In this document: in pieces, positions 1-64,000 of the stretch
Position numbering within the stretch: the stretch's first letter is position 1
Layout: the number at the start of each line of letters is the position of its first letter
DNA from: an uncultured Aminicenantes bacterium
GTDB lineage: Bacteria > Acidobacteriota > Aminicenantia > UBA2199
Length of the DNA stretch: 64,000 nt
Direction of reading: 5' to 3'
Assembly: GCA_965195285.1 (NCBI GenBank)
Contig: CBDAFS010000011.1
Span: 1 to 64,000, forward strand
Program-made: the position numbers and the translations under genes
The notes under the pieces: generated by a model
Seen by the model: the letters and a program-made list of their open reading frames with translations, nothing else
Told to the model about the DNA's origin: nothing
Databases searched by the model: none

Positions 1-142
1 GGAAATGGTCATGCCCGGAGACAGTGCGAATTTGGATATTGAATTGATCACCACCATTGCCATTGAGAAGGGCTTCAAGTTTGCCATCCGGGAAGGCGGA
101 CGCACCATCGGTGCCGGTTCCGTAACCGAGATCATTAAATAA
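1..142 (+). CDS. tuf: Elongation factor Tu, 3' end (5'-truncated by window)
   Basis: Frame from nt 2 reads EMVMPGD...[20 protein letters not shown], the EF-Tu C-terminus; TAA at 140-142. Confidence 0.97.
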
Positions 143-152
143 AAAAAACAAA

Positions 153-317
153 ATGGCTAAAAGCGATAAACGAATCAAGGTTCAATTGAAGTGCTCGGTT
201 TGCGACCGTAAGAACTATTCAACCATGAAAAACAAGCAGAATACAACCGAGAAATTAAAATTAAAAAAATATTGTTCCTGGGATAGAAAGCATACCCTTC
301 ATAAGGAGGTAAAATAG
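153..317 (+). CDS. rpmG: 50S ribosomal protein L33 (54 aa, absent from ORF track)
   Basis: Manual translation [54 protein letters not shown]; tuf-rpmG-secE synteny. Confidence 0.96.
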
Positions 318-388
318 GTCAGTAGCTCAATTGGTAGAGCACCGGTCTCCAAAACCGGGGGTTGGGGGTTCGAGACCCTCCTGACCTG
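316..388 (+). tRNA. tRNA-Trp (CCA), 3' CCA not encoded
   Basis: Acceptor stem AGGTCAG/CTGACCT, D-arm TAGCTCAATTGGTAGAGC, anticodon arm CCGGT-CTCCAAA-ACCGG, T-loop TTCGAGA. Confidence 0.97.
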
Positions 389-399
389 TTCTGGATAAT

Positions 400-612
400 A
401 TGGGAAAAAAAGGAAATATATTTAAGAGAATCAAGAATTACTTGAATGAGATAAGGGGTGAACTGAAAAAAGTCACCTGGCCGACAAAGAACGACCTCTA
501 TAAAACCACGATTGCGGTTATCGTATCTTCAATTATATTTGGAATTTATCTGCAAGTGGTGGATGTGAGCTTTTCAACCATTATTCTAAAAGTCATTGAT
601 TTTTTCAAGTAA
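400..612 (+). CDS. secE: Preprotein translocase subunit SecE
   Basis: ELKKVTWP motif plus one TM helix; synteny. Confidence 0.96.
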   Translation: MGKKGNIFKRIKNYLNEIRGELKKVTWPTKNDLYKTTIAVIVSSIIFGIYLQVVDVSFSTIILKVIDFFK

Positions 613-618
613 GCCAAG

Positions 619-1149
619 ATGACTGTAAAATGGTATATTATTCATGTTTTTTCAGGCTCAGAGGAGTTTGTGGTAAAAGCACTGGAAGAGAAAATAACAA
701 AATACAAAATGGAAGATCAAGTGGTTGATATTGTGATTCCCAAAGAGAATGTCATTGAAATTCGAGACGGTAAAAAGGTGGTTAGTGAGAAGCGATCATT
801 TCCGGGTTATATACTGGTTAAGATGGAAATGAATGACAAAAATTGGTATTTTGTTCGGAACACCCCCAAGGTTACCGGATTTATCGGTACCGGGAAAAAG
901 CCCAAACCGCTTTCTGAAAATGAAGTTTCTACGATCTTGAAGCATATTGAAACCACCCAGGTGACACCCAAGCCAAAATATCATTTTGAAGTGGGTGAAG
1001 CAGTCAAGATTATTGACGGTCCCTTCATCAATTTTAACGGGATAGTGGATTATGTCCAGGAAGAGAAAAATATGCTGAAGGTAATCGTGACCATTTTCGG
1101 AAGGCCAACCCCGGTTGAATTGGATTTTTTACAAGTTGAAAAAATATAG
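619..1149 (+). CDS. nusG: Transcription termination/antitermination factor NusG
   Basis: WYIIHVFSG, FPGYILV, KOW domain, IFGRPTPVEL. Confidence 0.98.
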   Translation: MTVKWYIIHVFSGSEEFVVKALEEKITKYKMEDQVVDIVIPKENVIEIRDGKKVVSEKRSFPGYILVKMEMNDKNWYFVRNTPKVTGFIGTGKKPKPLSENEVSTILKHIETTQVTPKPKYHFEVGEAVKIIDGPFINFNGIVDYVQEEKNMLKVIVTIFGRPTPVELDFLQVEKI

Positions 1150-1160
1150 GAGATTTTTAG

Positions 1161-1598
1161 ATGGCAAAACAAAGAACCAAACCTGTGGTTAATAGTTTTA
1201 AACTTCAATTGCCTGCCGGTAAAGCCACTCCTGCTCCTCCTGTTGGACCTGCATTGAGTCAGCACGGACTTAATATTATGGAGTTTGTCAATCAGTTCAA
1301 TAAGGCCACTGCGAAAATGGAAGATGGGATGATTATTCCAGCTGAAGTTTTGATTCACCCAGATAAAACTTTTACCATGAGATTGAAAACCCCGCCGGTT
1401 TCATATTTGCTTAAAAAGGCAGCCGGCATCATGAAGGGATCCGACGAACCCAACAAAACCAAGGTTGGAAAGGTGTCATTGAAACAGGTTGAGGAGATTG
1501 CCAAAAGTAAGATGCCGGATTTGAATACCGACAATCTGGAAGCAGCGGTACAAATTGTAAAAGGAGCTGCTAGAAGTATGGGTGTGGAGATTAAATAA
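1161..1598 (+). CDS. rplK: 50S ribosomal protein L11
   Basis: [14 protein letters not shown] motif. Confidence 0.98.
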
Positions 1599-2293
1599 TG
1601 GCAAAGAGAAGCAAAACCTACAGAAGTTCCAAGGAAAAAATTGAAAATAAAGACTATGCCCTCGAAGAGGCGGTTGCTATTTTAAAAGAACTCAAGTCTG
1701 CCCGGTTCGATGAATCAATTGATATTTCAATCCGGCTGAATGTGGATCCGAAGTATCCGGAGCAGATGGTGAGAGGTACGGTGGTGTTGCCCCATGGCAC
1801 AGGAAAGCAGATCCGGGTACTGGCGATTGCCAGCGGTGAAAAACAGAAAGAAGCGGAAAACGCCGGTGCTGATTTTGTCGGCGGTGAGGATATGGTGGAA
1901 AGGATTGAAAAGGAAGGCTGGTTTGACTATGATTTGATTGTAACCACTCCCGATATGATGAAGCATGTGGGGAAACTGGGTAAAATCCTCGGTCCCAGGG
2001 GGTTGATGCCCAGCCCCAAAGCGGGTACGGTCACTTTCAATATCCAACAGTGTGTGGATGAAATTAAAAAAGGCCGGGTGGAGTTCAGGGTGGACAAAAC
2101 CGGTATTATCAATTCTAGTCTGGGGAAAATGTCTTTTGATACGCCCAAAATCATTGAGAATGTGTCTGATTTTATCACCTCTGTTTTAAAGGCCAAACCC
2201 ATCTCCCTGAAGGGTAAATATGTACGTTCGGTCTTCATCAGCTCAACCATGAGCCCCTCGATCAAATTAACCATTCAGGAATTTGAAAAGTAA
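1598..2293 (+). CDS. rplA: 50S ribosomal protein L1
   Basis: VRGTVVLPHGTGK, LGPRGLMPSPK motifs. Confidence 0.98.
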   Translation: MAKRSKTYRSSKEKIENKDYALEEAVAILKELKSARFDESIDISIRLNVDPKYPEQMVRGTVVLPHGTGKQIRVLAIASGEKQKEAENAGADFVGGEDMVERIEKEGWFDYDLIVTTPDMMKHVGKLGKILGPRGLMPSPKAGTVTFNIQQCVDEIKKGRVEFRVDKTGIINSSLGKMSFDTPKIIENVSDFITSVLKAKPISLKGKYVRSVFISSTMSPSIKLTIQEFEK

Positions 2294-2305
2294 AAGGAGG
2301 ACGTT

Positions 2306-2839
2306 GTGGCAAGTCGAAAAAATCTGGAAATAAAACAAAAGAAAGTAGATGAATTGGGTGAGATCTTCAACAATAACGGGGTTTACCTGATTGATTATCG
2401 GGGATTGGCTGTAAAGGAAATTGAGGAACTGCGGAATCAAATAAAAAGACTGGATGCAGATCTGAAGGTCATAAAAAACCGTCTGATTATCAAATATTTT
2501 GAAAAGGCTAACAAGGAGATTGACCGGGAATCTCTTACAGGTCCGACCGCTGTGGCCTATGGAGATGAAAAATATGTCGAAATGGCCAAGGTGATCGCCG
2601 ATTTTGAAAAGGAAAATAAAAAAATAAAAATCAAGTCGGGATTCATTGAACACAAATTTGTTAATGATATAGAGATAAGAAATGTGGCAAAACTTCCAGG
2701 CAAACCGCAATTGATGTCCCAATTGGCGTTCTCAATGGCGATGCCCTTGAAGAAGTTTGGAATGTCTTTATCTGCCCCGCTAAAAAGCATGCTGATTTTA
2801 CTGAATCATTTAAAAGATAAAAAACAGAAGGAGGAGTAA
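2306..2839 (+). CDS. rplJ: 50S ribosomal protein L10 (GTG start)
   Basis: [16 protein letters not shown] motifs; AGGAGG RBS; synteny. Confidence 0.96.
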
Positions 2840-2843
2840 AACA

Positions 2844-3233
2844 ATGGCCGAAATAACCAAGGAAAAATTCTTTGAACATCTAGATAAGCTGACGATACTG
2901 GAGCTATCAGGGTATATCAAAGAGTTTGAAGATCGTTATGATATTAAAGCTGAAATGGCAGTCATGCCGGTAGCAGGTGTTGCCGCACCTGCAGCAGCAG
3001 AAAGTGCTGAATCAGAGGAAAAGACAGATTTTGAAGTGTTTCTTAAGAATGTGGGACAAAAGAAAATCAATGTCATCAAGGTTGTTAGGGAAGTAACCGA
3101 CCTGGGCCTGAAGGAAGCCAAAGAAGTGGTTGACAAGGCACCCGGTCCGGTAAAAAAGGATGTATCAAAAGAAGAAGCAGAGGAGATCAAGAAGAAGTTC
3201 GAAGAAGTAGGCGCGGAAATAGAGATAAAATAA
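2844..3233 (+). CDS. rplL: 50S ribosomal protein L7/L12
   Basis: Ala-rich hinge, [20 protein letters not shown]. Confidence 0.98.
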
Positions 3234-3278
3234 ATGATTTTTTTTAAACATGTTTGAAAAAAATCAATAAGGATAAGT

Positions 3279-6200
3279 ATGCAAAAAAATATTTATATTG
3301 ATAGGATTAATTTTTCAAAAATTGAATCTCCGATCGATATTCCGGATTTACTTGAAATTCAGAAGAAATCTTACAAAACCTTTTTGCAAATAGATGAGTT
3401 ACCTGAGAAGCGGAGAGAAATCGGAATCCAGGCGGCTTTTAAAGCCATTTTCCCCATTTCGGATTTTAAGGAAAATGCCATTCTCGATTTTGACAGCTAT
3501 TCTCTGGGCGACTGGTTTTGTAAATGTGGAAATTTGGAAGGTATAGAGAATTCCAAGTCTTTCTGTCAGAAATGCGGTGCTCTGCTGAGTTCAGATGTCA
3601 AAACCGGTCCGAATTCAGTTTGTCCGGAGTGTGTGAGTAAAAATACGGTTACCCATAAAACTTGTGAACTCTGCGGTGACAAGGTACGCCTCAAGATCAA
3701 ATACTCTCCGGAAGAGTGCCTGGATAAGGGTTTTGATTTCTCCATTCCCCTGAAAGTCAAATTGAGATTGGCCCTTTATGCAGAAGACAAAGATGGTAAA
3801 AAAATCATCAAAGATGTTAAAGAACAGGAGATATTTTTTGGTGAAATCCCTTACATCACCGAAAGGGGGACTTTCATTATAAACGGAACCGAGAGGGCGG
3901 TTGTATCCCAGCTGCAGCGCTCACCCGGAGTTTATTTCCTTCCTGGAAAATCCTGGGGTGAGTTTACTGCCAAGATAATTCCGGCCCGCGGTGCCTGGAT
4001 TGAACTGGAAGAAAAGCAAAATCTGTTGCAAGTCCGGCTGGATAAAAAGACCAAACGAATCAATATCACCACATTTTTGAAGGCCATGGGTTTTGATGAT
4101 GATCTGGAAATACTGAAAAAATTCTATTCCATTGTCCCGGTCAGGGTCAAAGATGGCATTTTTTACTTTCAGAATTCAAGGTTTTTAAAGGACAGCATAT
4201 TATCCGCTTCGGTATGTGATGCCAAGGGTAAGAAGATACTCCCCTCTGGCACCAAGTTAATGATCAAGCATGTGAAGGATCTGGATAAAATGGGGATTGA
4301 ATATATACCCGTTGATATTGAATCGCTCGAAGATGTGTATTCTGCCTATGACCACGACACTATTCTAGAACTGAATGAACCGATTTCTCCGGTTCAGATT
4401 AAAAAGTTGAAAAAGCTCAGCACCGAATTTCTGGTGTTCTTCCCGGAAAGCGATGAAGAAGAATACGGACCGATGATTGCCTACACCCTGAGAAAGGACA
4501 AGAAGAGAAAGGATGTTGAATTAACTGAAAAGGTGGTTGTCCAGACCGAGAGTGAGAGTGAGGACAAGGTGTCCAAGAATCAGGGTGATGCTTTTATCGA
4601 AATGTTCAAGAAGTTAAGACCCGGCGAACCCGTTACCTTGGAAGGCTCAAAAAAGTTTTTTGAAAACATGATGAAAGATCCCAAGCGGTACGATCTGTCT
4701 TCGGTTGGCCGGTTGAAACTGAATATAAAACTTAAACTGAAAACCGAATTTAATAAAGACATCAATATATTAACCACTGAAGACTTGATTGAGATCGTCA
4801 GATATTTCCTTCGCCTGAAGTATGACCGAACCGGCAATCTGAAGGTTGACGACATCGATCATCTGGCCAACAGAAGGATTCGGGCAGTAGGCGAATTGGT
4901 GGAGAATGCTTTCAGAATAGGCCTTTCCAGGCTGGAAAAAATAATCAGGGAGAGAATCACCAATGCTGCGGATATTTCCATTATGCTGCCCCGCGAACTT
5001 CTGAATACCAAACCGGTCTTTGCGGCCCTGAAAGAATTTTTTGGGACTTCCCAGTTATCCCAATTCATGGACCAGACCAATGCCCTGGCCGAAACCACCC
5101 ACAAGAGAAGGATTTCCGCTTTGGGACCCGGGGGTCTGAACCGGGAAAGGGCCGGATTTGAAGTCAGGGATGTGCATTCTTCTCACTATGGCCGGGTTTG
5201 TCCCATTGAAACACCGGAAGGTCCGAATATTGGTTTGATTTCATCCTTAACCACCTATGCCCGGGTGAATGATTACGGATTCATTGAAACCCCTTACCGG
5301 AAAGTCGAGGGAAAAAGGGTCATTAATTACTATAAAATATTGCATCCCGGTAAATCAATATTCAGCTATGAAGATTTGGTCCGGGAAGAGGAACTTGAAA
5401 AAGAAGTCAAAAAACTGGAAAAAGCCAAAAAAGAAATACCTCTTTTTGAATATTATCCATTTTATCTGACTGCTTGGGAAGAAGAGGGGTATGTCATTGC
5501 CCAAGCCAATGCCAGACTGGATGAGAAAGGAAACCTGATTTCCAAGCGGGTGAATGCCCGAAAGGGAACTGAAACAGTACTCATCGATACGGCTAAAGTT
5601 GAATACATGGACATCTCTCCCAAACAGATTGTTTCGGTATCCGCATCACTGATTCCCTTTCTCGAGCATGATGATGCAAACCGGGCCCTGATGGGATCCA
5701 ATATGCAACGTCAGGCTGTTCCCTTGGTGAAGCCGGAAGCCCCGATTGTGGGTACCGGTATGGAGCATAAACTGATACTGGATTCCGGTGTGGGTATTGT
5801 TTGCAAGCGTTCGGGTGTGGTCATGAATTCCGATTCCGAGAGAATCATTGTCCGGACTGAAAGTGGAAACAAAAACCGGGATGATTTTACGGAAATCAGT
5901 GCTGATCTTTACGAACTGAAAAAATTCCGTCGCTCAAATCAAAATACCCTGATCAATCAGAAACCACTGGTTAGGACCGGTGATAAGGTCAATAAAGGAC
6001 AGATTCTCTGTGATGGACCGGCATCTGATCGGGGAGAGCTGGCTCTGGGACGCAATATCCTGGCTGCTTTTTTACCCTGGCGCGGATATAATTACGAGGA
6101 TGCCATCATACTCAGCGAAAGGCTGGTAAAGCATTCGGTTTTCAATTCGATTTATATTGTCGAGGAGACCATTGAAGCCAGAGAAACCAAGCTGGGCAAG

Positions 6201-7631
6201 GAAGAGGTGACCCGGGATATTCCGGGTGTCTCTGAAAGCATACTGAAGAATCTGGATGAATACGGCATTGTCCGGGTCGGTGCCAATGTGAAATCAGGAG
6301 AAATTCTGGTGGGAAAAGTGTCGCCAAAAGGCGAGACCCAGCTCTCTCCCGAAGAAAAACTGCTGAGGGCCATTTTCGGTGAACAGGCATCTGAAATAAA
6401 GGATACTTCCCTGTATTGCCCTCCCGGGGTTGAAGGTACGATTATTGATATAAAAATCTTTACCCGGAGGGGATTGCAAAAAGATGAAAAATCACTGGAA
6501 ATCGATGAGAATGAAATTGCCAAGCTGAATCGAAATTTCAATGATGAAAAAGCCATTCTGATCAATGATAAAATTGAAAAAATTTCCAATATTGCCAGAA
6601 GTGTGAAATTAAACAGCAGCTTTTCCTTTAACGGAACCAAATTCAAAAAGGGAGACAAGATCCCTGCCAAAGAATTGAAGTTGCTTAACGATGAATTGTT
6701 AAAGCTCTTCAAGAAAAATATTTCCACTAAGAATAAAGACCTGATACTTGAAATAGAGGCCAAAACCAAATTGCACATTGATGCCCTGAAAAAGGAGCTT
6801 CAGGAGAAGATTGATCAAATGAAAAAGGGTGATGAGTTTTCTCCGGGAATTATCAAAATCATCAAGGTTCTGATCGCGGTAAACCGCCGCATATCGGTTG
6901 GGGATAAAATGGCGGGACGCCATGGAAATAAAGGCGTGGTTTCCAAAATTCTACCCCAAGAGGATATGCCCTTTTTGGAGGATGGGACTCCGATAGATAT
7001 TGTCCTGAATCCACTGGGGGTTCCGTCCCGAATGAATGTCGGACAGATTTATGAGTTAATCCTGGGTTGGGCCGGAAAGAAGCAGGGCATCTATTTCAAA
7101 ACTCCGGTTTTTGACGGTGCCTCTGAAGAAGATGTGAAACGCTATCTCAGAGAGACCGGTTTACCTGAGGATGGTAAAGTGGTCCTGTATGATGGAATTA
7201 CCGGAGAGACTTTTCAGAACAAGGTTACCGTGGGGATCATGTATATGATGAAACTGGAACATATGGCAGATGACAAGATTCATGCCCGTTCAACCGGTCC
7301 CTATTCCCTGATTACCCAGCAGCCTTTAGGCGGAAAAGCCCAGTTCGGCGGCCAGAGAGTAGGAGAAATGGAAGTCTGGGCTTTTGAAGCCTACGGGGCA
7401 GCCTATCTACTTCAGGAGATCCTGACCATCAAGTCCGATAACATCGCGGGAAGAAATGAGATTTATTCTGCCATTGTCAAGGGAACCATGGAATTCAATC
7501 CCGGATTACCGGAATCCTTCAACGTACTGGTAAAGGAATTGAAGAGCCTTTCCTTAAATATCGAATTGATCAAAAAGGAAAAACCAAGTGATGAAGCCAA
7601 AATTAGGGAAAACATTGCCAGTATTCCTTAA
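3279..7631 (+). CDS. rpoB: RNA polymerase beta subunit with N-terminal Cys-rich insert
   Basis: FIINGTERAVVSQL, SQLSQFMDQ, GDKMAGRHGNKG, GEMEVWA motifs. Confidence 0.99.
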   Translation: MQKNIYIDRINFSKIESPIDIPDLLEIQKKSYKTFLQIDELPEKRREIGIQAAFKAIFPISDFKENAILDFDSYSLGDWFCKCGNLEGIENSKSFCQKCGALLSSDVKTGPNSVCPECVSKNTVTHKTCELCGDKVRLKIKYSPEECLDKGFDFSIPLKVKLRLALYAEDKDGKKIIKDVKEQEIFFGEIPYITERGTFIINGTERAVVSQLQRSPGVYFLPGKSWGEFTAKIIPARGAWIELEEKQNLLQVRLDKKTKRINITTFLKAMGFDDDLEILKKFYSIVPVRVKDGIFYFQNSRFLKDSILSASVCDAKGKKILPSGTKLMIKHVKDLDKMGIEYIPVDIESLEDVYSAYDHDTILELNEPISPVQIKKLKKLSTEFLVFFPESDEEEYGPMIAYTLRKDKKRKDVELTEKVVVQTESESEDKVSKNQGDAFIEMFKKLRPGEPVTLEGSKKFFENMMKDPKRYDLSSVGRLKLNIKLKLKTEFNKDINILTTEDLIEIVRYFLRLKYDRTGNLKVDDIDHLANRRIRAVGELVENAFRIGLSRLEKIIRERITNAADISIMLPRELLNTKPVFAALKEFFGTSQLSQFMDQTNALAETTHKRRISALGPGGLNRERAGFEVRDVHSSHYGRVCPIETPEGPNIGLISSLTTYARVNDYGFIETPYRKVEGKRVINYYKILHPGKSIFSYEDLVREEELEKEVKKLEKAKKEIPLFEYYPFYLTAWEEEGYVIAQANARLDEKGNLISKRVNARKGTETVLIDTAKVEYMDISPKQIVSVSASLIPFLEHDDANRALMGSNMQRQAVPLVKPEAPIVGTGMEHKLILDSGVGIVCKRSGVVMNSDSERIIVRTESGNKNRDDFTEISADLYELKKFRRSNQNTLINQKPLVRTGDKVNKGQILCDGPASDRGELALGRNILAAFLPWRGYNYEDAIILSERLVKHSVFNSIYIVEETIEARETKLGKEEVTRDIPGVSESILKNLDEYGIVRVGANVKSGEILVGKVSPKGETQLSPEEKLLRAIFGEQASEIKDTSLYCPPGVEGTIIDIKIFTRRGLQKDEKSLEIDENEIAKLNRNFNDEKAILINDKIEKISNIARSVKLNSSFSFNGTKFKKGDKIPAKELKLLNDELLKLFKKNISTKNKDLILEIEAKTKLHIDALKKELQEKIDQMKKGDEFSPGIIKIIKVLIAVNRRISVGDKMAGRHGNKGVVSKILPQEDMPFLEDGTPIDIVLNPLGVPSRMNVGQIYELILGWAGKKQGIYFKTPVFDGASEEDVKRYLRETGLPEDGKVVLYDGITGETFQNKVTVGIMYMMKLEHMADDKIHARSTGPYSLITQQPLGGKAQFGGQRVGEMEVWAFEAYGAAYLLQEILTIKSDNIAGRNEIYSAIVKGTMEFNPGLPESFNVLVKELKSLSLNIELIKKEKPSDEAKIRENIASIP

Positions 7632-7640
7632 GGAGTTATT

Positions 7641-10600
7641 ATGCATAAAGTCAAAAGAGAAACGAAAGACATAAACATAATGGATTACAGCAAGATAAAG
7701 ATCAGCATAGCTTCTCCTGAGATTATCACCGGCTGGTCTTCGGGTGAAGTCACCAAACCCGAAACCATAAATTACCGAACCTTTAAGCCTGAAAGGGACG
7801 GATTGTTCTGTGCCAAAATTTTCGGTCCCACCCAGGATTATCGGTGTCTGTGCGGAAAGTACAAGGGATTGAAATACAAGGGAATTGTTTGTGAGAAATG
7901 CGGTGTTGAAGTGACATTATCCGCTGTCCGTAGGGAAAGAATGGGCCATATCGAATTGAATTCAAAAGTTGCCCATATTTGGTTTTTCAAGGGAATACCC
8001 TCCCGGATCGGTGTGATTCTTGAAATCACCTCCAAGGAACTTGAACATATTGTTTATTTTGAGAATTATATTGTGGTTGATCCCGGATCGGTTCCCAATC
8101 TCAAATTCAAACAGATCTTACTGGAAGAGGAATATGTCAACCTAATCGAAAAATATGGTGAAGACGCATTTAAATCGGAAATGGGGGCAGAGGCTATTTA
8201 TGAACTTTTAAAAATGATTGACCTGGAAAAAGAGGTCAAGGAGCTGAAATCCCGTCTAAAAGTTGAAAAATCTATTCAGAAAAAGAAAAACATGTCCAGA
8301 AGGTTTAAGCTGATGGAGGATTTTCTGCTCTCAGGGAACCGACCGGAATGGATGATTTTGAATGTGGTTCCTGTACTTCCACCGGATCTTCGTCCACTGG
8401 TCAGACTGGATGGGGGGCGATTTGCCAGTTCGGATTTGAATGATCTTTATCGCCGGGTCATCAACCGTAACAATCGTCTGAAACGGCTGCTGGATTTGAA
8501 AGCCCCTGAACTGATCATCAAAAACGAGAAACGAATGCTTCAGGAAGCCGTGGATGCCCTGTTTGACAATCAGAAACGCAACAAGAGTTATATGAGTTCC
8601 CAGAAGAGACCCTTGAAATCACTTTCCGATGCCCTGAAAGGCAAACAGGGAAGATTCAGACAGAATCTGCTGGGAAAGCGAGTCGATTATTCGGGGCGGT
8701 CGGTTATTGTGGTAAATCCCAAATTGAAACTGGATGAGTGTGGCATTCCGAAGAAAATGGCTATCGAGCTATTCAAACCTTTCATATACAACAAACTGGA
8801 AAAAAAAGGGATGGTCACCACCTTGAGAGTGGCCCGGAACTGGGTGGAAGAAAACAGGGATGAAATCTGGGATGCCCTGGATGAAGTGATCAAAGAACAT
8901 ACGGTTTTGCTTAACCGGGCGCCCACCCTGCATCGTTTGGGGATCCAGGCTTTTCGGCCAATGCTGGTCGAAGGCAATGCCATCAACCTGCATCCGCTGG
9001 TCTGTCCGGCTTTCAATGCAGATTTTGACGGGGACCAGATGGCAGTCCATATTCCGCTATCACTGGAAGCCCAGGCCGAGTCCAAGATCTTGATGCTGTC
9101 CACCAATAATATTCTATCTCCGGCCAATGGCATGCCTCTGGCGGTTCCTACCCAGGATATGATCCTGGGCTTTTATTACCTGACTTTCAGCAAGAGGAAT
9201 TTGAAAGGCGAAAACATGATATTTTGTTCAGAAAAGGATGTGTTGCAGGCCTATGAAAGTAAAATAGTGAATTTGAATGCCAAGGTTCGGGTTAAATACC
9301 ACGGTGAGTTAAAAAATCTGGAGACCTATGTTCTGGATCCGCAGGATATTGTAAATTGTCCGATTACCGAATTCAAAAAAGGCGACAACCATCTGCTGGT
9401 TACCACTCCGGGCCGGGTCATACTGAATCAACTGCTGCCTGAAAACACCCCGTTTATCAATGGTTTATTGAAAAAGAAAGGTATCCAGAATCTGGTTTAT
9501 TATATTTATTTAAATCAGGGATTTGAACCCACCTGTAAGACTCTGGACAGGCTGAAAGAAACCGGATTTGAATATGCCACCAAGGCCGGCTTTACCATTG
9601 GTATTTCAGACCTGGTCGTACCTCCGGAGAAAGAGAGTATCATCAAAAAAACCGAGATAGAGCTGGAAAAAATTGAAAAACTGTATAATGACGGATTTTT
9701 GACTGCCAATGAGAGGCATAACAATATTATTGATAAATGGAGTAAGGCCACCGATCAGATACGGGAAACCATGTTTGCCGGGATGAAAAAGATGAGTTTT
9801 GAAGGTGATACGCTTAATCCACTTTTTGTCATGTCCGATTCCGGTGCCCGGGGCAGCAAGGATCAGTTGAAACAGCTGGCCGGGATGAGGGGATTGATGG
9901 CCAAGCCGTCCGGAGAAATACTGGAAACTCCCATTACCGCCAATTTCAAAGAGGGTTTGTCGGTGCTGCAGTATTTTATTTCCACCCATGGGGCCCGAAA
10001 GGGCCTGGCCGATACGGCTCTAAAGACAGCCGATGCCGGATATTTAACCCGGAAACTGGTGGATGCAGCTATCGAGATTATCGTTAAAGAGGAAGATTGC
10101 GGAACCATCAATGGAATTGAAGTCTCGGCCATTATTGAAAACGGAAAAGAGATCGAACCTCTGATTGAACGGATTATCGGCCGATATCCGGTAGATGACA
10201 TATCCTGTCCGGACAAACCGAAAAAGATTCTTGTCAAAGCCGAAGAAGAAATCGATGAGTACAAGGGCAAGGAAATCATTGACAGCGGTATTTTAAAGGT
10301 TAGAATCCGCTCGGCACTCACATGCGAAACCAGGTCCGGTATATGCAAGAAGTGCTATGGCAGAAACCTGAGCACCGGCAAATTGATCGAACTGGGAGAG
10401 GCAGTCGGTATTATTGCCGCTCAATCCATCGGTGAGCCGGGCACCCAGTTGACCATGAGAACCTTTCATATCGGTGGTGTGGCCTCCGGAACCGAAGGCC
10501 AGACCAAATTGAATTCCGGGTACGAGGGTATGGTTCATTATAAGGATCTGGAAATTATCAAGGATAGGAATAATGAATTCATTGCCATGAACCGGGTCGG

Positions 10601-11789
10601 TTCGATTCAAATCCTGGATTCAAAAAAGAGGGAAAAAGCCATTTATCCGGTTGCCTATGGATCCAAGGTTTTAGTCTCTGAAGGCCAATTGGTTAAAAAG
10701 GGTGATCTGTTGTTGGAATGGGATACCTTTGCCAATTCAATTCTGGCCAATGATCAGGGAATTGTTAATCTCAAGGATCTGGAAGAAAACATTTCTTATG
10801 TGGAAGACCGTGATGAGGCGACCGGTAAAATTACCAAAACCGTTATTGACATCAAAAATGAAAAACTGAGAGACGAATTGCAACCCCATATTGTGATCCG
10901 GGATAAGAAAACCAATAAAATCAAGCGCAAACACCTGTTACCGGTTGGAGCTCATCTTTCGGTAAAGAATGGAGTTGAGATCAAGGCGGGTGATGTGCTG
11001 GCCAAGATTCCCTCTGAATTTGCCAAAACCAAGGATATTACCGGCGGTCTCCCCAGGGTCACCGAATTGTTTGAAGCCCGGAAACCGAAAAATCCGGCCA
11101 AAATGGCCCAGATTGACGGTGTGGTGGAATTTGGAAAACTTCAGAAGGGATCTCAAAAAATTATCATCAGGCCTTTTGATAAAAATGTGAAACCGGATGA
11201 ACACAATATTCCCAGGGGAGCCTATATCATCGTGGGCGATGGCGATAAAATCAATGCCGGCACTGCATTGATGGATGGCCCTCTGAATCTGGTTGATATT
11301 CTGACTGTGCTGGGAGAACACAAGCTGGCTGAATATCTAGTGAAGGAAATTCAGGATGTGTACCGCCTTCAGGGTGTGAGCATCAATGATAAGCATATAG
11401 AGATTATTATACGGCAGATGATCAAGTGGCGGAGGATTGAGGATGTGGGTGATACCAAATTCATCCCCGGACAGATCATTGAGAAATGGAAATTCGAAGA
11501 TGAAAATACCGCGACTGAAGCCGGAGGTGGAAAACCGGCCAAAGCCGAAACCGCACTTCTACCGATTTCCAGAGCCGCCCTGGCCTATGACAGCTTTATC
11601 TCGGCGGCCGCCTTCCAGGAAACCACCCGGGTCCTGACCGAGGCTGCCATAGCCGGTAAGGAAGACCATCTTCTGGGTATTAAAGAAAATGTAACCATGG
11701 GGCGTCTCATTCCGGCAGGGACCGGTTATTCTTATTACCATAAGTTCGAAATGGATGAATTGGAAGATGTGTTTAAGACTGCCAAATAA
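7641..11789 (+). CDS. rpoC: RNA polymerase beta' subunit
   Basis: NADFDGD catalytic motif, Zn-binding Cys motifs, TQLTMRTFH trigger loop with insert. Confidence 0.99.
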
Positions 11790-11824
11790 CCGGATTTGAC
11801 AGATAAATAGCCCAAAACCTTTTT

Positions 11825-11850
11825 TATGTCCCTCTATCGGGACATATTTT
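11825..11850 (+). terminator. Putative intrinsic terminator after rpoC
   Basis: TATGTCCC-tctatc-GGGACATA followed by TTTT. Confidence 0.55.
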
Positions 11851-11914
11851 ACCCCCTCATTCTGGAAACACACTTGCATATTACCTTTCAGGAACAAAAT
11901 CAAGGAGCCATACC

Positions 11915-14255
11915 ATGATGAAATTTTTGACTTTTTGTATGTGCACTCTTTTATTCATTTCTTTTTGTTTTCCCCAGGAAAACATTCGGGAGAAAGTCAG
12001 TGTGGACTGGTGGGTGGTCCCCCTGTTTGCCATTGATCAGGAGGGTAATTCGGTCAATGACTTGGCTTCCGGGGATATTCAGTTAGAAGTGAATGGTCAG
12101 AGAGTAATTGATTTCAGCCTCTACAAGAGATCCTTTAACGTGGCTGAAAAAGTCATTCAGAAAAAATTATCACCCCGGGTTGAGAAACGAAAGATGATTT
12201 TTTTCCTGTTTGACCTGGCCTTTTCCAGCCTGGAAAATCTGGAAAGGTCTAAAAAAGTGGCGGCCGATATTATCCGGGATGCTTCGGATTCCAGCCTGTT
12301 TTCGGTTTTTACCATCGATCCCTTTGCCGGCCTGATTTATCAGGCCGGACCCAGCAGCCAGAAGGCGGATGTGTTAAAGGTCATTACAAACAATGTTACC
12401 CTGAATCCCAATGCCAAGTCGATCAAGACCATCTTGGCCCTGGCCAGAATGGCCCAGATATCCGGAAGCAAGGGACCGAAATATACTGGCTCGGAAATGG
12501 GATTCCTGCTGGAGGAAATAAGTCACAGCCTGAAAAATACCAACCGGAAATTTTTTCGCAGCTTTGAAGCCCTGTACTTTGCCCTGAATTCTATCAAGGA
12601 CAACAAGTTTGTATACCTGTTCTCAGAAGGTATTTCCTTTTTCGCCCGCAAAGTCATCCGGCATGACGAGGGTGAATACCAGTCTTTTATCCGGCAGGGC
12701 GGCCGGTTATATGGGGCGAAGCGGCTCAGTGCTGTTCATAATCAATCCTGCCGGTGCCCTGGAACACTTTACCAATATTGAATCCGGAGAAGATTCCCTG
12801 CGATACCTGGCTCTGGAGAGCGGAGGCAAATATATGGAGGGAGACCGGGAAACCCTCTCCTTTCGCATTAAAAACCTGCACCGGGCATATTACGAAATCG
12901 CCTTTGCCGAACTCAAATCCTATCGGGGCCGAGTGAGAAAGATCTTCATTCAATGCCGGCGTAAAGGGGTGAAGGTCCATACCCTGCACTCTCTGGAAAA
13001 GAGAAAATCATATCAGGATATGAATGAAATAGAACGGGAGATTTTTGCAGTCAACGTGATCAACCGGAATCCCTTCTTTATTCGGGGAATAACCTTGATG
13101 GAAGTTATTGTCAAAAAAAAGATCACCAGGAAAAACCGGGAAATATACCGAATCATGCTGCCCAAAAACTGGCTTCAAAAAGAGGTTGATATATATAAGG
13201 CCTGGTTCCGAGAATCCGATGGTGATATAAGTGTTAAAAAGACATCCATTGTTCCTCAAAAAGCGGAAACGGAAATAGATTTTGAGATCAAAGATAAAAG
13301 CCGGTGCTATTTCGTATTGTTCAATCGGCAGGAGCAGAGTGTTCTGGTCCGGGGGATCGAAATCCCGAAACAAGAACTTCCGAATTTTAAAAAGATTCCG
13401 GAAATCAAGGCCATGAGCAATAAATTCGAATACAGCCGGGAACTGTCCACCCTGCTGGCCGGGGCAGCCGGGTATTGTCAGAAGTTGAAACAGGCCGGCT
13501 TTCACTATTTTTGCCAGGAAAAAGTGGTGGAAAGCCTGAGTATTTTCAAACCCAGCGAGGTCTCTGATATCAGTTTTCGTGAAGACCGGGCTTCCCAGAC
13601 GGACATGCTGAGAAGGACCGAGCCCAAACTGGGATTGAAGAGAAGAAAGGTGACCAGGTACCGGTTTGATTATCAGATCATAAAAGACAAGGATGAGATT
13701 AAGGAACAGCGTAAATTGATTTCCAAGAAAAACGAGAAAAATGATGGCCAGGGTGTGGAATTCAGAATCAAAAACTTTCTGGCGGAAAAGGCGGTATTTT
13801 CTCCGGTTACGCTCCTGGCCCGGGAACGGCAGCCCCTTTATGAATTCAGATTTGTGAAGTATGACAAATTAAATAGAGTCAGGTGTGCGGTAATAGAAGT
13901 TTTACCCAGGCGTAAGAATGATGCCCGATTTGTGTACGGACAGGTCTGGATCGACACTTCTGATCATTCGGTTTTAAAAATAAAGGCCAATCCCCGTTCC
14001 GTTGCAGGTTATAACAAACTTGAATTTATTGCCAGGAATTTAATGGCCAAGTTGTTTCTGAGTTTGGAGATTCATTTCAACATCGTTCATCAGGGGATCC
14101 GGTTCCCGGACAGTGTCATTCTCAGCGAATTGTATAAGGGCGGGCCACTCATCACCCGGCATATGGGATCCCGGGGCTGGGAGAGGCTCAAGACCGAGTA
14201 TACTTACAAAAATTATAAGTTCTTCGTGGTGGACACCAAGGTGTCGGCCGAATAA
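11915..14255 (+). pseudogene. Secreted VWA-like domain protein split by a +1 frameshift near 12697-12699 (ORFs 11915..12781 and 12609..14255)
   Basis: Signal peptide, VSVDWWVVPLFAID, FLFD and YLFSEG motifs in the first frame; SLRYLALESGGKY in the second. Removing one G from CAGGGCGGCC joins them as QSFIRQ-AAGYMGRSG. Confidence 0.75.
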
Positions 14256-14290
14256 CGGCTGCAGGCAGCCATTATTCGGCATACTTTTTT
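14247..14290. terminator. 16-bp inverted repeat between convergent genes (terminator and/or REP-like)
   Basis: GCCGAATAACGGCTGC-AG-GCAGCCATTATTCGGC (one mismatch), then ATACTTTTTT. Confidence 0.6.
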
Positions 14291-14294
14291 AATT

Positions 14295-17200
14295 CTATTG
14301 TTGATGTTCCAATATCCGTCCCGGTGTCCAGGGAGCCTTGGCTGCTTCCAGTTTTTTTTCCAGTTCGGGGATATCCTCCCCGGTAATTTTTTTCAGTTGG
14401 GTGAGCAGCGGAGCCAGTTCCTCCACGATGATATGGTAGCTGTTCAACTGGCTTTGTCCCGGTGCAGAAGTTGAACGGTACTGGGCATAGATGATGGAAT
14501 AAAGCCTGGAAATCAGCGGGACCAGGGTGGGGGGTATCTCTTCCCGGCTGGCTTTGGGTCTATGACCCCTGATGGCGAAGAGGATCTTGTCCAGTTGATC
14601 TTCAATGGCTCTGATCCGGGGCATAAATTTGGAAAGTCCGCCCGGAATGGCCAGGATGGTCTGCTTGATATGGGTTGCCTTTTTTTGGAGCTCCTGAACT
14701 TCCTGGGAACTGCCCTGCAACACCCTGGATAAATCAGCCACTTTCAGTTGAAAATCTGTCAGCTCCTTTCGGTTTTCTGCTGGCAGGGTGGTATTTCGAA
14801 GAATGCGGGCCTTGAAGGCAGTCGGCTCGACCAGTCTGGTGATTTTTCCATCTTGCCAAAGGGACATGGATACTTTATAGGTACCGGGCATGACCAGCAT
14901 CCCTTTATCATCCTTGGAAAAAGGATTGAACCGGTTGTCTTTTACTTCCACCGGATCCGGCCAGATGTACCTCATATCCCAGCTGATCCGATTGATACCC
15001 TTCTTGGGCTTGGACCGCAATTCCCGGATCAAATTCCCGGCATGATCGATAATGGTAAAAACCAGAAACGGGGCTTCCTCCCGGGCTTCCTCTCTCAATT
15101 CAAGCCAGTCCGGATTGGGAATGGGTTGTCCCTTTTTGAACAATTTTTTTTCTCTTTTCTGGCGAATCCGCTTCCGGGTAAGGGGAACATCCTTAAGGTA
15201 ATAGGTAAATGTGGCTCCGAATGGTGGATTCTCAGCTTTCCAGTAAGTGGCTCCCTGTCCGTATTTGGTTCGGGTTTGAATATACATCAGGGCATCATTG
15301 ATGGAAAAAAGACGGGCTTTCTGCTTGAGAAGTGACGGTGAAAACTCCCGCAGGGGAGTATAATCATCGAGAATATAAAAGCCCCTGCCGAATGTGGCCA
15401 GAACCAGATCATTCTCCCGCTCCTGGATAACCATATCCCGCACGGCAATGGTGGGTATGCCGGCCTTTAATTGGATCCACTTTTTCCCCTGATCAATGGT
15501 AAAAAAGGCGCCAAATTCGGTGCCAACAAAAATCAGTTCTTGGCGAATATGATCCTGTTCGATGGTATGGACGGTGCCATTTTCGGGAAGATTCCCGGAA
15601 ATGGATTTCCAGGTTTTTCCCCGGTCGTTACTCTTCAGAATATAGGGGGTGAAATCATCTCTCTTGCGATTGTCAAAAGAGGCGAAAACCACATTTTCAT
15701 CATGTTTGGACGCCAGTATATCACTCACATAGGTGAAGGGGGGAATACCCGGGAAGCTGTCCTTCTTTCTCCATGATTTTCCGGCATTTTCGGTCACCTG
15801 AATCAAGCCATCATCGGTACCGGCATATATCAAGTCTTCCTTCAGTGGGGATTCCACCAGGGAAATGATGGTTCCGTAGAGTGAAGTGGATACATCCTTG
15901 ACCACAGCATCGGCACTCCAGTATTTCCCCATTACCGGCCAGCGATTGCGGTCAATCTGGGCAGTGAGATCATCACTGATCACTGTCCAGGAATTGCCGT
16001 GGTCATCGCTCCGGAACACCTTGTTGGCCGCGCAGTAGATCCTTGTATTGGAGTGGGGGCTGATGAGCAGGGGGGTATTCCAATTCCAGCGGTAGGTTTT
16101 TTCACCCTTCCGGGGCTGTGGCCGGATATACACACTCTCTCCGCTGGACCGGTCATAGCGAACCATCCAGCCGTATTGGGCTTCCGCATAAACGATATTG
16201 GGGTTTTTGGGATCAACACAGGTCCAGAAACCGTCTCCGCCATTGGTAATAAACCACTCATCCCCGACAACTCCGTATGAACTGGTATTCCGTGAGGGTC
16301 CCCCCATGCTGGAGTTGTCCTGGGTTCCGCCGTAAACATAATAGAATGGCCGTGAATTATCCACACCCACCCGGTAAAACTGAGTGACCGGCAGATTGAT
16401 TTTAAAATGCCAGTTGGTTCCCCGGTCATAAGTTTCATATATGCCTCCATCACCACCGATTAGCAGGTGGGAGGTGTTCAGCGGGTCTATCCACAGGGCG
16501 TGATCATCCACATGGCGGTATTTTAATCCCAGCCGCTTGAAAGTTTTTCCGCCATCCTCTGTGAAATGGGTGTAGGTTTCTACCGAATAAACCAGGTCGA
16601 CATTCTTGGGATCACAGAAAATTTCATTATAATACTGGCCGCTGCTGGCGTGTGAGCTCATTTTTGTCCAGGATTCTCCACGGTCAGTGCTGCGAAAGAA
16701 TCCACCCTGGTCATCGGCAGCTTCAATGATGGCATAAATCACATCCGGATTTACCGGAGAGATATCCAGCCCGATACCTCCCATGTGAACCTTGGGCAGG
16801 CCAGAGGTGATTTTTCGCCAGTTCTTTCCGCCGTCAGTGGTTTTGTAAATGGCGGTTTCCGGTCCTCCTCCGATCTTGGTATGTACATGCCGGCGTCGCT
16901 GCTCGGAAGAGGCTATGATGGTATCCGGATTCCGGGGATCCATCACCATGCAGTTGACACCGGTATTTTCGCTGATCTGAAGCACTCTTTCCCAGGTTAT
17001 TCCGCCATTGATGGTTTTGTATAGTCCGCGATCTCCGCCAGGTCCCCAGGCAGATCCCTCGGCAGCAACATACACCATGTCGGTGTTTTTGGGGTTTATC
17101 AGAATGGTGCCAATCTGGCGTGAATTTTTTAAACCCATATTTTTCCAGGTTTTTCCGCCGTCAATGGTTTTGTAAATCCCGTCACCGTAGCCCAGGGCGC

Positions 17201-17567
17201 GCTGATGGTTGTTTTCCCCGGTTCCGGCCCAGACTACATGAGGATTTTGCGGATCAATGGCCAGACAACCGATAGAATAGCTGCCATATTTATCAAAAAC
17301 CGGCTTAAAGGTGATGCCGGCATTCCGGGTTTTCCAGATATGCCCGCAGGCAACTGCAACATAGTACTCACTGTAATCATGGGGATTAACTGCAATATCG
17401 GCAATCCGACCCGATGTAAATGATGGTCCGATTGACCTGAATTTAAGCCCGCTGAATAACGTTGAAGAAAACGGGTCCTGATCCGCTTCGGCCTTCTCGG
17501 ATTTAGCCGGAAGAACAAAGACCAGCAGAAAACAAAATGTCAGTGTTAAAAATAATTTGATTTTCAT
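14295..17567 (-). CDS. Secreted BNR/Asp-box repeat (VPS10/sortilin-like) beta-propeller protein, putative glycosyl hydrolase
   Basis: Signal peptide; many S/TxDxGxTW repeats (KTIDGGKTW, KTTDGGKNW, RSTDRGESW); C-terminal coiled coil. Confidence 0.88.
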   Translation of the reverse strand: MKIKLFLTLTFCFLLVFVLPAKSEKAEADQDPFSSTLFSGLKFRSIGPSFTSGRIADIAVNPHDYSEYYVAVACGHIWKTRNAGITFKPVFDKYGSYSIGCLAIDPQNPHVVWAGTGENNHQRALGYGDGIYKTIDGGKTWKNMGLKNSRQIGTILINPKNTDMVYVAAEGSAWGPGGDRGLYKTINGGITWERVLQISENTGVNCMVMDPRNPDTIIASSEQRRRHVHTKIGGGPETAIYKTTDGGKNWRKITSGLPKVHMGGIGLDISPVNPDVIYAIIEAADDQGGFFRSTDRGESWTKMSSHASSGQYYNEIFCDPKNVDLVYSVETYTHFTEDGGKTFKRLGLKYRHVDDHALWIDPLNTSHLLIGGDGGIYETYDRGTNWHFKINLPVTQFYRVGVDNSRPFYYVYGGTQDNSSMGGPSRNTSSYGVVGDEWFITNGGDGFWTCVDPKNPNIVYAEAQYGWMVRYDRSSGESVYIRPQPRKGEKTYRWNWNTPLLISPHSNTRIYCAANKVFRSDDHGNSWTVISDDLTAQIDRNRWPVMGKYWSADAVVKDVSTSLYGTIISLVESPLKEDLIYAGTDDGLIQVTENAGKSWRKKDSFPGIPPFTYVSDILASKHDENVVFASFDNRKRDDFTPYILKSNDRGKTWKSISGNLPENGTVHTIEQDHIRQELIFVGTEFGAFFTIDQGKKWIQLKAGIPTIAVRDMVIQERENDLVLATFGRGFYILDDYTPLREFSPSLLKQKARLFSINDALMYIQTRTKYGQGATYWKAENPPFGATFTYYLKDVPLTRKRIRQKREKKLFKKGQPIPNPDWLELREEAREEAPFLVFTIIDHAGNLIRELRSKPKKGINRISWDMRYIWPDPVEVKDNRFNPFSKDDKGMLVMPGTYKVSMSLWQDGKITRLVEPTAFKARILRNTTLPAENRKELTDFQLKVADLSRVLQGSSQEVQELQKKATHIKQTILAIPGGLSKFMPRIRAIEDQLDKILFAIRGHRPKASREEIPPTLVPLISRLYSIIYAQYRSTSAPGQSQLNSYHIIVEELAPLLTQLKKITGEDIPELEKKLEAAKAPWTPGRILEHQQ

Positions 17568-17600
17568 ATTATCTCCTTGCTTTGGGATCTGTTAAGAATT

Positions 17601-18176
17601 TTAATGTTCCCGGTTCATAATCAGCGACATGGCTTCCTGGCGACTGGCCAGTTTGTTTCTGAAAATGCCTCTGACTGCGGAAGTAACGGTGATGGAGCCG
17701 GGTTTTTTAACACCTCTCATGGTCATACACAGGTGTTCGGCTTTGATTACTACCATGGCGCCCAGAGGGGTCAGGGTTTTAACCAGGTAATCGGCTACCT
17801 GTTTGGTCAACCGTTCTTGGATTTGAAGCCGCCGGGACAGGGTGTCCACTAGGTAGGCGATGCTGTTCAGCCCCATGATTCTACCCTGGCGGGGAATATA
17901 GACGATGCTGGCGGTCCCGGAGAAGGGAAGAAAATGATGTTCGCAGATGGAATAGATGGGGATATTCTTCAGAATGACCATTTCATCATGTTTTTCTTCG
18001 GTGAGTAATTTGGCAAATTCATCCGGGTCCTTATGTGTGCCGGAGAGAACTTCCAGAAACATGTCAGTGGCTCTCTGGGGGGTTTTTTTCAACCGGGTTG
18101 AATTCGGATCTTCGCCGATTCCTTCCAGAATTAGTTTTACGCCCTGTTTAATTTTTTTTTCATCGATATGGCTCAT
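17601..18176 (-). CDS. folE: GTP cyclohydrolase I type 1 (divergent substrate-binding motif)
   Basis: TPQR, CEHH, QIQERLT, HLCMTMRGV, TSAVRG motifs. Confidence 0.9.
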   Translation of the reverse strand: MSHIDEKKIKQGVKLILEGIGEDPNSTRLKKTPQRATDMFLEVLSGTHKDPDEFAKLLTEEKHDEMVILKNIPIYSICEHHFLPFSGTASIVYIPRQGRIMGLNSIAYLVDTLSRRLQIQERLTKQVADYLVKTLTPLGAMVVIKAEHLCMTMRGVKKPGSITVTSAVRGIFRNKLASRQEAMSLIMNREH

Positions 18177-18324
18177 GATTGACTCCTTAGTCCTGTTGCC
18201 TTTAATGAAAGGGGATTGTATCTTCGTTTATTTTATACTTCATAACCATAGCTACAGTCAAGGTTAAAATCAAATCTGTTTCGGTTTAAGGTTTACAATC
18301 AGGTAATTGGCGTGGGATAGCAGG

Positions 18325-18353
18325 TTGACACGGAATCGCAATTGGAGTAGTAT
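18325..18353 (+). promoter_or_regulatory. Sigma70-type promoter of the S9 peptidase-nadC-nadB operon
   Basis: TTGACA-17 nt-TAGTAT. Confidence 0.6.
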
Positions 18354-18400
18354 TAAAAATAGCATTTATAAACACAGAAGCTATTAATATTTTCAACCAA

Positions 18401-20560
18401 ATGAAATGTAAAATACTTATATTGTTACTGGGATTGTCTTTTTTACACCCAATGATTTTCGGTCAAAAGAAACTGACCTTTGATGATGTTTATCTAAGGA
18501 AAGCCGAGTCTCTTCTGAATCCTCTGCCCGATATCCGGGAATGGTTTGATGACATGCACTACCTTGAAGTCCGGGAAGAAAAGATTCTAAAAGTCCATGC
18601 CTGTTCCGGGCGCCGGACCCTTCTTTTTTATCCGTACCATTATGGGTCTCTGAATCGTGCCGGTTTGAAATTATCCGATTTGGCCGACCATACCCGGGGT
18701 TATGAAAACTGTGCTTTCTTGAAATCCGGCGAGCTGTTTCTGTTTATAGAGAGACAAGACAAATTGAAAAAATTTCTCACTCCGAAAGGAGACAAACAGA
18801 ATCCCCGGTTTTCCCCCAATGGACACTATCTGGCCTTTACGGTTTCGGGTAATCTGTTTGTGTATGATATCCGGAATGAACGCATCCAGGTTTTGACCCG
18901 TGACGGCAATGGGGTGATTCTGAACGGATATGCCTCCTGGGTATATTATGAGGAGATACTGGGCCGTGATAGTGAATACCGGGCCTTCTGGTGGAGCCCT
19001 GACAGTTCTCGCATTGCCTTCATGAGATTTGATCAGAAGTCGGTTCCCCTGTTTACTATAACCGGATCAGACGGAGATTACGGCTATCAGGAAACGCAGT
19101 ATTATCCAAAGCCCGGCTACCCCAATCCCCGGGTTAAGATCGGGATGGTTGAAGTAAGGGAAAATACCCTTGACTGGGTGGACTTCAACCCTGAATGTGA
19201 TGGTTACCTGTCCTTTCTGGAATGGGGAAGCCAGGCTCAGTGTATTTATTTCCAATGGATGAACCGGAACCAGAATTTATTAAAAATTTACAGATATGAT
19301 ATTGGTAAGAAAGCCAGGGCTGTGGTGTACCAGGAGAGACAGAAACACTGGGTTGAGTTCCTGGTTCCCGGTGATTGGCAGATATTACTTGATGGTGAAA
19401 TCATTATCCGGAGTTCAAAGAGCGGCTGGTATCATCTTTTCCACCTGAACCGGAATGGGAAAGAGACTCAGTTAACCCATGGTAACTTGTCGGTCCGGAC
19501 GATTTCCTGGACGGATGAAAAGACCGGGCATATATACTTCGAAGCCTCAGCCGATGCTTCACTCGACGTTCATTTGTACCGAATTGATTTCAAAGGCCAG
19601 CAGCTGAAACAGCTGACCCTTGCTGAAGGAACCCACCAGATTCTCTCATCGACCAAAGGCACTTATTTCCTGGATACCTATTCGTCGGTAAAGATCCCCC
19701 CCCGACTGGAATTGATCGATAAAAATGCCAACATATTGAGAAAGATTGCCCACCGTTTAACCCCGGAACTGGATGCCCTTAATCTGGCCAAGGTAGAACT
19801 TTTCAGCATTACCACTGATGATGGTCTGCAATTGCCGGCTGTCTGGTACCTGCCACCCGATTTCAATGAACAGCATCGATACCCGGTGGTTTTAAAGGTC
19901 TACGGGGCTCCCGGATCAAGAATTGTCAGGAATGCATTTGATTGCCGAATGAGAAATTATTTTCTTGCCCAGCAGGGAATCATTGTCATGATGGTTGATC
20001 ATCGCGGGTCCGGACATTTTGGCAAGGGTTATACCGACCTGATGCATCGAAATCTGGGCACCTGGGAGTTACACGATTTGATTCAAACCGTGAAGCATCT
20101 CAGGAGGCTACCCTTTATTGATGCTGAAAAAATCGGAATCTGGGGCAGTAGTTATGGCGGGTATGTGGCAGCTCTGGCCCTGTGTAAAGCCACGGAATTT
20201 ATTTCCCATGGTATTGCGGATTCATCGGTGATTGACTGGAAATTGTATGATACCGTCTATACCGAACGCTATATGGATCAACCTGAGCAGAATCCAGATG
20301 GGTACCGGGAAAGTTCGGTTCTCAGTTATGTGTCCGGTTACCGGGGTGGGTTAAGAATCACCCACGGTTCCATGGATGACAATGTTCACCTGCAGCACAC
20401 ATTTCAATTTGTCAAGGCGGTGCTGAAAACCGGAAAGCCCATCGAGTTGATGATCTATCCCGGTGAGCGGCATGGGTACAAATTTGAAATGGGTATTGCC
20501 GATAACCGGTCAGCCTTGAATTTCTGGTTGAAGCATTTTCTGGGCAAAGAGGTTTCATAA
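18401..20560 (+). CDS. S9B family peptidase (dipeptidyl peptidase IV-like), secreted
   Basis: WVYYEE, WWSPD, GSSYGG nucleophile, DDNVH, YPGERH. Confidence 0.93.
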   Translation: MKCKILILLLGLSFLHPMIFGQKKLTFDDVYLRKAESLLNPLPDIREWFDDMHYLEVREEKILKVHACSGRRTLLFYPYHYGSLNRAGLKLSDLADHTRGYENCAFLKSGELFLFIERQDKLKKFLTPKGDKQNPRFSPNGHYLAFTVSGNLFVYDIRNERIQVLTRDGNGVILNGYASWVYYEEILGRDSEYRAFWWSPDSSRIAFMRFDQKSVPLFTITGSDGDYGYQETQYYPKPGYPNPRVKIGMVEVRENTLDWVDFNPECDGYLSFLEWGSQAQCIYFQWMNRNQNLLKIYRYDIGKKARAVVYQERQKHWVEFLVPGDWQILLDGEIIIRSSKSGWYHLFHLNRNGKETQLTHGNLSVRTISWTDEKTGHIYFEASADASLDVHLYRIDFKGQQLKQLTLAEGTHQILSSTKGTYFLDTYSSVKIPPRLELIDKNANILRKIAHRLTPELDALNLAKVELFSITTDDGLQLPAVWYLPPDFNEQHRYPVVLKVYGAPGSRIVRNAFDCRMRNYFLAQQGIIVMMVDHRGSGHFGKGYTDLMHRNLGTWELHDLIQTVKHLRRLPFIDAEKIGIWGSSYGGYVAALALCKATEFISHGIADSSVIDWKLYDTVYTERYMDQPEQNPDGYRESSVLSYVSGYRGGLRITHGSMDDNVHLQHTFQFVKAVLKTGKPIELMIYPGERHGYKFEMGIADNRSALNFWLKHFLGKEVS

Positions 20561-21420
20561 TGATGTCAGCGTCGGGTGATTCATTTGGCTCTTTCGAGGC
20601 CGGTTTGTTGAAGAGGATTGTTCAGCTGGCTCTGGCTGAGGACAAAGTCGGGGAAGATGTAACCACCGGTTCCATGCTGGAATTTGACCGCCAGGTTGGG
20701 GCCGATGTGCTGGCCAAACAGCCGGGAATCATATCCGGAATGGCTGCTTTCAAAGAGACCTTTCAGCAGGTTGATCCCGAAGTCATCATCCTGATATTAA
20801 GAGAGGATGGGGCTGCAGTAAAGGCCGGAGAAGTGGTTGCCCAGGTCGAAGGCCGGGAAAGTTCAATTCTGAAAGCGGAAAGAACGGCCCTGAATTTTTT
20901 ACAGAGGCTCAGTGGAATTTCCACTACCACCGCCCAATTTGTTGAAAAGATTAAATCCAGCCACACCTCAATCCTGGATACCCGAAAGACCACCCCTGGA
21001 ATGCGCTACCTTGAAAAAAAAGCAGTCCGGGATGGCGGGGGTTTGAACCATCGGATGAATCTGGAAGCCATGGCCCTGGTTAAAGACAATCATATCAAAA
21101 TGGCCGGCAGTATTTCCCGGGCAGTGAGAAGTATCCGGACAAAATTTCCCCAAAAGAAAATAGAGGTGGAAGTCAAAGATCTGTCGGAATTCAAGGAAGC
21201 TATGGATTTGAAAATCGATTGTGTCATGCTGGATAATTTCAGTAATGATATGATCAGGAAAGCTGTGGAACTCAATGATAACAAAATCAAACTGGAGGTT
21301 TCGGGAAATGTGACCCTGGATAGTGTTGAAGAGAAGGTCCAAACCGGTATTGATTTTATATCGGTCGGAGCCCTGACCCATTCCTTCAAGTCTCTGGACC
21401 TCAGTTTGGAAATTAGGTGA
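20560..21420 (+). CDS. nadC: Nicotinate-nucleotide diphosphorylase (carboxylating)
   Basis: ERTALNFLQRLSG, DTRKTTPG, KDNH, EVEV, MLDN, SVGALTHS. Confidence 0.97.
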   Translation: MMSASGDSFGSFEAGLLKRIVQLALAEDKVGEDVTTGSMLEFDRQVGADVLAKQPGIISGMAAFKETFQQVDPEVIILILREDGAAVKAGEVVAQVEGRESSILKAERTALNFLQRLSGISTTTAQFVEKIKSSHTSILDTRKTTPGMRYLEKKAVRDGGGLNHRMNLEAMALVKDNHIKMAGSISRAVRSIRTKFPQKKIEVEVKDLSEFKEAMDLKIDCVMLDNFSNDMIRKAVELNDNKIKLEVSGNVTLDSVEEKVQTGIDFISVGALTHSFKSLDLSLEIR

Positions 21421-21444
21421 AATTAAGGTAAAAGGGAATCAATC

Positions 21445-23022
21445 ATGAATGAACATCTTGAAACCGATGTGTTGATCATTGGCAGTGGAATTGCCGGCTC
21501 AAGCGCAGCCCTGATTCTGGCTGAAGCCGGTATCGATACGATTTTAATCAGCAAAGGCAAGGATTTTTCCGAAACCAATACCCATTGGGCCCAGGGTGGC
21601 ATTGCCTGTCTCGGCCAGAATGAAAAACCCCAGGATTTCATCAATGATATTTTAAAGAGCGGAGATTTTATCAATAATCCATCTGCGGTTGAACAGGTGG
21701 TCAGGGAATCCCGCTCCCTGGTTAATGAAATCCTGATCCGGAAATTGGAGATTCCCTTCTCCACCAATAACGGAACTTATGATCTGGCTTTTGAGGGCGC
21801 CCATTCCAAAAGGAGAATACTAAACATCAAGGATATGAGTGGCAAGATCATTCAGGAATATTTTTACGCTTATTTGAAAAAAATGAAAAAATTGAAAATA
21901 TTATTCCGACACACGGCCATTGACTTGCTGACCTATCCCCATCATTCCCAGAATCCAGTCAGGGTTTATCAGGAGCCCAAGACCATCGGTGCTTATATAC
22001 TGAACCAGAGCACCAAAAAAGTGATTCGGGTATTTGCCAGAAAGGTGATACTGGCCACCGGGGGATTGAGCAGCATATTTCTGCATTCCACTAATCCGGC
22101 GGATTCATGCGGAAGCGGAGTGGCCATGGCTTACAATGCCGGTACCAAGCTGGCCCACCTGGAATATATACAGTTTCATCCCACCTCATTGTTTCACAAG
22201 GATGTGGACCGATTTCTGATCTCTGAAACCGTCAGAGGGGAAGGGGCAAAGTTGATGAATCGAAAGGGTGAATACTTCATGAAAAAGTATTCTTCCCAAG
22301 GCGATCTGGCCACCCGGGATGAAGTGTCCAGAGCCATTTATGCGGAGATGATCAAAAATGACGATGATTATGTGATGCTGGACCTGGCTTCTTTTGCCAA
22401 AATCGATGTCAGGGAAAGATTCCCCACCATTTATGAAACCTGTATGAAAGTGGGTATCGACATTCAGGAAAATCCCATCCCGGTGGTTCCTGCCGCCCAC
22501 TACAGCTGCGGTGGGATACTGGTTGGCCTGGACGGAAGAACCTCGCTCAAAAACCTCTATGCCATTGGAGAGGTTGCCAATGCCGGCGTACACGGTGCAA
22601 ACCGCCTGGCCTCGGTTTCCCTGCTGGAAGGATTGGTATGGGGAGTCAAATCAGCTGATGCTATTGCCAAATGCCTGGATGATGAAAAGGAGCCGTACAT
22701 AATTTCCGAGGTGCCGGAATGGAAATATCCCTCCCCCCAGGAAGAACTGGATCCGGCACTGGTCTGGCAGGACCGGGTGACCATCAAATATATCATGTGG
22801 AATTACAGCGGGATTATCCGGACTCGGAAACGAATGGAACGGGCCAAATCCGATCTTCGGTATCTGCGCCATCGAATCATTAAGTTTTATCAGAAAACCG
22901 AAATGACCAACAGCATCATTGATTTAAGGGATAGTGTCCAGACCGCCTTGCTGGTGGTGCAGGCCGCTCTGACAAATAAGGTATCCAGAGGCGCTCATTT
23001 TGTAAAAAGCACTCTGGATTAA
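21445..23022 (+). CDS. nadB: L-aspartate oxidase
   Basis: GSGIAG, AQGGIA, EGAHS, QFHPT, HYSCGG, HGANRLAS; adjacent to nadC. Confidence 0.95.
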   Translation: MNEHLETDVLIIGSGIAGSSAALILAEAGIDTILISKGKDFSETNTHWAQGGIACLGQNEKPQDFINDILKSGDFINNPSAVEQVVRESRSLVNEILIRKLEIPFSTNNGTYDLAFEGAHSKRRILNIKDMSGKIIQEYFYAYLKKMKKLKILFRHTAIDLLTYPHHSQNPVRVYQEPKTIGAYILNQSTKKVIRVFARKVILATGGLSSIFLHSTNPADSCGSGVAMAYNAGTKLAHLEYIQFHPTSLFHKDVDRFLISETVRGEGAKLMNRKGEYFMKKYSSQGDLATRDEVSRAIYAEMIKNDDDYVMLDLASFAKIDVRERFPTIYETCMKVGIDIQENPIPVVPAAHYSCGGILVGLDGRTSLKNLYAIGEVANAGVHGANRLASVSLLEGLVWGVKSADAIAKCLDDEKEPYIISEVPEWKYPSPQEELDPALVWQDRVTIKYIMWNYSGIIRTRKRMERAKSDLRYLRHRIIKFYQKTEMTNSIIDLRDSVQTALLVVQAALTNKVSRGAHFVKSTLD

Positions 23023-23133
23023 GGGAACGGCCATAGGGACGGACCCATGAGGCCGGGGATTGAGGAGATGGAAAACTCAATTAATTTGACAATAACAGAC
23101 TCAGATTAAATTGATAAAGTTTTTATCATATAG

Positions 23134-23161
23134 TTGACAAATGAAAAATACATGTTATAAT
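23134..23161 (+). promoter_or_regulatory. Consensus sigma70 promoter of groESL
   Basis: TTGACA-16 nt-TATAAT with extended TGn. Confidence 0.7.
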
Positions 23162-23234
23162 ATTTTAAAAGAGAAAGAATCTAAGTTGAGTAGGAAGAAT
23201 TTTTTAAACAAATATAGCAATTAAGGAGGCTAAC

Positions 23235-23501
23235 ATGAAAGTTCAACCTTTGGATGAAAGGGTATTGGTAAAACCCATTGAACCGGAAGAGAAAGTCGGT
23301 TCCATCATCATTCCGGATACGGCCAAGGAAAAACCCATGACCGGTGAAGTGATTGCTGTGGGAACGGATGAAGAAATTAAAAAGATACTCAAAGCCGGTG
23401 ATAAGGTCATATTCGGAAAATATGCCGGTGAAGAGATCAAAATCGATGACCAAAAACATCTCATCGTTACCAGAGCCGATATTCTGGCAAAGTTTAAATA
23501 G
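23235..23501 (+). CDS. groES: Co-chaperonin GroES
   Basis: [26 protein letters not shown]. Confidence 0.98.
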
Positions 23502-23511
23502 GAAAAATTAA

Positions 23512-25143
<1,632 letters not shown>

Positions 25144-25166
25144 AAATAATTTTAATACCAAAATAC

Positions 25167-25202
25167 AAAGGGCAGCCTGGTTTCAGGCTGCCCTTTTTTT
25201 TT
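25167..25202 (+). terminator. Intrinsic terminator of groESL
   Basis: AAAGGGCAGCCTG-gttt-CAGGCTGCCCTTT plus poly-T. Confidence 0.92.
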
Positions 25203-25272
25203 GGCTATTGTGTTCCAAAAGGATTTCTATTTAATAGGGAGCAAAGTCGAATGTTAGGGGGCAAATAATTTA

Positions 25273-26181
25273 TTAATATATGACCTTGAGTTTATTTGAT
25301 AAAATTTCAGCCTCAATTTTGTGACCTTTAGTACATAAAAGTTCACCGTCATAATGCGCGATCAGGTCATCTTCTGAGGTGATGGTAACCTTCTTGGCTC
25401 GAAGCATTGTTGTGGCTTCATGGTTGACATGGGTGCCGTTCATGAAAGAAGGAATGAGTCTTAACATCTGCAATTTACTAATATTGCGAACCACGCATAT
25501 GTCGAAGTAACCGTCATCGAGTTGCGCATCGGGTGCCATGTAAAATCCGCCCCCTTCTCGACTTCCATTTGCCACTGTTATCTGTAGGGTCGACAATTCT
25601 ATTTTTTTACCATCGTATTCAAGAGTGACATTTGTCGATTTGTTGGACAGAAAAACCGTTTTTAAAACAACGGGAAAATACAGTGCCATACCTCGCAACC
25701 ATCTGAATTTTTGGGCTTCTACGGTCACAACCGCATCGAACCCGATACCCAGTTGGTTATCAAAATAACGCCTTTCCCCACCTGGTATTGTAATCACTCC
25801 CAGGTCTACAATTCGGGTCTGACTTTTTGCCAGGAGGTGACATGCCTCGTCCAGGTTTTTGGGGATACCCACATTGCCCATGAAATCACTGGCAGAGCCA
25901 GTCGGAAGGAGGCCCAGAGTGCCGGCAATTTTGCCATTCGAAGCGGCCATTAATCCGTTGACAACTTCATTGGTTGTCCCGTCTCCCCCGGCTGCAACGA
26001 TCAGATCAAAACCGTCTTTTACGGCCTGCTCAGCCAATTCGATTCCATGCCCTCGTTTTTGGGTACGAACCAGGTCAAAATTCAGTCCGGCTTTTTTAAG
26101 ATACTGTCTTATTTTCGGTTCAGCCCTGCCGCTGTACCCTTTTCCCGCAACCGGGTTCAAAATCACTTTAATTTTTTTCAT
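25273..26181 (-). CDS. Diacylglycerol/lipid kinase family protein (YegS/DgkB-like)
   Basis: NPVAG, GGDGTTNE, LPTGS, GIGFDA, DGE motifs. Confidence 0.92.
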   Translation of the reverse strand: MKKIKVILNPVAGKGYSGRAEPKIRQYLKKAGLNFDLVRTQKRGHGIELAEQAVKDGFDLIVAAGGDGTTNEVVNGLMAASNGKIAGTLGLLPTGSASDFMGNVGIPKNLDEACHLLAKSQTRIVDLGVITIPGGERRYFDNQLGIGFDAVVTVEAQKFRWLRGMALYFPVVLKTVFLSNKSTNVTLEYDGKKIELSTLQITVANGSREGGGFYMAPDAQLDDGYFDICVVRNISKLQMLRLIPSFMNGTHVNHEATTMLRAKKVTITSEDDLIAHYDGELLCTKGHKIEAEILSNKLKVIY

Positions 26182-26368
26182 AACCCTTCCTTATACGTTT
26201 GCCGTTGATAACAAAAGAATCTTTTTAATCCATCTGAAACCAAAAGTCAAGCCTGAAACCATTTTAAAAAACCAAAACCATCCCCTCCTACAGATATTGG
26301 CTTTTCTGGAACAAAAAGGGTATTATAAAAAACGATGTTTAGGGTTTTTTAATTGTTAAAGGAGGTTA

Positions 26369-28009
26369 ATGAAAATGGTTGACCGGAACATTAAAAGAAG
26401 AGATTTTTTAAAGACCTTGTTGGCAGGAATGCCGATGCTCGGCTTGGATTGGGCCTCGTTTCCCACCGGAAAGAGCGGAGGAAAAGATAAGGCAACATTT
26501 GATGCTGTGATTATAGGGTCTGGCCTTGGGGGGTTGAGTTGTGCTGCAGCCTTTGCACGGCAGGGATTCAAACCTTTGGTATTGGAGCAGCATTATATAC
26601 CTGGCGGATATGCCACAACCTTCAAGAGACCAGGCGGATTTGTTTTTGATGTTTCCCTTCATTCCACTACAGTCGGTGAGAGAAATGGAGTTGCAAACCT
26701 TATTCCCGGTTTTCCTGAGATAAAGGACGTCGAGTTTGTACCCCATCCCCATCTATACCGTACCATTTTTCCGGATTACGATTTCCGGGTACCCCAAAAA
26801 AATCTGAAAAAATACATCGATAAACTTGTCGGTTATTTCCCTTACGAAAAGCCGGGTATCGAAGGAATTTTTGAGGATATGAAAGGGTTGACCGGAGACA
26901 TAAATAAGTATTCGCGGGCAGGGGACAAGGTTGATATGAACAGCTTTCCACAGGATTTTCCTTATCTATTCAAAAGTGTTAACAAAACCTGGGGGGCTCT
27001 TGTGGATACCCGGATTAAGGATCCCAAGTTGAAAGCTATCATCTCGTCGCTTTGGGGATACTATGGCCTTCCCCCATCCAAACTCGCCAGCTTTTATTAT
27101 GCATTGCCCACTATAGGCTATCTTTCAAATGGAGGATTTTACCCCAAAGGCAGATCCCAGAAAATCAGTAATGCCTTTGTAAAGTTCATCGAAAGCAAGG
27201 GTGGTAAAGTCAAGCTGAAATCAAAAGTGGTGAAGATCTTGGTAAAAGATCATGTGGCCTACGGAGTTAAGACTGCTGATGGGAAAGAGTATAAAGCAAA
27301 AGTCGTGGTTTCAAACGCCAATGCTTTTGATACTTTTTTAAAGATGATGGATGAGAGGGATTTTTTGAAGAGTTATCTGGCCAAGTTCGAAAATTACAGT
27401 GTGAGTCTATCGTGTTTTCAGGTTTTTTTAGGGCTGAAAAAGGACTTGGTCAGAAAAGTGGGTATTGAGGACAGCGAATTGTTTTATTCTCCGGGCTATG
27501 ATGATGATGCCGCTTATAAAGCCTTTCTCGATGCCAATATAGAAAATTCAGGCTATGGATTGATGCTGTATGATAATGTTTATAAAGGTTATTCTCCAAA
27601 AGGGAAGAATACCGTCAATATTCTCGCACTTCAGGGCTTCAAACATTGGGAGAAGTATGAGGCCGATTACTTGAAAGGAAACAAAAAAGAGTATCGGAAG
27701 GAGAAAGAGAGAATGGCTGAAATATTGATCAAAAAGGTAGAGGAAACGGTTCTTCCCGGATTGTCTGATGCTATAGCGGTGAAGGAGATAGGAACACCGT
27801 TGACCAACTGGCGTTACACCCGGAATTACCGGGGAGCCATATACGGATGGGATCAGACCATGAATAACACCGGTCCGAATCGTGTGCCACACACCACTCC
27901 GATTAAAAACCTTTATCTTGCCGGCGCCTGGACCCGTCCGGGTCATGGATATGGTGCTGTTATTCCGAGTGGCCTGGAGTGTTTTGCAGAGATCATGAAG
28001 AAATGGTAG
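26369..28009 (+). CDS. FAD-dependent phytoene desaturase/retinol saturase-like oxidoreductase with Tat signal
   Basis: KRRDFLK Tat motif; IIGSGLGGL Rossmann fold; GTPLT, GAIYG, NLYLAGAWTRPGHG. Confidence 0.88.
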   Translation: MKMVDRNIKRRDFLKTLLAGMPMLGLDWASFPTGKSGGKDKATFDAVIIGSGLGGLSCAAAFARQGFKPLVLEQHYIPGGYATTFKRPGGFVFDVSLHSTTVGERNGVANLIPGFPEIKDVEFVPHPHLYRTIFPDYDFRVPQKNLKKYIDKLVGYFPYEKPGIEGIFEDMKGLTGDINKYSRAGDKVDMNSFPQDFPYLFKSVNKTWGALVDTRIKDPKLKAIISSLWGYYGLPPSKLASFYYALPTIGYLSNGGFYPKGRSQKISNAFVKFIESKGGKVKLKSKVVKILVKDHVAYGVKTADGKEYKAKVVVSNANAFDTFLKMMDERDFLKSYLAKFENYSVSLSCFQVFLGLKKDLVRKVGIEDSELFYSPGYDDDAAYKAFLDANIENSGYGLMLYDNVYKGYSPKGKNTVNILALQGFKHWEKYEADYLKGNKKEYRKEKERMAEILIKKVEETVLPGLSDAIAVKEIGTPLTNWRYTRNYRGAIYGWDQTMNNTGPNRVPHTTPIKNLYLAGAWTRPGHGYGAVIPSGLECFAEIMKKW

Positions 28010-28169
28010 GTATCGATCGCAAAAAATAGCCCATTGAATTTATTTAGAACGTTGAATACCCAGTATACAAAATCATATTTATAAAGCCGGCATTATCCCA
28101 TCTCCTTTTGATTATAAACAGGCGAGAGTCCGGTATAAGGAAAAAGGGTGAAGAAGTCAATTCGATCCA

Positions 28170-28198
28170 TTGAAAATATATTCAATGACTGTTAAAAT
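28170..28198 (+). promoter_or_regulatory. Sigma70 promoter overlapped by palindrome CATTGAA-N6-TTCAATG (28168-28187)
   Basis: TTGAAA-17 nt-TAAAAT with TGn extension. Confidence 0.55.
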
Positions 28199-28217
28199 GG
28201 GAATCTGGTAATTTATT

Positions 28218-30092
28218 ATGGGTAATGTTATTGAAAAAAAGGGTTCAAAAAATTCATACGATTATATCCTTGATACCGTATCCAATCCCATAATCGAGGT
28301 AGATGAAAATCTAATTATAGCACTGGCAAACAGGGAAGCCCATAAGATTTGGCCGTCGCTGGTTGAAGGGAAGAGTTTTTCTTACGAGATATTATTTTCT
28401 ATGGAAGAAAAACCTGAGGATTGTATTGTTGAGAATACCTTTAAATCAAAGAAACCCCAGTCTGCCGAGATAAACACAAAAAAAGGCGAGATTTTTGAAA
28501 TAAAAACCAATTATGTCAAGAGGAAGGGCTCTACAAGGGTAGTAGTCCACATACTTGACATCACAGAACGCATAAAGATAAAGGAGGAACTGCAGGAGAG
28601 TGAGGAGAAATACCGTACCTTAACCGAAAATATCAATGTAGGAATATACAGAAGCATTCATGGGCCTGAGGGTGAATATATTGAAGTGAACCCTGCAATG
28701 TTCAAGATGTTTGGGTATAATAGTAGAGAGGAATTCCTAAAAATACTTCCTGTTAATCTATACCAGGTTAAAAAGGATAGAGCTAGATTCAGTAAAAAAT
28801 TGTTAAAACAGGGATTTGTAAGGAATGAAGAATTAAATGTAAAAAAAGAAGACGGAACACAGATTATTTGTTCTACTACTGCCATAGCGGTTAGAGACCA
28901 GAATGGGGAGGTAAAATATATTGATGGTATTGTTGAAAATATCACCGAGCGGAAGCTAACAGAGCAGGCTTTGAAGGAAGCCCATGAGCAACTTGAAAAG
29001 CGGGTTGAAGAGCGAACAGCCGAACTTAAAGTTGCCAATCTGGAACTTCAACAGGAAATCCTCGAGCGCAAGAAAGCCGAAGAAGCGCTCCGTAAATCCG
29101 AAGCCAATTACCGCGGCCTTATTGAAAATATGCTGGAAGGAGTATATCAAACCAGGCCGGACGGCAAAATCATATCTTCCAATCCGGCACTTGTGCAAAT
29201 GTTGGGATACGACTCAGAAGAGGAACTCTGTATTGCTGCCAGCGCAGAGGATCTTTACATGGACTCTAAAGACAGAAAGGTTATGACAAGTAAAATAGAG
29301 GAGAAAGGTGAACTCAGAAATGTTGAGTTAAATTTGAAGAAAAAGAATGGTCAAGGGATTACAGCGCTGGAGAATGCACGTGTGGTTCGAGACCAGCAGA
29401 GTAAGGTGATGTTTTATGAAGGAGTACTCACTGACATCAGTGAGCGCAAGCAGGCAGAGGAAAAGATCAAAGCTGCCCTTGAAGAAAAAGAAGTGCTTTT
29501 AAAGGAAATCCATCACAGGGTCAAAAATAACATGCAGATGGTTTCAAGCTTACTTAAACTTCAAGAAATAAAAATGAAAGATTTAACAGTAAAAAAAGCC
29601 TTTAAGGAAAGTCAGAACCGTATCCGATCCATGGCCATGATTCATGAAAAACTGTATCAGTCTGAAGATCTCACCAAGATTGATATTGGAAAATATATCG
29701 AAAGTCTTACTACTGATTTATTCTGGACATATAATGTGAGGCCAGATACAATAAAATTGCGTATTAGAGTCAAAAATGTTTACTTTGATATAGATTTAGC
29801 AATTTCCTGCGGTTTGATCATCAATGAACTGATTTCGAATTCACTAAAATATGCCTTTCCAGAAGGAAAAAAAGGTGAAATAATTATCGACTTCAGTTTG
29901 AAAAATGACAAATATCAATTAACGGTTGGCGATAATGGAACTGGATTCCCGGAAGATCTGGATTTCCGGAAAGTAGAGTCATTGGGTTTGCAATTGGTAA
30001 TGCTCTTGGGGAAGAAGATAAAAGGAACAATTGAGCTTAATAGAAGAAAGGGAACGGTCTTTAAAATAATATTTAAAGGCAATGGAGATTAA
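28218..30092 (+). CDS. Cytoplasmic multi-PAS sensor histidine kinase (HisKA_2 type)
   Basis: Three PAS/PAC modules (DITERI, NITERK, DISERK), LLKEIHHRVKNN H-box, NELISNSLKYAF, DNGTG, SLGL. Confidence 0.93.
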   Translation: MGNVIEKKGSKNSYDYILDTVSNPIIEVDENLIIALANREAHKIWPSLVEGKSFSYEILFSMEEKPEDCIVENTFKSKKPQSAEINTKKGEIFEIKTNYVKRKGSTRVVVHILDITERIKIKEELQESEEKYRTLTENINVGIYRSIHGPEGEYIEVNPAMFKMFGYNSREEFLKILPVNLYQVKKDRARFSKKLLKQGFVRNEELNVKKEDGTQIICSTTAIAVRDQNGEVKYIDGIVENITERKLTEQALKEAHEQLEKRVEERTAELKVANLELQQEILERKKAEEALRKSEANYRGLIENMLEGVYQTRPDGKIISSNPALVQMLGYDSEEELCIAASAEDLYMDSKDRKVMTSKIEEKGELRNVELNLKKKNGQGITALENARVVRDQQSKVMFYEGVLTDISERKQAEEKIKAALEEKEVLLKEIHHRVKNNMQMVSSLLKLQEIKMKDLTVKKAFKESQNRIRSMAMIHEKLYQSEDLTKIDIGKYIESLTTDLFWTYNVRPDTIKLRIRVKNVYFDIDLAISCGLIINELISNSLKYAFPEGKKGEIIIDFSLKNDKYQLTVGDNGTGFPEDLDFRKVESLGLQLVMLLGKKIKGTIELNRRKGTVFKIIFKGNGD

Positions 30093-30109
30093 AAAGGAGA
30101 GTACTTTTT

Positions 30110-30784
30110 ATGAAAAAACAGACTATACTTATTGTAGATGATGAAATAGTCGTTGTTCAATCAATCAAGGATCACATATTAGAAAAGGGCGACAGGTACA
30201 TTATAAAAACATCTTTTAATGGAAAAGAAGCACTCGATATTTTAAAAAAAGAAAAGATAAACCTCATGATTCTTGATTTAAATATGCCTGTTTTGGATGG
30301 TATTCAGTTATTAACAGAACTTTATAACAGAAATATATGGTTGCCCGTAGTAATCCTTACAAAGGTGATAACTCTTATTTCAGATAATAAAGGGGACATA
30401 TTAGGAGATTTTGGAATAGTTGATTATTTAGAAAAACCAATCAATTTCGATAAACTGGACAAAAGAATCGAAGAGATATTGAACCGTTTTGAAGTGATTA
30501 AAGAATCGGCTTCCCGTATCGATCTCCATAAGATACTGCTAATCATTAAAATGGAAAGAAGAACAGGAGTTCTAACAATAAAATTCGGGGAAAAAAATGG
30601 GAAAATATTTTTCAAAGATGGGGCTGTTGTGGATGCCGAGGTTGAGAGTCTTTCTTCAGATGAATCGCTGGAGGAGTGTCTAAAATCTGATAATGATGAG
30701 AAAAGAATAAGTATAGAGTATATTAACCATAGCAGAGAGAACAAAATAAATAGATCTTTGGAAGATATTTTACGTGATTCATAG
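30110..30784 (+). CDS. Response regulator receiver plus DUF4388-like domain
   Basis: ILIVDDE, ILDLNMP, KP; C-terminal ERRTGVLTI...GKIFFKDGAVVDA. Confidence 0.88.
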   Translation: MKKQTILIVDDEIVVVQSIKDHILEKGDRYIIKTSFNGKEALDILKKEKINLMILDLNMPVLDGIQLLTELYNRNIWLPVVILTKVITLISDNKGDILGDFGIVDYLEKPINFDKLDKRIEEILNRFEVIKESASRIDLHKILLIIKMERRTGVLTIKFGEKNGKIFFKDGAVVDAEVESLSSDESLEECLKSDNDEKRISIEYINHSRENKINRSLEDILRDS

Positions 30785-31102
30785 TAATTGAGTGATGAGA
30801 AAGACAACTGCTCACATTTTCTGAAGGAGAACTGAGAGGGGGGTCAGGTCTTTCATTTTAGCGTTTCTCCTTTTTTTGATACTTTTTTATTATTCGACTG
30901 ATAATTGTATAATGTAAATTCAAGTAATCTGCTATCTCTTTTTGGGAATAATTATTCCTATGATAAACAGAATAAATTATCTCATCTCTACTCTTTCCTG
31001 ACCTCATTTCTTTTTGACAAAAAAGGTGACACCCATTAGAAGGTTAGTGTCAAACAGGCAGACTAATTTTTTAAAATACCTGATATAAAAAGAAAACGGA
31101 AA

Positions 31103-31493
31103 ATTCGGAAGCAGACTGTAAGCCGGGTTCTGTTGTAAAGGATCATTTATCTGGGCGGTTAATCGCTTAACCGCTCAAGCAGCTAACCCGGGGCTGGCCG
31201 GGAAAGCCTTAGCGCCCTCTGTTTAGCCTTGCTCCGGATGGGGTTTATCTCAGTTCCGGCTGTCGCCAGCCAAAACGGTGAGCTCTTACCTCACCTTTTC
31301 ACCGTTACCCGGTATTGGCGGAAATTCCGCCGGCCACCGGGCAGTCTGTTCTCTGTGACACTTTCCTTACTTGCACTATGGCAAGCAGTTCCGGTTGGGA
31401 ACCATCCTTCCCTGCGGAGCCCGGACTTTCCTCCGGTATCCCGGACCGGTTACCCGGTTCAGAATCCCGGTGATCCTTCATCTGCTTCCGAAT
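31103..31493 (-). ncRNA. rnpB: RNase P RNA (bacterial type A)
   Basis: Minus strand has GAGGAAAGTCCGGGCTCC, AGTGTCACAGAGAA, GGTGAAAAGGTGAGGTAAGAGC, GGAGCAAGG and ACAGAACCCGGCTTAC; P1 pairs ATTCGGAAGCAGA with TCTGCTTCCGAAT. Confidence 0.97.
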
Positions 31494-32853
31494 GATCCGG
31501 TATGATTATACCAAGAAATTCGATTTTTTTATACAGATTGCTCCGGGGTAACTGGATTTCTCGGGCAGTCCTGGCAATGTTGAAGCGGAATTCCTTCAGT
31601 TTTTCTTCCAGAAAATGTTTTTCCGATTGCTGTTTGAACTGTTTCCAGGAGGTAATATTTTGAAATGAAAATTCATGGGGTTTTTCCTCTACCTGAAAAT
31701 AATCCGGTAAATCATTTTCGGTTATGGTTTTGTTTTCGGACATGATTAACAGTCGTTCCACCAGGTTGCGCAATTCCCGTACATTGCCTTTCCAGATATA
31801 GTTGATCATCATGTCCAGGGATTTTTTTGAAAATGATTTTTTTTTATAATTGTTTTCTTCGGAAAAATACTCGATAAAATGGTTAATAAGCAGTGGAATA
31901 TCTGTCCTTCTTTCAATGAGGGAGGGGCAGTACACCGGAACCACATTGAGTCTGAAATACAGGTCATCGCGGAAATTCCCCTTTTTTAATTCTTCCTTCA
32001 GATCTTTATTGGTGGCTGAAATGACTCGTACATCGACTTTTTTGATCTCTGCGGAACCGACTCGCTGTATTTCGCCTTCTTCCAGTACTCGCAGTACTTT
32101 TGCCTGCGCTTTCAAACTGAGATCACCCACTTCATCCAGAAAAATGCTTCCTTGGTGGGCATTTTCAAACTTTCCTATTTTTTTTTCATAGGCCCCTGTA
32201 AAAGAGCCCTTTTCATGACCGAACAATTCACTTTCAATCAATTCATCCGGAATGGCAGCGCAGTTGACCTGGACAAACTTTTTATCCTTTCTCCGGGAAA
32301 AGTGGTGAATGTTGCGTGAAATCAATTCTTTACCGGTTCCGCTATGACCGAAGATGAGAACGGTTGAATCGCTTTTGGCTACTCGTTGAATGATTTCCCT
32401 CAGTTTTTTCATTACCGGTGATTCACCGATCAGAACATATTTTTTTTTACTGATTCCTTTCAGGTTGTAGTTCTCCTTGAGAAGGTTCACCTTTTCAGAG
32501 GCATTGCGGACCGTAAGCAGTAATTTTTCCCTGGATATGGGTTTTTCCAGAAAATCAAAGGCACCCAGCCGGGACGCTTCCAAAGCTTCCTGGATGCCGG
32601 AGTGGCCTGAAATCATGATTATTTCGGACATTTTATTAATGTTTTTTAAATTCTTTAATACCTCGATACCATCAAAGCCCGGCATTTTCACATCCAGCAA
32701 TACGATATCGGGATTCAGTGTCTTAAATAACTCCATGCCGTCCAGGCCGCTGTTGCAGGTTTCTACCTGGTAATTTTCGTAGGTAAGAACCATTTTTATG
32801 GATTCCAGAATATTCTTCTCGTCATCAATGACCAGTATTTTTATATCTTCCAT
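31459..32853 (-). CDS. Sigma54-interacting response regulator, NtrC/NtrX family
   Basis: REC domain, GHSGTGKE Walker A, GSFTGA, FLDE, WKGNVREL, C-terminal Fis-type HTH. Confidence 0.93.
   Translation of the reverse strand: MEDIKILVIDDEKNILESIKMVLTYENYQVETCNSGLDGMELFKTLNPDIVLLDVKMPGFDGIEVLKNLKNINKMSEIIMISGHSGIQEALEASRLGAFDFLEKPISREKLLLTVRNASEKVNLLKENYNLKGISKKKYVLIGESPVMKKLREIIQRVAKSDSTVLIFGHSGTGKELISRNIHHFSRRKDKKFVQVNCAAIPDELIESELFGHEKGSFTGAYEKKIGKFENAHQGSIFLDEVGDLSLKAQAKVLRVLEEGEIQRVGSAEIKKVDVRVISATNKDLKEELKKGNFRDDLYFRLNVVPVYCPSLIERRTDIPLLINHFIEYFSEENNYKKKSFSKKSLDMMINYIWKGNVRELRNLVERLLIMSENKTITENDLPDYFQVEEKPHEFSFQNITSWKQFKQQSEKHFLEEKLKEFRFNIARTAREIQLPRSNLYKKIEFLGIIIPDHSEADEGSPGF
31505..31513 (-). 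promoter_or_regulatory. Putative extended -10 promoter for rnpB, inside the NtrX-like CDS
   Basis: Minus strand TGGTATAAT ends 11 nt upstream of the P1 5' strand. Confidence 0.55.
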
Positions 32854-32940
32854 GCTTCATATATAGCAAAAAGGTGATCAGATTTCAATCGAAAAGTATA
32901 GATATTATCAGATTTGAATTTTTTTAACCAGACTGAAAAA

Positions 32941-34320
32941 TTAGCGGGTTGACCAGCTTTTTTTGGTAATGGTCAACCCGGCGGTGGTAAATATCAAGAT
33001 GGTGAAAATACTGCTGAATATGGAAAAAATGAGGACATAGGGAAAGTCCTTCTTGCCCTCGATCCTTAAATAGTAAAGCATATAGAAAAATCCGAAGAGT
33101 ATGGAATAGGCCAGAATTCTGAAAATCAGGTGGCTGTCAATGAAACCTGAAAATAGAAAATAGTAAAACCAGATGAAATGAAGGATCAGCAGGGAAACCG
33201 TGGAGAAGAATTCAAGAAAAGGGAGAATTCGGTTGCCCTTTCTCTTTTCACTCAGCATAAAACCGGAAAAAATGATGCTTTCCCTGATATTGCTGCGGGC
33301 CCAGCGGGTCAGCATTTTCAGAATATTTTGGAGCTGAACCGGAATGATGGTAAAGGCATAGGCTTTCCGCTGGTAAAAGGTCCCGAACCCATTACGCAGA
33401 ATATGGTTGGTTAGGCTGCGGTCTTCTCCGTAGGTACAATATTTATTTAAAAATTTCTGATTCAACCATTTTTCCAGCACCTGGTGGAGCACTTCACTGC
33501 GGTAGGCGGTAAAGGCCCCGGATAGACAAAGAACGCTGGAAAAGGTGGATTGAACGGCCCGGGTAAAATCAAACGCCATGGCAAAATGGGCATTCAGCAT
33601 TTTGGTGAACAGGTTGGCACTGCTGTTCCAGATTTTAATCCGGCCGGTTACAGCTCCGATTTTTTCATTCAAAATGAGCGGGGAGATAATTTCCCGGATA
33701 GCGTTGGTATCCAGACGGGTATCCGAATCAACCGTGATTACATAGGGAGTCGTGGCTTTCTTGTAAGCCTGGTACAGGGCTTTTCGCTTGCCCTGATTTT
33801 TAGAGAATTTGATCAATTCCACCAAGTGGGGGAATTGATCAGCTGCTTTTTTCATATGGAAATAGGTGTCATCGGTTGAACCGTCGTCGATGCCGATGAT
33901 TTTAAGCTTTTCCATGGGATAATTGCTGTTGGTGATTGAGCAAATGGTCTGGTAAATAATTTTGCTCTCATTGTAGGCTGGTATAACAACCGTAATATCA
34001 GGCCAGTTTTTCACCATAGTAGAATCATAAGCTCGGTACCTGAACCAGAGATAGGTCCGGAATGCCAGAGAAGAGACGAATATCAAGCTGCTGATAAACA
34101 ACATGTATTTGAACAACAGACTGGCCTGATTCCCCATCTGATAAAATTTCCAGTGAAACAGCATGTTCTGCCTGAGGGCAATGGCAATGATGGTAATCCC
34201 GAAAACCAGAATAGAGAAACGAACCACTGGTTCCCACATGTCCCAGTTGAACAGACTTTTGGGTTTTATGAGCAGCAATTGCTGGCTGCTGTGAATTTTT
34301 TTCATGTTGTTTCCATTCAA
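32941..34320 (-). CDS. GT2 processive glycosyltransferase, hyaluronan synthase/NodC-like (start may be ATG at 34305)
   Basis: PAYNE, DDGS, GKR, VDSD, CLSG, GEDRSLT, LTRWARS motifs; N- and C-terminal TM helices. Confidence 0.88.
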   Translation of the reverse strand: MNGNNMKKIHSSQQLLLIKPKSLFNWDMWEPVVRFSILVFGITIIAIALRQNMLFHWKFYQMGNQASLLFKYMLFISSLIFVSSLAFRTYLWFRYRAYDSTMVKNWPDITVVIPAYNESKIIYQTICSITNSNYPMEKLKIIGIDDGSTDDTYFHMKKAADQFPHLVELIKFSKNQGKRKALYQAYKKATTPYVITVDSDTRLDTNAIREIISPLILNEKIGAVTGRIKIWNSSANLFTKMLNAHFAMAFDFTRAVQSTFSSVLCLSGAFTAYRSEVLHQVLEKWLNQKFLNKYCTYGEDRSLTNHILRNGFGTFYQRKAYAFTIIPVQLQNILKMLTRWARSNIRESIIFSGFMLSEKRKGNRILPFLEFFSTVSLLILHFIWFYYFLFSGFIDSHLIFRILAYSILFGFFYMLYYLRIEGKKDFPYVLIFSIFSSIFTILIFTTAGLTITKKSWSTR

Positions 34321-34416
34321 GTTATTACCAGTCGATATTTTAAAAAAAAAGACATTTAAATATGCACTCTTTATTTTTTATTGACAAACCAATTTGAATA
34401 ATCGGTCAATGTAATT

Positions 34417-34445
34417 ACTATACCGAAAATGCAGGTAAAAGTCAA
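34417..34445 (-). promoter_or_regulatory. Sigma70 promoter of the GT2 gene
   Basis: TTGACT-17 nt-TATAGT; ATTGAC...GTCAAT dyad at 34380-34410 just downstream. Confidence 0.55.
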
Positions 34446-34513
34446 TAGTTTCCTCTCTCCAATATTTGAATGGGGTGCCAATTGGCCGTCAGGGCATTGT
34501 TTTTAGCGATGGG

Positions 34514-34855
34514 TTATGAGGTTTTTTCAAATTCCCTTTGACAATCGATGCAGTACTTGGTAAAAGGTAGAATCTGAAGACGCTTAATAGGGATGTTTTG
34601 ATTACAGTTCAGGCATTTCCCATAGGTGTTGTTTTCAATTCGCTTCAGGGCTTCGTCAACATCCATCAAGTTTTTGTGAAAATTTGAAGAAACGGCAAAA
34701 CCGGTCATCTTTTCGATCAGGTTGGTGGCCAGGTCAATTTCATCGGTTGAATATTCCGCTTCGGAATAGTCTTCGTTTGATTCTAGTATTTTATGAAGTT
34801 CGTCTTTCAGTTTCAATAACGCTTTTTTAAATTTTTCAAGATCTTTCTTTTCCAT
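34514..34855 (-). CDS. dksA: DksA/TraR family C4 zinc finger protein
   Basis: DEIDLA coiled-coil tip, YGKCLNC, CIDC. Confidence 0.88.
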   Translation of the reverse strand: MEKKDLEKFKKALLKLKDELHKILESNEDYSEAEYSTDEIDLATNLIEKMTGFAVSSNFHKNLMDVDEALKRIENNTYGKCLNCNQNIPIKRLQILPFTKYCIDCQREFEKTS

Positions 34856-34879
34856 GTGAAATCCTTTTTTTTATGGGTA

Positions 34880-34908
34880 ACTATAGAATGAGTTTTCAAA
34901 AAAGTCAA
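34880..34908 (-). promoter_or_regulatory. Sigma70 promoter of dksA
   Basis: TTGACT-17 nt-TATAGT. Confidence 0.6.
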
Positions 34909-34948
34909 TACTTTTTAAAAAAAAAGCACAAATTATTTTTTAACTTTT

Positions 34949-35758
34949 TTAGAATAAAAATATTTGCAGCGGGGGGATATCATATGGCTGGCTTCCCCTT
35001 GATTTTCCCCTGAAAGAGACCTTCTCGTAATTGGTTTTTCCCCTAGCGGGGATTTGTCTTGAACCCAATGCGGCCAGGATTGAAGCCCCGGTAGGTGTGC
35101 ACAGTTCTTTTTCAATGGGACCCTTTTCCCAGTTTATTCTGTAACTGTCCAGAATAATTCTGGTGGCCGGGGCCGGTATCCCGTGGGTACCATGGGAAAA
35201 ATGGATGTGGCCGCCTCCCACTGAAACCGATTTGGATAAGGTGGCCATGGGATTGATTCTCAGGCTCTGCAGCCCGGTAACCGCTCCGATGATATCCACG
35301 ATGATATCCTGGGCTTCATGGAGAAAGGTGATCTCCGGCTGTGAATGATCGGATGATGGTTTTAAATTGGCAGGGGAATGGTGATGGTCCGCTTGACCAT
35401 GATCATGGATGACAATTTTAAAATCCTTATGGGCTTTTTTTTCAGCCCGGACCAATATTTCCAGGATGCGGTTCCCGAAAAGTCGGTATTCTTTTTCAAT
35501 GTGGAATTGTCGGTACAGTTCATTCAGGTAAACTCCGGCTTCTTCATCACTAAGATGAGGCCGGCTGGAATTCAACTGGATTTTTAACCGGGTACTCCCA
35601 TCTGCGGTCCGGGCTATATCAATGCCGGCGGTTCCCAGTTTTTCCGCAGCTGCCTGCATGACCTGTTTCATGGTTTTCAAATTGGCTCCCGCGGATATGA
35701 GAGCGGCTGAGAACATATCTCCGGCCATTCCACCGGAAGGATCAATGATAAACTTCAT
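34949..35758 (-). CDS. larC: LarC-family nickel insertion protein, N-terminal domain only
   Basis: GMAGDM, AEKKAH, His-rich linker, LHEAQDIIVDI, HGTHGIPAPAT, ELCTPTGA. Confidence 0.82.
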   Translation of the reverse strand: MKFIIDPSGGMAGDMFSAALISAGANLKTMKQVMQAAAEKLGTAGIDIARTADGSTRLKIQLNSSRPHLSDEEAGVYLNELYRQFHIEKEYRLFGNRILEILVRAEKKAHKDFKIVIHDHGQADHHHSPANLKPSSDHSQPEITFLHEAQDIIVDIIGAVTGLQSLRINPMATLSKSVSVGGGHIHFSHGTHGIPAPATRIILDSYRINWEKGPIEKELCTPTGASILAALGSRQIPARGKTNYEKVSFRGKSRGSQPYDIPPLQIFLF

Positions 35759-35776
35759 TTTGTCTTCCGGATGGGG

Positions 35777-37615
35777 TCATTGCTGGATGACGGTTTCAGA
35801 CCGTTTGGATGGGTCGGAAAGAATGAGGATCTTATTGTTTTTCAAATCCAGTTTCAATTGCTTACTCTTGGTTAATCCTTCACTCTGACTTTTGATTTGA
35901 GCGGAACCGGAGAAGATCATCATTTCCTCCGGGTATTTCCAGTTGACCTTTTTAGATGTGCCCTGAATGCCTTCATTGACAAAGTGAACATTTTTTTCAC
36001 CGGTTATGGTTTCCAGTTCGTTCTGGTCGTTGAAGCTGATTTTCAGTAGATCAGCCCTCAGGATACGACTATTATTCTTCATGACTCCCTTACCCTTGAT
36101 GGCGATTACTCTTTTTTTGGGATCAAACCCGATATAATCTCCCCTCAGGTTGATATCATTTTTCTTTTCCTTAAATGTGAGAGACACATTTCCACTGGCA
36201 TTTATCTGGTTTTTTTCTAAAATCTCGAGCTTATCGCTTTTAATGATGGTTTCATTTTGCTGAAGCCGGATGTTGTCTTTATAAACAACCTTGTTCTCGC
36301 GGTTGTAGATTTCAATCACCTTGGCATTTACGAAAATTGAATCAGTGGAAAAAAGGGCATCCTGTCTGTCCGGTTTGATGATTGACTTGATACCCACTTC
36401 AGAGGTCAGGATATCCTTCTGGGTATTGATGATGAAATCACTGGAGATAAACGTATTTTGGTCTTTTTTAATTTCGGATTTTTCACCGGTCAGGTGGATA
36501 ATATTTTTTTGTACATCATGAGTCATTTTTTTGCTATGACCGTGGTATTCATCAATTTTGAAAACACAATTTCTTAGGGCTTCCCCGTAAATAATATCGG
36601 CATTCCTGAATTTTAAAAAGATTTTGTGGGCTGATATGTTAAAGTTCGATCTGCCCGTGCTCTTGACTTTACCGCCCGGAGAGATTCTGGCTTCGAACAT
36701 CTGCCCGGTTTCCGGATTGAATTTCATTTTTACGAAAGGGGAGGTGATTTCAGTATGATTCTGTTTGCTCTTCAGGTCTATCCGGGTGTTTTTTCGTGCC
36801 ACGGCCATTCTCAATTTTCCTTTCTGGTTGAAAAAGCTCTCCAGGGAATTTGATTTGAGTTCCATGGTTTCATTTTTAGCCGGGTCTTTACGATAGAGGG
36901 TGCTGTTCTTTTGAGAGGATGAACGTTTGATTTGCTTGAAATCCTTGGTGAAGCTCAAGACCAGGCGGTCGCTTGTCAGCAGGGTTTTTTCCCCTTTGAT
37001 TTCGGTATTGGTCTCGAACACCACGGTATTGCTCTTGTCAATGATCCACAATTCATCGGTCTGATAGAGGAATTGTTGCCCCTCACTGGAGTAGGTCCCC
37101 TGAGTATCGAATAATTTGATGACATTTACCTTAACATAATACTCCATGCCTTTCTGGGCAATACCCTTTAAATTCTTGGCCTGATAGTCGACAACCGCCT
37201 GGGTGAATAACTTATGCTTGGATTTGATGGTGAAATTTTCACAGGAAATATCCAGGTCATTCGAGATGATTTTGACATTTTGATCCAGAAAAAACGAATT
37301 GATATTGGAAGTGGCATATCCCCGGTCACCGGAAACATAGATTTCCTGGTCCAGTTTTCCCTTTTTAAAGATAGTAGCCCTGATATTTTTCATCAGGGTC
37401 ATATCTTTATCCTGCTGCTGGGATTCCGAGCAGGTGACTTCAATACTCTTCTCGTTGTGTTTATTGAAAGCCACATATTTCATCTCAATTCCGTCGGGTT
37501 CGTAATCGGTGAGGGAATCTGTTCTTTTCCGGGGTTGAAATTCTGCAAAAATAGTATACAGCAGAACCACAAACAGCAGCAAAACGAAAATCTTGAACAG
37601 GGTTTTGTATTTCAT
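35777..37615 (-). CDS. LptC/LptA (OstA beta-jellyroll) multidomain LPS transport protein
   Basis: N-terminal TM anchor followed by a long beta-rich jellyroll-type periplasmic region. Confidence 0.72.
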   Translation of the reverse strand: MKYKTLFKIFVLLLFVVLLYTIFAEFQPRKRTDSLTDYEPDGIEMKYVAFNKHNEKSIEVTCSESQQQDKDMTLMKNIRATIFKKGKLDQEIYVSGDRGYATSNINSFFLDQNVKIISNDLDISCENFTIKSKHKLFTQAVVDYQAKNLKGIAQKGMEYYVKVNVIKLFDTQGTYSSEGQQFLYQTDELWIIDKSNTVVFETNTEIKGEKTLLTSDRLVLSFTKDFKQIKRSSSQKNSTLYRKDPAKNETMELKSNSLESFFNQKGKLRMAVARKNTRIDLKSKQNHTEITSPFVKMKFNPETGQMFEARISPGGKVKSTGRSNFNISAHKIFLKFRNADIIYGEALRNCVFKIDEYHGHSKKMTHDVQKNIIHLTGEKSEIKKDQNTFISSDFIINTQKDILTSEVGIKSIIKPDRQDALFSTDSIFVNAKVIEIYNRENKVVYKDNIRLQQNETIIKSDKLEILEKNQINASGNVSLTFKEKKNDINLRGDYIGFDPKKRVIAIKGKGVMKNNSRILRADLLKISFNDQNELETITGEKNVHFVNEGIQGTSKKVNWKYPEEMMIFSGSAQIKSQSEGLTKSKQLKLDLKNNKILILSDPSKRSETVIQQ

Positions 37616-37648
37616 CAGAACTTAATGTATCCTTATGTTTTTGGGTAG

Positions 37649-37677
37649 ATTTTACTTGGTTTTAAGGTTGATGTCAA
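37649..37677 (-). promoter_or_regulatory. Sigma70 promoter of lptC/A-larC
   Basis: TTGACA-17 nt-TAAAAT. Confidence 0.65.
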
Positions 37678-37762
37678 TGAAGGCCTCTGTCAGGACCGGC
37701 TTGATCCGGTTTCAGAAATTCACCGGGGCTTAATAAGGGTGGCGTTTGTCGGTTGGTAGATA

Positions 37763-37791
37763 TTGATTTTGGCAGTCTTTTCAAGTAAAAT
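37763..37791 (+). promoter_or_regulatory. Sigma70 promoter of lepB, probably leaderless
   Basis: TTGATT-17 nt-TAAAAT, 5 nt before ATG, no SD. Confidence 0.6.
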
Positions 37792-37796
37792 ACTAA

Positions 37797-38522
37797 ATGA
37801 TTAAAAAATTAATTGAAAAACGGAAGGAAAAAAAGAGACTCATCCGGGAACGTAGAAAGGAAATAGGGATCTTCCGGGAATACTTCGAACTTTTTGCGGA
37901 AGTACTGATTTATGTATTTTTTGTCATGACTTTCCTGCTTCAATCTTTTGTGATTCCCACCGGTTCCATGGAAGATACCCTGCTGATCGGAGATCATCTG
38001 TTGGTTGATAAGGTATCCTATTCTCGTTCACTCGGATCCGTGGACAGCCTGGTCTTTCCCCAGCAGGAAATCAAAAGAGGCATGATTGTGACCTTTAAGT
38101 CACCGGCGGAAATGGACAAGGAATATGTCAAGCGGGTCATTGGTTTACCGGGCGAAACCATTAAAATCATTGATAAAAAAGTGTATATTAATAATGAGCT
38201 TTTGGAAGAATCCTATACCTTTTTTAAGGATTCAGATATGCTCAACAGCTACCGGGATAATTTCCCTGAATACCGGATTCCAGCCAGCCAGTATTTTTGC
38301 ATGGGAGATAATCGGGACAATAGTTTTGATTCCCGGTTCTGGGGGCCGGTTCACCAGGATTTAATCATCGGCAAGCCCTGGCGAATATACTGGTCCTATG
38401 AATCTTCAACCAAGGAATACCTGACCACTGGAGTTCTTCATAAAATCAAAGACATATTCCAGACCATTATTCATTTTTTTCCCAAAACCCGATGGGAAAG
38501 GACGGTTAAAAAGATCAAATAA
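37797..38522 (+). CDS. lepB: Signal peptidase I
   Basis: IPTGSMEDTL, YVKRVIGLPG, GDNRDNSFDSRFWG. Confidence 0.97.
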   Translation: MIKKLIEKRKEKKRLIRERRKEIGIFREYFELFAEVLIYVFFVMTFLLQSFVIPTGSMEDTLLIGDHLLVDKVSYSRSLGSVDSLVFPQQEIKRGMIVTFKSPAEMDKEYVKRVIGLPGETIKIIDKKVYINNELLEESYTFFKDSDMLNSYRDNFPEYRIPASQYFCMGDNRDNSFDSRFWGPVHQDLIIGKPWRIYWSYESSTKEYLTTGVLHKIKDIFQTIIHFFPKTRWERTVKKIK

Positions 38523-38595
38523 AAATTCGGGTCCGAGACGTTGGGGATTGAAGAAATTTCTGATTTATATATAATATATTCAAGGAGAAATATTC

Positions 38596-39573
38596 ATGGC
38601 TAAACGGGTATTGATAACCGGTATTACCGGACAGGACGGTTCTTATCTGGCTGATTTTCTACTGGGAAAGGGGTATGATGTGTTTGGCATGGTCAGGCGT
38701 TCCAGCATGGAAAAATTTGACCGGATAGAGCATATCAAGGATGAAATTACCATCAAGCAGGCGGATCTTCTGGACCAGTACTCTTTGATAAAAATAATCG
38801 AAGACATTAAGCCTGAAGAAATCTACAACCTTGCGGCCATGAGTTTTGTGCCCACATCCTGGAATCAACCCGTATTAACCGCTCAATTTACGGCTATCGG
38901 TGTGACCCGGGTACTGGAGGCCATCCGGGCCATCAATCCCAAAATTAAATTTTACCAGGCTTCATCCTCGGAAATGTTTGGCAAGGTCAAGTCAATTCCC
39001 CAGAATGAAAAGACGCCCTTTCACCCCCGCAGTCCCTACGGGGTGGCTAAGGTATACGGTCACTGGATTACAGTCAACTATCGGGAAAGCTATGATATTT
39101 TTGCCGCATCCGGTATCCTGTTCAATCATGAATCACCCAGGAGGGGAATTGAATTCGTCACCCGAAAAATCACTTACAATGCAGCCAAAATAAAACTGGG
39201 GCTTTTGAAGGAATTGCCCCTGGGCAACCTTGAAGCCAAGCGAGACTGGGGCTATGCCGGTGATTTTGTGCGGGCCATGTGGTTGATGTTGCAGCATGAT
39301 ACTCCCGAAGATTTTGTGATTTCTACCGGAGAGACCCATTCGGTACGGGAACTGGTAGAAATTGCTTTTTCCCGGCTGGATCTGGATTATAATGAATATG
39401 TCATCCTGGATAAACAATTCATGAGACCGGCAGAAGTGGATCTTTTGATCGGGGATTCCTCTAAAGCCAAGGAAAAACTGGGCTGGGAACCCACTGTTGG
39501 TTTTCGACAGTTGATTGAGATGATGGTGGATTCGGATATAGAACTGATCAAAGAGGAATATGACCTGAAGTGA
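38596..39573 (+). CDS. gmd: GDP-mannose 4,6-dehydratase
   Basis: [39 protein letters not shown]. Confidence 0.97.
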
Positions 39574-39626
39574 TTTTCATCATGATGTTTACTTTTTTTA
39601 TTAAACGTTAGGCCATTAATTATTGC

Positions 39627-40484
39627 ATGAACATTGTCTTATCCGAATTTCTAAGTTATTGTTTTGGGGTTAGACGGACTTTAAATCTGGTAAATAAACT
39701 GTTGGCGGCGAGGCAAAAAGGGAATTATTATATGCTGGGAGAAATCGTACACAATGAGCATGTCATTGCCGACCTGAAGCAAAAGGGATTAAAAATTGTA
39801 AGCCAACCGGAGCAGGTCAGGGATAAGGGAACTGTTATTATTCAGAGTCACGGTACTTCTCTGCAGGCCATTCGCCTTTTGAAAAGCCGGGGGATTCCGT
39901 TTATCGATGCTACCTGTCCGATGGTTAAAATCATCCATCAGCATATCAGAGACCTGGAGGAAGCCGGCTATTATCCTGTGGTCATTGGCAAAAAAGGCCA
40001 TGACGAAGTAGAGGGAATTGTCGGTCAGGTCAGAGAAGCCTTGATTGTTGGTGAGGTGTCTGATGTCACCGCGGAAAAATTCAAAGGGCTCACCCGGGTG
40101 GGTGTGGTTATTCAATCCACCTTTATCCGGGAAAAAGCCTTGAGCATCAGGGATGAAATCCGGAAATGGGTGGCAGATATCAAGCTGATTGATACTATCT
40201 GTGCTCCCACCATTTCCCGTCAGCAGGAAATCCGGGAAAAGGCCGGTCAGCATGATTGTATTTTGATCATTGGCAGCTGTTCCAGTGCCAATACCAACCA
40301 TCTATATCAATTGGCCAGGAAGGAAAAGGATTGTGTATACCTGATCGATTCACCGGCACAAATCGGGTCTATTGCCCTGCCGGACCGGGGATCAATTTTT
40401 ATTGCCTCCGGCGCATCAACGCCGGAGTATTTGATTGATGAGATCATATCATTACTTGAAAAAAGAATAATTTCTAATACATAA
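39627..40484 (+). CDS. ispH: 4-hydroxy-3-methylbut-2-enyl diphosphate reductase
   Basis: YCFGV, IVHN, SHG, DATCP, HDEV, TICAPT, SANT, GASTP. Confidence 0.95.
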   Translation: MNIVLSEFLSYCFGVRRTLNLVNKLLAARQKGNYYMLGEIVHNEHVIADLKQKGLKIVSQPEQVRDKGTVIIQSHGTSLQAIRLLKSRGIPFIDATCPMVKIIHQHIRDLEEAGYYPVVIGKKGHDEVEGIVGQVREALIVGEVSDVTAEKFKGLTRVGVVIQSTFIREKALSIRDEIRKWVADIKLIDTICAPTISRQQEIREKAGQHDCILIIGSCSSANTNHLYQLARKEKDCVYLIDSPAQIGSIALPDRGSIFIASGASTPEYLIDEIISLLEKRIISNT

Positions 40485-40530
40485 TCGGCCTGGTTATCTG
40501 GTACAATCCTGAAGTCGTCCCCACCGCTTT

Positions 40531-41610
40531 TCAGTGCAGGTTGAATTCGGTTTTGAGCTGGTGGTGCAGCCGACGCCGGTACCGGTTAAAATTAATGGAG
40601 CGGACCCGGGGGTGAATCTGGTTGCTCAGGAGGATGTATGTGCTCTGGGTTTCGGGTTCCAGCCAGACCGAAGTTCCGGTAAATCCACTGTGACCGATGG
40701 CAAAGGGAGATATTGTTTTCCCCCCGGAAGAAATCAGGGAAGTATTCAGCTTGAAACCCAGGCTGCGGTGGCTTTTTTCACCGGGGGTGAAGTTCTTCCG
40801 GAAAAGCTTGAGGATTGGGGAATTTAAAATGGTGGCGGTTTCCGGAAAAAATTCCAGGGTCAACCGGAACAGGTCGCCTGTGGTGGAAAAAAGCCCTGAA
40901 TTCCCTGCAGTTCCTCCCAGATGATAGGCGTTCAGATCATGGGTATCCCCGCGGATAATACCATCTTTCCAATCGAAAGCCCGGGACCCGGCCCGGTCTA
41001 TTTTGGTGGCCAACCGCTTCTCATAATGATTGCCTTTTTCAGTGGGAGCGGCTTTAATTTTCAAGTTTTCCGGAACCTTCAGGTAGGTATGTCGAAGATT
41101 CAGTTCATCAAAGATTATTTCCCCGGCCAGTTCGGGAAAACGCCTGCCACTGACTTTTTCGATTAAATAATATAATAATATATAGCCCGGGCAGGAGTAA
41201 TTGACCTTTTTACCGGGAGCTGATTCCAGCGACAGGGAATTCAATTGAATCCGGTAGTCAGCCGGGTACAGAAAAAAAGGAAACCAGGCCGGGAATCCGG
41301 ACGTATGGGTTAGCAATTGAAGTACGTTGATCGAGTAAGGGAAATCCGGGAAAACTTTTTTTATTTCTGTATCCAGGCGTATTATTTTTTTTTCAATCAG
41401 GTAGGCGATCAGAAAGGAGGTGACCAGGGGTTTGGTCAGCGAGGCGGTATCATACAGGGTATGCTCTTGGAGTTTTTCCCTCTCAGGTATAATCGATTTA
41501 TACCCATAGTGATGCTGGAGTAAAATCTGGTCCCGGCGGGCAACCAGAACAGACATGCCAGGCATGATTTTTTTTTTGATCAGAGATTGAATGAGTGGTT
41601 CAAATTTCAA
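40531..41610 (-). CDS. Beta-lactamase-family serine hydrolase (probable TTG start at 41610)
   Basis: SLTK, LLTHTSG, YSC, GHSGFTG motifs. Confidence 0.88.
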   Translation of the reverse strand: MKFEPLIQSLIKKKIMPGMSVLVARRDQILLQHHYGYKSIIPEREKLQEHTLYDTASLTKPLVTSFLIAYLIEKKIIRLDTEIKKVFPDFPYSINVLQLLTHTSGFPAWFPFFLYPADYRIQLNSLSLESAPGKKVNYSCPGYILLYYLIEKVSGRRFPELAGEIIFDELNLRHTYLKVPENLKIKAAPTEKGNHYEKRLATKIDRAGSRAFDWKDGIIRGDTHDLNAYHLGGTAGNSGLFSTTGDLFRLTLEFFPETATILNSPILKLFRKNFTPGEKSHRSLGFKLNTSLISSGGKTISPFAIGHSGFTGTSVWLEPETQSTYILLSNQIHPRVRSINFNRYRRRLHHQLKTEFNLH

Positions 41611-42514
41611 TGGACTTGGTATTCTCCAGTATTCGGAGGGCAATCTCGAGGGCGTGTTTGGCTTCTTCGGCAGTCACATTTTCATTCGGTACGGAAGTCA
41701 TTGATTTATGGAAATTGTTCCACAGGGTAAACAGTGGTTCCACCGATTGGATTTCCGGTATCTCTTCAGTGATTTGACCTTGATTCAGGCCATAGATCTT
41801 GACCCTCTGTTTCTTATAATCAATGGAAAAGTATTTATTCTTTTGAAAAACTCTCAATTTCCTGGTTTTTTTCTGAGAAACCCGGCTGGCGGTCAGATTG
41901 GCCACCAGACCCGAATTGAATTCGAGTCGGACATTGGCAATGTCAATTTTTTTTGAAATGATGGGGATTCCCGAGGCATTGATATTTTTAATATTGGATT
42001 GATCCCACTGCAGAATGATGTCAATATCATGGATCATCAGATCCAGAATGACATCAACATCCAGAGAGCGGGGGGAAAATGATCCCAGTCTCTGAACTTC
42101 TATGAACAGGGGCTTTTTGATTAAATGTTTAATGTGAACAACGGCCGGATTGAAACGCTCGGGATGGCCGGCTGCCAGAATCAGGTTTTCCCGCTGTGAG
42201 ATGCCAATCAATTCATTAACTTGGGAAATGGTCTGGGTGATGGGCTTTTCGATAAGCACATGCTTTTTATTTTCCAGAAAGAATTTACCGATTTGAAAAT
42301 GGCTTTCGGTGGGGGTGGATATCATGACCGCATCGACCAGATCCAATATTTTGCCGTAATCGCTGAATTTTTTTATGGGATAGGGCTGGCAGGCGATTTC
42401 CAGGTTATCCCGGTTCGTGTCCGCAGCGCAGGTTAGTTGAAGCTCCCGCAAGTTGTTGACCACCCGGAGGTGATTGTTGCCCATGGCACCGGTTCCCACG
42501 ATTCCGATTCTCAT
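41600..42514 (-). CDS. gnnA: Gfo/Idh/MocA oxidoreductase, probable UDP-GlcNAc 3-dehydrogenase GnnA
   Basis: GTGAMG, IEKPI, GHPERFNP, DLMIHDID; directly downstream of lpxA. Confidence 0.72.
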   Translation of the reverse strand: MRIGIVGTGAMGNNHLRVVNNLRELQLTCAADTNRDNLEIACQPYPIKKFSDYGKILDLVDAVMISTPTESHFQIGKFFLENKKHVLIEKPITQTISQVNELIGISQRENLILAAGHPERFNPAVVHIKHLIKKPLFIEVQRLGSFSPRSLDVDVILDLMIHDIDIILQWDQSNIKNINASGIPIISKKIDIANVRLEFNSGLVANLTASRVSQKKTRKLRVFQKNKYFSIDYKKQRVKIYGLNQGQITEEIPEIQSVEPLFTLWNNFHKSMTSVPNENVTAEEAKHALEIALRILENTKSIEI

Positions 42515-42600
42515 TGACGGATCACTCCTGTTTATCGAATTCGAGTACCCGGTGCTGGTGGGATAATTCCGGCTGCTGGGAAGCCTGAGTTTTTATTAGG

Positions 42601-43407
42601 TTAGACATTGAATTTAAAATTTTTAAAAATTCCCCTTTTGGTTTTGGCAATAAAATCAAGAATGATCAGTGATTCCTCGGAATTTTTAAAATCTATCTTT
42701 AATTTTTCAATTGCCTGGGTGGTATTCAGACCCGAATGAAATATGATATCGAACATATCCTTGATCTTATTGATAAAATCACGGCTGATCCCGTTGCGCA
42801 TCATTCCAATAGAATTGGTTCCGTAAAAATTGTAGTAATCCCGGGACTGGGATACTTTGGCAAAGGGCAATATATCCTGGAGAACCACACTGTATCCACC
42901 GATATAGGCATTTCTACCGATTCTGACGAATTGATGAACTGATGAAAATGCCCCGATAACGACTGAATCCTCAACTTCCACATGACCGGCCAGGGTGGCA
43001 CCGTTTATGAAAATGACCCCGTTCCCCACCTTACAGTCATGGGCAATATGGGTATAGACCATCAGATAATTATGGTTTCCGATCGAGGTAACCTGGCCTC
43101 CCTTTTGAGTACCCCGGTTAATGGTGGTAAATTCCCGGATGATGTTATGGCTTCCCATCTCAACCCAGGTGTCTTCGCCTTTAAAGGTGATGTCCTGGGG
43201 TTCGGTCCCGATCGAGCAGAAAGGGTATATTTTGCAGTTTTCACCAATCCGAGTATTCCGGTCAATAACGGAATGATGCATGATGACCCCGTTGTCCCCG
43301 ATGGTCACCTGGTCTCCGATAATGGAATAGGGCCCCACGGTAATATTGTTGCCAAGTTCAGCTTTTTTGCTGATAATAGCCGTGGGTGAGATTTGTGAAG
43401 GACTCAT
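42601..43407 (-). CDS. lpxA: Acyl-ACP--UDP-N-acetylglucosamine O-acyltransferase
   Basis: Hexapeptide repeats, PQD, IREFTTINRGT, HIAHDC, LAGHV, VHQF. Confidence 0.97.
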   Translation of the reverse strand: MSPSQISPTAIISKKAELGNNITVGPYSIIGDQVTIGDNGVIMHHSVIDRNTRIGENCKIYPFCSIGTEPQDITFKGEDTWVEMGSHNIIREFTTINRGTQKGGQVTSIGNHNYLMVYTHIAHDCKVGNGVIFINGATLAGHVEVEDSVVIGAFSSVHQFVRIGRNAYIGGYSVVLQDILPFAKVSQSRDYYNFYGTNSIGMMRNGISRDFINKIKDMFDIIFHSGLNTTQAIEKLKIDFKNSEESLIILDFIAKTKRGIFKNFKFNV

Positions 43408-43838
43408 TTGGCTAGGATTGACATCATGGTGGCTTCCGCTGCTTTTTCTCCATCCACAAATGCTTTTCCTTCCATGATTACTAAATTTCCCCTGTCCTTA
43501 ATGACTCTGGATTCCATTTCCAGCCGGTCACCCGGCACCACTACCCGCTTAAAACGAGCCTTGTCAATTCCAGCAAAATAGGCCATTCTCTGGTCTTCGG
43601 GGAACCGTCTTAAAATCAGAATGGCTCCCAGCTGGGCCATGGCCTCGATAATCAATACCCCCGGAAACACCGGGTTCTGGGGAAAGTGACCTTGAAACAG
43701 TGATTCGTTTATGGAAATGTTTTTATACCCCTTGATCGATTCTATGCCGTTGATCTCGGTTACCCGGTCAATCAGCAGAAACGGGTATCTATGGGGGATG
43801 ATCTTCTGGATGGCTGCAATATCTTGAATTTCATCCAT
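43404..43838 (-). CDS. fabZ: 3-hydroxyacyl-ACP dehydratase (start at MDEIQ)
   Basis: IPHRYPFLLID, FQGHFP, PGVLIIEAMAQ. Confidence 0.97.
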   Translation of the reverse strand: MDEIQDIAAIQKIIPHRYPFLLIDRVTEINGIESIKGYKNISINESLFQGHFPQNPVFPGVLIIEAMAQLGAILILRRFPEDQRMAYFAGIDKARFKRVVVPGDRLEMESRVIKDRGNLVIMEGKAFVDGEKAAEATMMSILAK

Positions 43839-43845
43839 AATGTGT

Positions 43846-44358
43846 TTATTTTTTTTGACCGTATTTTTTATCGTAAGCGGCAATGACTTCATTAGTGACA
43901 TCAATGGTATTGTCAAAATAGGCAATTCCGGAGGTTGTCAAATCGAGAATTAAGGTGAATCCCCTTTCCTTTCCGATTTTTTCGATTACAGGCATGATCT
44001 CTTGGCGCAGACCTGATAACTCTTTGGCAGATTTCTGCTGCATTTCCCTTTGAGCATCCTCAACATACCGTTTTAAATAGGTGCGTTTTTGCTGGAGATC
44101 CAGATTTTTCTTGTCCCGGGTCTGGTTATTTAAGGCCGGTGAATTGAGTTCATTTTCCAGTTTTTTAATTTGCTCTCTCATATTTTCGACTTCCTTCTGC
44201 TTTTTTCGACCTAATTTCTCAAGCCTGGCAGTGATTTCCTTACCTTTAGCGGTTTGTTGGATGACCTTCTGGGCATTGATCACGCCGATTTTAACTTCTG
44301 AAAACACCAGTAAACTGAAACTGAGCAAGATGAGGGTTAAAATTAATTTTTTCTTCAT
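43846..44358 (-). CDS. skp: OmpH/Skp periplasmic chaperone
   Basis: Signal peptide, KIGVIN, coiled coil, IDVTNEVI; between bamA and fabZ. Confidence 0.92.
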   Translation of the reverse strand: MKKKLILTLILLSFSLLVFSEVKIGVINAQKVIQQTAKGKEITARLEKLGRKKQKEVENMREQIKKLENELNSPALNNQTRDKKNLDLQQKRTYLKRYVEDAQREMQQKSAKELSGLRQEIMPVIEKIGKERGFTLILDLTTSGIAYFDNTIDVTNEVIAAYDKKYGQKK

Positions 44359-44368
44359 TTTTTCTCCT

Positions 44369-44393
44369 TAAAATGGTGAAAACCACCATTTTA
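44369..44393. repeat. 10-bp perfect inverted repeat abutting the skp RBS
   Basis: TAAAATGGTG-AAAAC-CACCATTTTA. Confidence 0.5.
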
Positions 44394-44448
44394 TGTTATT
44401 CTTCATATTATATATTTTTTGTCGACATATTACCATTTTTGGCGCCAA

Positions 44449-46779
44449 TTAGTAGAAAGATGGTCCTACTCCAAAGCCAATGTGGAAATGCGAGTCATCG
44501 GATTTAAGGGTTCTGGGATTATAGGCAAAGATAAGCCTGAAAGGCACGCCCATCATGGGAACATACACCTTCAGTTCCAATCCCAGTGAGGTGTAAATGT
44601 TATTAAAATTAATGTTTTGGCCCGTATCATAGGCATTGCCCAGATCGTAGAAAAATACAAATGTGAATTGTTCGGACAGGGGAATATGGTATTCAAAATT
44701 CATAAAAAAGGCCTTGTTGCCCCCGATAACATTCCCCTCTGGATCCTTGGGGCCGATCCTGTATATATCAAATCCACGGATGGACCGTTCGCCGCCAAGG
44801 AAGAATTTTTCGTAGAAAGGGAGTACGTTTTCATCTCCTTCGTTGTCAACCCCGAATGGTATGACATATTGATAAACCGCATGCATGCCAAATACATGTT
44901 TCCGGCCCAGGGGAAAGAATTTGGTGAATTCAAATTTGTATTTGTGGAGGAAAATATCCCCGCCCAGAATTCCTCCCGAATAACGGTAATTGACAAGATA
45001 TTTGGTTCCCGAACTGGGAAAAAGGGGTGAGTCAACTGTGGAATAATATATGGTGGGTGAGAATGAATTAATGGTTCGCTTGCCTTCGGTATAATAGTAA
45101 TAAGAATAGGGATTGGTCCATTCCAGGTCTTCATTAATATCACTGATTTCGATTTTTTCACTGCCAAGCATTACCGATGCGCCCGTAAACTTCCAGATCC
45201 GGAAAGAGGTTATCAGATTATATCCATGGCCGTCTTTGGTATAAAGACCGGGATAGCGGAAAGATGTTTTGAATAAATCAAAACCCATACTGGCTGGCAG
45301 GTTGAACAGATAGGGTTCGGTAAAAGCCACCCGGTAGGTTTCGGCCCGGGTGCCTCTGGAGAGATTCAGGGTTAGTTTTTCTCCCAGTCCCAGAAAATTC
45401 TGGGTTGAGTATCCCAGGGCGATAAACCAGCCTTCGTAACCGCTGTAACCGGTATTGAAATTAATCATCTGACGCTGGAGTTCTTTGACTTTAACTTGCA
45501 GATCTATTTTATATGGATCTGACGGATTAGCGGTGATTTCGGGCATTTCTTCGATGGTGACCAGCCCCAGCTGTTTCATCCTCCGGATAGAGTCTTCCAG
45601 GGCATTCATATTCAATCTGTTGCCCTCCTTGAGCAGCCATTCCCTCCGGATCACATGATCTTTGGTAAAGGTGTTGCCGGTAAATTCCAGTTTCCCCACA
45701 TAGCATATATCATCTTCATTGATTCTGACGGTCAGATCAGCTGTTCTCTTGACCGGGTCCAGATTGTCGACCGGGACGATCTGGCTGCGGCAGTATCCGA
45801 TAGTGCCGTAGAGTTTCTGGATCTCGGCGATAAAATCATTCCGTTTTTTCATATCATATATCTGGCCCTTTTTCAGGGGCATTTTTCTTTTGAGGTAGGA
45901 TGATTTAATGACCTTGTTACCCTCGATCTTCATGATTCCAAACCGGTACTGGGGGCCCATTTCAATCGGGATTGATAACCGTAGCATTTTTTGAACTTTT
46001 CCGAAAATGGTGGCCTTGCGGAAAAAAGTCATTTTCGGGGTTCCGATTTTGGCTTCCAGAAAGCCTTTCTGCTGCAGGCGCAGTTTGAGGTTTTCCAGAT
46101 CTTCTTTTATGGAATCCTCGTTATATATATCTTCTTTACTGATGGAAGAAATCAAGCCATGGGCTTCGGTTTTTTCAAAGCCACCGATCAGAAAAACCGG
46201 AGAAATCATGGATGTATCCAAACCGGGAAAATCAATGTCGCCGATGCGGGTTTTGGGACCCTGCTCGACCTGGACGGTAATGGCCACCTGCTGATTATCG
46301 ATTTTGGTATCTATATTGATTTTACCTTCATTGTATCCCTTTTCCTCCAGCATGGTTTTTATGATTCTCTCGACTTTCTTCAGCTTGACCGGATTAAAGT
46401 AGGAGTAGGGGGATAAAATAATATTGTTTTCCTGTAGTTTGGAGGTGATATCATCTTTTTTTATTTGCTTGCCCGTTTTATAGGTGATGGTTGAGATGAA
46501 CAGGTTTTCCTTTACAATGATCTTGATGATGATTCCCCGGGGGCCATCCTCGGTTTCGATACGAATATTTTCAAAAAAACCGGTTTCCCATAATGATTGA
46601 AAATCTTTTTTTAAAATATCCTTTGAGTAGATTTCATTGGGTTTTGATTTCATGTAAAAGAGAACCGTGTCCTTAGATACTTTTTTATTTCCGATGACCA
46701 TAATATTCTCAATAATTTCTGCATTCAATGTGCACAGCAGAAGTAGGAAGACAGAAACCGTGATTATCATTCTTTTCAT
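44449..46779 (-). CDS. bamA: Outer membrane protein assembly factor BamA
   Basis: POTRA repeats, GNTFTKDHVIRRE, NFLGLG, SIRGF motif, aromatic C-terminus. Confidence 0.96.
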   Translation of the reverse strand: MKRMIITVSVFLLLLCTLNAEIIENIMVIGNKKVSKDTVLFYMKSKPNEIYSKDILKKDFQSLWETGFFENIRIETEDGPRGIIIKIIVKENLFISTITYKTGKQIKKDDITSKLQENNIILSPYSYFNPVKLKKVERIIKTMLEEKGYNEGKINIDTKIDNQQVAITVQVEQGPKTRIGDIDFPGLDTSMISPVFLIGGFEKTEAHGLISSISKEDIYNEDSIKEDLENLKLRLQQKGFLEAKIGTPKMTFFRKATIFGKVQKMLRLSIPIEMGPQYRFGIMKIEGNKVIKSSYLKRKMPLKKGQIYDMKKRNDFIAEIQKLYGTIGYCRSQIVPVDNLDPVKRTADLTVRINEDDICYVGKLEFTGNTFTKDHVIRREWLLKEGNRLNMNALEDSIRRMKQLGLVTIEEMPEITANPSDPYKIDLQVKVKELQRQMINFNTGYSGYEGWFIALGYSTQNFLGLGEKLTLNLSRGTRAETYRVAFTEPYLFNLPASMGFDLFKTSFRYPGLYTKDGHGYNLITSFRIWKFTGASVMLGSEKIEISDINEDLEWTNPYSYYYYTEGKRTINSFSPTIYYSTVDSPLFPSSGTKYLVNYRYSGGILGGDIFLHKYKFEFTKFFPLGRKHVFGMHAVYQYVIPFGVDNEGDENVLPFYEKFFLGGERSIRGFDIYRIGPKDPEGNVIGGNKAFFMNFEYHIPLSEQFTFVFFYDLGNAYDTGQNINFNNIYTSLGLELKVYVPMMGVPFRLIFAYNPRTLKSDDSHFHIGFGVGPSFY

Positions 46780-46945
46780 TGTACCCTCGATAAGTTGTTT
46801 TTATATCATACTTTCACATAAATATCAACCTGTTATTGCAGCCCAATCGGGAGCTGTTCATACAGATAGGATCGTCTTCCGGCTCCGGATGGTTTCATCC
46901 GGAGAAATATTTTTTTTTTGCGGTTATTGCTCTGCAAAAATTTTA

Positions 46946-46974
46946 TTGACTAACATCGGTTAACCCTCTATAAT
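46946..46974 (+). promoter_or_regulatory. Sigma70 promoter of uxs, probably leaderless
   Basis: TTGACT-17 nt-TATAAT, 5 nt before ATG, no SD. Confidence 0.7.
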
Positions 46975-46979
46975 AAAAT

Positions 46980-47924
46980 ATGGCAACGATTTTAATTACC
47001 GGCGGTGCCGGCTTTCTGGGTTCTCATTTGTGTGACTGGTTTCTGGACAGGAACTGGCGGGTGATTGTGGTTGATAATTTGATCACCGGAGCCATTGAGA
47101 ACATATCGCATTTACTGGGAAAGGAAAATTTTTCCTTTTACAAATACAGTGTAACCAATTATCTGTTTTTTGAAGAGAAGATTGACCTGATTCTTCACTT
47201 TGCCTGCCCTGCCTCTCCCTTTGATTACATTCAATATCCGATTCACACCATGAAAGTGGATTCACTGGGGACTTTGAACACCCTGGGATTGGCCAAAAGC
47301 AAAGGTTCCAGGTATGTTTTTGCTTCTACCTCAGAGGTCTATGGTAGTCCGGCAGTGCATCCTCAGCCTGAGGATTACTGGGGGCATGTAAATCCGGTTG
47401 GACCCCGTTCGGTTTACGATGAGGCCAAACGGTTTTCCGAGGCCATGTGCATGGCCTATTTCAGAGAACATGGTATCGATGTCAGAATTGCCCGAATTTT
47501 TAACACCTATGGTACCCGGATGCGGCTGGATGACGGACGGGTCATTCCTACCTTCATTTCTCAGGCTTTGAAGAATGAGGATATTACCATATTCGGAGAG
47601 GGGGACCAAACCCGGAGCTTTTGTTTTATCGATGATCTTACCGAGGGAGTCTATACGCTTTCCACCCGGGATGGCCTGGCCGGAGAAGTGGTTAACCTGG
47701 GGAATCCGGAAGAACTGTCCATTCGGAAACTGGCGGATACGGTCATCGAAAAAACCGCCTCCCGATCAAAGTTGAAATTTGAATCCATGCCCGTGGATGA
47801 TCCCCCGATCAGACAGCCGGATATCAGCAAGGCCCGGAAATTATTGGGTTTTGACCCTGGCGTTCCTCTGTCTGAAGGCCTGGACAGGATAATCCCCTGG
47901 TTCAAGAAAAAAATTGAAGACTGA
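46980..47924 (+). CDS. UDP-glucuronate decarboxylase-like extended SDR
   Basis: TGGAGFLGS, ACPASP, ASTSEVYG, YDEAKR, RIFNTYG, DDP..RQPDI. Confidence 0.92.
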   Translation: MATILITGGAGFLGSHLCDWFLDRNWRVIVVDNLITGAIENISHLLGKENFSFYKYSVTNYLFFEEKIDLILHFACPASPFDYIQYPIHTMKVDSLGTLNTLGLAKSKGSRYVFASTSEVYGSPAVHPQPEDYWGHVNPVGPRSVYDEAKRFSEAMCMAYFREHGIDVRIARIFNTYGTRMRLDDGRVIPTFISQALKNEDITIFGEGDQTRSFCFIDDLTEGVYTLSTRDGLAGEVVNLGNPEELSIRKLADTVIEKTASRSKLKFESMPVDDPPIRQPDISKARKLLGFDPGVPLSEGLDRIIPWFKKKIED

Positions 47925-48852
47925 TTCCCTTATTTTCGGACCGGTCCCCTCCAGGCGGCTGGGAATATCCCTGGGAATTGATATCATCCCTTTTAAAACC
48001 TGTTCCCTGGATTGCATTTATTGTGAATGCGGGGCTACCAATCACCTGAGCCTGGAGCGAAGGCATTTTATTGATGTGGATACGGTTCTGTCTCAGCTGA
48101 AGCAAATCCTGAAGGACCTGAACCATGTGGATTATATTACCTTCTCCGGTTCGGGTGAGCCCACTCTCAATAAAGATATTGGCACCATGATCTCTGAAAT
48201 CAAGCGCCTGACTTCCATCCCGGTGGCGGTATTAACCAACGGTACTTTGTTGTACCGGGATGATGTGGCCAGGGACCTGCTTCCGGCGGATGTGATTTTG
48301 CCGTCGCTTGATGCGGTTTCAGAGGAGGTTTTTTCCAAAATTAATCGTCCCCATCCGCAATTGGAAATGGTTAAAATCATCGATGGTCTTATCCGTTTCA
48401 GAAAGGTTTACACTGGTGAGATTTGGCTGGAAATTTTTGTGGTCAAATCCATAAATGATCATGACGGGGAATTGACTGAATTATACCGGACCATCAAGAA
48501 AATCAGACCTGATAAGGTCCAACTCAATTCCCTGGATCGTCCCCCGTCAGATCCCCGGGTTCGGCCGGTTGAAATGAAAAAACTGGAAGCTATCAAGCAA
48601 AAGTGGAAAGACCTGCCGGTTGAGATCGTTAAAAGAATCCGCCGGAGAGAGGAGATTGTTGCCTTCAGTAAAAACCTTGAAAGTACCATCCTGAACACCA
48701 TTACCCGGCGACCTCTGATGATTGATGACCTGGTTCAGTTAACCGGAAAAAACCGACTGGAAATTTTTAAATATATTGATGTTCTGGAAAAAGAGATGAA
48801 AATTTACCCCAAAATTGTGGGGAAAAAGATTTTTTATACGGCCAAAACCTAA
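47914..48852 (+). CDS. Radical SAM protein (uncharacterised Tyw1-related family) with C-terminal HTH-like region
   Basis: FGPVPSRRLGISLG, CSLDCIYC, SGSGEPTL, TNG, SLDA. Confidence 0.9.
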   Translation: MKTDSLIFGPVPSRRLGISLGIDIIPFKTCSLDCIYCECGATNHLSLERRHFIDVDTVLSQLKQILKDLNHVDYITFSGSGEPTLNKDIGTMISEIKRLTSIPVAVLTNGTLLYRDDVARDLLPADVILPSLDAVSEEVFSKINRPHPQLEMVKIIDGLIRFRKVYTGEIWLEIFVVKSINDHDGELTELYRTIKKIRPDKVQLNSLDRPPSDPRVRPVEMKKLEAIKQKWKDLPVEIVKRIRRREEIVAFSKNLESTILNTITRRPLMIDDLVQLTGKNRLEIFKYIDVLEKEMKIYPKIVGKKIFYTAKT

Positions 48853-48956
48853 ATCATTGGGCATTATACTTAGAGAAAAAGCATTTCATCTCATTTTTCA
48901 ATACATCATGCAATTCGAAGGGGATTGTCCGCTTGCGAATCATTAAATTTGATTGA

Positions 48957-49592
48957 TTACTGATTGTTCTTGAAGAGCGTTTCCGTTTCTTCCTGAATTA
49001 ATATCCAGAATGTATAGATTCCAAGTGCAGTTCCAAAAGGTATATTGATCAAATTTATGGCACCCAGAATGAGGGCCAGAATCCTCGACCAGGGACGATA
49101 TTTTAGTAGTCCGAAGCCGCATATAATACCAGGAGCAGAGAATAAAATTAAAAATCCGGCCACAACGAAAGCTATTATAGTGGTGATGGCAATCACAGTT
49201 TCATCTCCTGAAATGAGTCCGCCTCCTGCTACAGCTGCGAAGACTATGATAGCGATAATAAGAGTGATTGAATTAAAAACGATATAGAGCCCCCCTAGAA
49301 AGGAGACATGTTTTTGAAGGGATGTTGTTTTATCCTGTGCCAAAGGTTGATCATCTGTTTTTTTTAATTCTTTTGCAGGTATTTTAGCTTTTTTTTCTTC
49401 TAATTCCTGTGACGGTTCAAGTGGTATGATAAAAATGGCGACAAGATAGGCAAGGAGTCCTCCACCACCGAATAATACCAGTAGTACAGTGATGATTCTG
49501 ATAATGACAGGATCAATGTCGAAATATTCTCCGATTCCACCACACACTCCGGCAATGATTCGCTCATTTCGGCTCCGATTAAGTTTTTTCAT
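48957..49592 (-). CDS. PspC domain membrane protein with an extra multi-TM C-terminal domain
   Basis: RSRNERIIAGVCGGIGEYFDIDP; C-terminal IPFGTALGIY. Confidence 0.88.
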   Translation of the reverse strand: MKKLNRSRNERIIAGVCGGIGEYFDIDPVIIRIITVLLVLFGGGGLLAYLVAIFIIPLEPSQELEEKKAKIPAKELKKTDDQPLAQDKTTSLQKHVSFLGGLYIVFNSITLIIAIIVFAAVAGGGLISGDETVIAITTIIAFVVAGFLILFSAPGIICGFGLLKYRPWSRILALILGAINLINIPFGTALGIYTFWILIQEETETLFKNNQ

Positions 49593-49690
49593 CCCTCACC
49601 TCCTCTTTTTGCCATTCGCTTTCATGACTGTATCTCTTTAACGAATTTTCAGGAGAAAAGGTTTAAAATACCCTGTCAGCGGGGTGAGAT

Positions 49691-50248
49691 TTAGTTCAGG
49701 TCATTTTTGCGGAAAACCGCAGTTCTGGCAAGGGTATCATGCAGGGCTTGCCTCTTTTCTCCAAGTATATACAAACAGCCGAAAAGGATGACTATTCCGG
49801 CCAGGCCCGCAATTGAATTTAAAAAGGTGAAACCGCTTATACGACCTGTCAACTCGAGCAGTACGGATCCGTTTTTAATGGCAAAGCGCGGAAAATAAAC
49901 CCATATATCACCGGTCTTTCCATCCTGAGTTCCAATCTTGATGCCCAAAAGCATTTTTCCCGGTGTGGCTCCGAAAAAGGCTTCGGTGATCATATAGAGG
50001 GTGCTGAAATGGGCGATAAAGAGTGAAACCCTCATCATTTCATCATAGGCTTCCTGGGGGGTGAAATGGTGGTTGCCGGCTGTGTTCATGATAGCCTCGG
50101 TTAATTGGCCCTTGATAAAAGCGCTGAAGGTGTTTTCCATCAGCAGGGCCATCAGAATGGAGGCCAGAAGGGTGATGACAAAGCTGTCAATGATGAACGC
50201 CCCCAACCGGGGCCCGAAGCCGACTCTTTTTTCAGTTTCCAGATTCAT
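49691..50248 (-). CDS. RDD family membrane protein
   Basis: RLGAFIID, TPGKMLLG, QALHD motifs. Confidence 0.9.
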   Translation of the reverse strand: MNLETEKRVGFGPRLGAFIIDSFVITLLASILMALLMENTFSAFIKGQLTEAIMNTAGNHHFTPQEAYDEMMRVSLFIAHFSTLYMITEAFFGATPGKMLLGIKIGTQDGKTGDIWVYFPRFAIKNGSVLLELTGRISGFTFLNSIAGLAGIVILFGCLYILGEKRQALHDTLARTAVFRKNDLN

Positions 50249-50801
50249 CTTTTGTCTCTGGTTGTTTTATGAATTTGTAAGGCTTTCCGTTTTTGACATT
50301 CAGCAGCAGAGGTCCTGAAAAACCCAGTTTCAACAATTCCCGCCTTAAACAGGTCATAAAAAATCCATGGCTGACCACCAGGATTCTGGTTGATCGGGGA
50401 TGGGACATACAGTGTTGGTGAATAAATTCTCTGGCTCGATGGGTACTCATCTTCCGGTTTTCAGGCTGGATTTTTGTCTTAAACAGCCACTGCAATCTAC
50501 CCACCAGGGCCCACAGAAAAAGAGGAATTTTGAGCCGGGTCTGAAATCCGGCTTTCAACGGGACTTCCCTCAGTAGATCGGTTGGTATGGATTGACCATT
50601 ATAAATGATGTTAGCAGTCTTAAGGGCCCGCTTCATGGTGCTGGTATAACAGCAATCCCACTGCTTGAAATCATGATCCGGGGTGATGGGGATAATGCCT
50701 GCTGAATTATAGGATTCCATATTTTGGTTAAAGGTGTTTGAATCACTCCATTTTTTAAATTTGAAATTCACCGGATAATGCCGGACCAGTTCGATGATCA
50801 T
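50232..50801 (-). CDS. Histidine phosphatase family protein
   Basis: LVRH, STMKRALKTA, LLREV, LVVSHG. Confidence 0.8.
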   Translation of the reverse strand: MIIELVRHYPVNFKFKKWSDSNTFNQNMESYNSAGIIPITPDHDFKQWDCCYTSTMKRALKTANIIYNGQSIPTDLLREVPLKAGFQTRLKIPLFLWALVGRLQWLFKTKIQPENRKMSTHRAREFIHQHCMSHPRSTRILVVSHGFFMTCLRRELLKLGFSGPLLLNVKNGKPYKFIKQPETKDESGN

Positions 50802-52003
50802 TGGCCACTTATTTTTTCAACTTGTTTGAAAACACGCAGCAAATTGCCGCCCAGAATTTTTTTGATATCCATGGGTCGATACCCCCTTTTCAATAGGTGG
50901 TAGGTGATCAGGGGGAATCCCGAAACGTCCTCCAATCCGCGGGGGTAACTGGTGGCCCCGTCAAAATCAGAACCCAATCCCACGTAATCAATTCCTACCA
51001 GCTTGACCACATGATCGATATGCGTGATCAGGATATCGATCTCCGGTGGTGGTGGGGCATGCTTTAGCCATAGCTCAAATACTGCACTCCAGTACTGGTT
51101 CTGGTTGTCCTGGTATTTTTCTTTGAGTTTTTTTCTATGGGGGGCGATTTTTTGTTGGATCGCCATGGCTTTTTGCCGGTAATCCGGGTCCAGGAAGACG
51201 GAAAAAAAATTGATTTGAATGACTCCGCCCTTTTCAGCCAGCTTCCTGATCATTTTATCGGTTAAATTTCTGGGGGAATCACATATGGATCGACAGCAGG
51301 AATGTGAGGCGATTACCGGTGCTCTGGAAACCTTGAGCACCTCCCAGAAAGCCTGGTCCGATATATGAGAAACATCGATCATCATACCCAGGCGGTTCAT
51401 TTCTGTCACCACCTCCCGGCCAAAGGGACTCAGTCCGTTCCATCTGGGTTTCTCTGCTGTCGAGGAATCGCAAATGTCATTATTTTTGACATGGGTCAGG
51501 GTGATGTAACGCACACCGAGCCGGTAATAATCTCTGAGCAAGCGCAAACTCCCTTCTATCGGACCCCCATTTTCAATGCCGATCAATATGGCCCGTTTTC
51601 CTTTTTTCTCGATGTCGATAATATCACTGACCGAAAAAGCCATCTCGGCCAGATCTGGATTGGCTTCAACCTGGAGGTATATTTCATCGATCATTTCCAG
51701 GGCATTTTTGGCCGGATGCTTTTCATCCAGGTTATTGGATACATATACGGCAAAGAAAGAGGCATCCACACCACCCTGCTTCATCCGTACCAGATCCACA
51801 TCGGTGCTGTCCAATTTATTGCCGATATTGACACCCCGCTCAATCATGGCCATGGGGGTGTCACAGTGGGTGTCAATCACAATGGCAGAATCATGAATGG
51901 CCAGGGCTTTTTCCCACAGCTCCGGATCCAATTTCCGGGAAGACGCTGATAGGGTCAGGTAAAACAGAGACCAGACAACCAGGATGATTAATTTTGATTT
52001 CAT
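50798..52003 (-). CDS. M19 membrane dipeptidase
   Basis: DTHCD, GIENG, DVSH, ASHS, GLGSDFDG. Confidence 0.94.
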   Translation of the reverse strand: MKSKLIILVVWSLFYLTLSASSRKLDPELWEKALAIHDSAIVIDTHCDTPMAMIERGVNIGNKLDSTDVDLVRMKQGGVDASFFAVYVSNNLDEKHPAKNALEMIDEIYLQVEANPDLAEMAFSVSDIIDIEKKGKRAILIGIENGGPIEGSLRLLRDYYRLGVRYITLTHVKNNDICDSSTAEKPRWNGLSPFGREVVTEMNRLGMMIDVSHISDQAFWEVLKVSRAPVIASHSCCRSICDSPRNLTDKMIRKLAEKGGVIQINFFSVFLDPDYRQKAMAIQQKIAPHRKKLKEKYQDNQNQYWSAVFELWLKHAPPPPEIDILITHIDHVVKLVGIDYVGLGSDFDGATSYPRGLEDVSGFPLITYHLLKRGYRPMDIKKILGGNLLRVFKQVEKISGQ

Positions 52004-52107
52004 GATGCTTCACTCTGAAAAAAACCTTTCACGTTTTTTCATATCAGATAAGGATTTAAAAGTCAAATTGAAGTGAAATCTTTTTTAAGATATACTTAAT
52101 ACGGAAT

Positions 52108-52800
52108 ATGAAAAAAAAGCAGTTACTGATCCTGGGATTGATTTTGCTGGTGGCCCTGGTTGTAATCTGGATAGTGTTGGTGCCGGCTGAGTCTGATGCC
52201 CGACCGGAGCCCATCATTATCTGCATGGGTGACAGCCTGACCGAGAGCGAATTCGGGTATTACCCCAAGCACCTGCAGGGTTTGTTAAAGCGGCAGGATA
52301 TTGCAGCTAAGGTCGTCACAGCGGCCCAGCCGGGCAATACCTCGGGTGAATACCTGGACTATTTGAAGCGTTCTGGAATTTTGGAAAAAATCAGGCCGGA
52401 CATGACCATTATTATGCTGGGGACCAATGATGTAAGAATTGATAGAGACCACACCCCGCTCTCCCGTTACCGGCACAACATGATCCAGATTATCAGCCGG
52501 ATCAAAGCCGGAAAAGCTTTCAGGAGATCCCCCACCACCATATTTATTGCGTCGATCCCGCCCATATTTAAGATTGATCTTCGCACCTTTGATGAAAGTT
52601 CAAAGAAGCGGGTGGAGGAGGAGATCGTTCCGGCCATACGGAATCTGGCCCGGCAGGAGCAGGTTCATTTCATTGATGTATTCGGTTTTTTTCAGAAAAA
52701 ACCGGAATTGATGGCCGGGATTCATCCCCGGAAGCGGGGATATTTTGGCCTGGCCAGGTTTATTTTTGACTGTATCCGGCCCTATTTGGAGGTTGAATGA
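52108..52800 (+). CDS. SGNH/GDSL hydrolase, membrane anchored
   Basis: GDSLT, GTND, GIHP. Confidence 0.9.
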   Translation: MKKKQLLILGLILLVALVVIWIVLVPAESDARPEPIIICMGDSLTESEFGYYPKHLQGLLKRQDIAAKVVTAAQPGNTSGEYLDYLKRSGILEKIRPDMTIIMLGTNDVRIDRDHTPLSRYRHNMIQIISRIKAGKAFRRSPTTIFIASIPPIFKIDLRTFDESSKKRVEEEIVPAIRNLARQEQVHFIDVFGFFQKKPELMAGIHPRKRGYFGLARFIFDCIRPYLEVE

Positions 52801-53816
52801 AAAAGATTTTGACTCGTTTTATTTTACCCTTGATAATCACGGTTTTGATCCTGTTCTTTTTCTTCCGGGATATTTCCTTTATGGATATCAAAGAGAACTT
52901 TTTAAAAATCCCGACAGCCACATTGCTGGTTTTTATTTTGCTTTCCCTGCTGGGAACGTTGTTGAGAGCGGTAAAATATCATATACTGCTTTCCAGGAAG
53001 TTAAGTTTTTCAGATGTTTTTTTGATTACCCTGGTCAGGAATTTCGCCGTTGACCTTCTGCCCGCCCGCTCAGCAGCCCTGATTTTTTACACCTATCTGA
53101 CCAAGAAAAAGGGCCTGTCACTGGAGGAGGGAGCCTCCAGTTTTGTCGTATCTGTTTTTTATGACGGCCTGGCCCTGTCATTCATGCTGGGAGGGCTGGT
53201 CTTCTTTCTGAAAACCGAGATAAGCAAGACCGCCATTTATTCGGGAATATTACTGATTTTTTTTATATCCGTAGGCATGATTTTCTTCTCCGACAAGGTT
53301 ATCGAATTTGTACTCGGATTCAGGATTACCAGGCGTTTTAAAAAAATTGAAAATCCATTAAAGAATATTCATACTTATTTGCTCAACCATAAAAGCAATT
53401 CCGAGAGGGTGATTATTTTTGTTTTGAGTTTTTTCATCCGAATCATAAAATATATCTTTATTTATATCCTTTTTGAGGGAGTGGTGCAGATCGGCTGGGG
53501 GACCAAAATTTTTTCGGTATTCAGTTTCAGCCTGGCCATTACCGAGCTGAGTTCTCTGTTGCCCATCCAGGGACTGGGCGGTTTCGGCACCTGGGAGCTG
53601 GCTTTTGCGGTATCGTTCGGGGCCATGTTCGATGCCTATGCAATTTCCAGGTCCACCATTCAATCCGCCGGTTTTGTCATTCATATCATCACCCAGGTAT
53701 GGGAATATTTCATTGGTTTGCTGGCCTTTCTCTATTTAAATATTAAAACGAGGAGACATTCCAAAAGAAATCTCAATTCAAGTCATACAGACTCCGCTGC
53801 TACCGGAAAGTCATAA
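52797..53816 (+). CDS. Lysylphosphatidylglycerol synthase TM / flippase-like (UPF0104) membrane protein
   Basis: Multi-TM; LLPARS and LPIQGLGGFGTWE motifs. Confidence 0.82.
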   Translation: MKKILTRFILPLIITVLILFFFFRDISFMDIKENFLKIPTATLLVFILLSLLGTLLRAVKYHILLSRKLSFSDVFLITLVRNFAVDLLPARSAALIFYTYLTKKKGLSLEEGASSFVVSVFYDGLALSFMLGGLVFFLKTEISKTAIYSGILLIFFISVGMIFFSDKVIEFVLGFRITRRFKKIENPLKNIHTYLLNHKSNSERVIIFVLSFFIRIIKYIFIYILFEGVVQIGWGTKIFSVFSFSLAITELSSLLPIQGLGGFGTWELAFAVSFGAMFDAYAISRSTIQSAGFVIHIITQVWEYFIGLLAFLYLNIKTRRHSKRNLNSSHTDSAATGKS

Positions 53817-53817
53817 G

Positions 53818-54009
53818 ATGAAAAAATGGTATTTGATCCTGCTGCTGACTTCCATTCTCTATCTGGTTTTTTCTACCAGCAGAAAACATAAAAAGGGCGG
53901 GCGGGAAATCCTCAGGCGTCTGAATTCCACCATGAGCCTGCTGGCCTGGTTTCTGCTGTTGGTTTACGGGTTGGCTTTCATCTACTGGATTTTTAAGAGT
54001 ATCTTTTGA
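53818..54009 (+). CDS. Small two-TM hypothetical protein
   Basis: Fills the gap between co-oriented genes with tight spacing; two hydrophobic helices. Confidence 0.65.
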   Translation: MKKWYLILLLTSILYLVFSTSRKHKKGGREILRRLNSTMSLLAWFLLLVYGLAFIYWIFKSIF

Positions 54010-54021
54010 GGGAGGGAGACG

Positions 54022-55815
54022 GTGCTTTTGCAATCCATTGACTGGTTGTTGATTGGGGGTTTCTTTCTGGTTTCATTGATTGTGGGCATCAGTGTAGCCC
54101 GGAAAGCCGGTTCCAGTGCGGTCGAGTTTTTTGCCTCTGGCCGTAATATGCCCTGGTGGCTGCTGGGTGTCTCCATGGTGGCCACCACCTTTTCTGCGGA
54201 TACTCCCAATTTGGTGACCGATCTGGTCCGCAACCACGGTGTTTCCGGGAACTGGATGTGGTGGGCCTTTTTGCTCACCGGAATGGTTACCGTGTTTATC
54301 TATGCCAAATTGTGGCGGCGTTCAGGAGTGTTGACTGATATTGAATTTTATGAACTTCGTTACAGCGGCAGGGCTGCCGCCTTTCTCAGGGGATTTCGCT
54401 CCCTCTATCTGGGTGTGTTTTTCAATGTGATCATCATGGCCACGGTGTCACTGGCAGCCATAAAAATGGGAGGGGTCATTCTGGGAATTTCCCCGCTGCA
54501 AACCATCCTGATTTCATCGGTTATTGTGGTGGTCTATACCATGCTGGGCGGACTCCGGGGAGTTTTGATCACCGATTTTATTCAGTTTTTTATTGCCATG
54601 TTCGGAGCAGTGGCCGCTGCCTATGTTGCGGTTACCCTGCCCCAGGTGGGGGGATTGGCCAACCTATTCTCCCAGGTGAATGTCAGTGGTAAGCTTTCCA
54701 TTCTTCCGGATTTTTCCGACACTTCTCTCCTGATGACCGTCTTTCTCATTCCCCTGGCTGTGCAATGGTGGAGTGTGTGGTATCCCGGGGCAGAACCGGG
54801 TGGGGGCGGATATATTGCCCAGCGCATGCTGGCGGCTAAAAATGAGAAACATGCCATGGGAGCAACCTTTCTGTTCAACATCGCCCATTATGCGCTCCGG
54901 CCCTGGCCCTGGATCATTGTGGCCCTGGCCTCGCTGGTGGTTTTTCCGGATCTGGCCTCACTCAAGACGGCTTTTCCCGATATAGCCGAGGGTATTGTCC
55001 GGCATGATCTGGCCTACCCGGCTATGCTGACTTTTCTGCCCGCTGGGTTGCTGGGATTGGTGATTGCCTCATTAATCGCTGCCTTCATGTCAACCATATC
55101 CACCCATCTCAATTGGGGGGCTTCTTATATTGTCAATGATTTTTACCGGAGGTTTATAAAAAAGGATCCCCCGGAGAAACAGCTGGTCAGGGTGGGCAGG
55201 ATGTCCATCGTGGGATTGATGGCCCTGGCAGCAGTGGTGGCACTTTTACTGCAAAATGCCCTGCAGGCCTTCCATATTCTCCTTCAGATCGGGGCCGGAA
55301 CCGGGTTGTTGTTTTTACTCCGCTGGTTCTGGTGGCGAATCAATGCGGCCAGCGAACTGGCAGCCATGATCATTTCCTTCCTGGTAGCGGTTTACTTTGA
55401 ATTTATTCATTCCCATACCGGCTTACCCGAATTAATTGAATGGAAAAGATTGATTATCGGAGTGGCGATTACCACCGTCGGTTGGATATGCGTCACCATG
55501 ATGACCAATCCCACTGACCGGGGAACCCTGCTGCGGTTTTACCGAAAAGTGCACCCCGGAGGCCCGGGCTGGAAAAGAGTATTGAAGGAAGCCTCTGAAT
55601 CCGGAGAGAATATGGAAGACTTTCTGCGTGAAAAGTGGGATCTTCCCACCGGAATGCTCGCGGTTTTTCTGGGTATCGTTTCGGTTTACAGTATATTGTT
55701 TTCCATCGGATTCTGGCTGTATGCAAATACACTGGCTGCCACAATTACTTCAATCGTGGCTGCGGTTTCCTCCTTTTCACTAATCAGAATCTGGAGGAGG
55801 TTAAAATTCAGGTGA
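54022..55815 (+). CDS. Sodium:solute symporter (SSS) family
   Basis: FFASGRNMPWW, SMVATTFS, GGLRGV..TD, QRMLAAK, AAFMST. Confidence 0.94.
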   Translation: MLLQSIDWLLIGGFFLVSLIVGISVARKAGSSAVEFFASGRNMPWWLLGVSMVATTFSADTPNLVTDLVRNHGVSGNWMWWAFLLTGMVTVFIYAKLWRRSGVLTDIEFYELRYSGRAAAFLRGFRSLYLGVFFNVIIMATVSLAAIKMGGVILGISPLQTILISSVIVVVYTMLGGLRGVLITDFIQFFIAMFGAVAAAYVAVTLPQVGGLANLFSQVNVSGKLSILPDFSDTSLLMTVFLIPLAVQWWSVWYPGAEPGGGGYIAQRMLAAKNEKHAMGATFLFNIAHYALRPWPWIIVALASLVVFPDLASLKTAFPDIAEGIVRHDLAYPAMLTFLPAGLLGLVIASLIAAFMSTISTHLNWGASYIVNDFYRRFIKKDPPEKQLVRVGRMSIVGLMALAAVVALLLQNALQAFHILLQIGAGTGLLFLLRWFWWRINAASELAAMIISFLVAVYFEFIHSHTGLPELIEWKRLIIGVAITTVGWICVTMMTNPTDRGTLLRFYRKVHPGGPGWKRVLKEASESGENMEDFLREKWDLPTGMLAVFLGIVSVYSILFSIGFWLYANTLAATITSIVAAVSSFSLIRIWRRLKFR

Positions 55816-55831
55816 CCTGCACTGCAGGTGA

Positions 55832-58243
55832 TTATAAATCTTTGAAAATGTTTGATCTTTCTTTGTATTCTTTTTTCTTTTTTGCCAGAATCTTTTTAAA
55901 TCGGGGATCATCCATCAGTTTGTTGTAGCAAGGATTGTTCAACAGGTGCAGGTAGGAATGGGTCCTGGGATTTGCTTTCATGCTTTGTTCGAGGGATCCA
56001 AAAGCTTCCTCTTTCATCCCCAGCAGGGCATACACTTTGTCGTAAGGTTCCTTCATGGTTCTCAATGCCAGTTCTTTTTCCCCTTTTACTGCATAAAGCA
56101 AAGCCCTGTAACTCCAGATATCTGGATTTTGCCCATCCAGTATTTCGGCGATTTTTAACTCCTGTTCGGCCTTCTGGTATTGTGAAAGTAAAATGAGCGA
56201 ATAGGAATACCATAGATGGTACTCGGCATCGTCGGGATCCAATGCCAGGACCTTTTTATACTGGATAGCGGCTTTTTCCCAGGCTCCCATTTCCATATAA
56301 CACCGGGCCAGAACCATAGGTGTATATACATAGAGAGGATTGAGCTCAATGGCTTTAATTAAATATTTTAGGGCTTTATCTTCCAGTCCAACCCGATCAA
56401 GGATTAAACCGATGACATGATTCCCTTCGGCGCTATTGGGGTTTAATTGGTTGGCTTTGTTTAAGCACTGGCTGGTATGCTGGTGATCTCCTTTAAGGTA
56501 GTAAAGCCAGCCCATTCCCTGGTTGGTTTCGGGTATATCCGGGTTTAATTGATAAGCTTTCTTTATATGTATTTCTACCTGATGGCGATCTTCTTTGTTG
56601 CCGGTTATTTCGTAATGTTGTTGATGAATCCATGCCAAACTGGAATAGGTCAGGGCGTTATTGGGATCAATTCCCAGAGCCTTGTTCAGCAGGTTTTTGG
56701 CTTTAATAAAATCCTCCTCTTGTTTTGTAATGACATAGGAGGTGATCAACTGACTGGCCTTTAGTAAATATTCGTATGATTCAATATCCTCTGGTTTTTC
56801 TGTTTTCAAGATTTCCGGTGAAAACTGCAACCGTAATGCCTGGGCTATGGATTGGGATATGTTCTCCTGCACCTTAAAAATACTTTCCAATTTTCGGTCA
56901 AAGGTTTCAGCCCAGAGGTGAAAGCCGTCCTCAATATTGATCAGCTGGGCCGAGACCCGGATGTTATCCTGTTCTTTACGGAGACTTCCTTCTAATATTG
57001 TAGACACACCTAATTCTTTTCCTATTTGTTTAATATCTTTTTTGGTATTTTTATAACGCATGACCGAGGTGCGGGAAATCACTTTTAGTTCCCGGATATG
57101 GGTGAGTTTGGTGATGATATCCTCGGTCATGCCGTCGCAGAAGTATTCCTGATCCTTGTTGGCACTCAGATCCATAAAGGGAAGCACGGCAATGGAATTT
57201 GTCCAGGAGCTCTGAGTGATTGTTTTTGAGATGGGTTCTGGTGTGGAAGGTTTGCCTTTGAATAAAATGTATCCTCCGATTAAGATGGCCAGGATTACGA
57301 CAATAATCATAGTCGGCAGCAGCAACCTGGATGTTTTCCGGGCAGTATCTCTGATGTGGATACCCTTCTCGGAAACAGTTCTGTCTTTTATGGATTCCAG
57401 ACCACTCAGCAATCCGGTTACCTCCTGAAAACGGTTGTCCGGTTCTTTGGCCAGGGATTTCTCAATCAGTTGCCAGAGTTCGGTTGGTGTTTCCGGCCGG
57501 AGTTCAGTCAGTGGTTTTGGCTTCTCATTTAATATGGCATAGATAATGGCCTGTTCGTAGTCCCCTTTAAAGGGCAATTGCCCGGTGATCATTTCATAAA
57601 GGATCACACCTAGTGACCAGATGTCTGTTCTGTGATCTACCTCTTTACCCATTGCCTGTTCCGGGGACATGTAATTGGTCGTGCCCATGGTGGTGCCGAT
57701 TTTGGTGATGGAGGGCGAATAGCCATTCGCTTCTACACGCAACTTGGCTAATCCGAAATCCAGGATTTTTACCCGGCCATCTTTATCGATCAGAATATTC
57801 TGGGGTTTGATATCCCGGTGAACGATTCCGGCTTCGTGGGCTTTTTGGAGGCCCTCGCAGATTTGGATAGTTATATTGATGATTCCTTTTATTGTAGGGG
57901 CAATCCTCGCGGTTGCCCGGGCAGGGGCAAGCCCTGCCCCTACACCTGATATTATTTCCTTTAAGGTCTGGCCTTCCACATATTCCATGGCGATGTAGGT
58001 TTGATCTTCGTGTTCGTTGATTTCATAAATTGTAACGATGTTGGGATGGTTCAGGGCGGCAGCAGCCTGGGCTTCCCGCTGAAACCGTTCCACCGCATCT
58101 TTATCCTTGGTAAATCCCTGGGGTAAGAATTTAAGAGCCACTTTTCGTTTTAACTTGGTATCTTCAGCTAAAAATACTTCCCCCATGCCTCCTTCTCCGA
58201 TTTTTTCCAGGATTTTGTAGTGGGAAACAATTTGATTGATCAA
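55832..58243 (-). CDS. Hanks-type Ser/Thr kinase-TM-TolB-like-TPR protein with two REP-derived in-frame inserts (probable TTG start at 58243)
   Basis: GEGGMG, VALK, HRDIKPQN, DFG, YMSPE, DIWSLG; TM; SIAVLPF..EYFCDG; TPRs; AAGGAG 7 nt before TTG. Confidence 0.95.
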   Translation of the reverse strand: MINQIVSHYKILEKIGEGGMGEVFLAEDTKLKRKVALKFLPQGFTKDKDAVERFQREAQAAAALNHPNIVTIYEINEHEDQTYIAMEYVEGQTLKEIISGVGAGLAPARATARIAPTIKGIINITIQICEGLQKAHEAGIVHRDIKPQNILIDKDGRVKILDFGLAKLRVEANGYSPSITKIGTTMGTTNYMSPEQAMGKEVDHRTDIWSLGVILYEMITGQLPFKGDYEQAIIYAILNEKPKPLTELRPETPTELWQLIEKSLAKEPDNRFQEVTGLLSGLESIKDRTVSEKGIHIRDTARKTSRLLLPTMIIVVILAILIGGYILFKGKPSTPEPISKTITQSSWTNSIAVLPFMDLSANKDQEYFCDGMTEDIITKLTHIRELKVISRTSVMRYKNTKKDIKQIGKELGVSTILEGSLRKEQDNIRVSAQLINIEDGFHLWAETFDRKLESIFKVQENISQSIAQALRLQFSPEILKTEKPEDIESYEYLLKASQLITSYVITKQEEDFIKAKNLLNKALGIDPNNALTYSSLAWIHQQHYEITGNKEDRHQVEIHIKKAYQLNPDIPETNQGMGWLYYLKGDHQHTSQCLNKANQLNPNSAEGNHVIGLILDRVGLEDKALKYLIKAIELNPLYVYTPMVLARCYMEMGAWEKAAIQYKKVLALDPDDAEYHLWYSYSLILLSQYQKAEQELKIAEILDGQNPDIWSYRALLYAVKGEKELALRTMKEPYDKVYALLGMKEEAFGSLEQSMKANPRTHSYLHLLNNPCYNKLMDDPRFKKILAKKKKEYKERSNIFKDL
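57713..57736 (-). repeat. Degenerate GTAG-type REP-like palindrome in the kinase activation loop
   Basis: Minus strand GTAG-AAGCGAAT-GGCT-ATTCGCCC, encoding VEANGYSP. Confidence 0.7.
57894..57943. mobile_element. Tail-to-tail doublet of GTAG-type REP-like palindromes (minimal REPIN), in frame in the kinase domain
   Basis: GTAG-GGGCAATC-CTCGC-GGTTGCCC directly joined to GGGCAGGG-GCAAG-CCCTGCCC-CTAC; 25+25 nt. Confidence 0.88.
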
Positions 58244-58335
58244 CACTCCACTCCTTCCTGATTTATAACAAAAAAAAATTTTTATTACAATCCCCCCCTC
58301 GGGCATTTCCGGAATAATATTGGGGATTGCATTCC

Positions 58336-58364
58336 TTTACTTCTGAATGCCGGATTGTTAGAAT
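58336..58364 (+). promoter_or_regulatory. Sigma70 promoter of the DASS permease, probably leaderless
   Basis: TTTACT-17 nt-TAGAAT with TGn, 5 nt before ATG. Confidence 0.6.
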
Positions 58365-58369
58365 GACCG

Positions 58370-59893
58370 ATGGTTCGATTCACTTCAGGAGACGGATTCA
58401 AAAAACTGTTTCTGATCCTGGCTCCGGTTCTGTGTGGGTTGTTCTTGATCCTGGTGGATCTGAAACCCGGTCATCCGGAGGTCACCGCCACCGCGGCCGT
58501 TGCCCTGCTCATGGCTGCCTGGTGGATTACCGAGGCCATTCCCCTGGCCGTGACCGCCCTGATCCCCTTGATCCTGTTTCCCCTGCTGGGGATCATGAAC
58601 GGCAAGGATGTCTCCACCCAGTATGTGAACCATATCATCTTCATATTTATCGGTGGATTTCTGGTGGCCCTGGCCATGGAGCGTTGGAACCTTCACAAGC
58701 GAATGGCCTTAAAGGTGTTGATGTTTTTCGGGGTGAATCCGAAATTTATCCTGCTGGGTTTTATGGTGGCCACGGCCCTGCTGTCCATGTGGATTTCCAA
58801 TACCGCCACCACCATGATGATGATACCCATTTCCCTGGCCATTGTGACCAGACTGGAAGAATTGTTGGGAGTTAAAAAGGTACGAAAATTTGCCATCGGC
58901 ATATTTCTGGGTATTGCCTACAGTGCTTCCATTGGCGGGATTGCCACCCTGATCGGTACCCCGCCCAATCTCTCTTTTGTCAGAATTTTCAACATCTTTT
59001 TTCCCCACGCACCGGAGATTTCGTTTGCCAAATGGTTCTTCTTTGCTTTCCCTATATCGGTATTTTTTCTTGTTATTGCCTGGATCCTGCTCTCGCTGAT
59101 CTTTTGTCCCCGGGAAGGATTAATTGTGGACAAAAAGATATTCGTTGATCAGTATAAAAACCTGGGCCCCACTTCCTTTGAAGAAAAAGTGGTGTTAATT
59201 GATTTTTTTATCCTGGTTTTTTTGTGGATGTTCCGGGCCAATATTAAAATCGGCGGATTTGTTATTCCGGGCTGGTCCACCATTTTTCCCCAGGCCGGTT
59301 TTATCAACGACGGAACCATTGCTGTTGCCATGGCTTTTATCATGTTTTTAATTCCATCCAGAACCCAAAGAGATGGCCGGGTGATGAACTGGGAAACGGC
59401 TAAGAAATTGCCATGGAACATTGTGCTCCTGTTTGGCGGCGGATTTGCCCTGGCCAGCGGTTTCAAGGTCAGCGGCCTTTCTCAATGGATGGGGAGTCAG
59501 TTGAAGGGATTGAGTTCGCTTCCCCCGCTGTTGATCGTCGCCTTTATTTGCCTGTTCATTACTTTTTTAACCGAACTGACTTCCAATACGGCCACGGCTG
59601 AGATACTCTTGCCCATTCTGGCTGCCCTGGCGGTTTCGATCAAAGTGAATCCCCTGCTGTTGATGATTCCGGGAACCCTATCCTGTTCCTTTGCCTTCAT
59701 GCTTCCCGTGGCCACCCCCCCCAATGCCATTGTCTTCGGAACCAACCGGCTCAAGGTTTCGGATATGGCCCGGGTGGGAGTGATATTCAACCTGATTGGG
59801 GTGGTGGTAATCACTGCAGCGGTTTTTTTGATCGGGAAGTTTATCTTCGGAATCGATCTGTCAGTCCTCCCCTCCTGGGCAGTTTTAAAATGA
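58370..59893 (+). CDS. DASS/SLC13 sodium:dicarboxylate/sulfate symporter
   Basis: WWITEAIP, SMWISNTAT, IGTPPN, TELTSNTAT, FMLPVATPPN. Confidence 0.95.
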   Translation: MVRFTSGDGFKKLFLILAPVLCGLFLILVDLKPGHPEVTATAAVALLMAAWWITEAIPLAVTALIPLILFPLLGIMNGKDVSTQYVNHIIFIFIGGFLVALAMERWNLHKRMALKVLMFFGVNPKFILLGFMVATALLSMWISNTATTMMMIPISLAIVTRLEELLGVKKVRKFAIGIFLGIAYSASIGGIATLIGTPPNLSFVRIFNIFFPHAPEISFAKWFFFAFPISVFFLVIAWILLSLIFCPREGLIVDKKIFVDQYKNLGPTSFEEKVVLIDFFILVFLWMFRANIKIGGFVIPGWSTIFPQAGFINDGTIAVAMAFIMFLIPSRTQRDGRVMNWETAKKLPWNIVLLFGGGFALASGFKVSGLSQWMGSQLKGLSSLPPLLIVAFICLFITFLTELTSNTATAEILLPILAALAVSIKVNPLLLMIPGTLSCSFAFMLPVATPPNAIVFGTNRLKVSDMARVGVIFNLIGVVVITAAVFLIGKFIFGIDLSVLPSWAVLK

Positions 59894-60008
59894 GATGAAC
59901 GAAATCCGAATTACCCGAACTGGTATAAGGAATGATTCAGAGAGATATATATTTAATGATAATTGATAAAAGAATAAAAAAAGTTTCGGGAATCAGAATT
60001 AATTCGTA

Positions 60009-61484
60009 TTAATCAATCCCAAAGATCATGCCCAGGATCTTCCCACTTTGGTCAATACTTGAGTAGTCGCCGTTATTTGAGGTGATGAACATCACCACCC
60101 CTTCTTTGGGATATATGTACATGTCGTTCTGAATGTAGGGATTACCCCCGTTATGGGTGATAACGTCCGTTCCTCTTGAGCTTTTCATCCTGACCCACCC
60201 ATAAGCATAAAAACTGTCCCCTTCCGGTCCTTCCGGCACATAAGGGGTGAGGTAATTCTTTTTTTCCTCTGGTGTAAATACCATATTTCCGAGAATCGCC
60301 TGTCCCCACTGCAGCATTTCATCGATTGTGCTGAGTATACCACCGTTGCACTTGAGGTGCCAGCCTGGGCCGTCGGAACCCCACATCTTTTCTGTTGGTT
60401 TGCCCCATCTTTTTTTACCTCGGTATCCAACCACAATATCTTCGGGATTGTATTTGGGCAGGACATAACCGGTTTTTTTTAGGCCGGCGGGTGAGAGGAC
60501 ATATTTAACTAAGAATTCTTCAAAGGTCATACCTGATCCCTTCTCCAAGATTGCACCTGCAATGCTGAAGCCAACATTGGAATAGGAGTACCGTTCTCCA
60601 GGTTTCAATTTTAATTGTGTACCCAAAGCCTGTTTGATAAAGTCATCTCGTTCAATTTTTTCCAGGTCATCGCCGATTGCTCCGGTGAAACCGGCTGTGT
60701 GGGTCAAGAGCTGGTGGATGGTTATATTCTTTTTATCCTTGGGTACATCCTTAAAAAATTTATCCAGGGTATCCTGAAAAGAAACCTTACCCATAGATTC
60801 CAACTTTACCATTGCCGCTCCTGTGAACTGTTTGGCAATGGAACCGATTGTAAAAACGGTTTTTCGGTTAAATACCTGTTTTTTCTCCCGGTCAGCATAG
60901 CCGTAGCCCTTGGCAAGGATCAGTTTGTTATCCTTTATTACACCTAGGGCGCCAGAATAGCCCACTGCTTCCAGGCCGGTCATATATGTGTCTATCTTTT
61001 CTGCCAGAGGGCCGATAACCAGGGAATCGTCGTATTTCGGCCTTTTAATTGTCATTTTAGGCAGTCTGGCCAGGTATTCTGCCGGAGCAGAGGTCATGGA
61101 AATATCCATACCCACAACTTTGCCGGGATTATCCGCACTGGTCTGCACTATTATTTTGCGCCAGGCTTTTGATCTTTTGCCCAGGGCAGTTACCTGTATA
61201 TAGTGATTACTGGATTTTTCTATTTTGTATACGGTAAACCCTCCGTGACTGTTCTGCAGCATGGTTAAAAATCTGATATGCCGTTCTGCCGGGATCCGGT
61301 CCAGCATCTCTGCTGACATAAAATTATTCACAAATTGTTCAACTCCTCCCTGTTCAAGGCCAGTGAAAAATTTTTTCAGGACTTCCCCGGCCGGAGTGTC
61401 AGGTAATGCAGGGGTATCTGCTGTTAAGGAAATAGAAAATAAAACAATAATAATCAGTAAAAAAAACCAATTGTATTTAGCCAT
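60009..61484 (-). CDS. Secreted beta-lactamase-family serine hydrolase (start at MAKYNW)
   Basis: GGAGG RBS, signal peptide, SIAK, LLTHTAG, YSN, HNGG. Confidence 0.9.
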   Translation of the reverse strand: MAKYNWFFLLIIIVLFSISLTADTPALPDTPAGEVLKKFFTGLEQGGVEQFVNNFMSAEMLDRIPAERHIRFLTMLQNSHGGFTVYKIEKSSNHYIQVTALGKRSKAWRKIIVQTSADNPGKVVGMDISMTSAPAEYLARLPKMTIKRPKYDDSLVIGPLAEKIDTYMTGLEAVGYSGALGVIKDNKLILAKGYGYADREKKQVFNRKTVFTIGSIAKQFTGAAMVKLESMGKVSFQDTLDKFFKDVPKDKKNITIHQLLTHTAGFTGAIGDDLEKIERDDFIKQALGTQLKLKPGERYSYSNVGFSIAGAILEKGSGMTFEEFLVKYVLSPAGLKKTGYVLPKYNPEDIVVGYRGKKRWGKPTEKMWGSDGPGWHLKCNGGILSTIDEMLQWGQAILGNMVFTPEEKKNYLTPYVPEGPEGDSFYAYGWVRMKSSRGTDVITHNGGNPYIQNDMYIYPKEGVVMFITSNNGDYSSIDQSGKILGMIFGID

Positions 61485-61585
61485 AAAAACCTCCAAAAAA
61501 CTTTTAGAAATCATCTGTTACCTATTATGATGCCATTTTTTAAAAAAAGTTCCAAAGACACCTTTCATATCAGTCGGGGAAGGAT

Positions 61586-62668
61586 TTAATAACCTGGAGG
61601 AGGAGTGGTGGTCAGCTGTGAAAGAGACCGGCGGGTGCAGTAGGGGATGAAGTTCCGGTTATAGGATTTGTCGTAGGCATCACTGGCAAATTGCAGGGCA
61701 TACTCACAGTTGAAAACCGGCAATCCCTGTGATTGGAACAGGCTCAGGTTATTGAGGTATTCCTGGCGCCAGTCTTCCGGAACATTCCAGTCATAACCAT
61801 CCGGAACATTCCAGTTATCGGTGGCATCCCCTTCAAACCAGATGCCTTCCTGGGCAATTCCATCGATCAAAGAAAAAAGTTCGGGATGACCATTGGCCAG
61901 AGCCGAACCGTTCTGCTGAATGATAAAAAAAGGCGTGGTTCTGGTTTGGGCGTAATCCCTCATTTCCCGGATGAAGTTGATCATTTCTACCCGGGGATTT
62001 TTACCCTGCTTTTGGGCTGCTTCTATAACCGCCTCATTTTCAAATCCCTCGACCCAGTCCAGATAAATCCCGTCAAATCCGTCTTTTATGGTTTCATCAA
62101 TCATACTGTTGTAATCACCATAAGGACTGCTGTCCTGGTTATTTCCATGAATGACAATATCTTTCCAGCGGGGATCCCAATAAGCCACCGGGTAATTCCC
62201 TTCCCAACCGTCCGGGTCGTGGGTAAGGATAAAGTCGGGCCAGTCCGGAGGGCGGGGTTCACCCGGCTCCCATTCTGTTGACCAGGTCCAGTACCAGCGC
62301 CAGTCTTCTGCCTGGCCGATATCGATGTAAGCGATCAATAGTTTTCGGTGGATTCCGTCACTGGCCAATGAATTTTTTAATTGTTCCACCATTCCCTGGG
62401 TATCAAAAAGCTTGTCATCCGAAGACCAGTCCGTGCGGGTGGGTTCAACAACCAGCAGGTCATAATGGGAATTTGTTAATTGGTCCACAGCTCCGTTTTC
62501 AGAAATCTCCTGAATCTGGTAAGCCCAGAATTTGATTTCATTTAAAGGTAAAACGTTATCCGAAGATTGGCTGTCATCAATGGTTGAACAACAAACCAGG
62601 AACATTAGGATAGAAATAAAAACGGAGTAAGGTACATTTTTTTTACGAGAGATGGTTTTTCCGATCAT
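61586..62668 (-). CDS. GH114-like (MJ1477/TM1410 family) endo-alpha-1,4-polygalactosaminidase-like lipoprotein
   Basis: WAYQIQ, IAYIDIGQAEDWRWYW, GFDGIYLD, QQNG; lipobox-like LVCC. Confidence 0.87.
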   Translation of the reverse strand: MIGKTISRKKNVPYSVFISILMFLVCCSTIDDSQSSDNVLPLNEIKFWAYQIQEISENGAVDQLTNSHYDLLVVEPTRTDWSSDDKLFDTQGMVEQLKNSLASDGIHRKLLIAYIDIGQAEDWRWYWTWSTEWEPGEPRPPDWPDFILTHDPDGWEGNYPVAYWDPRWKDIVIHGNNQDSSPYGDYNSMIDETIKDGFDGIYLDWVEGFENEAVIEAAQKQGKNPRVEMINFIREMRDYAQTRTTPFFIIQQNGSALANGHPELFSLIDGIAQEGIWFEGDATDNWNVPDGYDWNVPEDWRQEYLNNLSLFQSQGLPVFNCEYALQFASDAYDKSYNRNFIPYCTRRSLSQLTTTPPPGY

Positions 62669-64000
62669 TCCTCCAGACCTATGTCCCTCAGCATCTTTTT
62701 GATCCTGGGGTCCTTTAATAGCGGATCACATCGGCCCAGGCCATATCGGCTCAGGATGGTAATATCTCGATGCTCGATCGCCTTTTTGTACCATTTTATG
62801 GCTTTATCCATATCACCCAATTCGGCATAAATAATGGCTATGATACCGGGATAGATGGATGCCACTTCTAAAAGAGTGGTTTGTAATTCCTGAAAAAATT
62901 TTCTGGCTTGATTTATTTTTCCCTGCGAGATTAGAATCCGGAATTTCATATATTCAAAAAATTGGGGAATTTTTGATTGGGATGCCAGTTCCAGTACTTT
63001 ATCATAAGACTTTTCCTCCAGGTAAGCATTTATCAGGATTAAATTAGCCAGCTCCATATTTGGATTTATTAATAAAACCCTGTTTACCAATTTTATTGAT
63101 TCAGGGTATTTTTTTTCTGATAGATAGATGTTTGCCCTTACCAATTTGGTAATGAATGAAAGGGGATTCAGTTCCTCGGCCAGGTTGAGCTCTTTGTGGG
63201 CTAATTTAAACTTCCCTCGGATAAAATAGTGCTCGGCCAGCCACTGGTGGGCAGTGGCATAGTTGGGATTTAGGGAAATGGATTTTTTTAATGCTTGCTC
63301 AGCGCCGGTGAAATCCCAGGTCCAGTAGTTTTTTATTCCGCCAAGGGCTGCATGTGCCTCGGCCAGGTTTTTATCCAGTTTTAAGGCTTTAAGACAATAT
63401 ATTTCAGCTTTAGGGTAAACAATTTTTGATTCTCCAAAGTGCAAATCGCCTATCACCAGGTAGGTCAGAGCCAGGCCAGCATAACCCAGAGCATAATCAG
63501 GATCTAACTCCACTGCTTTTTCAAAATAAGAAATGGCCTTTTCAAGGTCCTGAGAGGTCCGTCTGTTCCAGTGGGATCTGCCCTGCAGGTATAATTTATA
63601 TGCTTCTATATTTTCGGTGGGTTTTTGATAAATTCTTTTGCTGGTGGTCGGCAGAAGTTTTACTCTCAGAGTTTTGGCAATCTGGTTGGCCACATCACTC
63701 TGGATGTCGAAGATATCTTTCATCTCTCTGTCATAGGTTTCAGCCCAGAGATGGTCATCGGTCAGAGCATTGATCAATTGAGCGGTAATACGCACTTTCC
63801 CCTTGGTCTGGCGTACACTGCCCTCTAAAATCGTGGTGACACCCAGTTCATGGGCAATATCTTTTATCTTCTTTTCCTTATTTTTGAAATAAAAAACCGA
63901 AGTCCGGGAGGTCACTTTCAGGTCAGAGATTTTGGATAGCTGGGTAATGATATCTTCGGTAATGCCGTCACAAAAATACTCGTTTTGTTTGTCCTCACTC
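62665..64000 (-). CDS. TolB-like plus TPR C-terminal part of a second kinase-family paralogue (5'-truncated by window)
   Basis: Frame is open to the window edge: EYFCDGITEDIITQLSKISDLKVTSRTSV, LEGSVR, HLWAETYDR, TPRs, DPR C-terminus, paralleling 55832..58243. Confidence 0.88.
   Translation of the reverse strand, partial: SEDKQNEYFCDGITEDIITQLSKISDLKVTSRTSVFYFKNKEKKIKDIAHELGVTTILEGSVRQTKGKVRITAQLINALTDDHLWAETYDREMKDIFDIQSDVANQIAKTLRVKLLPTTSKRIYQKPTENIEAYKLYLQGRSHWNRRTSQDLEKAISYFEKAVELDPDYALGYAGLALTYLVIGDLHFGESKIVYPKAEIYCLKALKLDKNLAEAHAALGGIKNYWTWDFTGAEQALKKSISLNPNYATAHQWLAEHYFIRGKFKLAHKELNLAEELNPLSFITKLVRANIYLSEKKYPESIKLVNRVLLINPNMELANLILINAYLEEKSYDKVLELASQSKIPQFFEYMKFRILISQGKINQARKFFQELQTTLLEVASIYPGIIAIIYAELGDMDKAIKWYKKAIEHRDITILSRYGLGRCDPLLKDPRIKKMLRDIGLEE

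What the first reader, a model, noticed from the sequence alone, without database searches (positions are those of the whole stretch)
57894..57943. Minimal REPIN (two inverted GTAG-REP palindromes) translated in frame inside a Ser/Thr kinase
Seen: a GC-rich 50-nt island in AT-richer coding DNA, made of two different 25-nt units. Each unit is GTAG plus an 8-bp hairpin with a 5-nt loop (GGGCAATC/GGTTGCCC with one G-T pair; GGGCAGGG/CCCTGCCC perfect), fused tail to tail with no spacer. It reads as VGAGLAPARATARIAPT between TLKEIISG and IKGIINITIQI, i.e. the alphaD-alphaE kinase-insert loop, where these kinases normally have only a few residues. Known: GTAG plus hairpin is the architecture of REPs mobilised by RAYT/TnpA(REP) HUH tyrosine transposases, and such REPs are usually extragenic; coding palindromic inserts are best known from Rickettsia RPEs. 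Inference: a recent REPIN insertion tolerated in a surface loop.
Basis: partly seen in the sequence, partly recalled or inferred. Interest (0 to 1): 0.88.

Follow-up and report, generated by a model that had tools for sequence, protein, structure and literature searches.

The report
REP hairpin pair inside kinase gene
A 50-base pair of small mobile DNA hairpins (REPs) lies in frame in a floppy surface loop of a bacterial signalling kinase; such in-gene REPs are already described, but here the same kinase loop has been colonised many times.

Summary
Window 57894-57943 is two GTAG-footed 8-bp hairpins joined tail to tail. It reads VGAGLAPARATARIAPT inside an intact Hanks-type Ser/Thr kinase (55832-58306, minus strand).

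- **It is a REP doublet.** One unit is letter-identical to a 25-mer found in other genera of the same bacterial family and in at least 120 loci of many phyla. There it is often paired with the same partner type.
- **The site can be empty.** Orthologues in a congener and in another genus lack the insert. The predicted structure places it between helices alphaD and alphaE, at pLDDT below 50.
  - An identical copy sits in a tandem paralogue 6.8 kb away, inside a tract of about 94% identity (gene conversion).
  - A decayed single unit (57713-57736) lies in the activation loop.
  - Of 95 related kinase domains, 15 carry intact REP units of several different types in this loop.
- **Transposases.** RAYT-type genes exist in the genome, but none is flanked by these particular units.

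In-frame GTAG REPs are published (PMC3733652, PMC6006769), and this scan has noted them before on other DNA. This is a new member of a known kind, with a notable hot spot.

The parts
57894..57918 (+). REP unit u1: GTAG foot on the + strand, 8-bp stem with one G-T pair, 5-nt loop. It encodes (R)ATARIAPT on the kinase's strand.
   Evidence: It differs at two positions from the partner type GTAGGGGCAACCCTTGCGGTTGCCC seen in related genomes.
57919..57943 (-). REP unit u2: GTAG foot on the coding (-) strand, perfect 8-bp stem, 5-nt loop. It encodes VGAGLAPAR.
   Evidence: The exact 25-mer occurs in G005 (6 copies), G074 (2), G059 and G066 and in at least 120 loci of other phyla.
57713..57736 (-). 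Decayed single REP unit (GTAGAAGCGAATGGCTATTCGCCC on the coding strand), encoding VEANGYSP in the activation loop.
   Evidence: DNA alignment. The orthologue G002:C137 has the intact form GTAGGGGCGAATGGCTATTCGCCC = VGANGYSP. Empty in G001:C194 and G024:C111.
57407..58219 (-). Hanks-type kinase catalytic domain (271 aa) that hosts both REP-derived inserts.
   Evidence: PF00069 E = 3.2e-59. Catalytic residues K30, E49, HRD134-136, N141, DFG154-156 and SPE185-187 are invariant in alignment A1. AF2 pTM 0.83.
55832..58306 (-). Kinase K1: kinase domain, membrane-spanning stretch, FlgO-like segment and TPR repeats.
57616..57996 (.). Approximate tract of about 94% DNA identity with paralogue K2. It contains both REP-derived inserts and is read as a gene-conversion tract.
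   Evidence: 338 of 360 aligned columns identical, against 181 of 240 upstream and 154 of 300 downstream.
62668..64000 (-). 3' part of paralogue K2 (G000:C11:62668-65073). Its identical 50-nt doublet lies just beyond the window at C11:64700-64749.

Best explanation
The 50 bases are a minimal doublet of two GTAG-footed REP hairpins, a REPIN-like element. It belongs to a REP family that is spread through this bacterial family and far beyond, and that is tied to RAYT-type (Y1 HUH) transposases. It sits in frame in the DNA that encodes the alphaD-alphaE loop of a Hanks-type Ser/Thr kinase.

**Why it is tolerated.** A GTAG unit on the coding strand reads Val-Gly-Ala... without a stop. The loop is a disordered surface loop away from the catalytic residues. 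The kinase therefore stays intact and remains under purifying selection.

**How it spread locally.** The REP-bearing middle of the gene was copied to, or exchanged with, the tandem paralogue K2 by gene conversion.

**The wider pattern.** The same loop, plus two other loops of this kinase clade (beta3-alphaC and the activation loop), has been colonised repeatedly by different REP family members in paralogues and in other genera.

**Shown:** the anatomy, family membership of the units, empty orthologous sites, loop location, recurrence, the conversion tract and purifying selection.

**Inferred:** that RAYT enzymes moved the units, that the present doublet is young, and the direction of conversion (K1 to K2).
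For: **Anatomy and stability:**

**Family membership**
- Unit u2 is identical to copies in four other genomes of the family. The relaxed pattern matches 31 of 72 genomes, and the reversed-pattern control is 0 in all 72.
- The exact 25-mer occurs in at least 120 loci of Chloroflexi, Armatimonadota, Nitrospirota, Bacteroidota and other phyla.
- In 18 of the 80 loci fetched with flanks, u2 has a tail-to-tail partner within 90 nt, mostly of the ...CCGCAAGGG... type that u1 belongs to.
- u2-spacer-u1 doublets lie in frame in an adenylation-type ORF and in RAYT genes of related genera.

**Own-genome relatives**
- Related copies with compensatory stem changes lie between genes (C3, C31, C62, C51).

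**Transposases**
- PF01797 matches 17 places, 16 over the cut-off. The eight ORFs scanned score 62-80 bits on NF047646 'REP-associated tyrosine transposase', whose cut-off is 80.
- Two more RAYT genes, C20:3952-4488 and C49:9268-9915, are flanked and interrupted in frame by their own GTAG units.

**Empty sites**
- G001:C194 (same genus) and G024:C111 are empty in both loops.
- G024:C111 is 70% identical to K2 over 479 C-terminal residues, so it is K2's orthologue.

**Loop location:** the insert is residues 93-109, between helix 86-91 and helix 110-129, with pLDDT below 50 at residues 94-105.

**Gene still under selection**
- dN/dS is 0.10 for K1 against G002:C137 over 268 codons.
- In the activation segment, which includes the REP-derived insert, dN is 0.008 and dS 0.49.

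**Recurrence**
- Of 95 kinase domains, 15 have an intact GTAG unit in this loop, 61 are empty and 19 have other long loops.
- A quick tree needs 12 changes between filled and empty, and well-supported branches force at least 5. Shuffled labels need 13.8-13.9 on average, and 39-49 of 500 shuffles need as few.
- The units in the G008 and G003 kinases are exact members of a REP family with 20-32 strand-wise matches (palindromic copies match on both strands) in G060, G062, G066 and G069.

**Independent assemblies:** contigs of three runs cover the element together with its flanks.
Against: - No RAYT in this assembly (94.9% complete, 62 contigs) is flanked by u1 or u2. None of the 16 PF01797 ORFs examined has a GTAG hairpin of the REP families within 400 bp; the scan turned up only two weak, AT-rich chance hits, at C26 and C12.
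- Copy number in this genome is low: the u2-type cluster has 6 members, and u1-type units form clusters of 4 and 2.
- The doublet is 50 nt but the loop is only 39 nt longer than the empty state, so this is not a clean insertion.
- The closest orthologue (G002:C137) has a different doublet with the same boundaries. That fits replacement, or in-place evolution, as well as fresh insertion.
- In G008 at least 3 of the 5 loci holding its unit are kinase paralogues. In G003 the unit is single-copy. Some of the spread is therefore by gene duplication, not by transposition.
- Transposition itself has not been observed.
Confidence: 0.8

Rival explanations
1. One old insertion in an ancestral kinase was inherited vertically and through gene duplication. 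Its hairpins are kept by selection, for example as an mRNA or DNA structure that tunes expression or recombination, and change by compensatory substitution. No recent mobility is involved.
For: K1 and G002:C137 share the same boundaries (GGT|GTAG ... CTAC|AAT) but differ inside. In G008 the unit lies mostly in kinase paralogues. In G003 it is single-copy. All kinase-borne stems are perfect or nearly so.
Against: Kinase-borne units are letter-identical to dispersed repeats in other genera and phyla, which in-place drift would not produce. Filled and empty kinases are interleaved on the tree almost as in shuffled labels: 12 changes against a shuffled mean of 13.8-13.9. Empty orthologues sit next to filled ones.
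Confidence: 0.12
2. The REP-encoded loops have been taken over for kinase function, for example as a docking or regulatory loop, or as extra Tyr/Ser acceptors in the activation loop. On this view they are more than tolerated passengers.
For: The activation-loop insert is conserved at protein level between two species while synonymous sites have diverged (dN 0.008, dS 0.49). It adds Y and S residues next to the TT motif.
Against: The alphaD-alphaE inserts differ completely in sequence and length among close relatives and are predicted to be disordered. Close orthologues do without them.
Confidence: 0.1
3. The palindromes are a chance by-product of a Gly/Ala/Pro/Arg-rich loop, or an assembly artefact of a metagenome bin.
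For: The genome is a 62-contig bin. Some contigs end inside kinase paralogues next to REP units (C19, C25, C33).
Against: Fold z-scores are -3.6 and -3.0. The 25-nt unit is exactly identical to dispersed repeats, and the reversed control is 0 in 72 genomes. Contigs from three runs of at least two studies span the element and its flanks.
Confidence: 0.02

Closest known systems
Intragenic GTAG-tagged REPs, single and dimeric (Di Nocera, De Gregorio and Rocco 2013, PMC3733652; passages and supplement file 3 seen)
   Same: These are GTAG foot plus hairpin units, often as inverted dimers, lying in frame in genes for known proteins. They encode about 8-30 residues and are argued to sit in linkers or loops. 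One listed host is the Opitutus terrae Ser/Thr kinase Oter_3506 (dimer at residues 625-640).
   Different: Here the inserts are inside the catalytic domain, in the alphaD-alphaE loop, the activation loop and (in relatives) the beta3-alphaC loop. The same loop is occupied by different REP types in many paralogues and genera. The passages I read report repeated hosts mainly among repair and replication genes.
REPs of TnpA_REP subclass 2.4 / RAYT group 4, including 'double-foot' REPs and REP insertions inside the transposase gene (Quentin et al. 2018, PMC6006769; passages seen)
   Same: The hairpin bottom is three G-C pairs next to GT[AG]G. There is a foot at both outer ends (GTAG...CTAC). Insertions keep the reading frame. 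This genome's C20 and C49 RAYT genes carry their own REPs between the HuH and Tyr motifs, as that paper describes.
   Different: The kinase element is two separate hairpins with no spacer, not one long double-foot hairpin. Its own RAYT was not found in this assembly. I did not place the RAYTs in that paper's classification.
REPIN-RAYT systems of Pseudomonas (Bertels and Rainey 2011, PMC3116915; search listing and abstract only)
   Same: Two inverted REPs form the mobile unit, and they are linked to a Y1 transposase.
   Different: By that abstract and from memory, Pseudomonas REPINs are extragenic, have a spacer and reach hundreds of copies with a single RAYT. Here the copy number is low, the spacer is zero, the location is coding, and there are many Y1 paralogues.
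Rickettsia palindromic elements (RPEs), as cited in PMC3733652's Background
   Same: They are palindromic repeats inserted in frame in genes that remain functional.
   Different: By PMC3733652 the intragenic Rickettsia conorii repeats RPE-4 and RPE-6 fall in the CGTC-tagged class, not the GTAG class. RPE-1 is longer.
Kinase insert region between helices alphaD and alphaE of receptor tyrosine kinases (recalled, not from a call)
   Same: It is the same permissive position in the kinase fold.
   Different: It has a eukaryotic, non-repeat origin and often serves as a docking region. No such role is shown here.

Membership tests
GTAG-tagged REP / REPIN | A GTAG tetranucleotide directly at the foot of a GC-rich hairpin of about 20-40 nt | tested here: met
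   two units, each GTAG plus an 8-bp stem and a 5-nt loop.
GTAG-tagged REP / REPIN | Member of a repeated family with copies at unrelated, mostly extragenic sites | tested here: met
   Relatives lie between genes at C3, C31, C62 and C51. The exact u2 unit occurs in four other genomes of the family and in at least 120 loci of other phyla. Copy number in this genome is low.
GTAG-tagged REP / REPIN | Two units in inverted orientation acting as one doublet | tested here: met
   The units are tail to tail with a zero spacer. The same u2 plus u1-type pairing, with spacers of 3-58 nt, occurs in 18 of 80 loci and in L045, L049 and L051.
GTAG-tagged REP / REPIN | A cognate RAYT gene flanked by the same units (REPtron) | tested here: not met
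   None of the 16 PF01797 ORFs examined has a GTAG hairpin of the REP families within 400 bp. The two REPtrons found (C20, C49) carry other unit types. In related genera, RAYT genes carry u2 and u1 inside the gene. The assembly is 94.9% complete.
GTAG-tagged REP / REPIN | Evidence of mobility: orthologous empty sites | tested here: met
   G001:C194 and G024:C111 are empty at both loops. Transposition itself was not observed.
Hanks-type Ser/Thr protein kinase | Kinase fold with the catalytic Lys, HRD, DFG and (A/S)PE motifs | tested here: met
   PF00069 E = 3.2e-59. The motifs are invariant in A1. AF2 pTM 0.83.
Double-foot REP of TnpA_REP subclass 2.4 | A single long hairpin with 5' GT[AG]G and 3' C[TC]AC | tested here: inconclusive
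   Both feet are present and the outer GTAG/CTAC pair in the fold, but the interior is two hairpins. PMC6006769 says a double-foot REP could arise from an inverted dimer by central deletion.
Rickettsia RPE | Membership of the RPE sequence families | not tested
   Compared only through the text of PMC3733652.

The most novel reading that the evidence does not exclude
The alphaD-alphaE loop of this kinase clade acts as a fixed landing pad bounded by GTAG...CTAC feet. RAYT enzymes repeatedly insert or swap REP cassettes there. The conserved Gly-Pro-Leu-Pro codons (GGN CCC CTA CC) imitate a REP foot and so attract insertion. The result is transposase-driven variation of loop length and sequence in signalling kinases, including the activation loop, and some variants are later kept by selection.
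Probability: 0.12. Interest if true: 0.7.

Novelty: new member of a known kind. Interest (0 to 1): 0.4.

Why it matters
In-frame REPs show how much foreign sequence a protein loop can absorb. This case adds a natural series: the same loop of one enzyme family is empty, holds one unit, or holds different doublets, across paralogues and species.

That series can be used in two ways:
- To define what REPs and RAYT enzymes choose as a target, which is still not settled experimentally (my recollection, not a call).
- To ask whether inserts in a kinase activation loop change signalling.

For genome annotation, the case warns that short Gly/Ala/Pro-rich inserts such as VGAxxxxP in proteins of these lineages are repeat-derived.

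Tried and rejected
- My first window pattern had the wrong spacing and found nothing. It was replaced by scripts.
- The loose hairpin scan (195 hits) was mostly noise. Stricter criteria were used.
- A search for GTAG hairpins within 400 bp of the 16 PF01797 ORFs found no REP-family unit, only two weak AT-rich hits.
- The tblastx synteny output was messy. I used only the 479-residue match between K2 and G024:C111.
- Antisense 'units' at the conserved GT..YMSPE motif, and a few others (L019, L024, L226), are chance hairpins and were not counted.
- **Rows dropped before the tree.** L188 and L193 were translated in the wrong frame and were left out. The short fragment C33 was also left out.
  - No contig joins across the 50-nt element. 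One weak joint skipping 124 nt (depth 4.4, side 20) probably comes from another kinase.
  - RNA-library contigs cover 58006-58251 nearly exactly but not the element, so transcription across it is not shown.
- No Rfam family matches at E up to 1 in 57400-58400.
- No paper in the searched library holds the unit or its peptide.
- Nothing on REPs in kinase loops appeared among the 12 papers listed.
- The sequence look-up in the scan's earlier notes was blank.
- **Target mimicry by the GPLP codons.** This stays an idea only. Empty sites read CCC TTG CCC, CCC TTA CCC or CCC CTA AAA, so the match to CCCCTAC is partial.
- **Organism name.** 'Aminicenantes' comes from earlier notes of this scan and was not tested here.
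Full report
**1. Observation**

Window 57894-57943 reads GTAGGGGCAATCCTCGCGGTTGCCC followed directly by GGGCAGGGGCAAGCCCTGCCCCTAC. This is two units, each a GTAG foot, an 8-bp stem and a 5-nt loop, in inverted orientation and with no spacer.

The stretch lies in ORF 55832..58306 on the minus strand (824 aa) and is translated as VGAGLAPARATARIAPT.

Folding results:
- As single-stranded DNA it forms both hairpins, closed by the outer GTAG/CTAC pairing: -18.4 kcal/mol, z = -3.57, 0 of 200 shuffles as good.
- In the mRNA sense: -32.8 kcal/mol, z = -3.01, 2 of 200 shuffles as good.

GC is 0.70 over 57900-57949, in a genome of 42% GC. No Rfam family matches the region.

**2. The host gene**

The protein has a protein-kinase domain (PF00069, E = 3.2e-59), then a membrane-spanning stretch, a FlgO-like segment and TPR repeats.

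In an alignment of 26 related domains the catalytic Lys, the alphaC Glu, and the HRD...N, DFG and SPE motifs are invariant.

An AlphaFold2 model of the 271-residue domain (pTM 0.83, mean pLDDT 82.9) gives the following:
- The insert, residues 93-109, lies between a helix at 86-91 (alphaD) and a helix at 110-129 (alphaE).
- pLDDT is below 50 for residues 94-105.
- A second low-confidence stretch, residues 157-176, is the activation loop.

**3.

The exact 50-mer occurs twice in the 3.28-Mb genome. The second copy is at C11:64700-64749, 6.8 kb away and just past the window's end. It sits at the same position of a paralogous kinase, K2 (C11:62668-65073).

K1 and K2 are 53% identical as proteins, but their DNA identity varies along the gene:

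| Part of the alignment | Identical columns |
|---|---|
| Tract at about window 57616-57996 | 338 of 360 |
| Upstream of the tract | 181 of 240 |
| Downstream of the tract | 154 of 300 |

This is the pattern expected of gene conversion between tandem paralogues.

K2's orthologue in another genus (G024:C111, 70% identical over 479 C-terminal residues) has no insert. The tract therefore probably moved from K1 to K2. That direction is an inference.

Inside the same tract the activation loop carries GTAGAAGCGAATGGCTATTCGCCC (window 57713-57736, minus strand, VEANGYSP). This is a decayed copy of the genome's commonest REP type. The orthologue G002:C137 has the intact GTAGGGGCGAATGGCTATTCGCCC (VGANGYSP) at the same place.

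**4. The units belong to a REP family**

In this genome a strict scan finds 54 repeated GTAG-hairpin units in seven clusters.
- u2's cluster has six members.
- u1-type units fall in clusters of four and two.
- The intergenic relatives (C3:12456-12525, C31:72537-72606, C62, C51) differ from the kinase units by paired changes that keep the stem, for example GGGCAGGG/CCCTGCCC against GGGTAAGG/CCTTACCC.

Across 72 genomes of the same family, the pattern GTAGGGGCAGGN{5,9}CCTGCCC matches 31 genomes, while the reversed control matches none. The exact u2 25-mer is present in G005 (6 copies), G074 (2), G059 and G066.

The records are labelled Chloroflexi, Armatimonadota, Nitrospirota, Bacteroidota, Planctomycetota, Caldimicrobium, Rheinheimera and others.

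Of the 80 loci fetched with flanks:
- 18 have a tail-to-tail partner within 90 nt, mostly of the ...CCGCAAGGG... type to which u1 belongs. The commonest spacers are 3-8 nt.
- 7 lie in an open frame of at least 200 codons in the VGA reading.

In related genera the same u2-spacer-u1 doublet lies in frame in an adenylation-type ORF (L045) and inside RAYT genes (L048, L051).

The kinase element is thus a bona fide, unusually compact member of a widespread doublet type.

**5. Transposases**

PF01797 (Y1_Tnp) matches 17 places in the genome, 16 of them over the cut-off.
- The eight ORFs scanned score 62-80 bits on NCBIfam 'REP-associated tyrosine transposase' (cut-off 80), well above their IS200 scores. 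Four of the eight also match DnaA over its C-terminal part, and Pfam finds the Bac_DnaA_C helix-turn-helix in the two of these it scanned.
- None of the 16 ORFs examined has a GTAG hairpin of the REP families within 400 bp. The scan found only two weak AT-rich hits.

Two further RAYT genes were found through the relatives' proteins: C20:3952-4488 and C49:9268-9915.
- They score 58 and 57 bits on the same NCBIfam model.
- They are flanked by GTAG hairpins and interrupted by them in frame.
- Quentin et al. 2018 describe exactly this for TnpA_REP subclass 2.4 (PMC6006769, passages).
- Their units are of other types.

A RAYT flanked by u1/u2 was therefore not found. This is the one membership feature that failed.

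**6. Empty sites and recurrence**

Between fixed alignment anchors the loop is 17 residues long in 51 of 97 rows and 18 in 9 rows. It is 30 in K1 and K2.

The congener orthologue G001:C194 and G024:C111 are empty in both loops (KEVIASRPLPVAKVIEI).

Other states at the same position:
- The closest orthologue, G002:C137 (79% identity), has a different doublet with a 10-nt spacer. Its boundaries are the same: GGT|GTAG on the left and CTAC|AAT on the right.
- G014:C247 has a single u2-like unit.
- Own paralogues C40, C19 and C25 carry GTAGGGGCGAA(T/C)GGCGGTTCGCCC (VGANGGSP) there.
- C33 has a unit in the beta3-alphaC loop, as do G014:C417a/b and, in decayed form, G024:C26.

Of the 95 kinase domains used (97 rows, less two read in the wrong frame; the fragment C33 had been left out before the alignment), 15 have an intact GTAG unit in the alphaD-alphaE loop, 61 are empty and 19 have other long loops.

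On a quick maximum-likelihood tree built without the loop columns:
- Filled and empty states need 12 changes.
- At least 5 changes are forced by branches with SH-aLRT of 95 or more.
- Shuffled labels need 13.8-13.9 changes on average, and 39-49 of 500 shuffles need as few as observed.

The state is thus barely clustered on the tree. The tree is short (205 columns) and poorly resolved, so the figure of 12 is soft.

The units in the G008 and G003 kinases are exact members of a REP family with 20-32 strand-wise matches in G060, G062, G066 and G069. This argues against in-place drift. Against that, in G008 at least 3 of the 5 loci are kinase paralogues, and in G003 the unit is single-copy. Duplication of already-filled kinases therefore also contributes.

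**7. Not a clean cut-and-paste**

- The doublet is 50 nt but the loop is 13 codons longer than the empty state.
- Single 24-nt units add 5-6 codons in this loop, 5 in the activation loop and 4 in the beta3-alphaC loop.
- At the DNA level the last CCC of the stem coincides with the loop's conserved Pro codon: empty TCT GGC CCC TTG CCC against filled TCA GGT GTAGGGGCGAATGGCGGTTCG CCC TTG CCT.
- In 32 of 37 units of this genome the base before GTAG is T.

Whether the site attracts REPs because GGN CCC CTA CC resembles a REP foot is an idea only. The empty sites match that foot just partly.

**8. The gene works**

- K1 against G002:C137 gives dN/dS 0.10 over 268 codons.
- In the 57-codon activation segment, including the REP-derived insert, dN is 0.008 and dS 0.49.

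These genes are under purifying selection with their inserts in place.

**9. Independent data**

Contigs of three public runs from at least two studies span the element together with its flanks, for example a 344-nt contig covering 57648-57991 with two differences. They also reproduce the K1-K2 arrangement.

No contig shows an empty allele. RNA-library contigs cover only 58006-58251. The best DNA holder may be the sample from which the genome was assembled.

**10. What is known**

- Di Nocera et al. 2013 (PMC3733652; passages and supplement file 3) describe GTAG REPs, single and dimeric, in frame in genes of several species. One host is an Opitutus terrae Ser/Thr kinase. They argue that such inserts sit in loops or linkers.
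- Quentin et al. 2018 (PMC6006769; passages) describe frame-keeping REP insertions in subclass 2.4 RAYT genes, and double-foot REPs.
- This scan's own notes hold 13 findings of in-frame GTAG REPs in other genomes.
- Searches for the unit, its peptide, or REPs in kinase loops found no paper.
- Earlier notes call the organism an uncultured sediment Aminicenantes. I did not test that.

**11. Verdict**

This is a new member of a known kind.

The added value lies in four points:
- The recurrent colonisation of the same kinase loops, including the activation loop.
- The different REP doublets with identical boundaries at an orthologous site.
- The conversion tract that copied the REP-bearing segment between tandem paralogues.
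- The cross-phylum identity of the unit.

Interest is moderate.

Noticed in passing
L234 (G000:C20:3952-4488) and L235 (G000:C49:9268-9915): Two RAYT genes are flanked by their own GTAG hairpins and interrupted by them in frame. One flank is a perfect 28-nt GTAG...CTAC palindrome at C20:4500-4527. C49 holds a short array of units after the HuH motif.
   Followed up: partly
L001-L010 and other G000 places listed: There are 16 diverged Y1_Tnp paralogues, most about 300-330 aa. Four of the eight scanned also match DnaA over its C-terminal (helix-turn-helix) part. They score just under the NCBIfam RAYT cut-off, and none has REP hairpins beside it. Their role is unknown.
   Followed up: partly
L233 (G000:C22:32-3289), unit at C22:2996-3020: A single u2-like REP unit (VGAGLAPAR) lies in frame inside the Type_ISP_C specificity domain of a Type ISP restriction-modification enzyme.
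   Followed up: partly
L053-L132 (named records): The exact 25-nt unit is shared by bacteria labelled as many different phyla. This suggests horizontal spread of this REP type, or very strong constraint by its transposase.
   Followed up: partly
G000:C3:12456-12525, C31:72537-72606, C62:120068-120132; also L043, L044, L046, L050: Between genes the same unit types often stand head to head: ...CTAC, an AT-rich spacer of 19-25 nt, then GTAG.... This is the opposite arrangement to the kinase doublet.
   Followed up: no
37 units of G000 listed: The base before GTAG is T in 32 of 37 units. The foot may therefore be TGTAG, or insertion may prefer a T.
   Followed up: no
L051 (G074:C12), around locus positions 1252-1276: A RAYT gene of a related genus carries u2 and u1 in frame. 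Its frame is then broken at a second, decayed u2 copy.
   Followed up: no
L177, L183, L184, L189, L212, L022, L023: The conserved kinase motif T-T-M-G-T-x-A-Y is encoded so that its antisense strand reads GTAGGC plus a weak hairpin. I treated this as a chance look-alike of a REP.
   Followed up: no
G000 contigs C19, C25, C33 (ends): Three contigs end inside kinase paralogues close to their REP units. The paralogous, REP-bearing kinases probably break the assembly.
   Followed up: no
window 57915 (run X3): A contig about 91% identical to K1 carries the REP region with one base missing in the u1 stem. The contig ends at 57945, so the effect on the reading frame cannot be judged.
   Followed up: no

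Follow-up and report, generated by a model that had tools for sequence, protein, structure and literature searches.

A GTAG-footed, REP-type hairpin lies in frame in the activation segment of an Aminicenantes Ser/Thr kinase

We analyzed a stretch of 64,000 nucleotides (the window) that includes P0001, a kinase gene with a short palindrome in its activation segment. The features of this locus are:

55832–58246, minus strand: host gene P0001, 804 amino acids, with a Hanks-type Ser/Thr kinase domain, a hydrophobic stretch, and TPR repeats; catalytic motifs intact
57566–57580, minus strand: approximate place where recombination switched the sequence, between residues 223 and 227; upstream resembles the neighboring paralogue, downstream resembles the gene's own orthologues
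57686–57712, minus strand: residues 179–187, the 3' half of the activation segment, which is host-derived; nearly invariant in carriers, and 17-residue alleles of the same haplotype share its ending
57704–57706, minus strand: codon of Thr181, which aligns with PknB Thr171 and lies seven residues before GT..Y; Thr in 168 of 177 loops
57713–57736, minus strand: GTAG-footed REP-type hairpin, in-frame residues 171–178 (VEANGYSP) of the activation segment, with alleles in homologues
57893–57944, no strand assigned: two REPs as an inverted doublet, within the alphaD-alphaE linker (residues 102–118); an insertion separate from the loop hairpin
62665–64000, minus strand: P0027, the neighboring paralogue, whose 3' part alone falls before the window end; both REP-derived peptides, including the Glu, are in its protein record

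The kinase domain of P0001 matches Pfam PF00069 (E = 3.2e-59), the TPR repeats are in the downstream part, and the hydrophobic stretch is likely a transmembrane segment. All of the kinase motifs were located: the Gly-rich loop, the beta3 Lys (VALK), the alphaC Glu, HRD, DFG, and the APE-like SPE. The open frame and the intact motifs rule out that P0001 is a pseudogene, and it is presumably active as a kinase. Its closest solved structures are kinases of the PknB/StkP type (PDB 6b2p, 1o6y, and 4eqm; E about 1e-57). Like them, P0001 is an RD kinase with intact motifs and a threonine that corresponds to Thr171 of PknB. Unlike PknB, it has a TPR C-terminal part, an activation segment of 22 residues (19 in PknB), eight of them REP-coded, and an Ile at the position of PknB Thr173. 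A structure model of P0001, built with 56 aligned sequences, had a pTM of 0.83, and its only segments with pLDDT under 50 were residues 103–112 and 164–187 (model numbers are P0001 numbers minus one), the first being the linker with the doublet and the second the activation segment. Elsewhere in the window, two overlapping ORFs of 288 and 548 amino acids (11915–14255, plus strand) follow rpoC, and neither matches a Pfam family at E 1e-5.

Immediately past the DFGLAKLR codons, the minus strand from 57736 to 57713 reads GTAGAAGCGAATGGCTATTCGCCC, 24 bases with the GTAG foot at 57736–57733 and an in-frame translation of VEANGYSP. In the predicted minimum-energy fold (-5.5 kcal/mol), a perfect 6-bp stem, GCGAAT/ATTCGC, closes a loop of GGCT. 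Two outer pairs are broken in the window allele, putatively by two G-to-A changes. The initial annotation had described this in-frame hairpin and its inner stem, which we found on the minus strand and in the predicted fold, and had called it a third stem sequence; comparison confirms that it is unlike either stem of the doublet.

By itself, the hairpin is weak evidence against chance. It has the size and shape of a REP (a palindrome of 20–40 bases with a G+C-rich stem), a likeness that is weak against shuffles alone: 17 of 200 shuffled sequences folded equally well (z = -1.62). The doublet in the same gene is a clear REP doublet (z = -3.16 against shuffles). Of 300 shuffled windows, 177 had one or more cases of a GTAG followed by any 6-bp stem (mean 0.91; three in the real window). 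A stricter geometry, with a stem ending in CCC, matches only the hairpin and one arm of the doublet and is satisfied by just 1 of 300 shuffles, with the proviso that this rule was picked after the element had been seen. A search of the 64-kb window for the hairpin stem with up to two mismatches found no second copy (1 match, with 2.93 expected by chance). Separately, exact GTAGGGGC matches in the window (1–64000) number two, both inside the kinase gene and none intergenic, which is unusual for a REP family. What raises the hairpin above chance is the evidence from homologues: the carriers, the octapeptide at a second site, and a related hairpin in the locus L034, each described below.

We parsed 145 kinase domains from 120 listed homologues and measured the loop from DFG to GT..Y. 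This loop has 17 residues in 110 domains and 22 residues in 16, and all 16 of the latter carry the octapeptide. The comparison of loop lengths that the initial annotation had called for thus separates relatives with the element from those without it. With targeted searches, the carriers came to 21 protein clusters with a 22-residue segment; the 16 full-length carriers have 40–90% identity (median 48), and the junctions of the insert are identical in 21/21. Homologues that lack the peptide have 17-residue loops, as empty sites would, and four of these (P0034, P0070, P0099, and P0269) are candidate empty-site alleles with the same haplotype and the same 3' end. P0315 also has the common 17-residue loop, and its C-terminal part is near-identical by eye. 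The hairpin thus adds five residues net and seems to replace about three or four host codons. At the second position of the octapeptide, 18 of the 21 carriers have Gly and three have Glu. Because Gly prevails among the homologues, the Glu form of the window is the derived one, which supports the proposal that the outer stem had decayed by a change of Gly to Glu.

Loop length varies from 16 to 49 residues among wider relatives. In distant kinases, 20 of 179 loops have 22 residues and no allele of the VEANGYSP type. One distant kinase, P0248, has a 22-residue loop with the pattern V-G-x-x-G-x-x-P followed by ITK.G.T, which may be an old descendant, the product of another REP, or chance. When we scanned with an alignment of the family, none of 111 loops in 73 loci (among the matches listed, mostly from distant kinases, and with the host genome not part of the set) had the window allele. 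The few labels that give the source of close homologues name mostly Candidatus Aminicenantes and Acidobacteriota, and Thermodesulfovibrionales and Desulfobacteraceae once each.

Related peptides and hairpins occur at other sites as well. Of 87 relatives, five show the same octapeptide pattern in the beta3-alphaC loop, which in them has 15 residues rather than 11; these carriers (P0012, P0033, P0077, P0080, and P0090) mark a third insertion site. In L034, which encodes an Acidobacteriota kinase, a sister hairpin with a 9-bp stem was verified on DNA at the same point of the activation segment. Its junctions are different, and it is an independent insertion at the same spot. Hairpins of the GTAGGGGCG type are found in L033 and on a Nostoc plasmid (L074), and sister elements with compensatory stem variants were seen in the DNA of L034 and L033 and on that plasmid. 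The REP-type origin given in the initial annotation is therefore supported, by the second-site octapeptide, the L034 sister hairpin, and the GTAGGGGCG hairpins. Apart from L034, the exact hairpin family was absent from the 73 loci (among the matches listed). Plasmid searches with the window element, the doublet, and the L034 element gave only short, near-chance matches, one of which is the Nostoc sister hairpin. What looked like a free REP copy in L034 is really the same intragenic element read from the opposite strand.

In-frame intragenic REPs are already known, and it is the location in the activation segment that is new, as far as the open-access literature shows. In that literature, figures and bioRxiv supplements aside, we found no earlier report of a REP in a kinase activation segment; nor did we find, in open-access sources, an earlier report of the octapeptide motif or of these kinase paralogues in Aminicenantes. 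According to Di Nocera et al. 2013 (PMC3733652), intragenic GTAG REPs, both singles and dimers, have been catalogued and are suggested to be neutral in flexible linkers or loops, and the authors were unable to say if intragenic REPs last or matter. The window hairpin is like those elements in its GTAG foot, its short G+C-rich stem, and its occurrence as intragenic singles and dimers. It differs from them, as they are described there, in lying in the activation segment, in its presence in 21 protein clusters (there, one gene each), and in that no high-copy extragenic family was found for it in the window, the listed loci, or the plasmids. Their list includes one Ser/Thr kinase, Oter_3506, with an insert at residues 625–640 of 848. 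TnpA-REP subclass 2.4 is described by Quentin et al. 2018 (PMC6006769) as having long REPs, a stem starting with three G-C pairs, and "double foot" forms, with in-frame REP insertions in the transposase gene itself, away from the catalytic site. The stem start of three G-C pairs, the double-foot forms in L034 and L033, and the in-frame coding insertions resemble this subclass as so described; here the host is a kinase and the transposase was not found, so this is a resemblance and not an assignment. Rickettsia palindromic elements are about 105–146 bases long and are likewise in frame in protein genes and translated (PMC3733652 and PMC3184786, the latter reviewing repeat-ORF fusions). By comparison with these accounts, the window unit has 24 bases and a GTAG foot, and it seems to replace a few host codons.

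The initial annotation regarded the hairpin as an older insertion, independent of the doublet. Independence is supported: 10 of the 17 carriers with a readable linker have no doublet, and P0034 has the doublet but not the loop element. The support does not extend to greater age. Among 64 close relatives, 20 have the loop element and eight have the doublet, and this wider distribution fits greater age of the loop element but does not date it, since decay is seen in only three proteins and segments have been shuffled among paralogues. That decay shows age can be ruled out (3/21 carriers).

The shuffling is apparent in P0001 itself. The last 444 residues of P0027 are identical to the translation of 62665–63999 of the window. 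P0001 and P0027 have 80–100% identity up to residue 230 and 28–53% beyond it, and P0001 has 79–100% identity after residue 230 to P0015, P0055, and P0065. In a breakpoint test with 15 aligned proteins, the switch fell between residues 223 and 227, and 0 of 1,000 shuffles reached its score. Both P0001 and P0027 carry the doublet and the Glu form, and the Glu is probably common to them through the recombinant tract. We also masked the two inserts and built a quick tree of 61 rows (60 of the 89 parsed domains, at an identity of at least 60%, and one outgroup). Its 17 carriers require 12 label changes, a number that 16 of 500 shuffles matched or undercut; these counts come from a tree in which 27 of 57 inner branches are unresolved and the starred branches force only three changes. 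The changes are scattered because the family is a mosaic. A 17-residue GQPG allele nests among the carriers on this tree, and it may have arisen by deletion rather than by never having gained the insert.

The explanation that we think is probably right is that the REP is a tolerated passenger in a flexible loop and was spread by recombination among paralogues. A single-foot GTAG REP would have inserted in frame into one kinase gene, in the N-terminal half of the activation segment, where length varies, in exchange for about three or four codons and with a net gain of five residues. DFG, the Thr181 switch, and the P+1 loop would have been left in place, and we propose that the kinase stayed viable because these were intact. 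The allele would then have been copied among many paralogues by duplication and recombination and would now be drifting, under weaker constraint than the adjoining host residues, with the change from Gly to Glu as one late step that P0001 and P0027 have in common through the recombinant tract. On this account, the insert presumably had a single origin and is presumably close to neutral; by analogy with published systems, and from the literature only, the insertion was presumably made by a TnpA-REP/RAYT tyrosine transposase. The model of P0001 has just two segments whose pLDDT is below 50, and each holds one of the inserts; the loop is also variable in length, as the passenger explanation would have it. 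Several points count against it. Conservation of the octapeptide is rather high for a neutral insert, in proteins with overall identity as low as 40%, which recombination could explain. Neither a free copy nor a transposase was found in the window, the listed loci, or the plasmids. Distant kinases have 22-residue loops without this allele, P0248 with its similar pattern among them, and the GQPG allele may reflect a deletion.

It is less likely, and on balance we do not favor it, that the peptide was exapted. Here, Tyr176 or Ser177-Pro178 would be phospho-sites, or the five extra residues would tune activation or docking, and selection would have spread the allele. This is close to the initial annotation, in which the insert supplied Tyr and Ser-Pro residues to the regulatory segment. 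The persistence of the allele in 21 clusters is in its favor, as is its apparent presence in several paralogues per contig (proven only for P0001 and P0027). So is the location of the insert within a segment that, according to PMC4389566, recruits substrates in PknB. Among the columns of the octapeptide, Val and Ala are conserved in 21/21 carriers and Gly in 20/21, and Pro (20/21) also speaks for exaptation, but Tyr and Ser are the most variable (17/21 each). His or Asn stands in for Tyr, and Ala or Leu for Ser (4/21 each), never Thr or Phe, so the inserted residues lack the conservation of phospho-acceptors and a Tyr/Ser-Pro switch is not supported. More broadly, 15 of 168 cells deviate in the REP-coded columns, versus 5 of 294 in the flanks, counting cells that are not independent events. 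The conserved threonine, Thr181, is host-derived: it lies outside the element and is invariant in 21/21 carriers. From the alignment to PknB, it is likely to be the main phospho-acceptor, or switch. As reported in PMC4389566, Thr171 of PknB is an autophosphorylation site, and in the double mutant with Thr173 activity was 300-fold lower. The 17-residue relatives within the same orthologue group also argue against exaptation. The element thus does supply residues to the activation segment, as had been claimed, and a role for them as phospho-sites was not supported.

We also doubt that the element is still at work on the DNA, with a REP-associated transposase nicking near the hairpin, so that stems are swapped and paralogue segments are exchanged and the REPs serve as handles for diversifying the repertoire. 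In its strongest form, which seems to us just as doubtful, a domesticated tyrosine transposase writes or swaps hairpin-coded peptides in the beta3-alphaC loop, the alphaD-alphaE linker, and the activation segment and promotes the exchange of segments among paralogues; if true, a repertoire of bacterial receptor kinases would have its regulatory loops diversified by a non-autonomous DNA element. At least three loops carry REP peptides, and the family is a mosaic. In vitro, according to PMC8266576, TnpA-REP cuts single-stranded DNA on either side of a REP and joins it again.

Part of the variation is suggestive of such activity. Separate sites (P0063, P0090, and L034, of which only L034 was verified on DNA) show the pairs Asn..Ser and His..Ala again, which correspond to a compensatory change of the stem, and a His..Ser pair was unseen at those two positions. 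At the sixth residue of the octapeptide, Tyr, His, Asn, and Asp are the only residues seen, which would follow if the loop base alone varied. Against this, template switching at imperfect palindromes also yields compensatory pairs, and the recurrence of Asn..Ser and His..Ala could equally come from template switching or from distinct members of the family. In a stem test on proteins only, 10 of 12 variants were compatible with the full stem, but so were 25 of 40 random single changes. In the DNA that we fetched, kinase genes showed no enrichment in REPs: they make up 21.6% of the bases and hold 15 of the 53 elements (p = 0.15, at a 7-bp stem threshold that excludes the window hairpin itself). 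About 45 codons separate the hairpin from the mapped breakpoint, and the window allele has lost two pairs. As for the enzyme, no Y1 transposase was found by a Pfam scan of 39 ORFs of the window or in the window by motif. The HUH motif had one match in 74 loci (73 of them among the matches listed), in a locus in which no REP element was found, and the transposase motif was absent from 40 kb of the Nostoc plasmid that has the sister hairpin.

Very unlikely, finally, is that an ordinary 22-residue loop gave rise to the hairpin by chance, or that several unrelated insertions gave similar peptides: the folding statistics are weak, 22-residue loops are common in distant kinases, and P0248 has a similar pattern, but the second-site octapeptide, the DNA-verified sister in L034, the identical junctions in all carriers, and the clear doublet in the same gene all argue otherwise.

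If the passenger explanation is right or not, the kinase family is a natural allelic series (the 17-residue loop, the Gly insert, and the Glu insert, along with the independent insertion at the same spot elsewhere). Because this series is at a measurable site, a simple kinase assay could distinguish neutral from exapted REP peptides. It also calls for caution: conserved short peptides in metagenomic kinases may stem from a DNA hairpin and recombination among paralogues and not from protein function.

Several other observations concern the insertion sites. By count, eight residues replace four in the beta3-alphaC loop and seventeen replace four in the alphaD-alphaE linker. A REP seems to substitute for about four host residues at all three insertion sites, which could reflect either mechanism or selection. 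In L034, seven in-frame GTAG hairpins lie at four places of one kinase gene (10001–11896), two of them in the activation segment. The alphaD-alphaE linker is an insertion hotspot, with diverse GTAG-hairpin peptides, single or doublet, that were verified on DNA in L033, L013, and L034. The linker hairpins in the first two are:

L033, 7358–7382: hairpin in the alphaD-alphaE linker
L033, 10298–10322: hairpin in the alphaD-alphaE linker
L033, 12852–12927: hairpin in the alphaD-alphaE linker
L013, 475–499: hairpin in the alphaD-alphaE linker

L033 has three tandem kinases of the P0001 family, the closest among the loci listed (47% over the full length), in a bin titled Patescibacteria; it is possibly mis-binned. 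In P0062, P0085, P0105, P0111, and P0113, the linker peptides have short internal repeats (NSKFKIQNSKF, ITHHPLPIT), and in L033, at about 10330–10365, the linker DNA consists of successive 7-base repeats that are imperfect. We take these short repeats, in the P0062 group and in L033, to be reminiscent of the cyanobacterial STRR heptamers.
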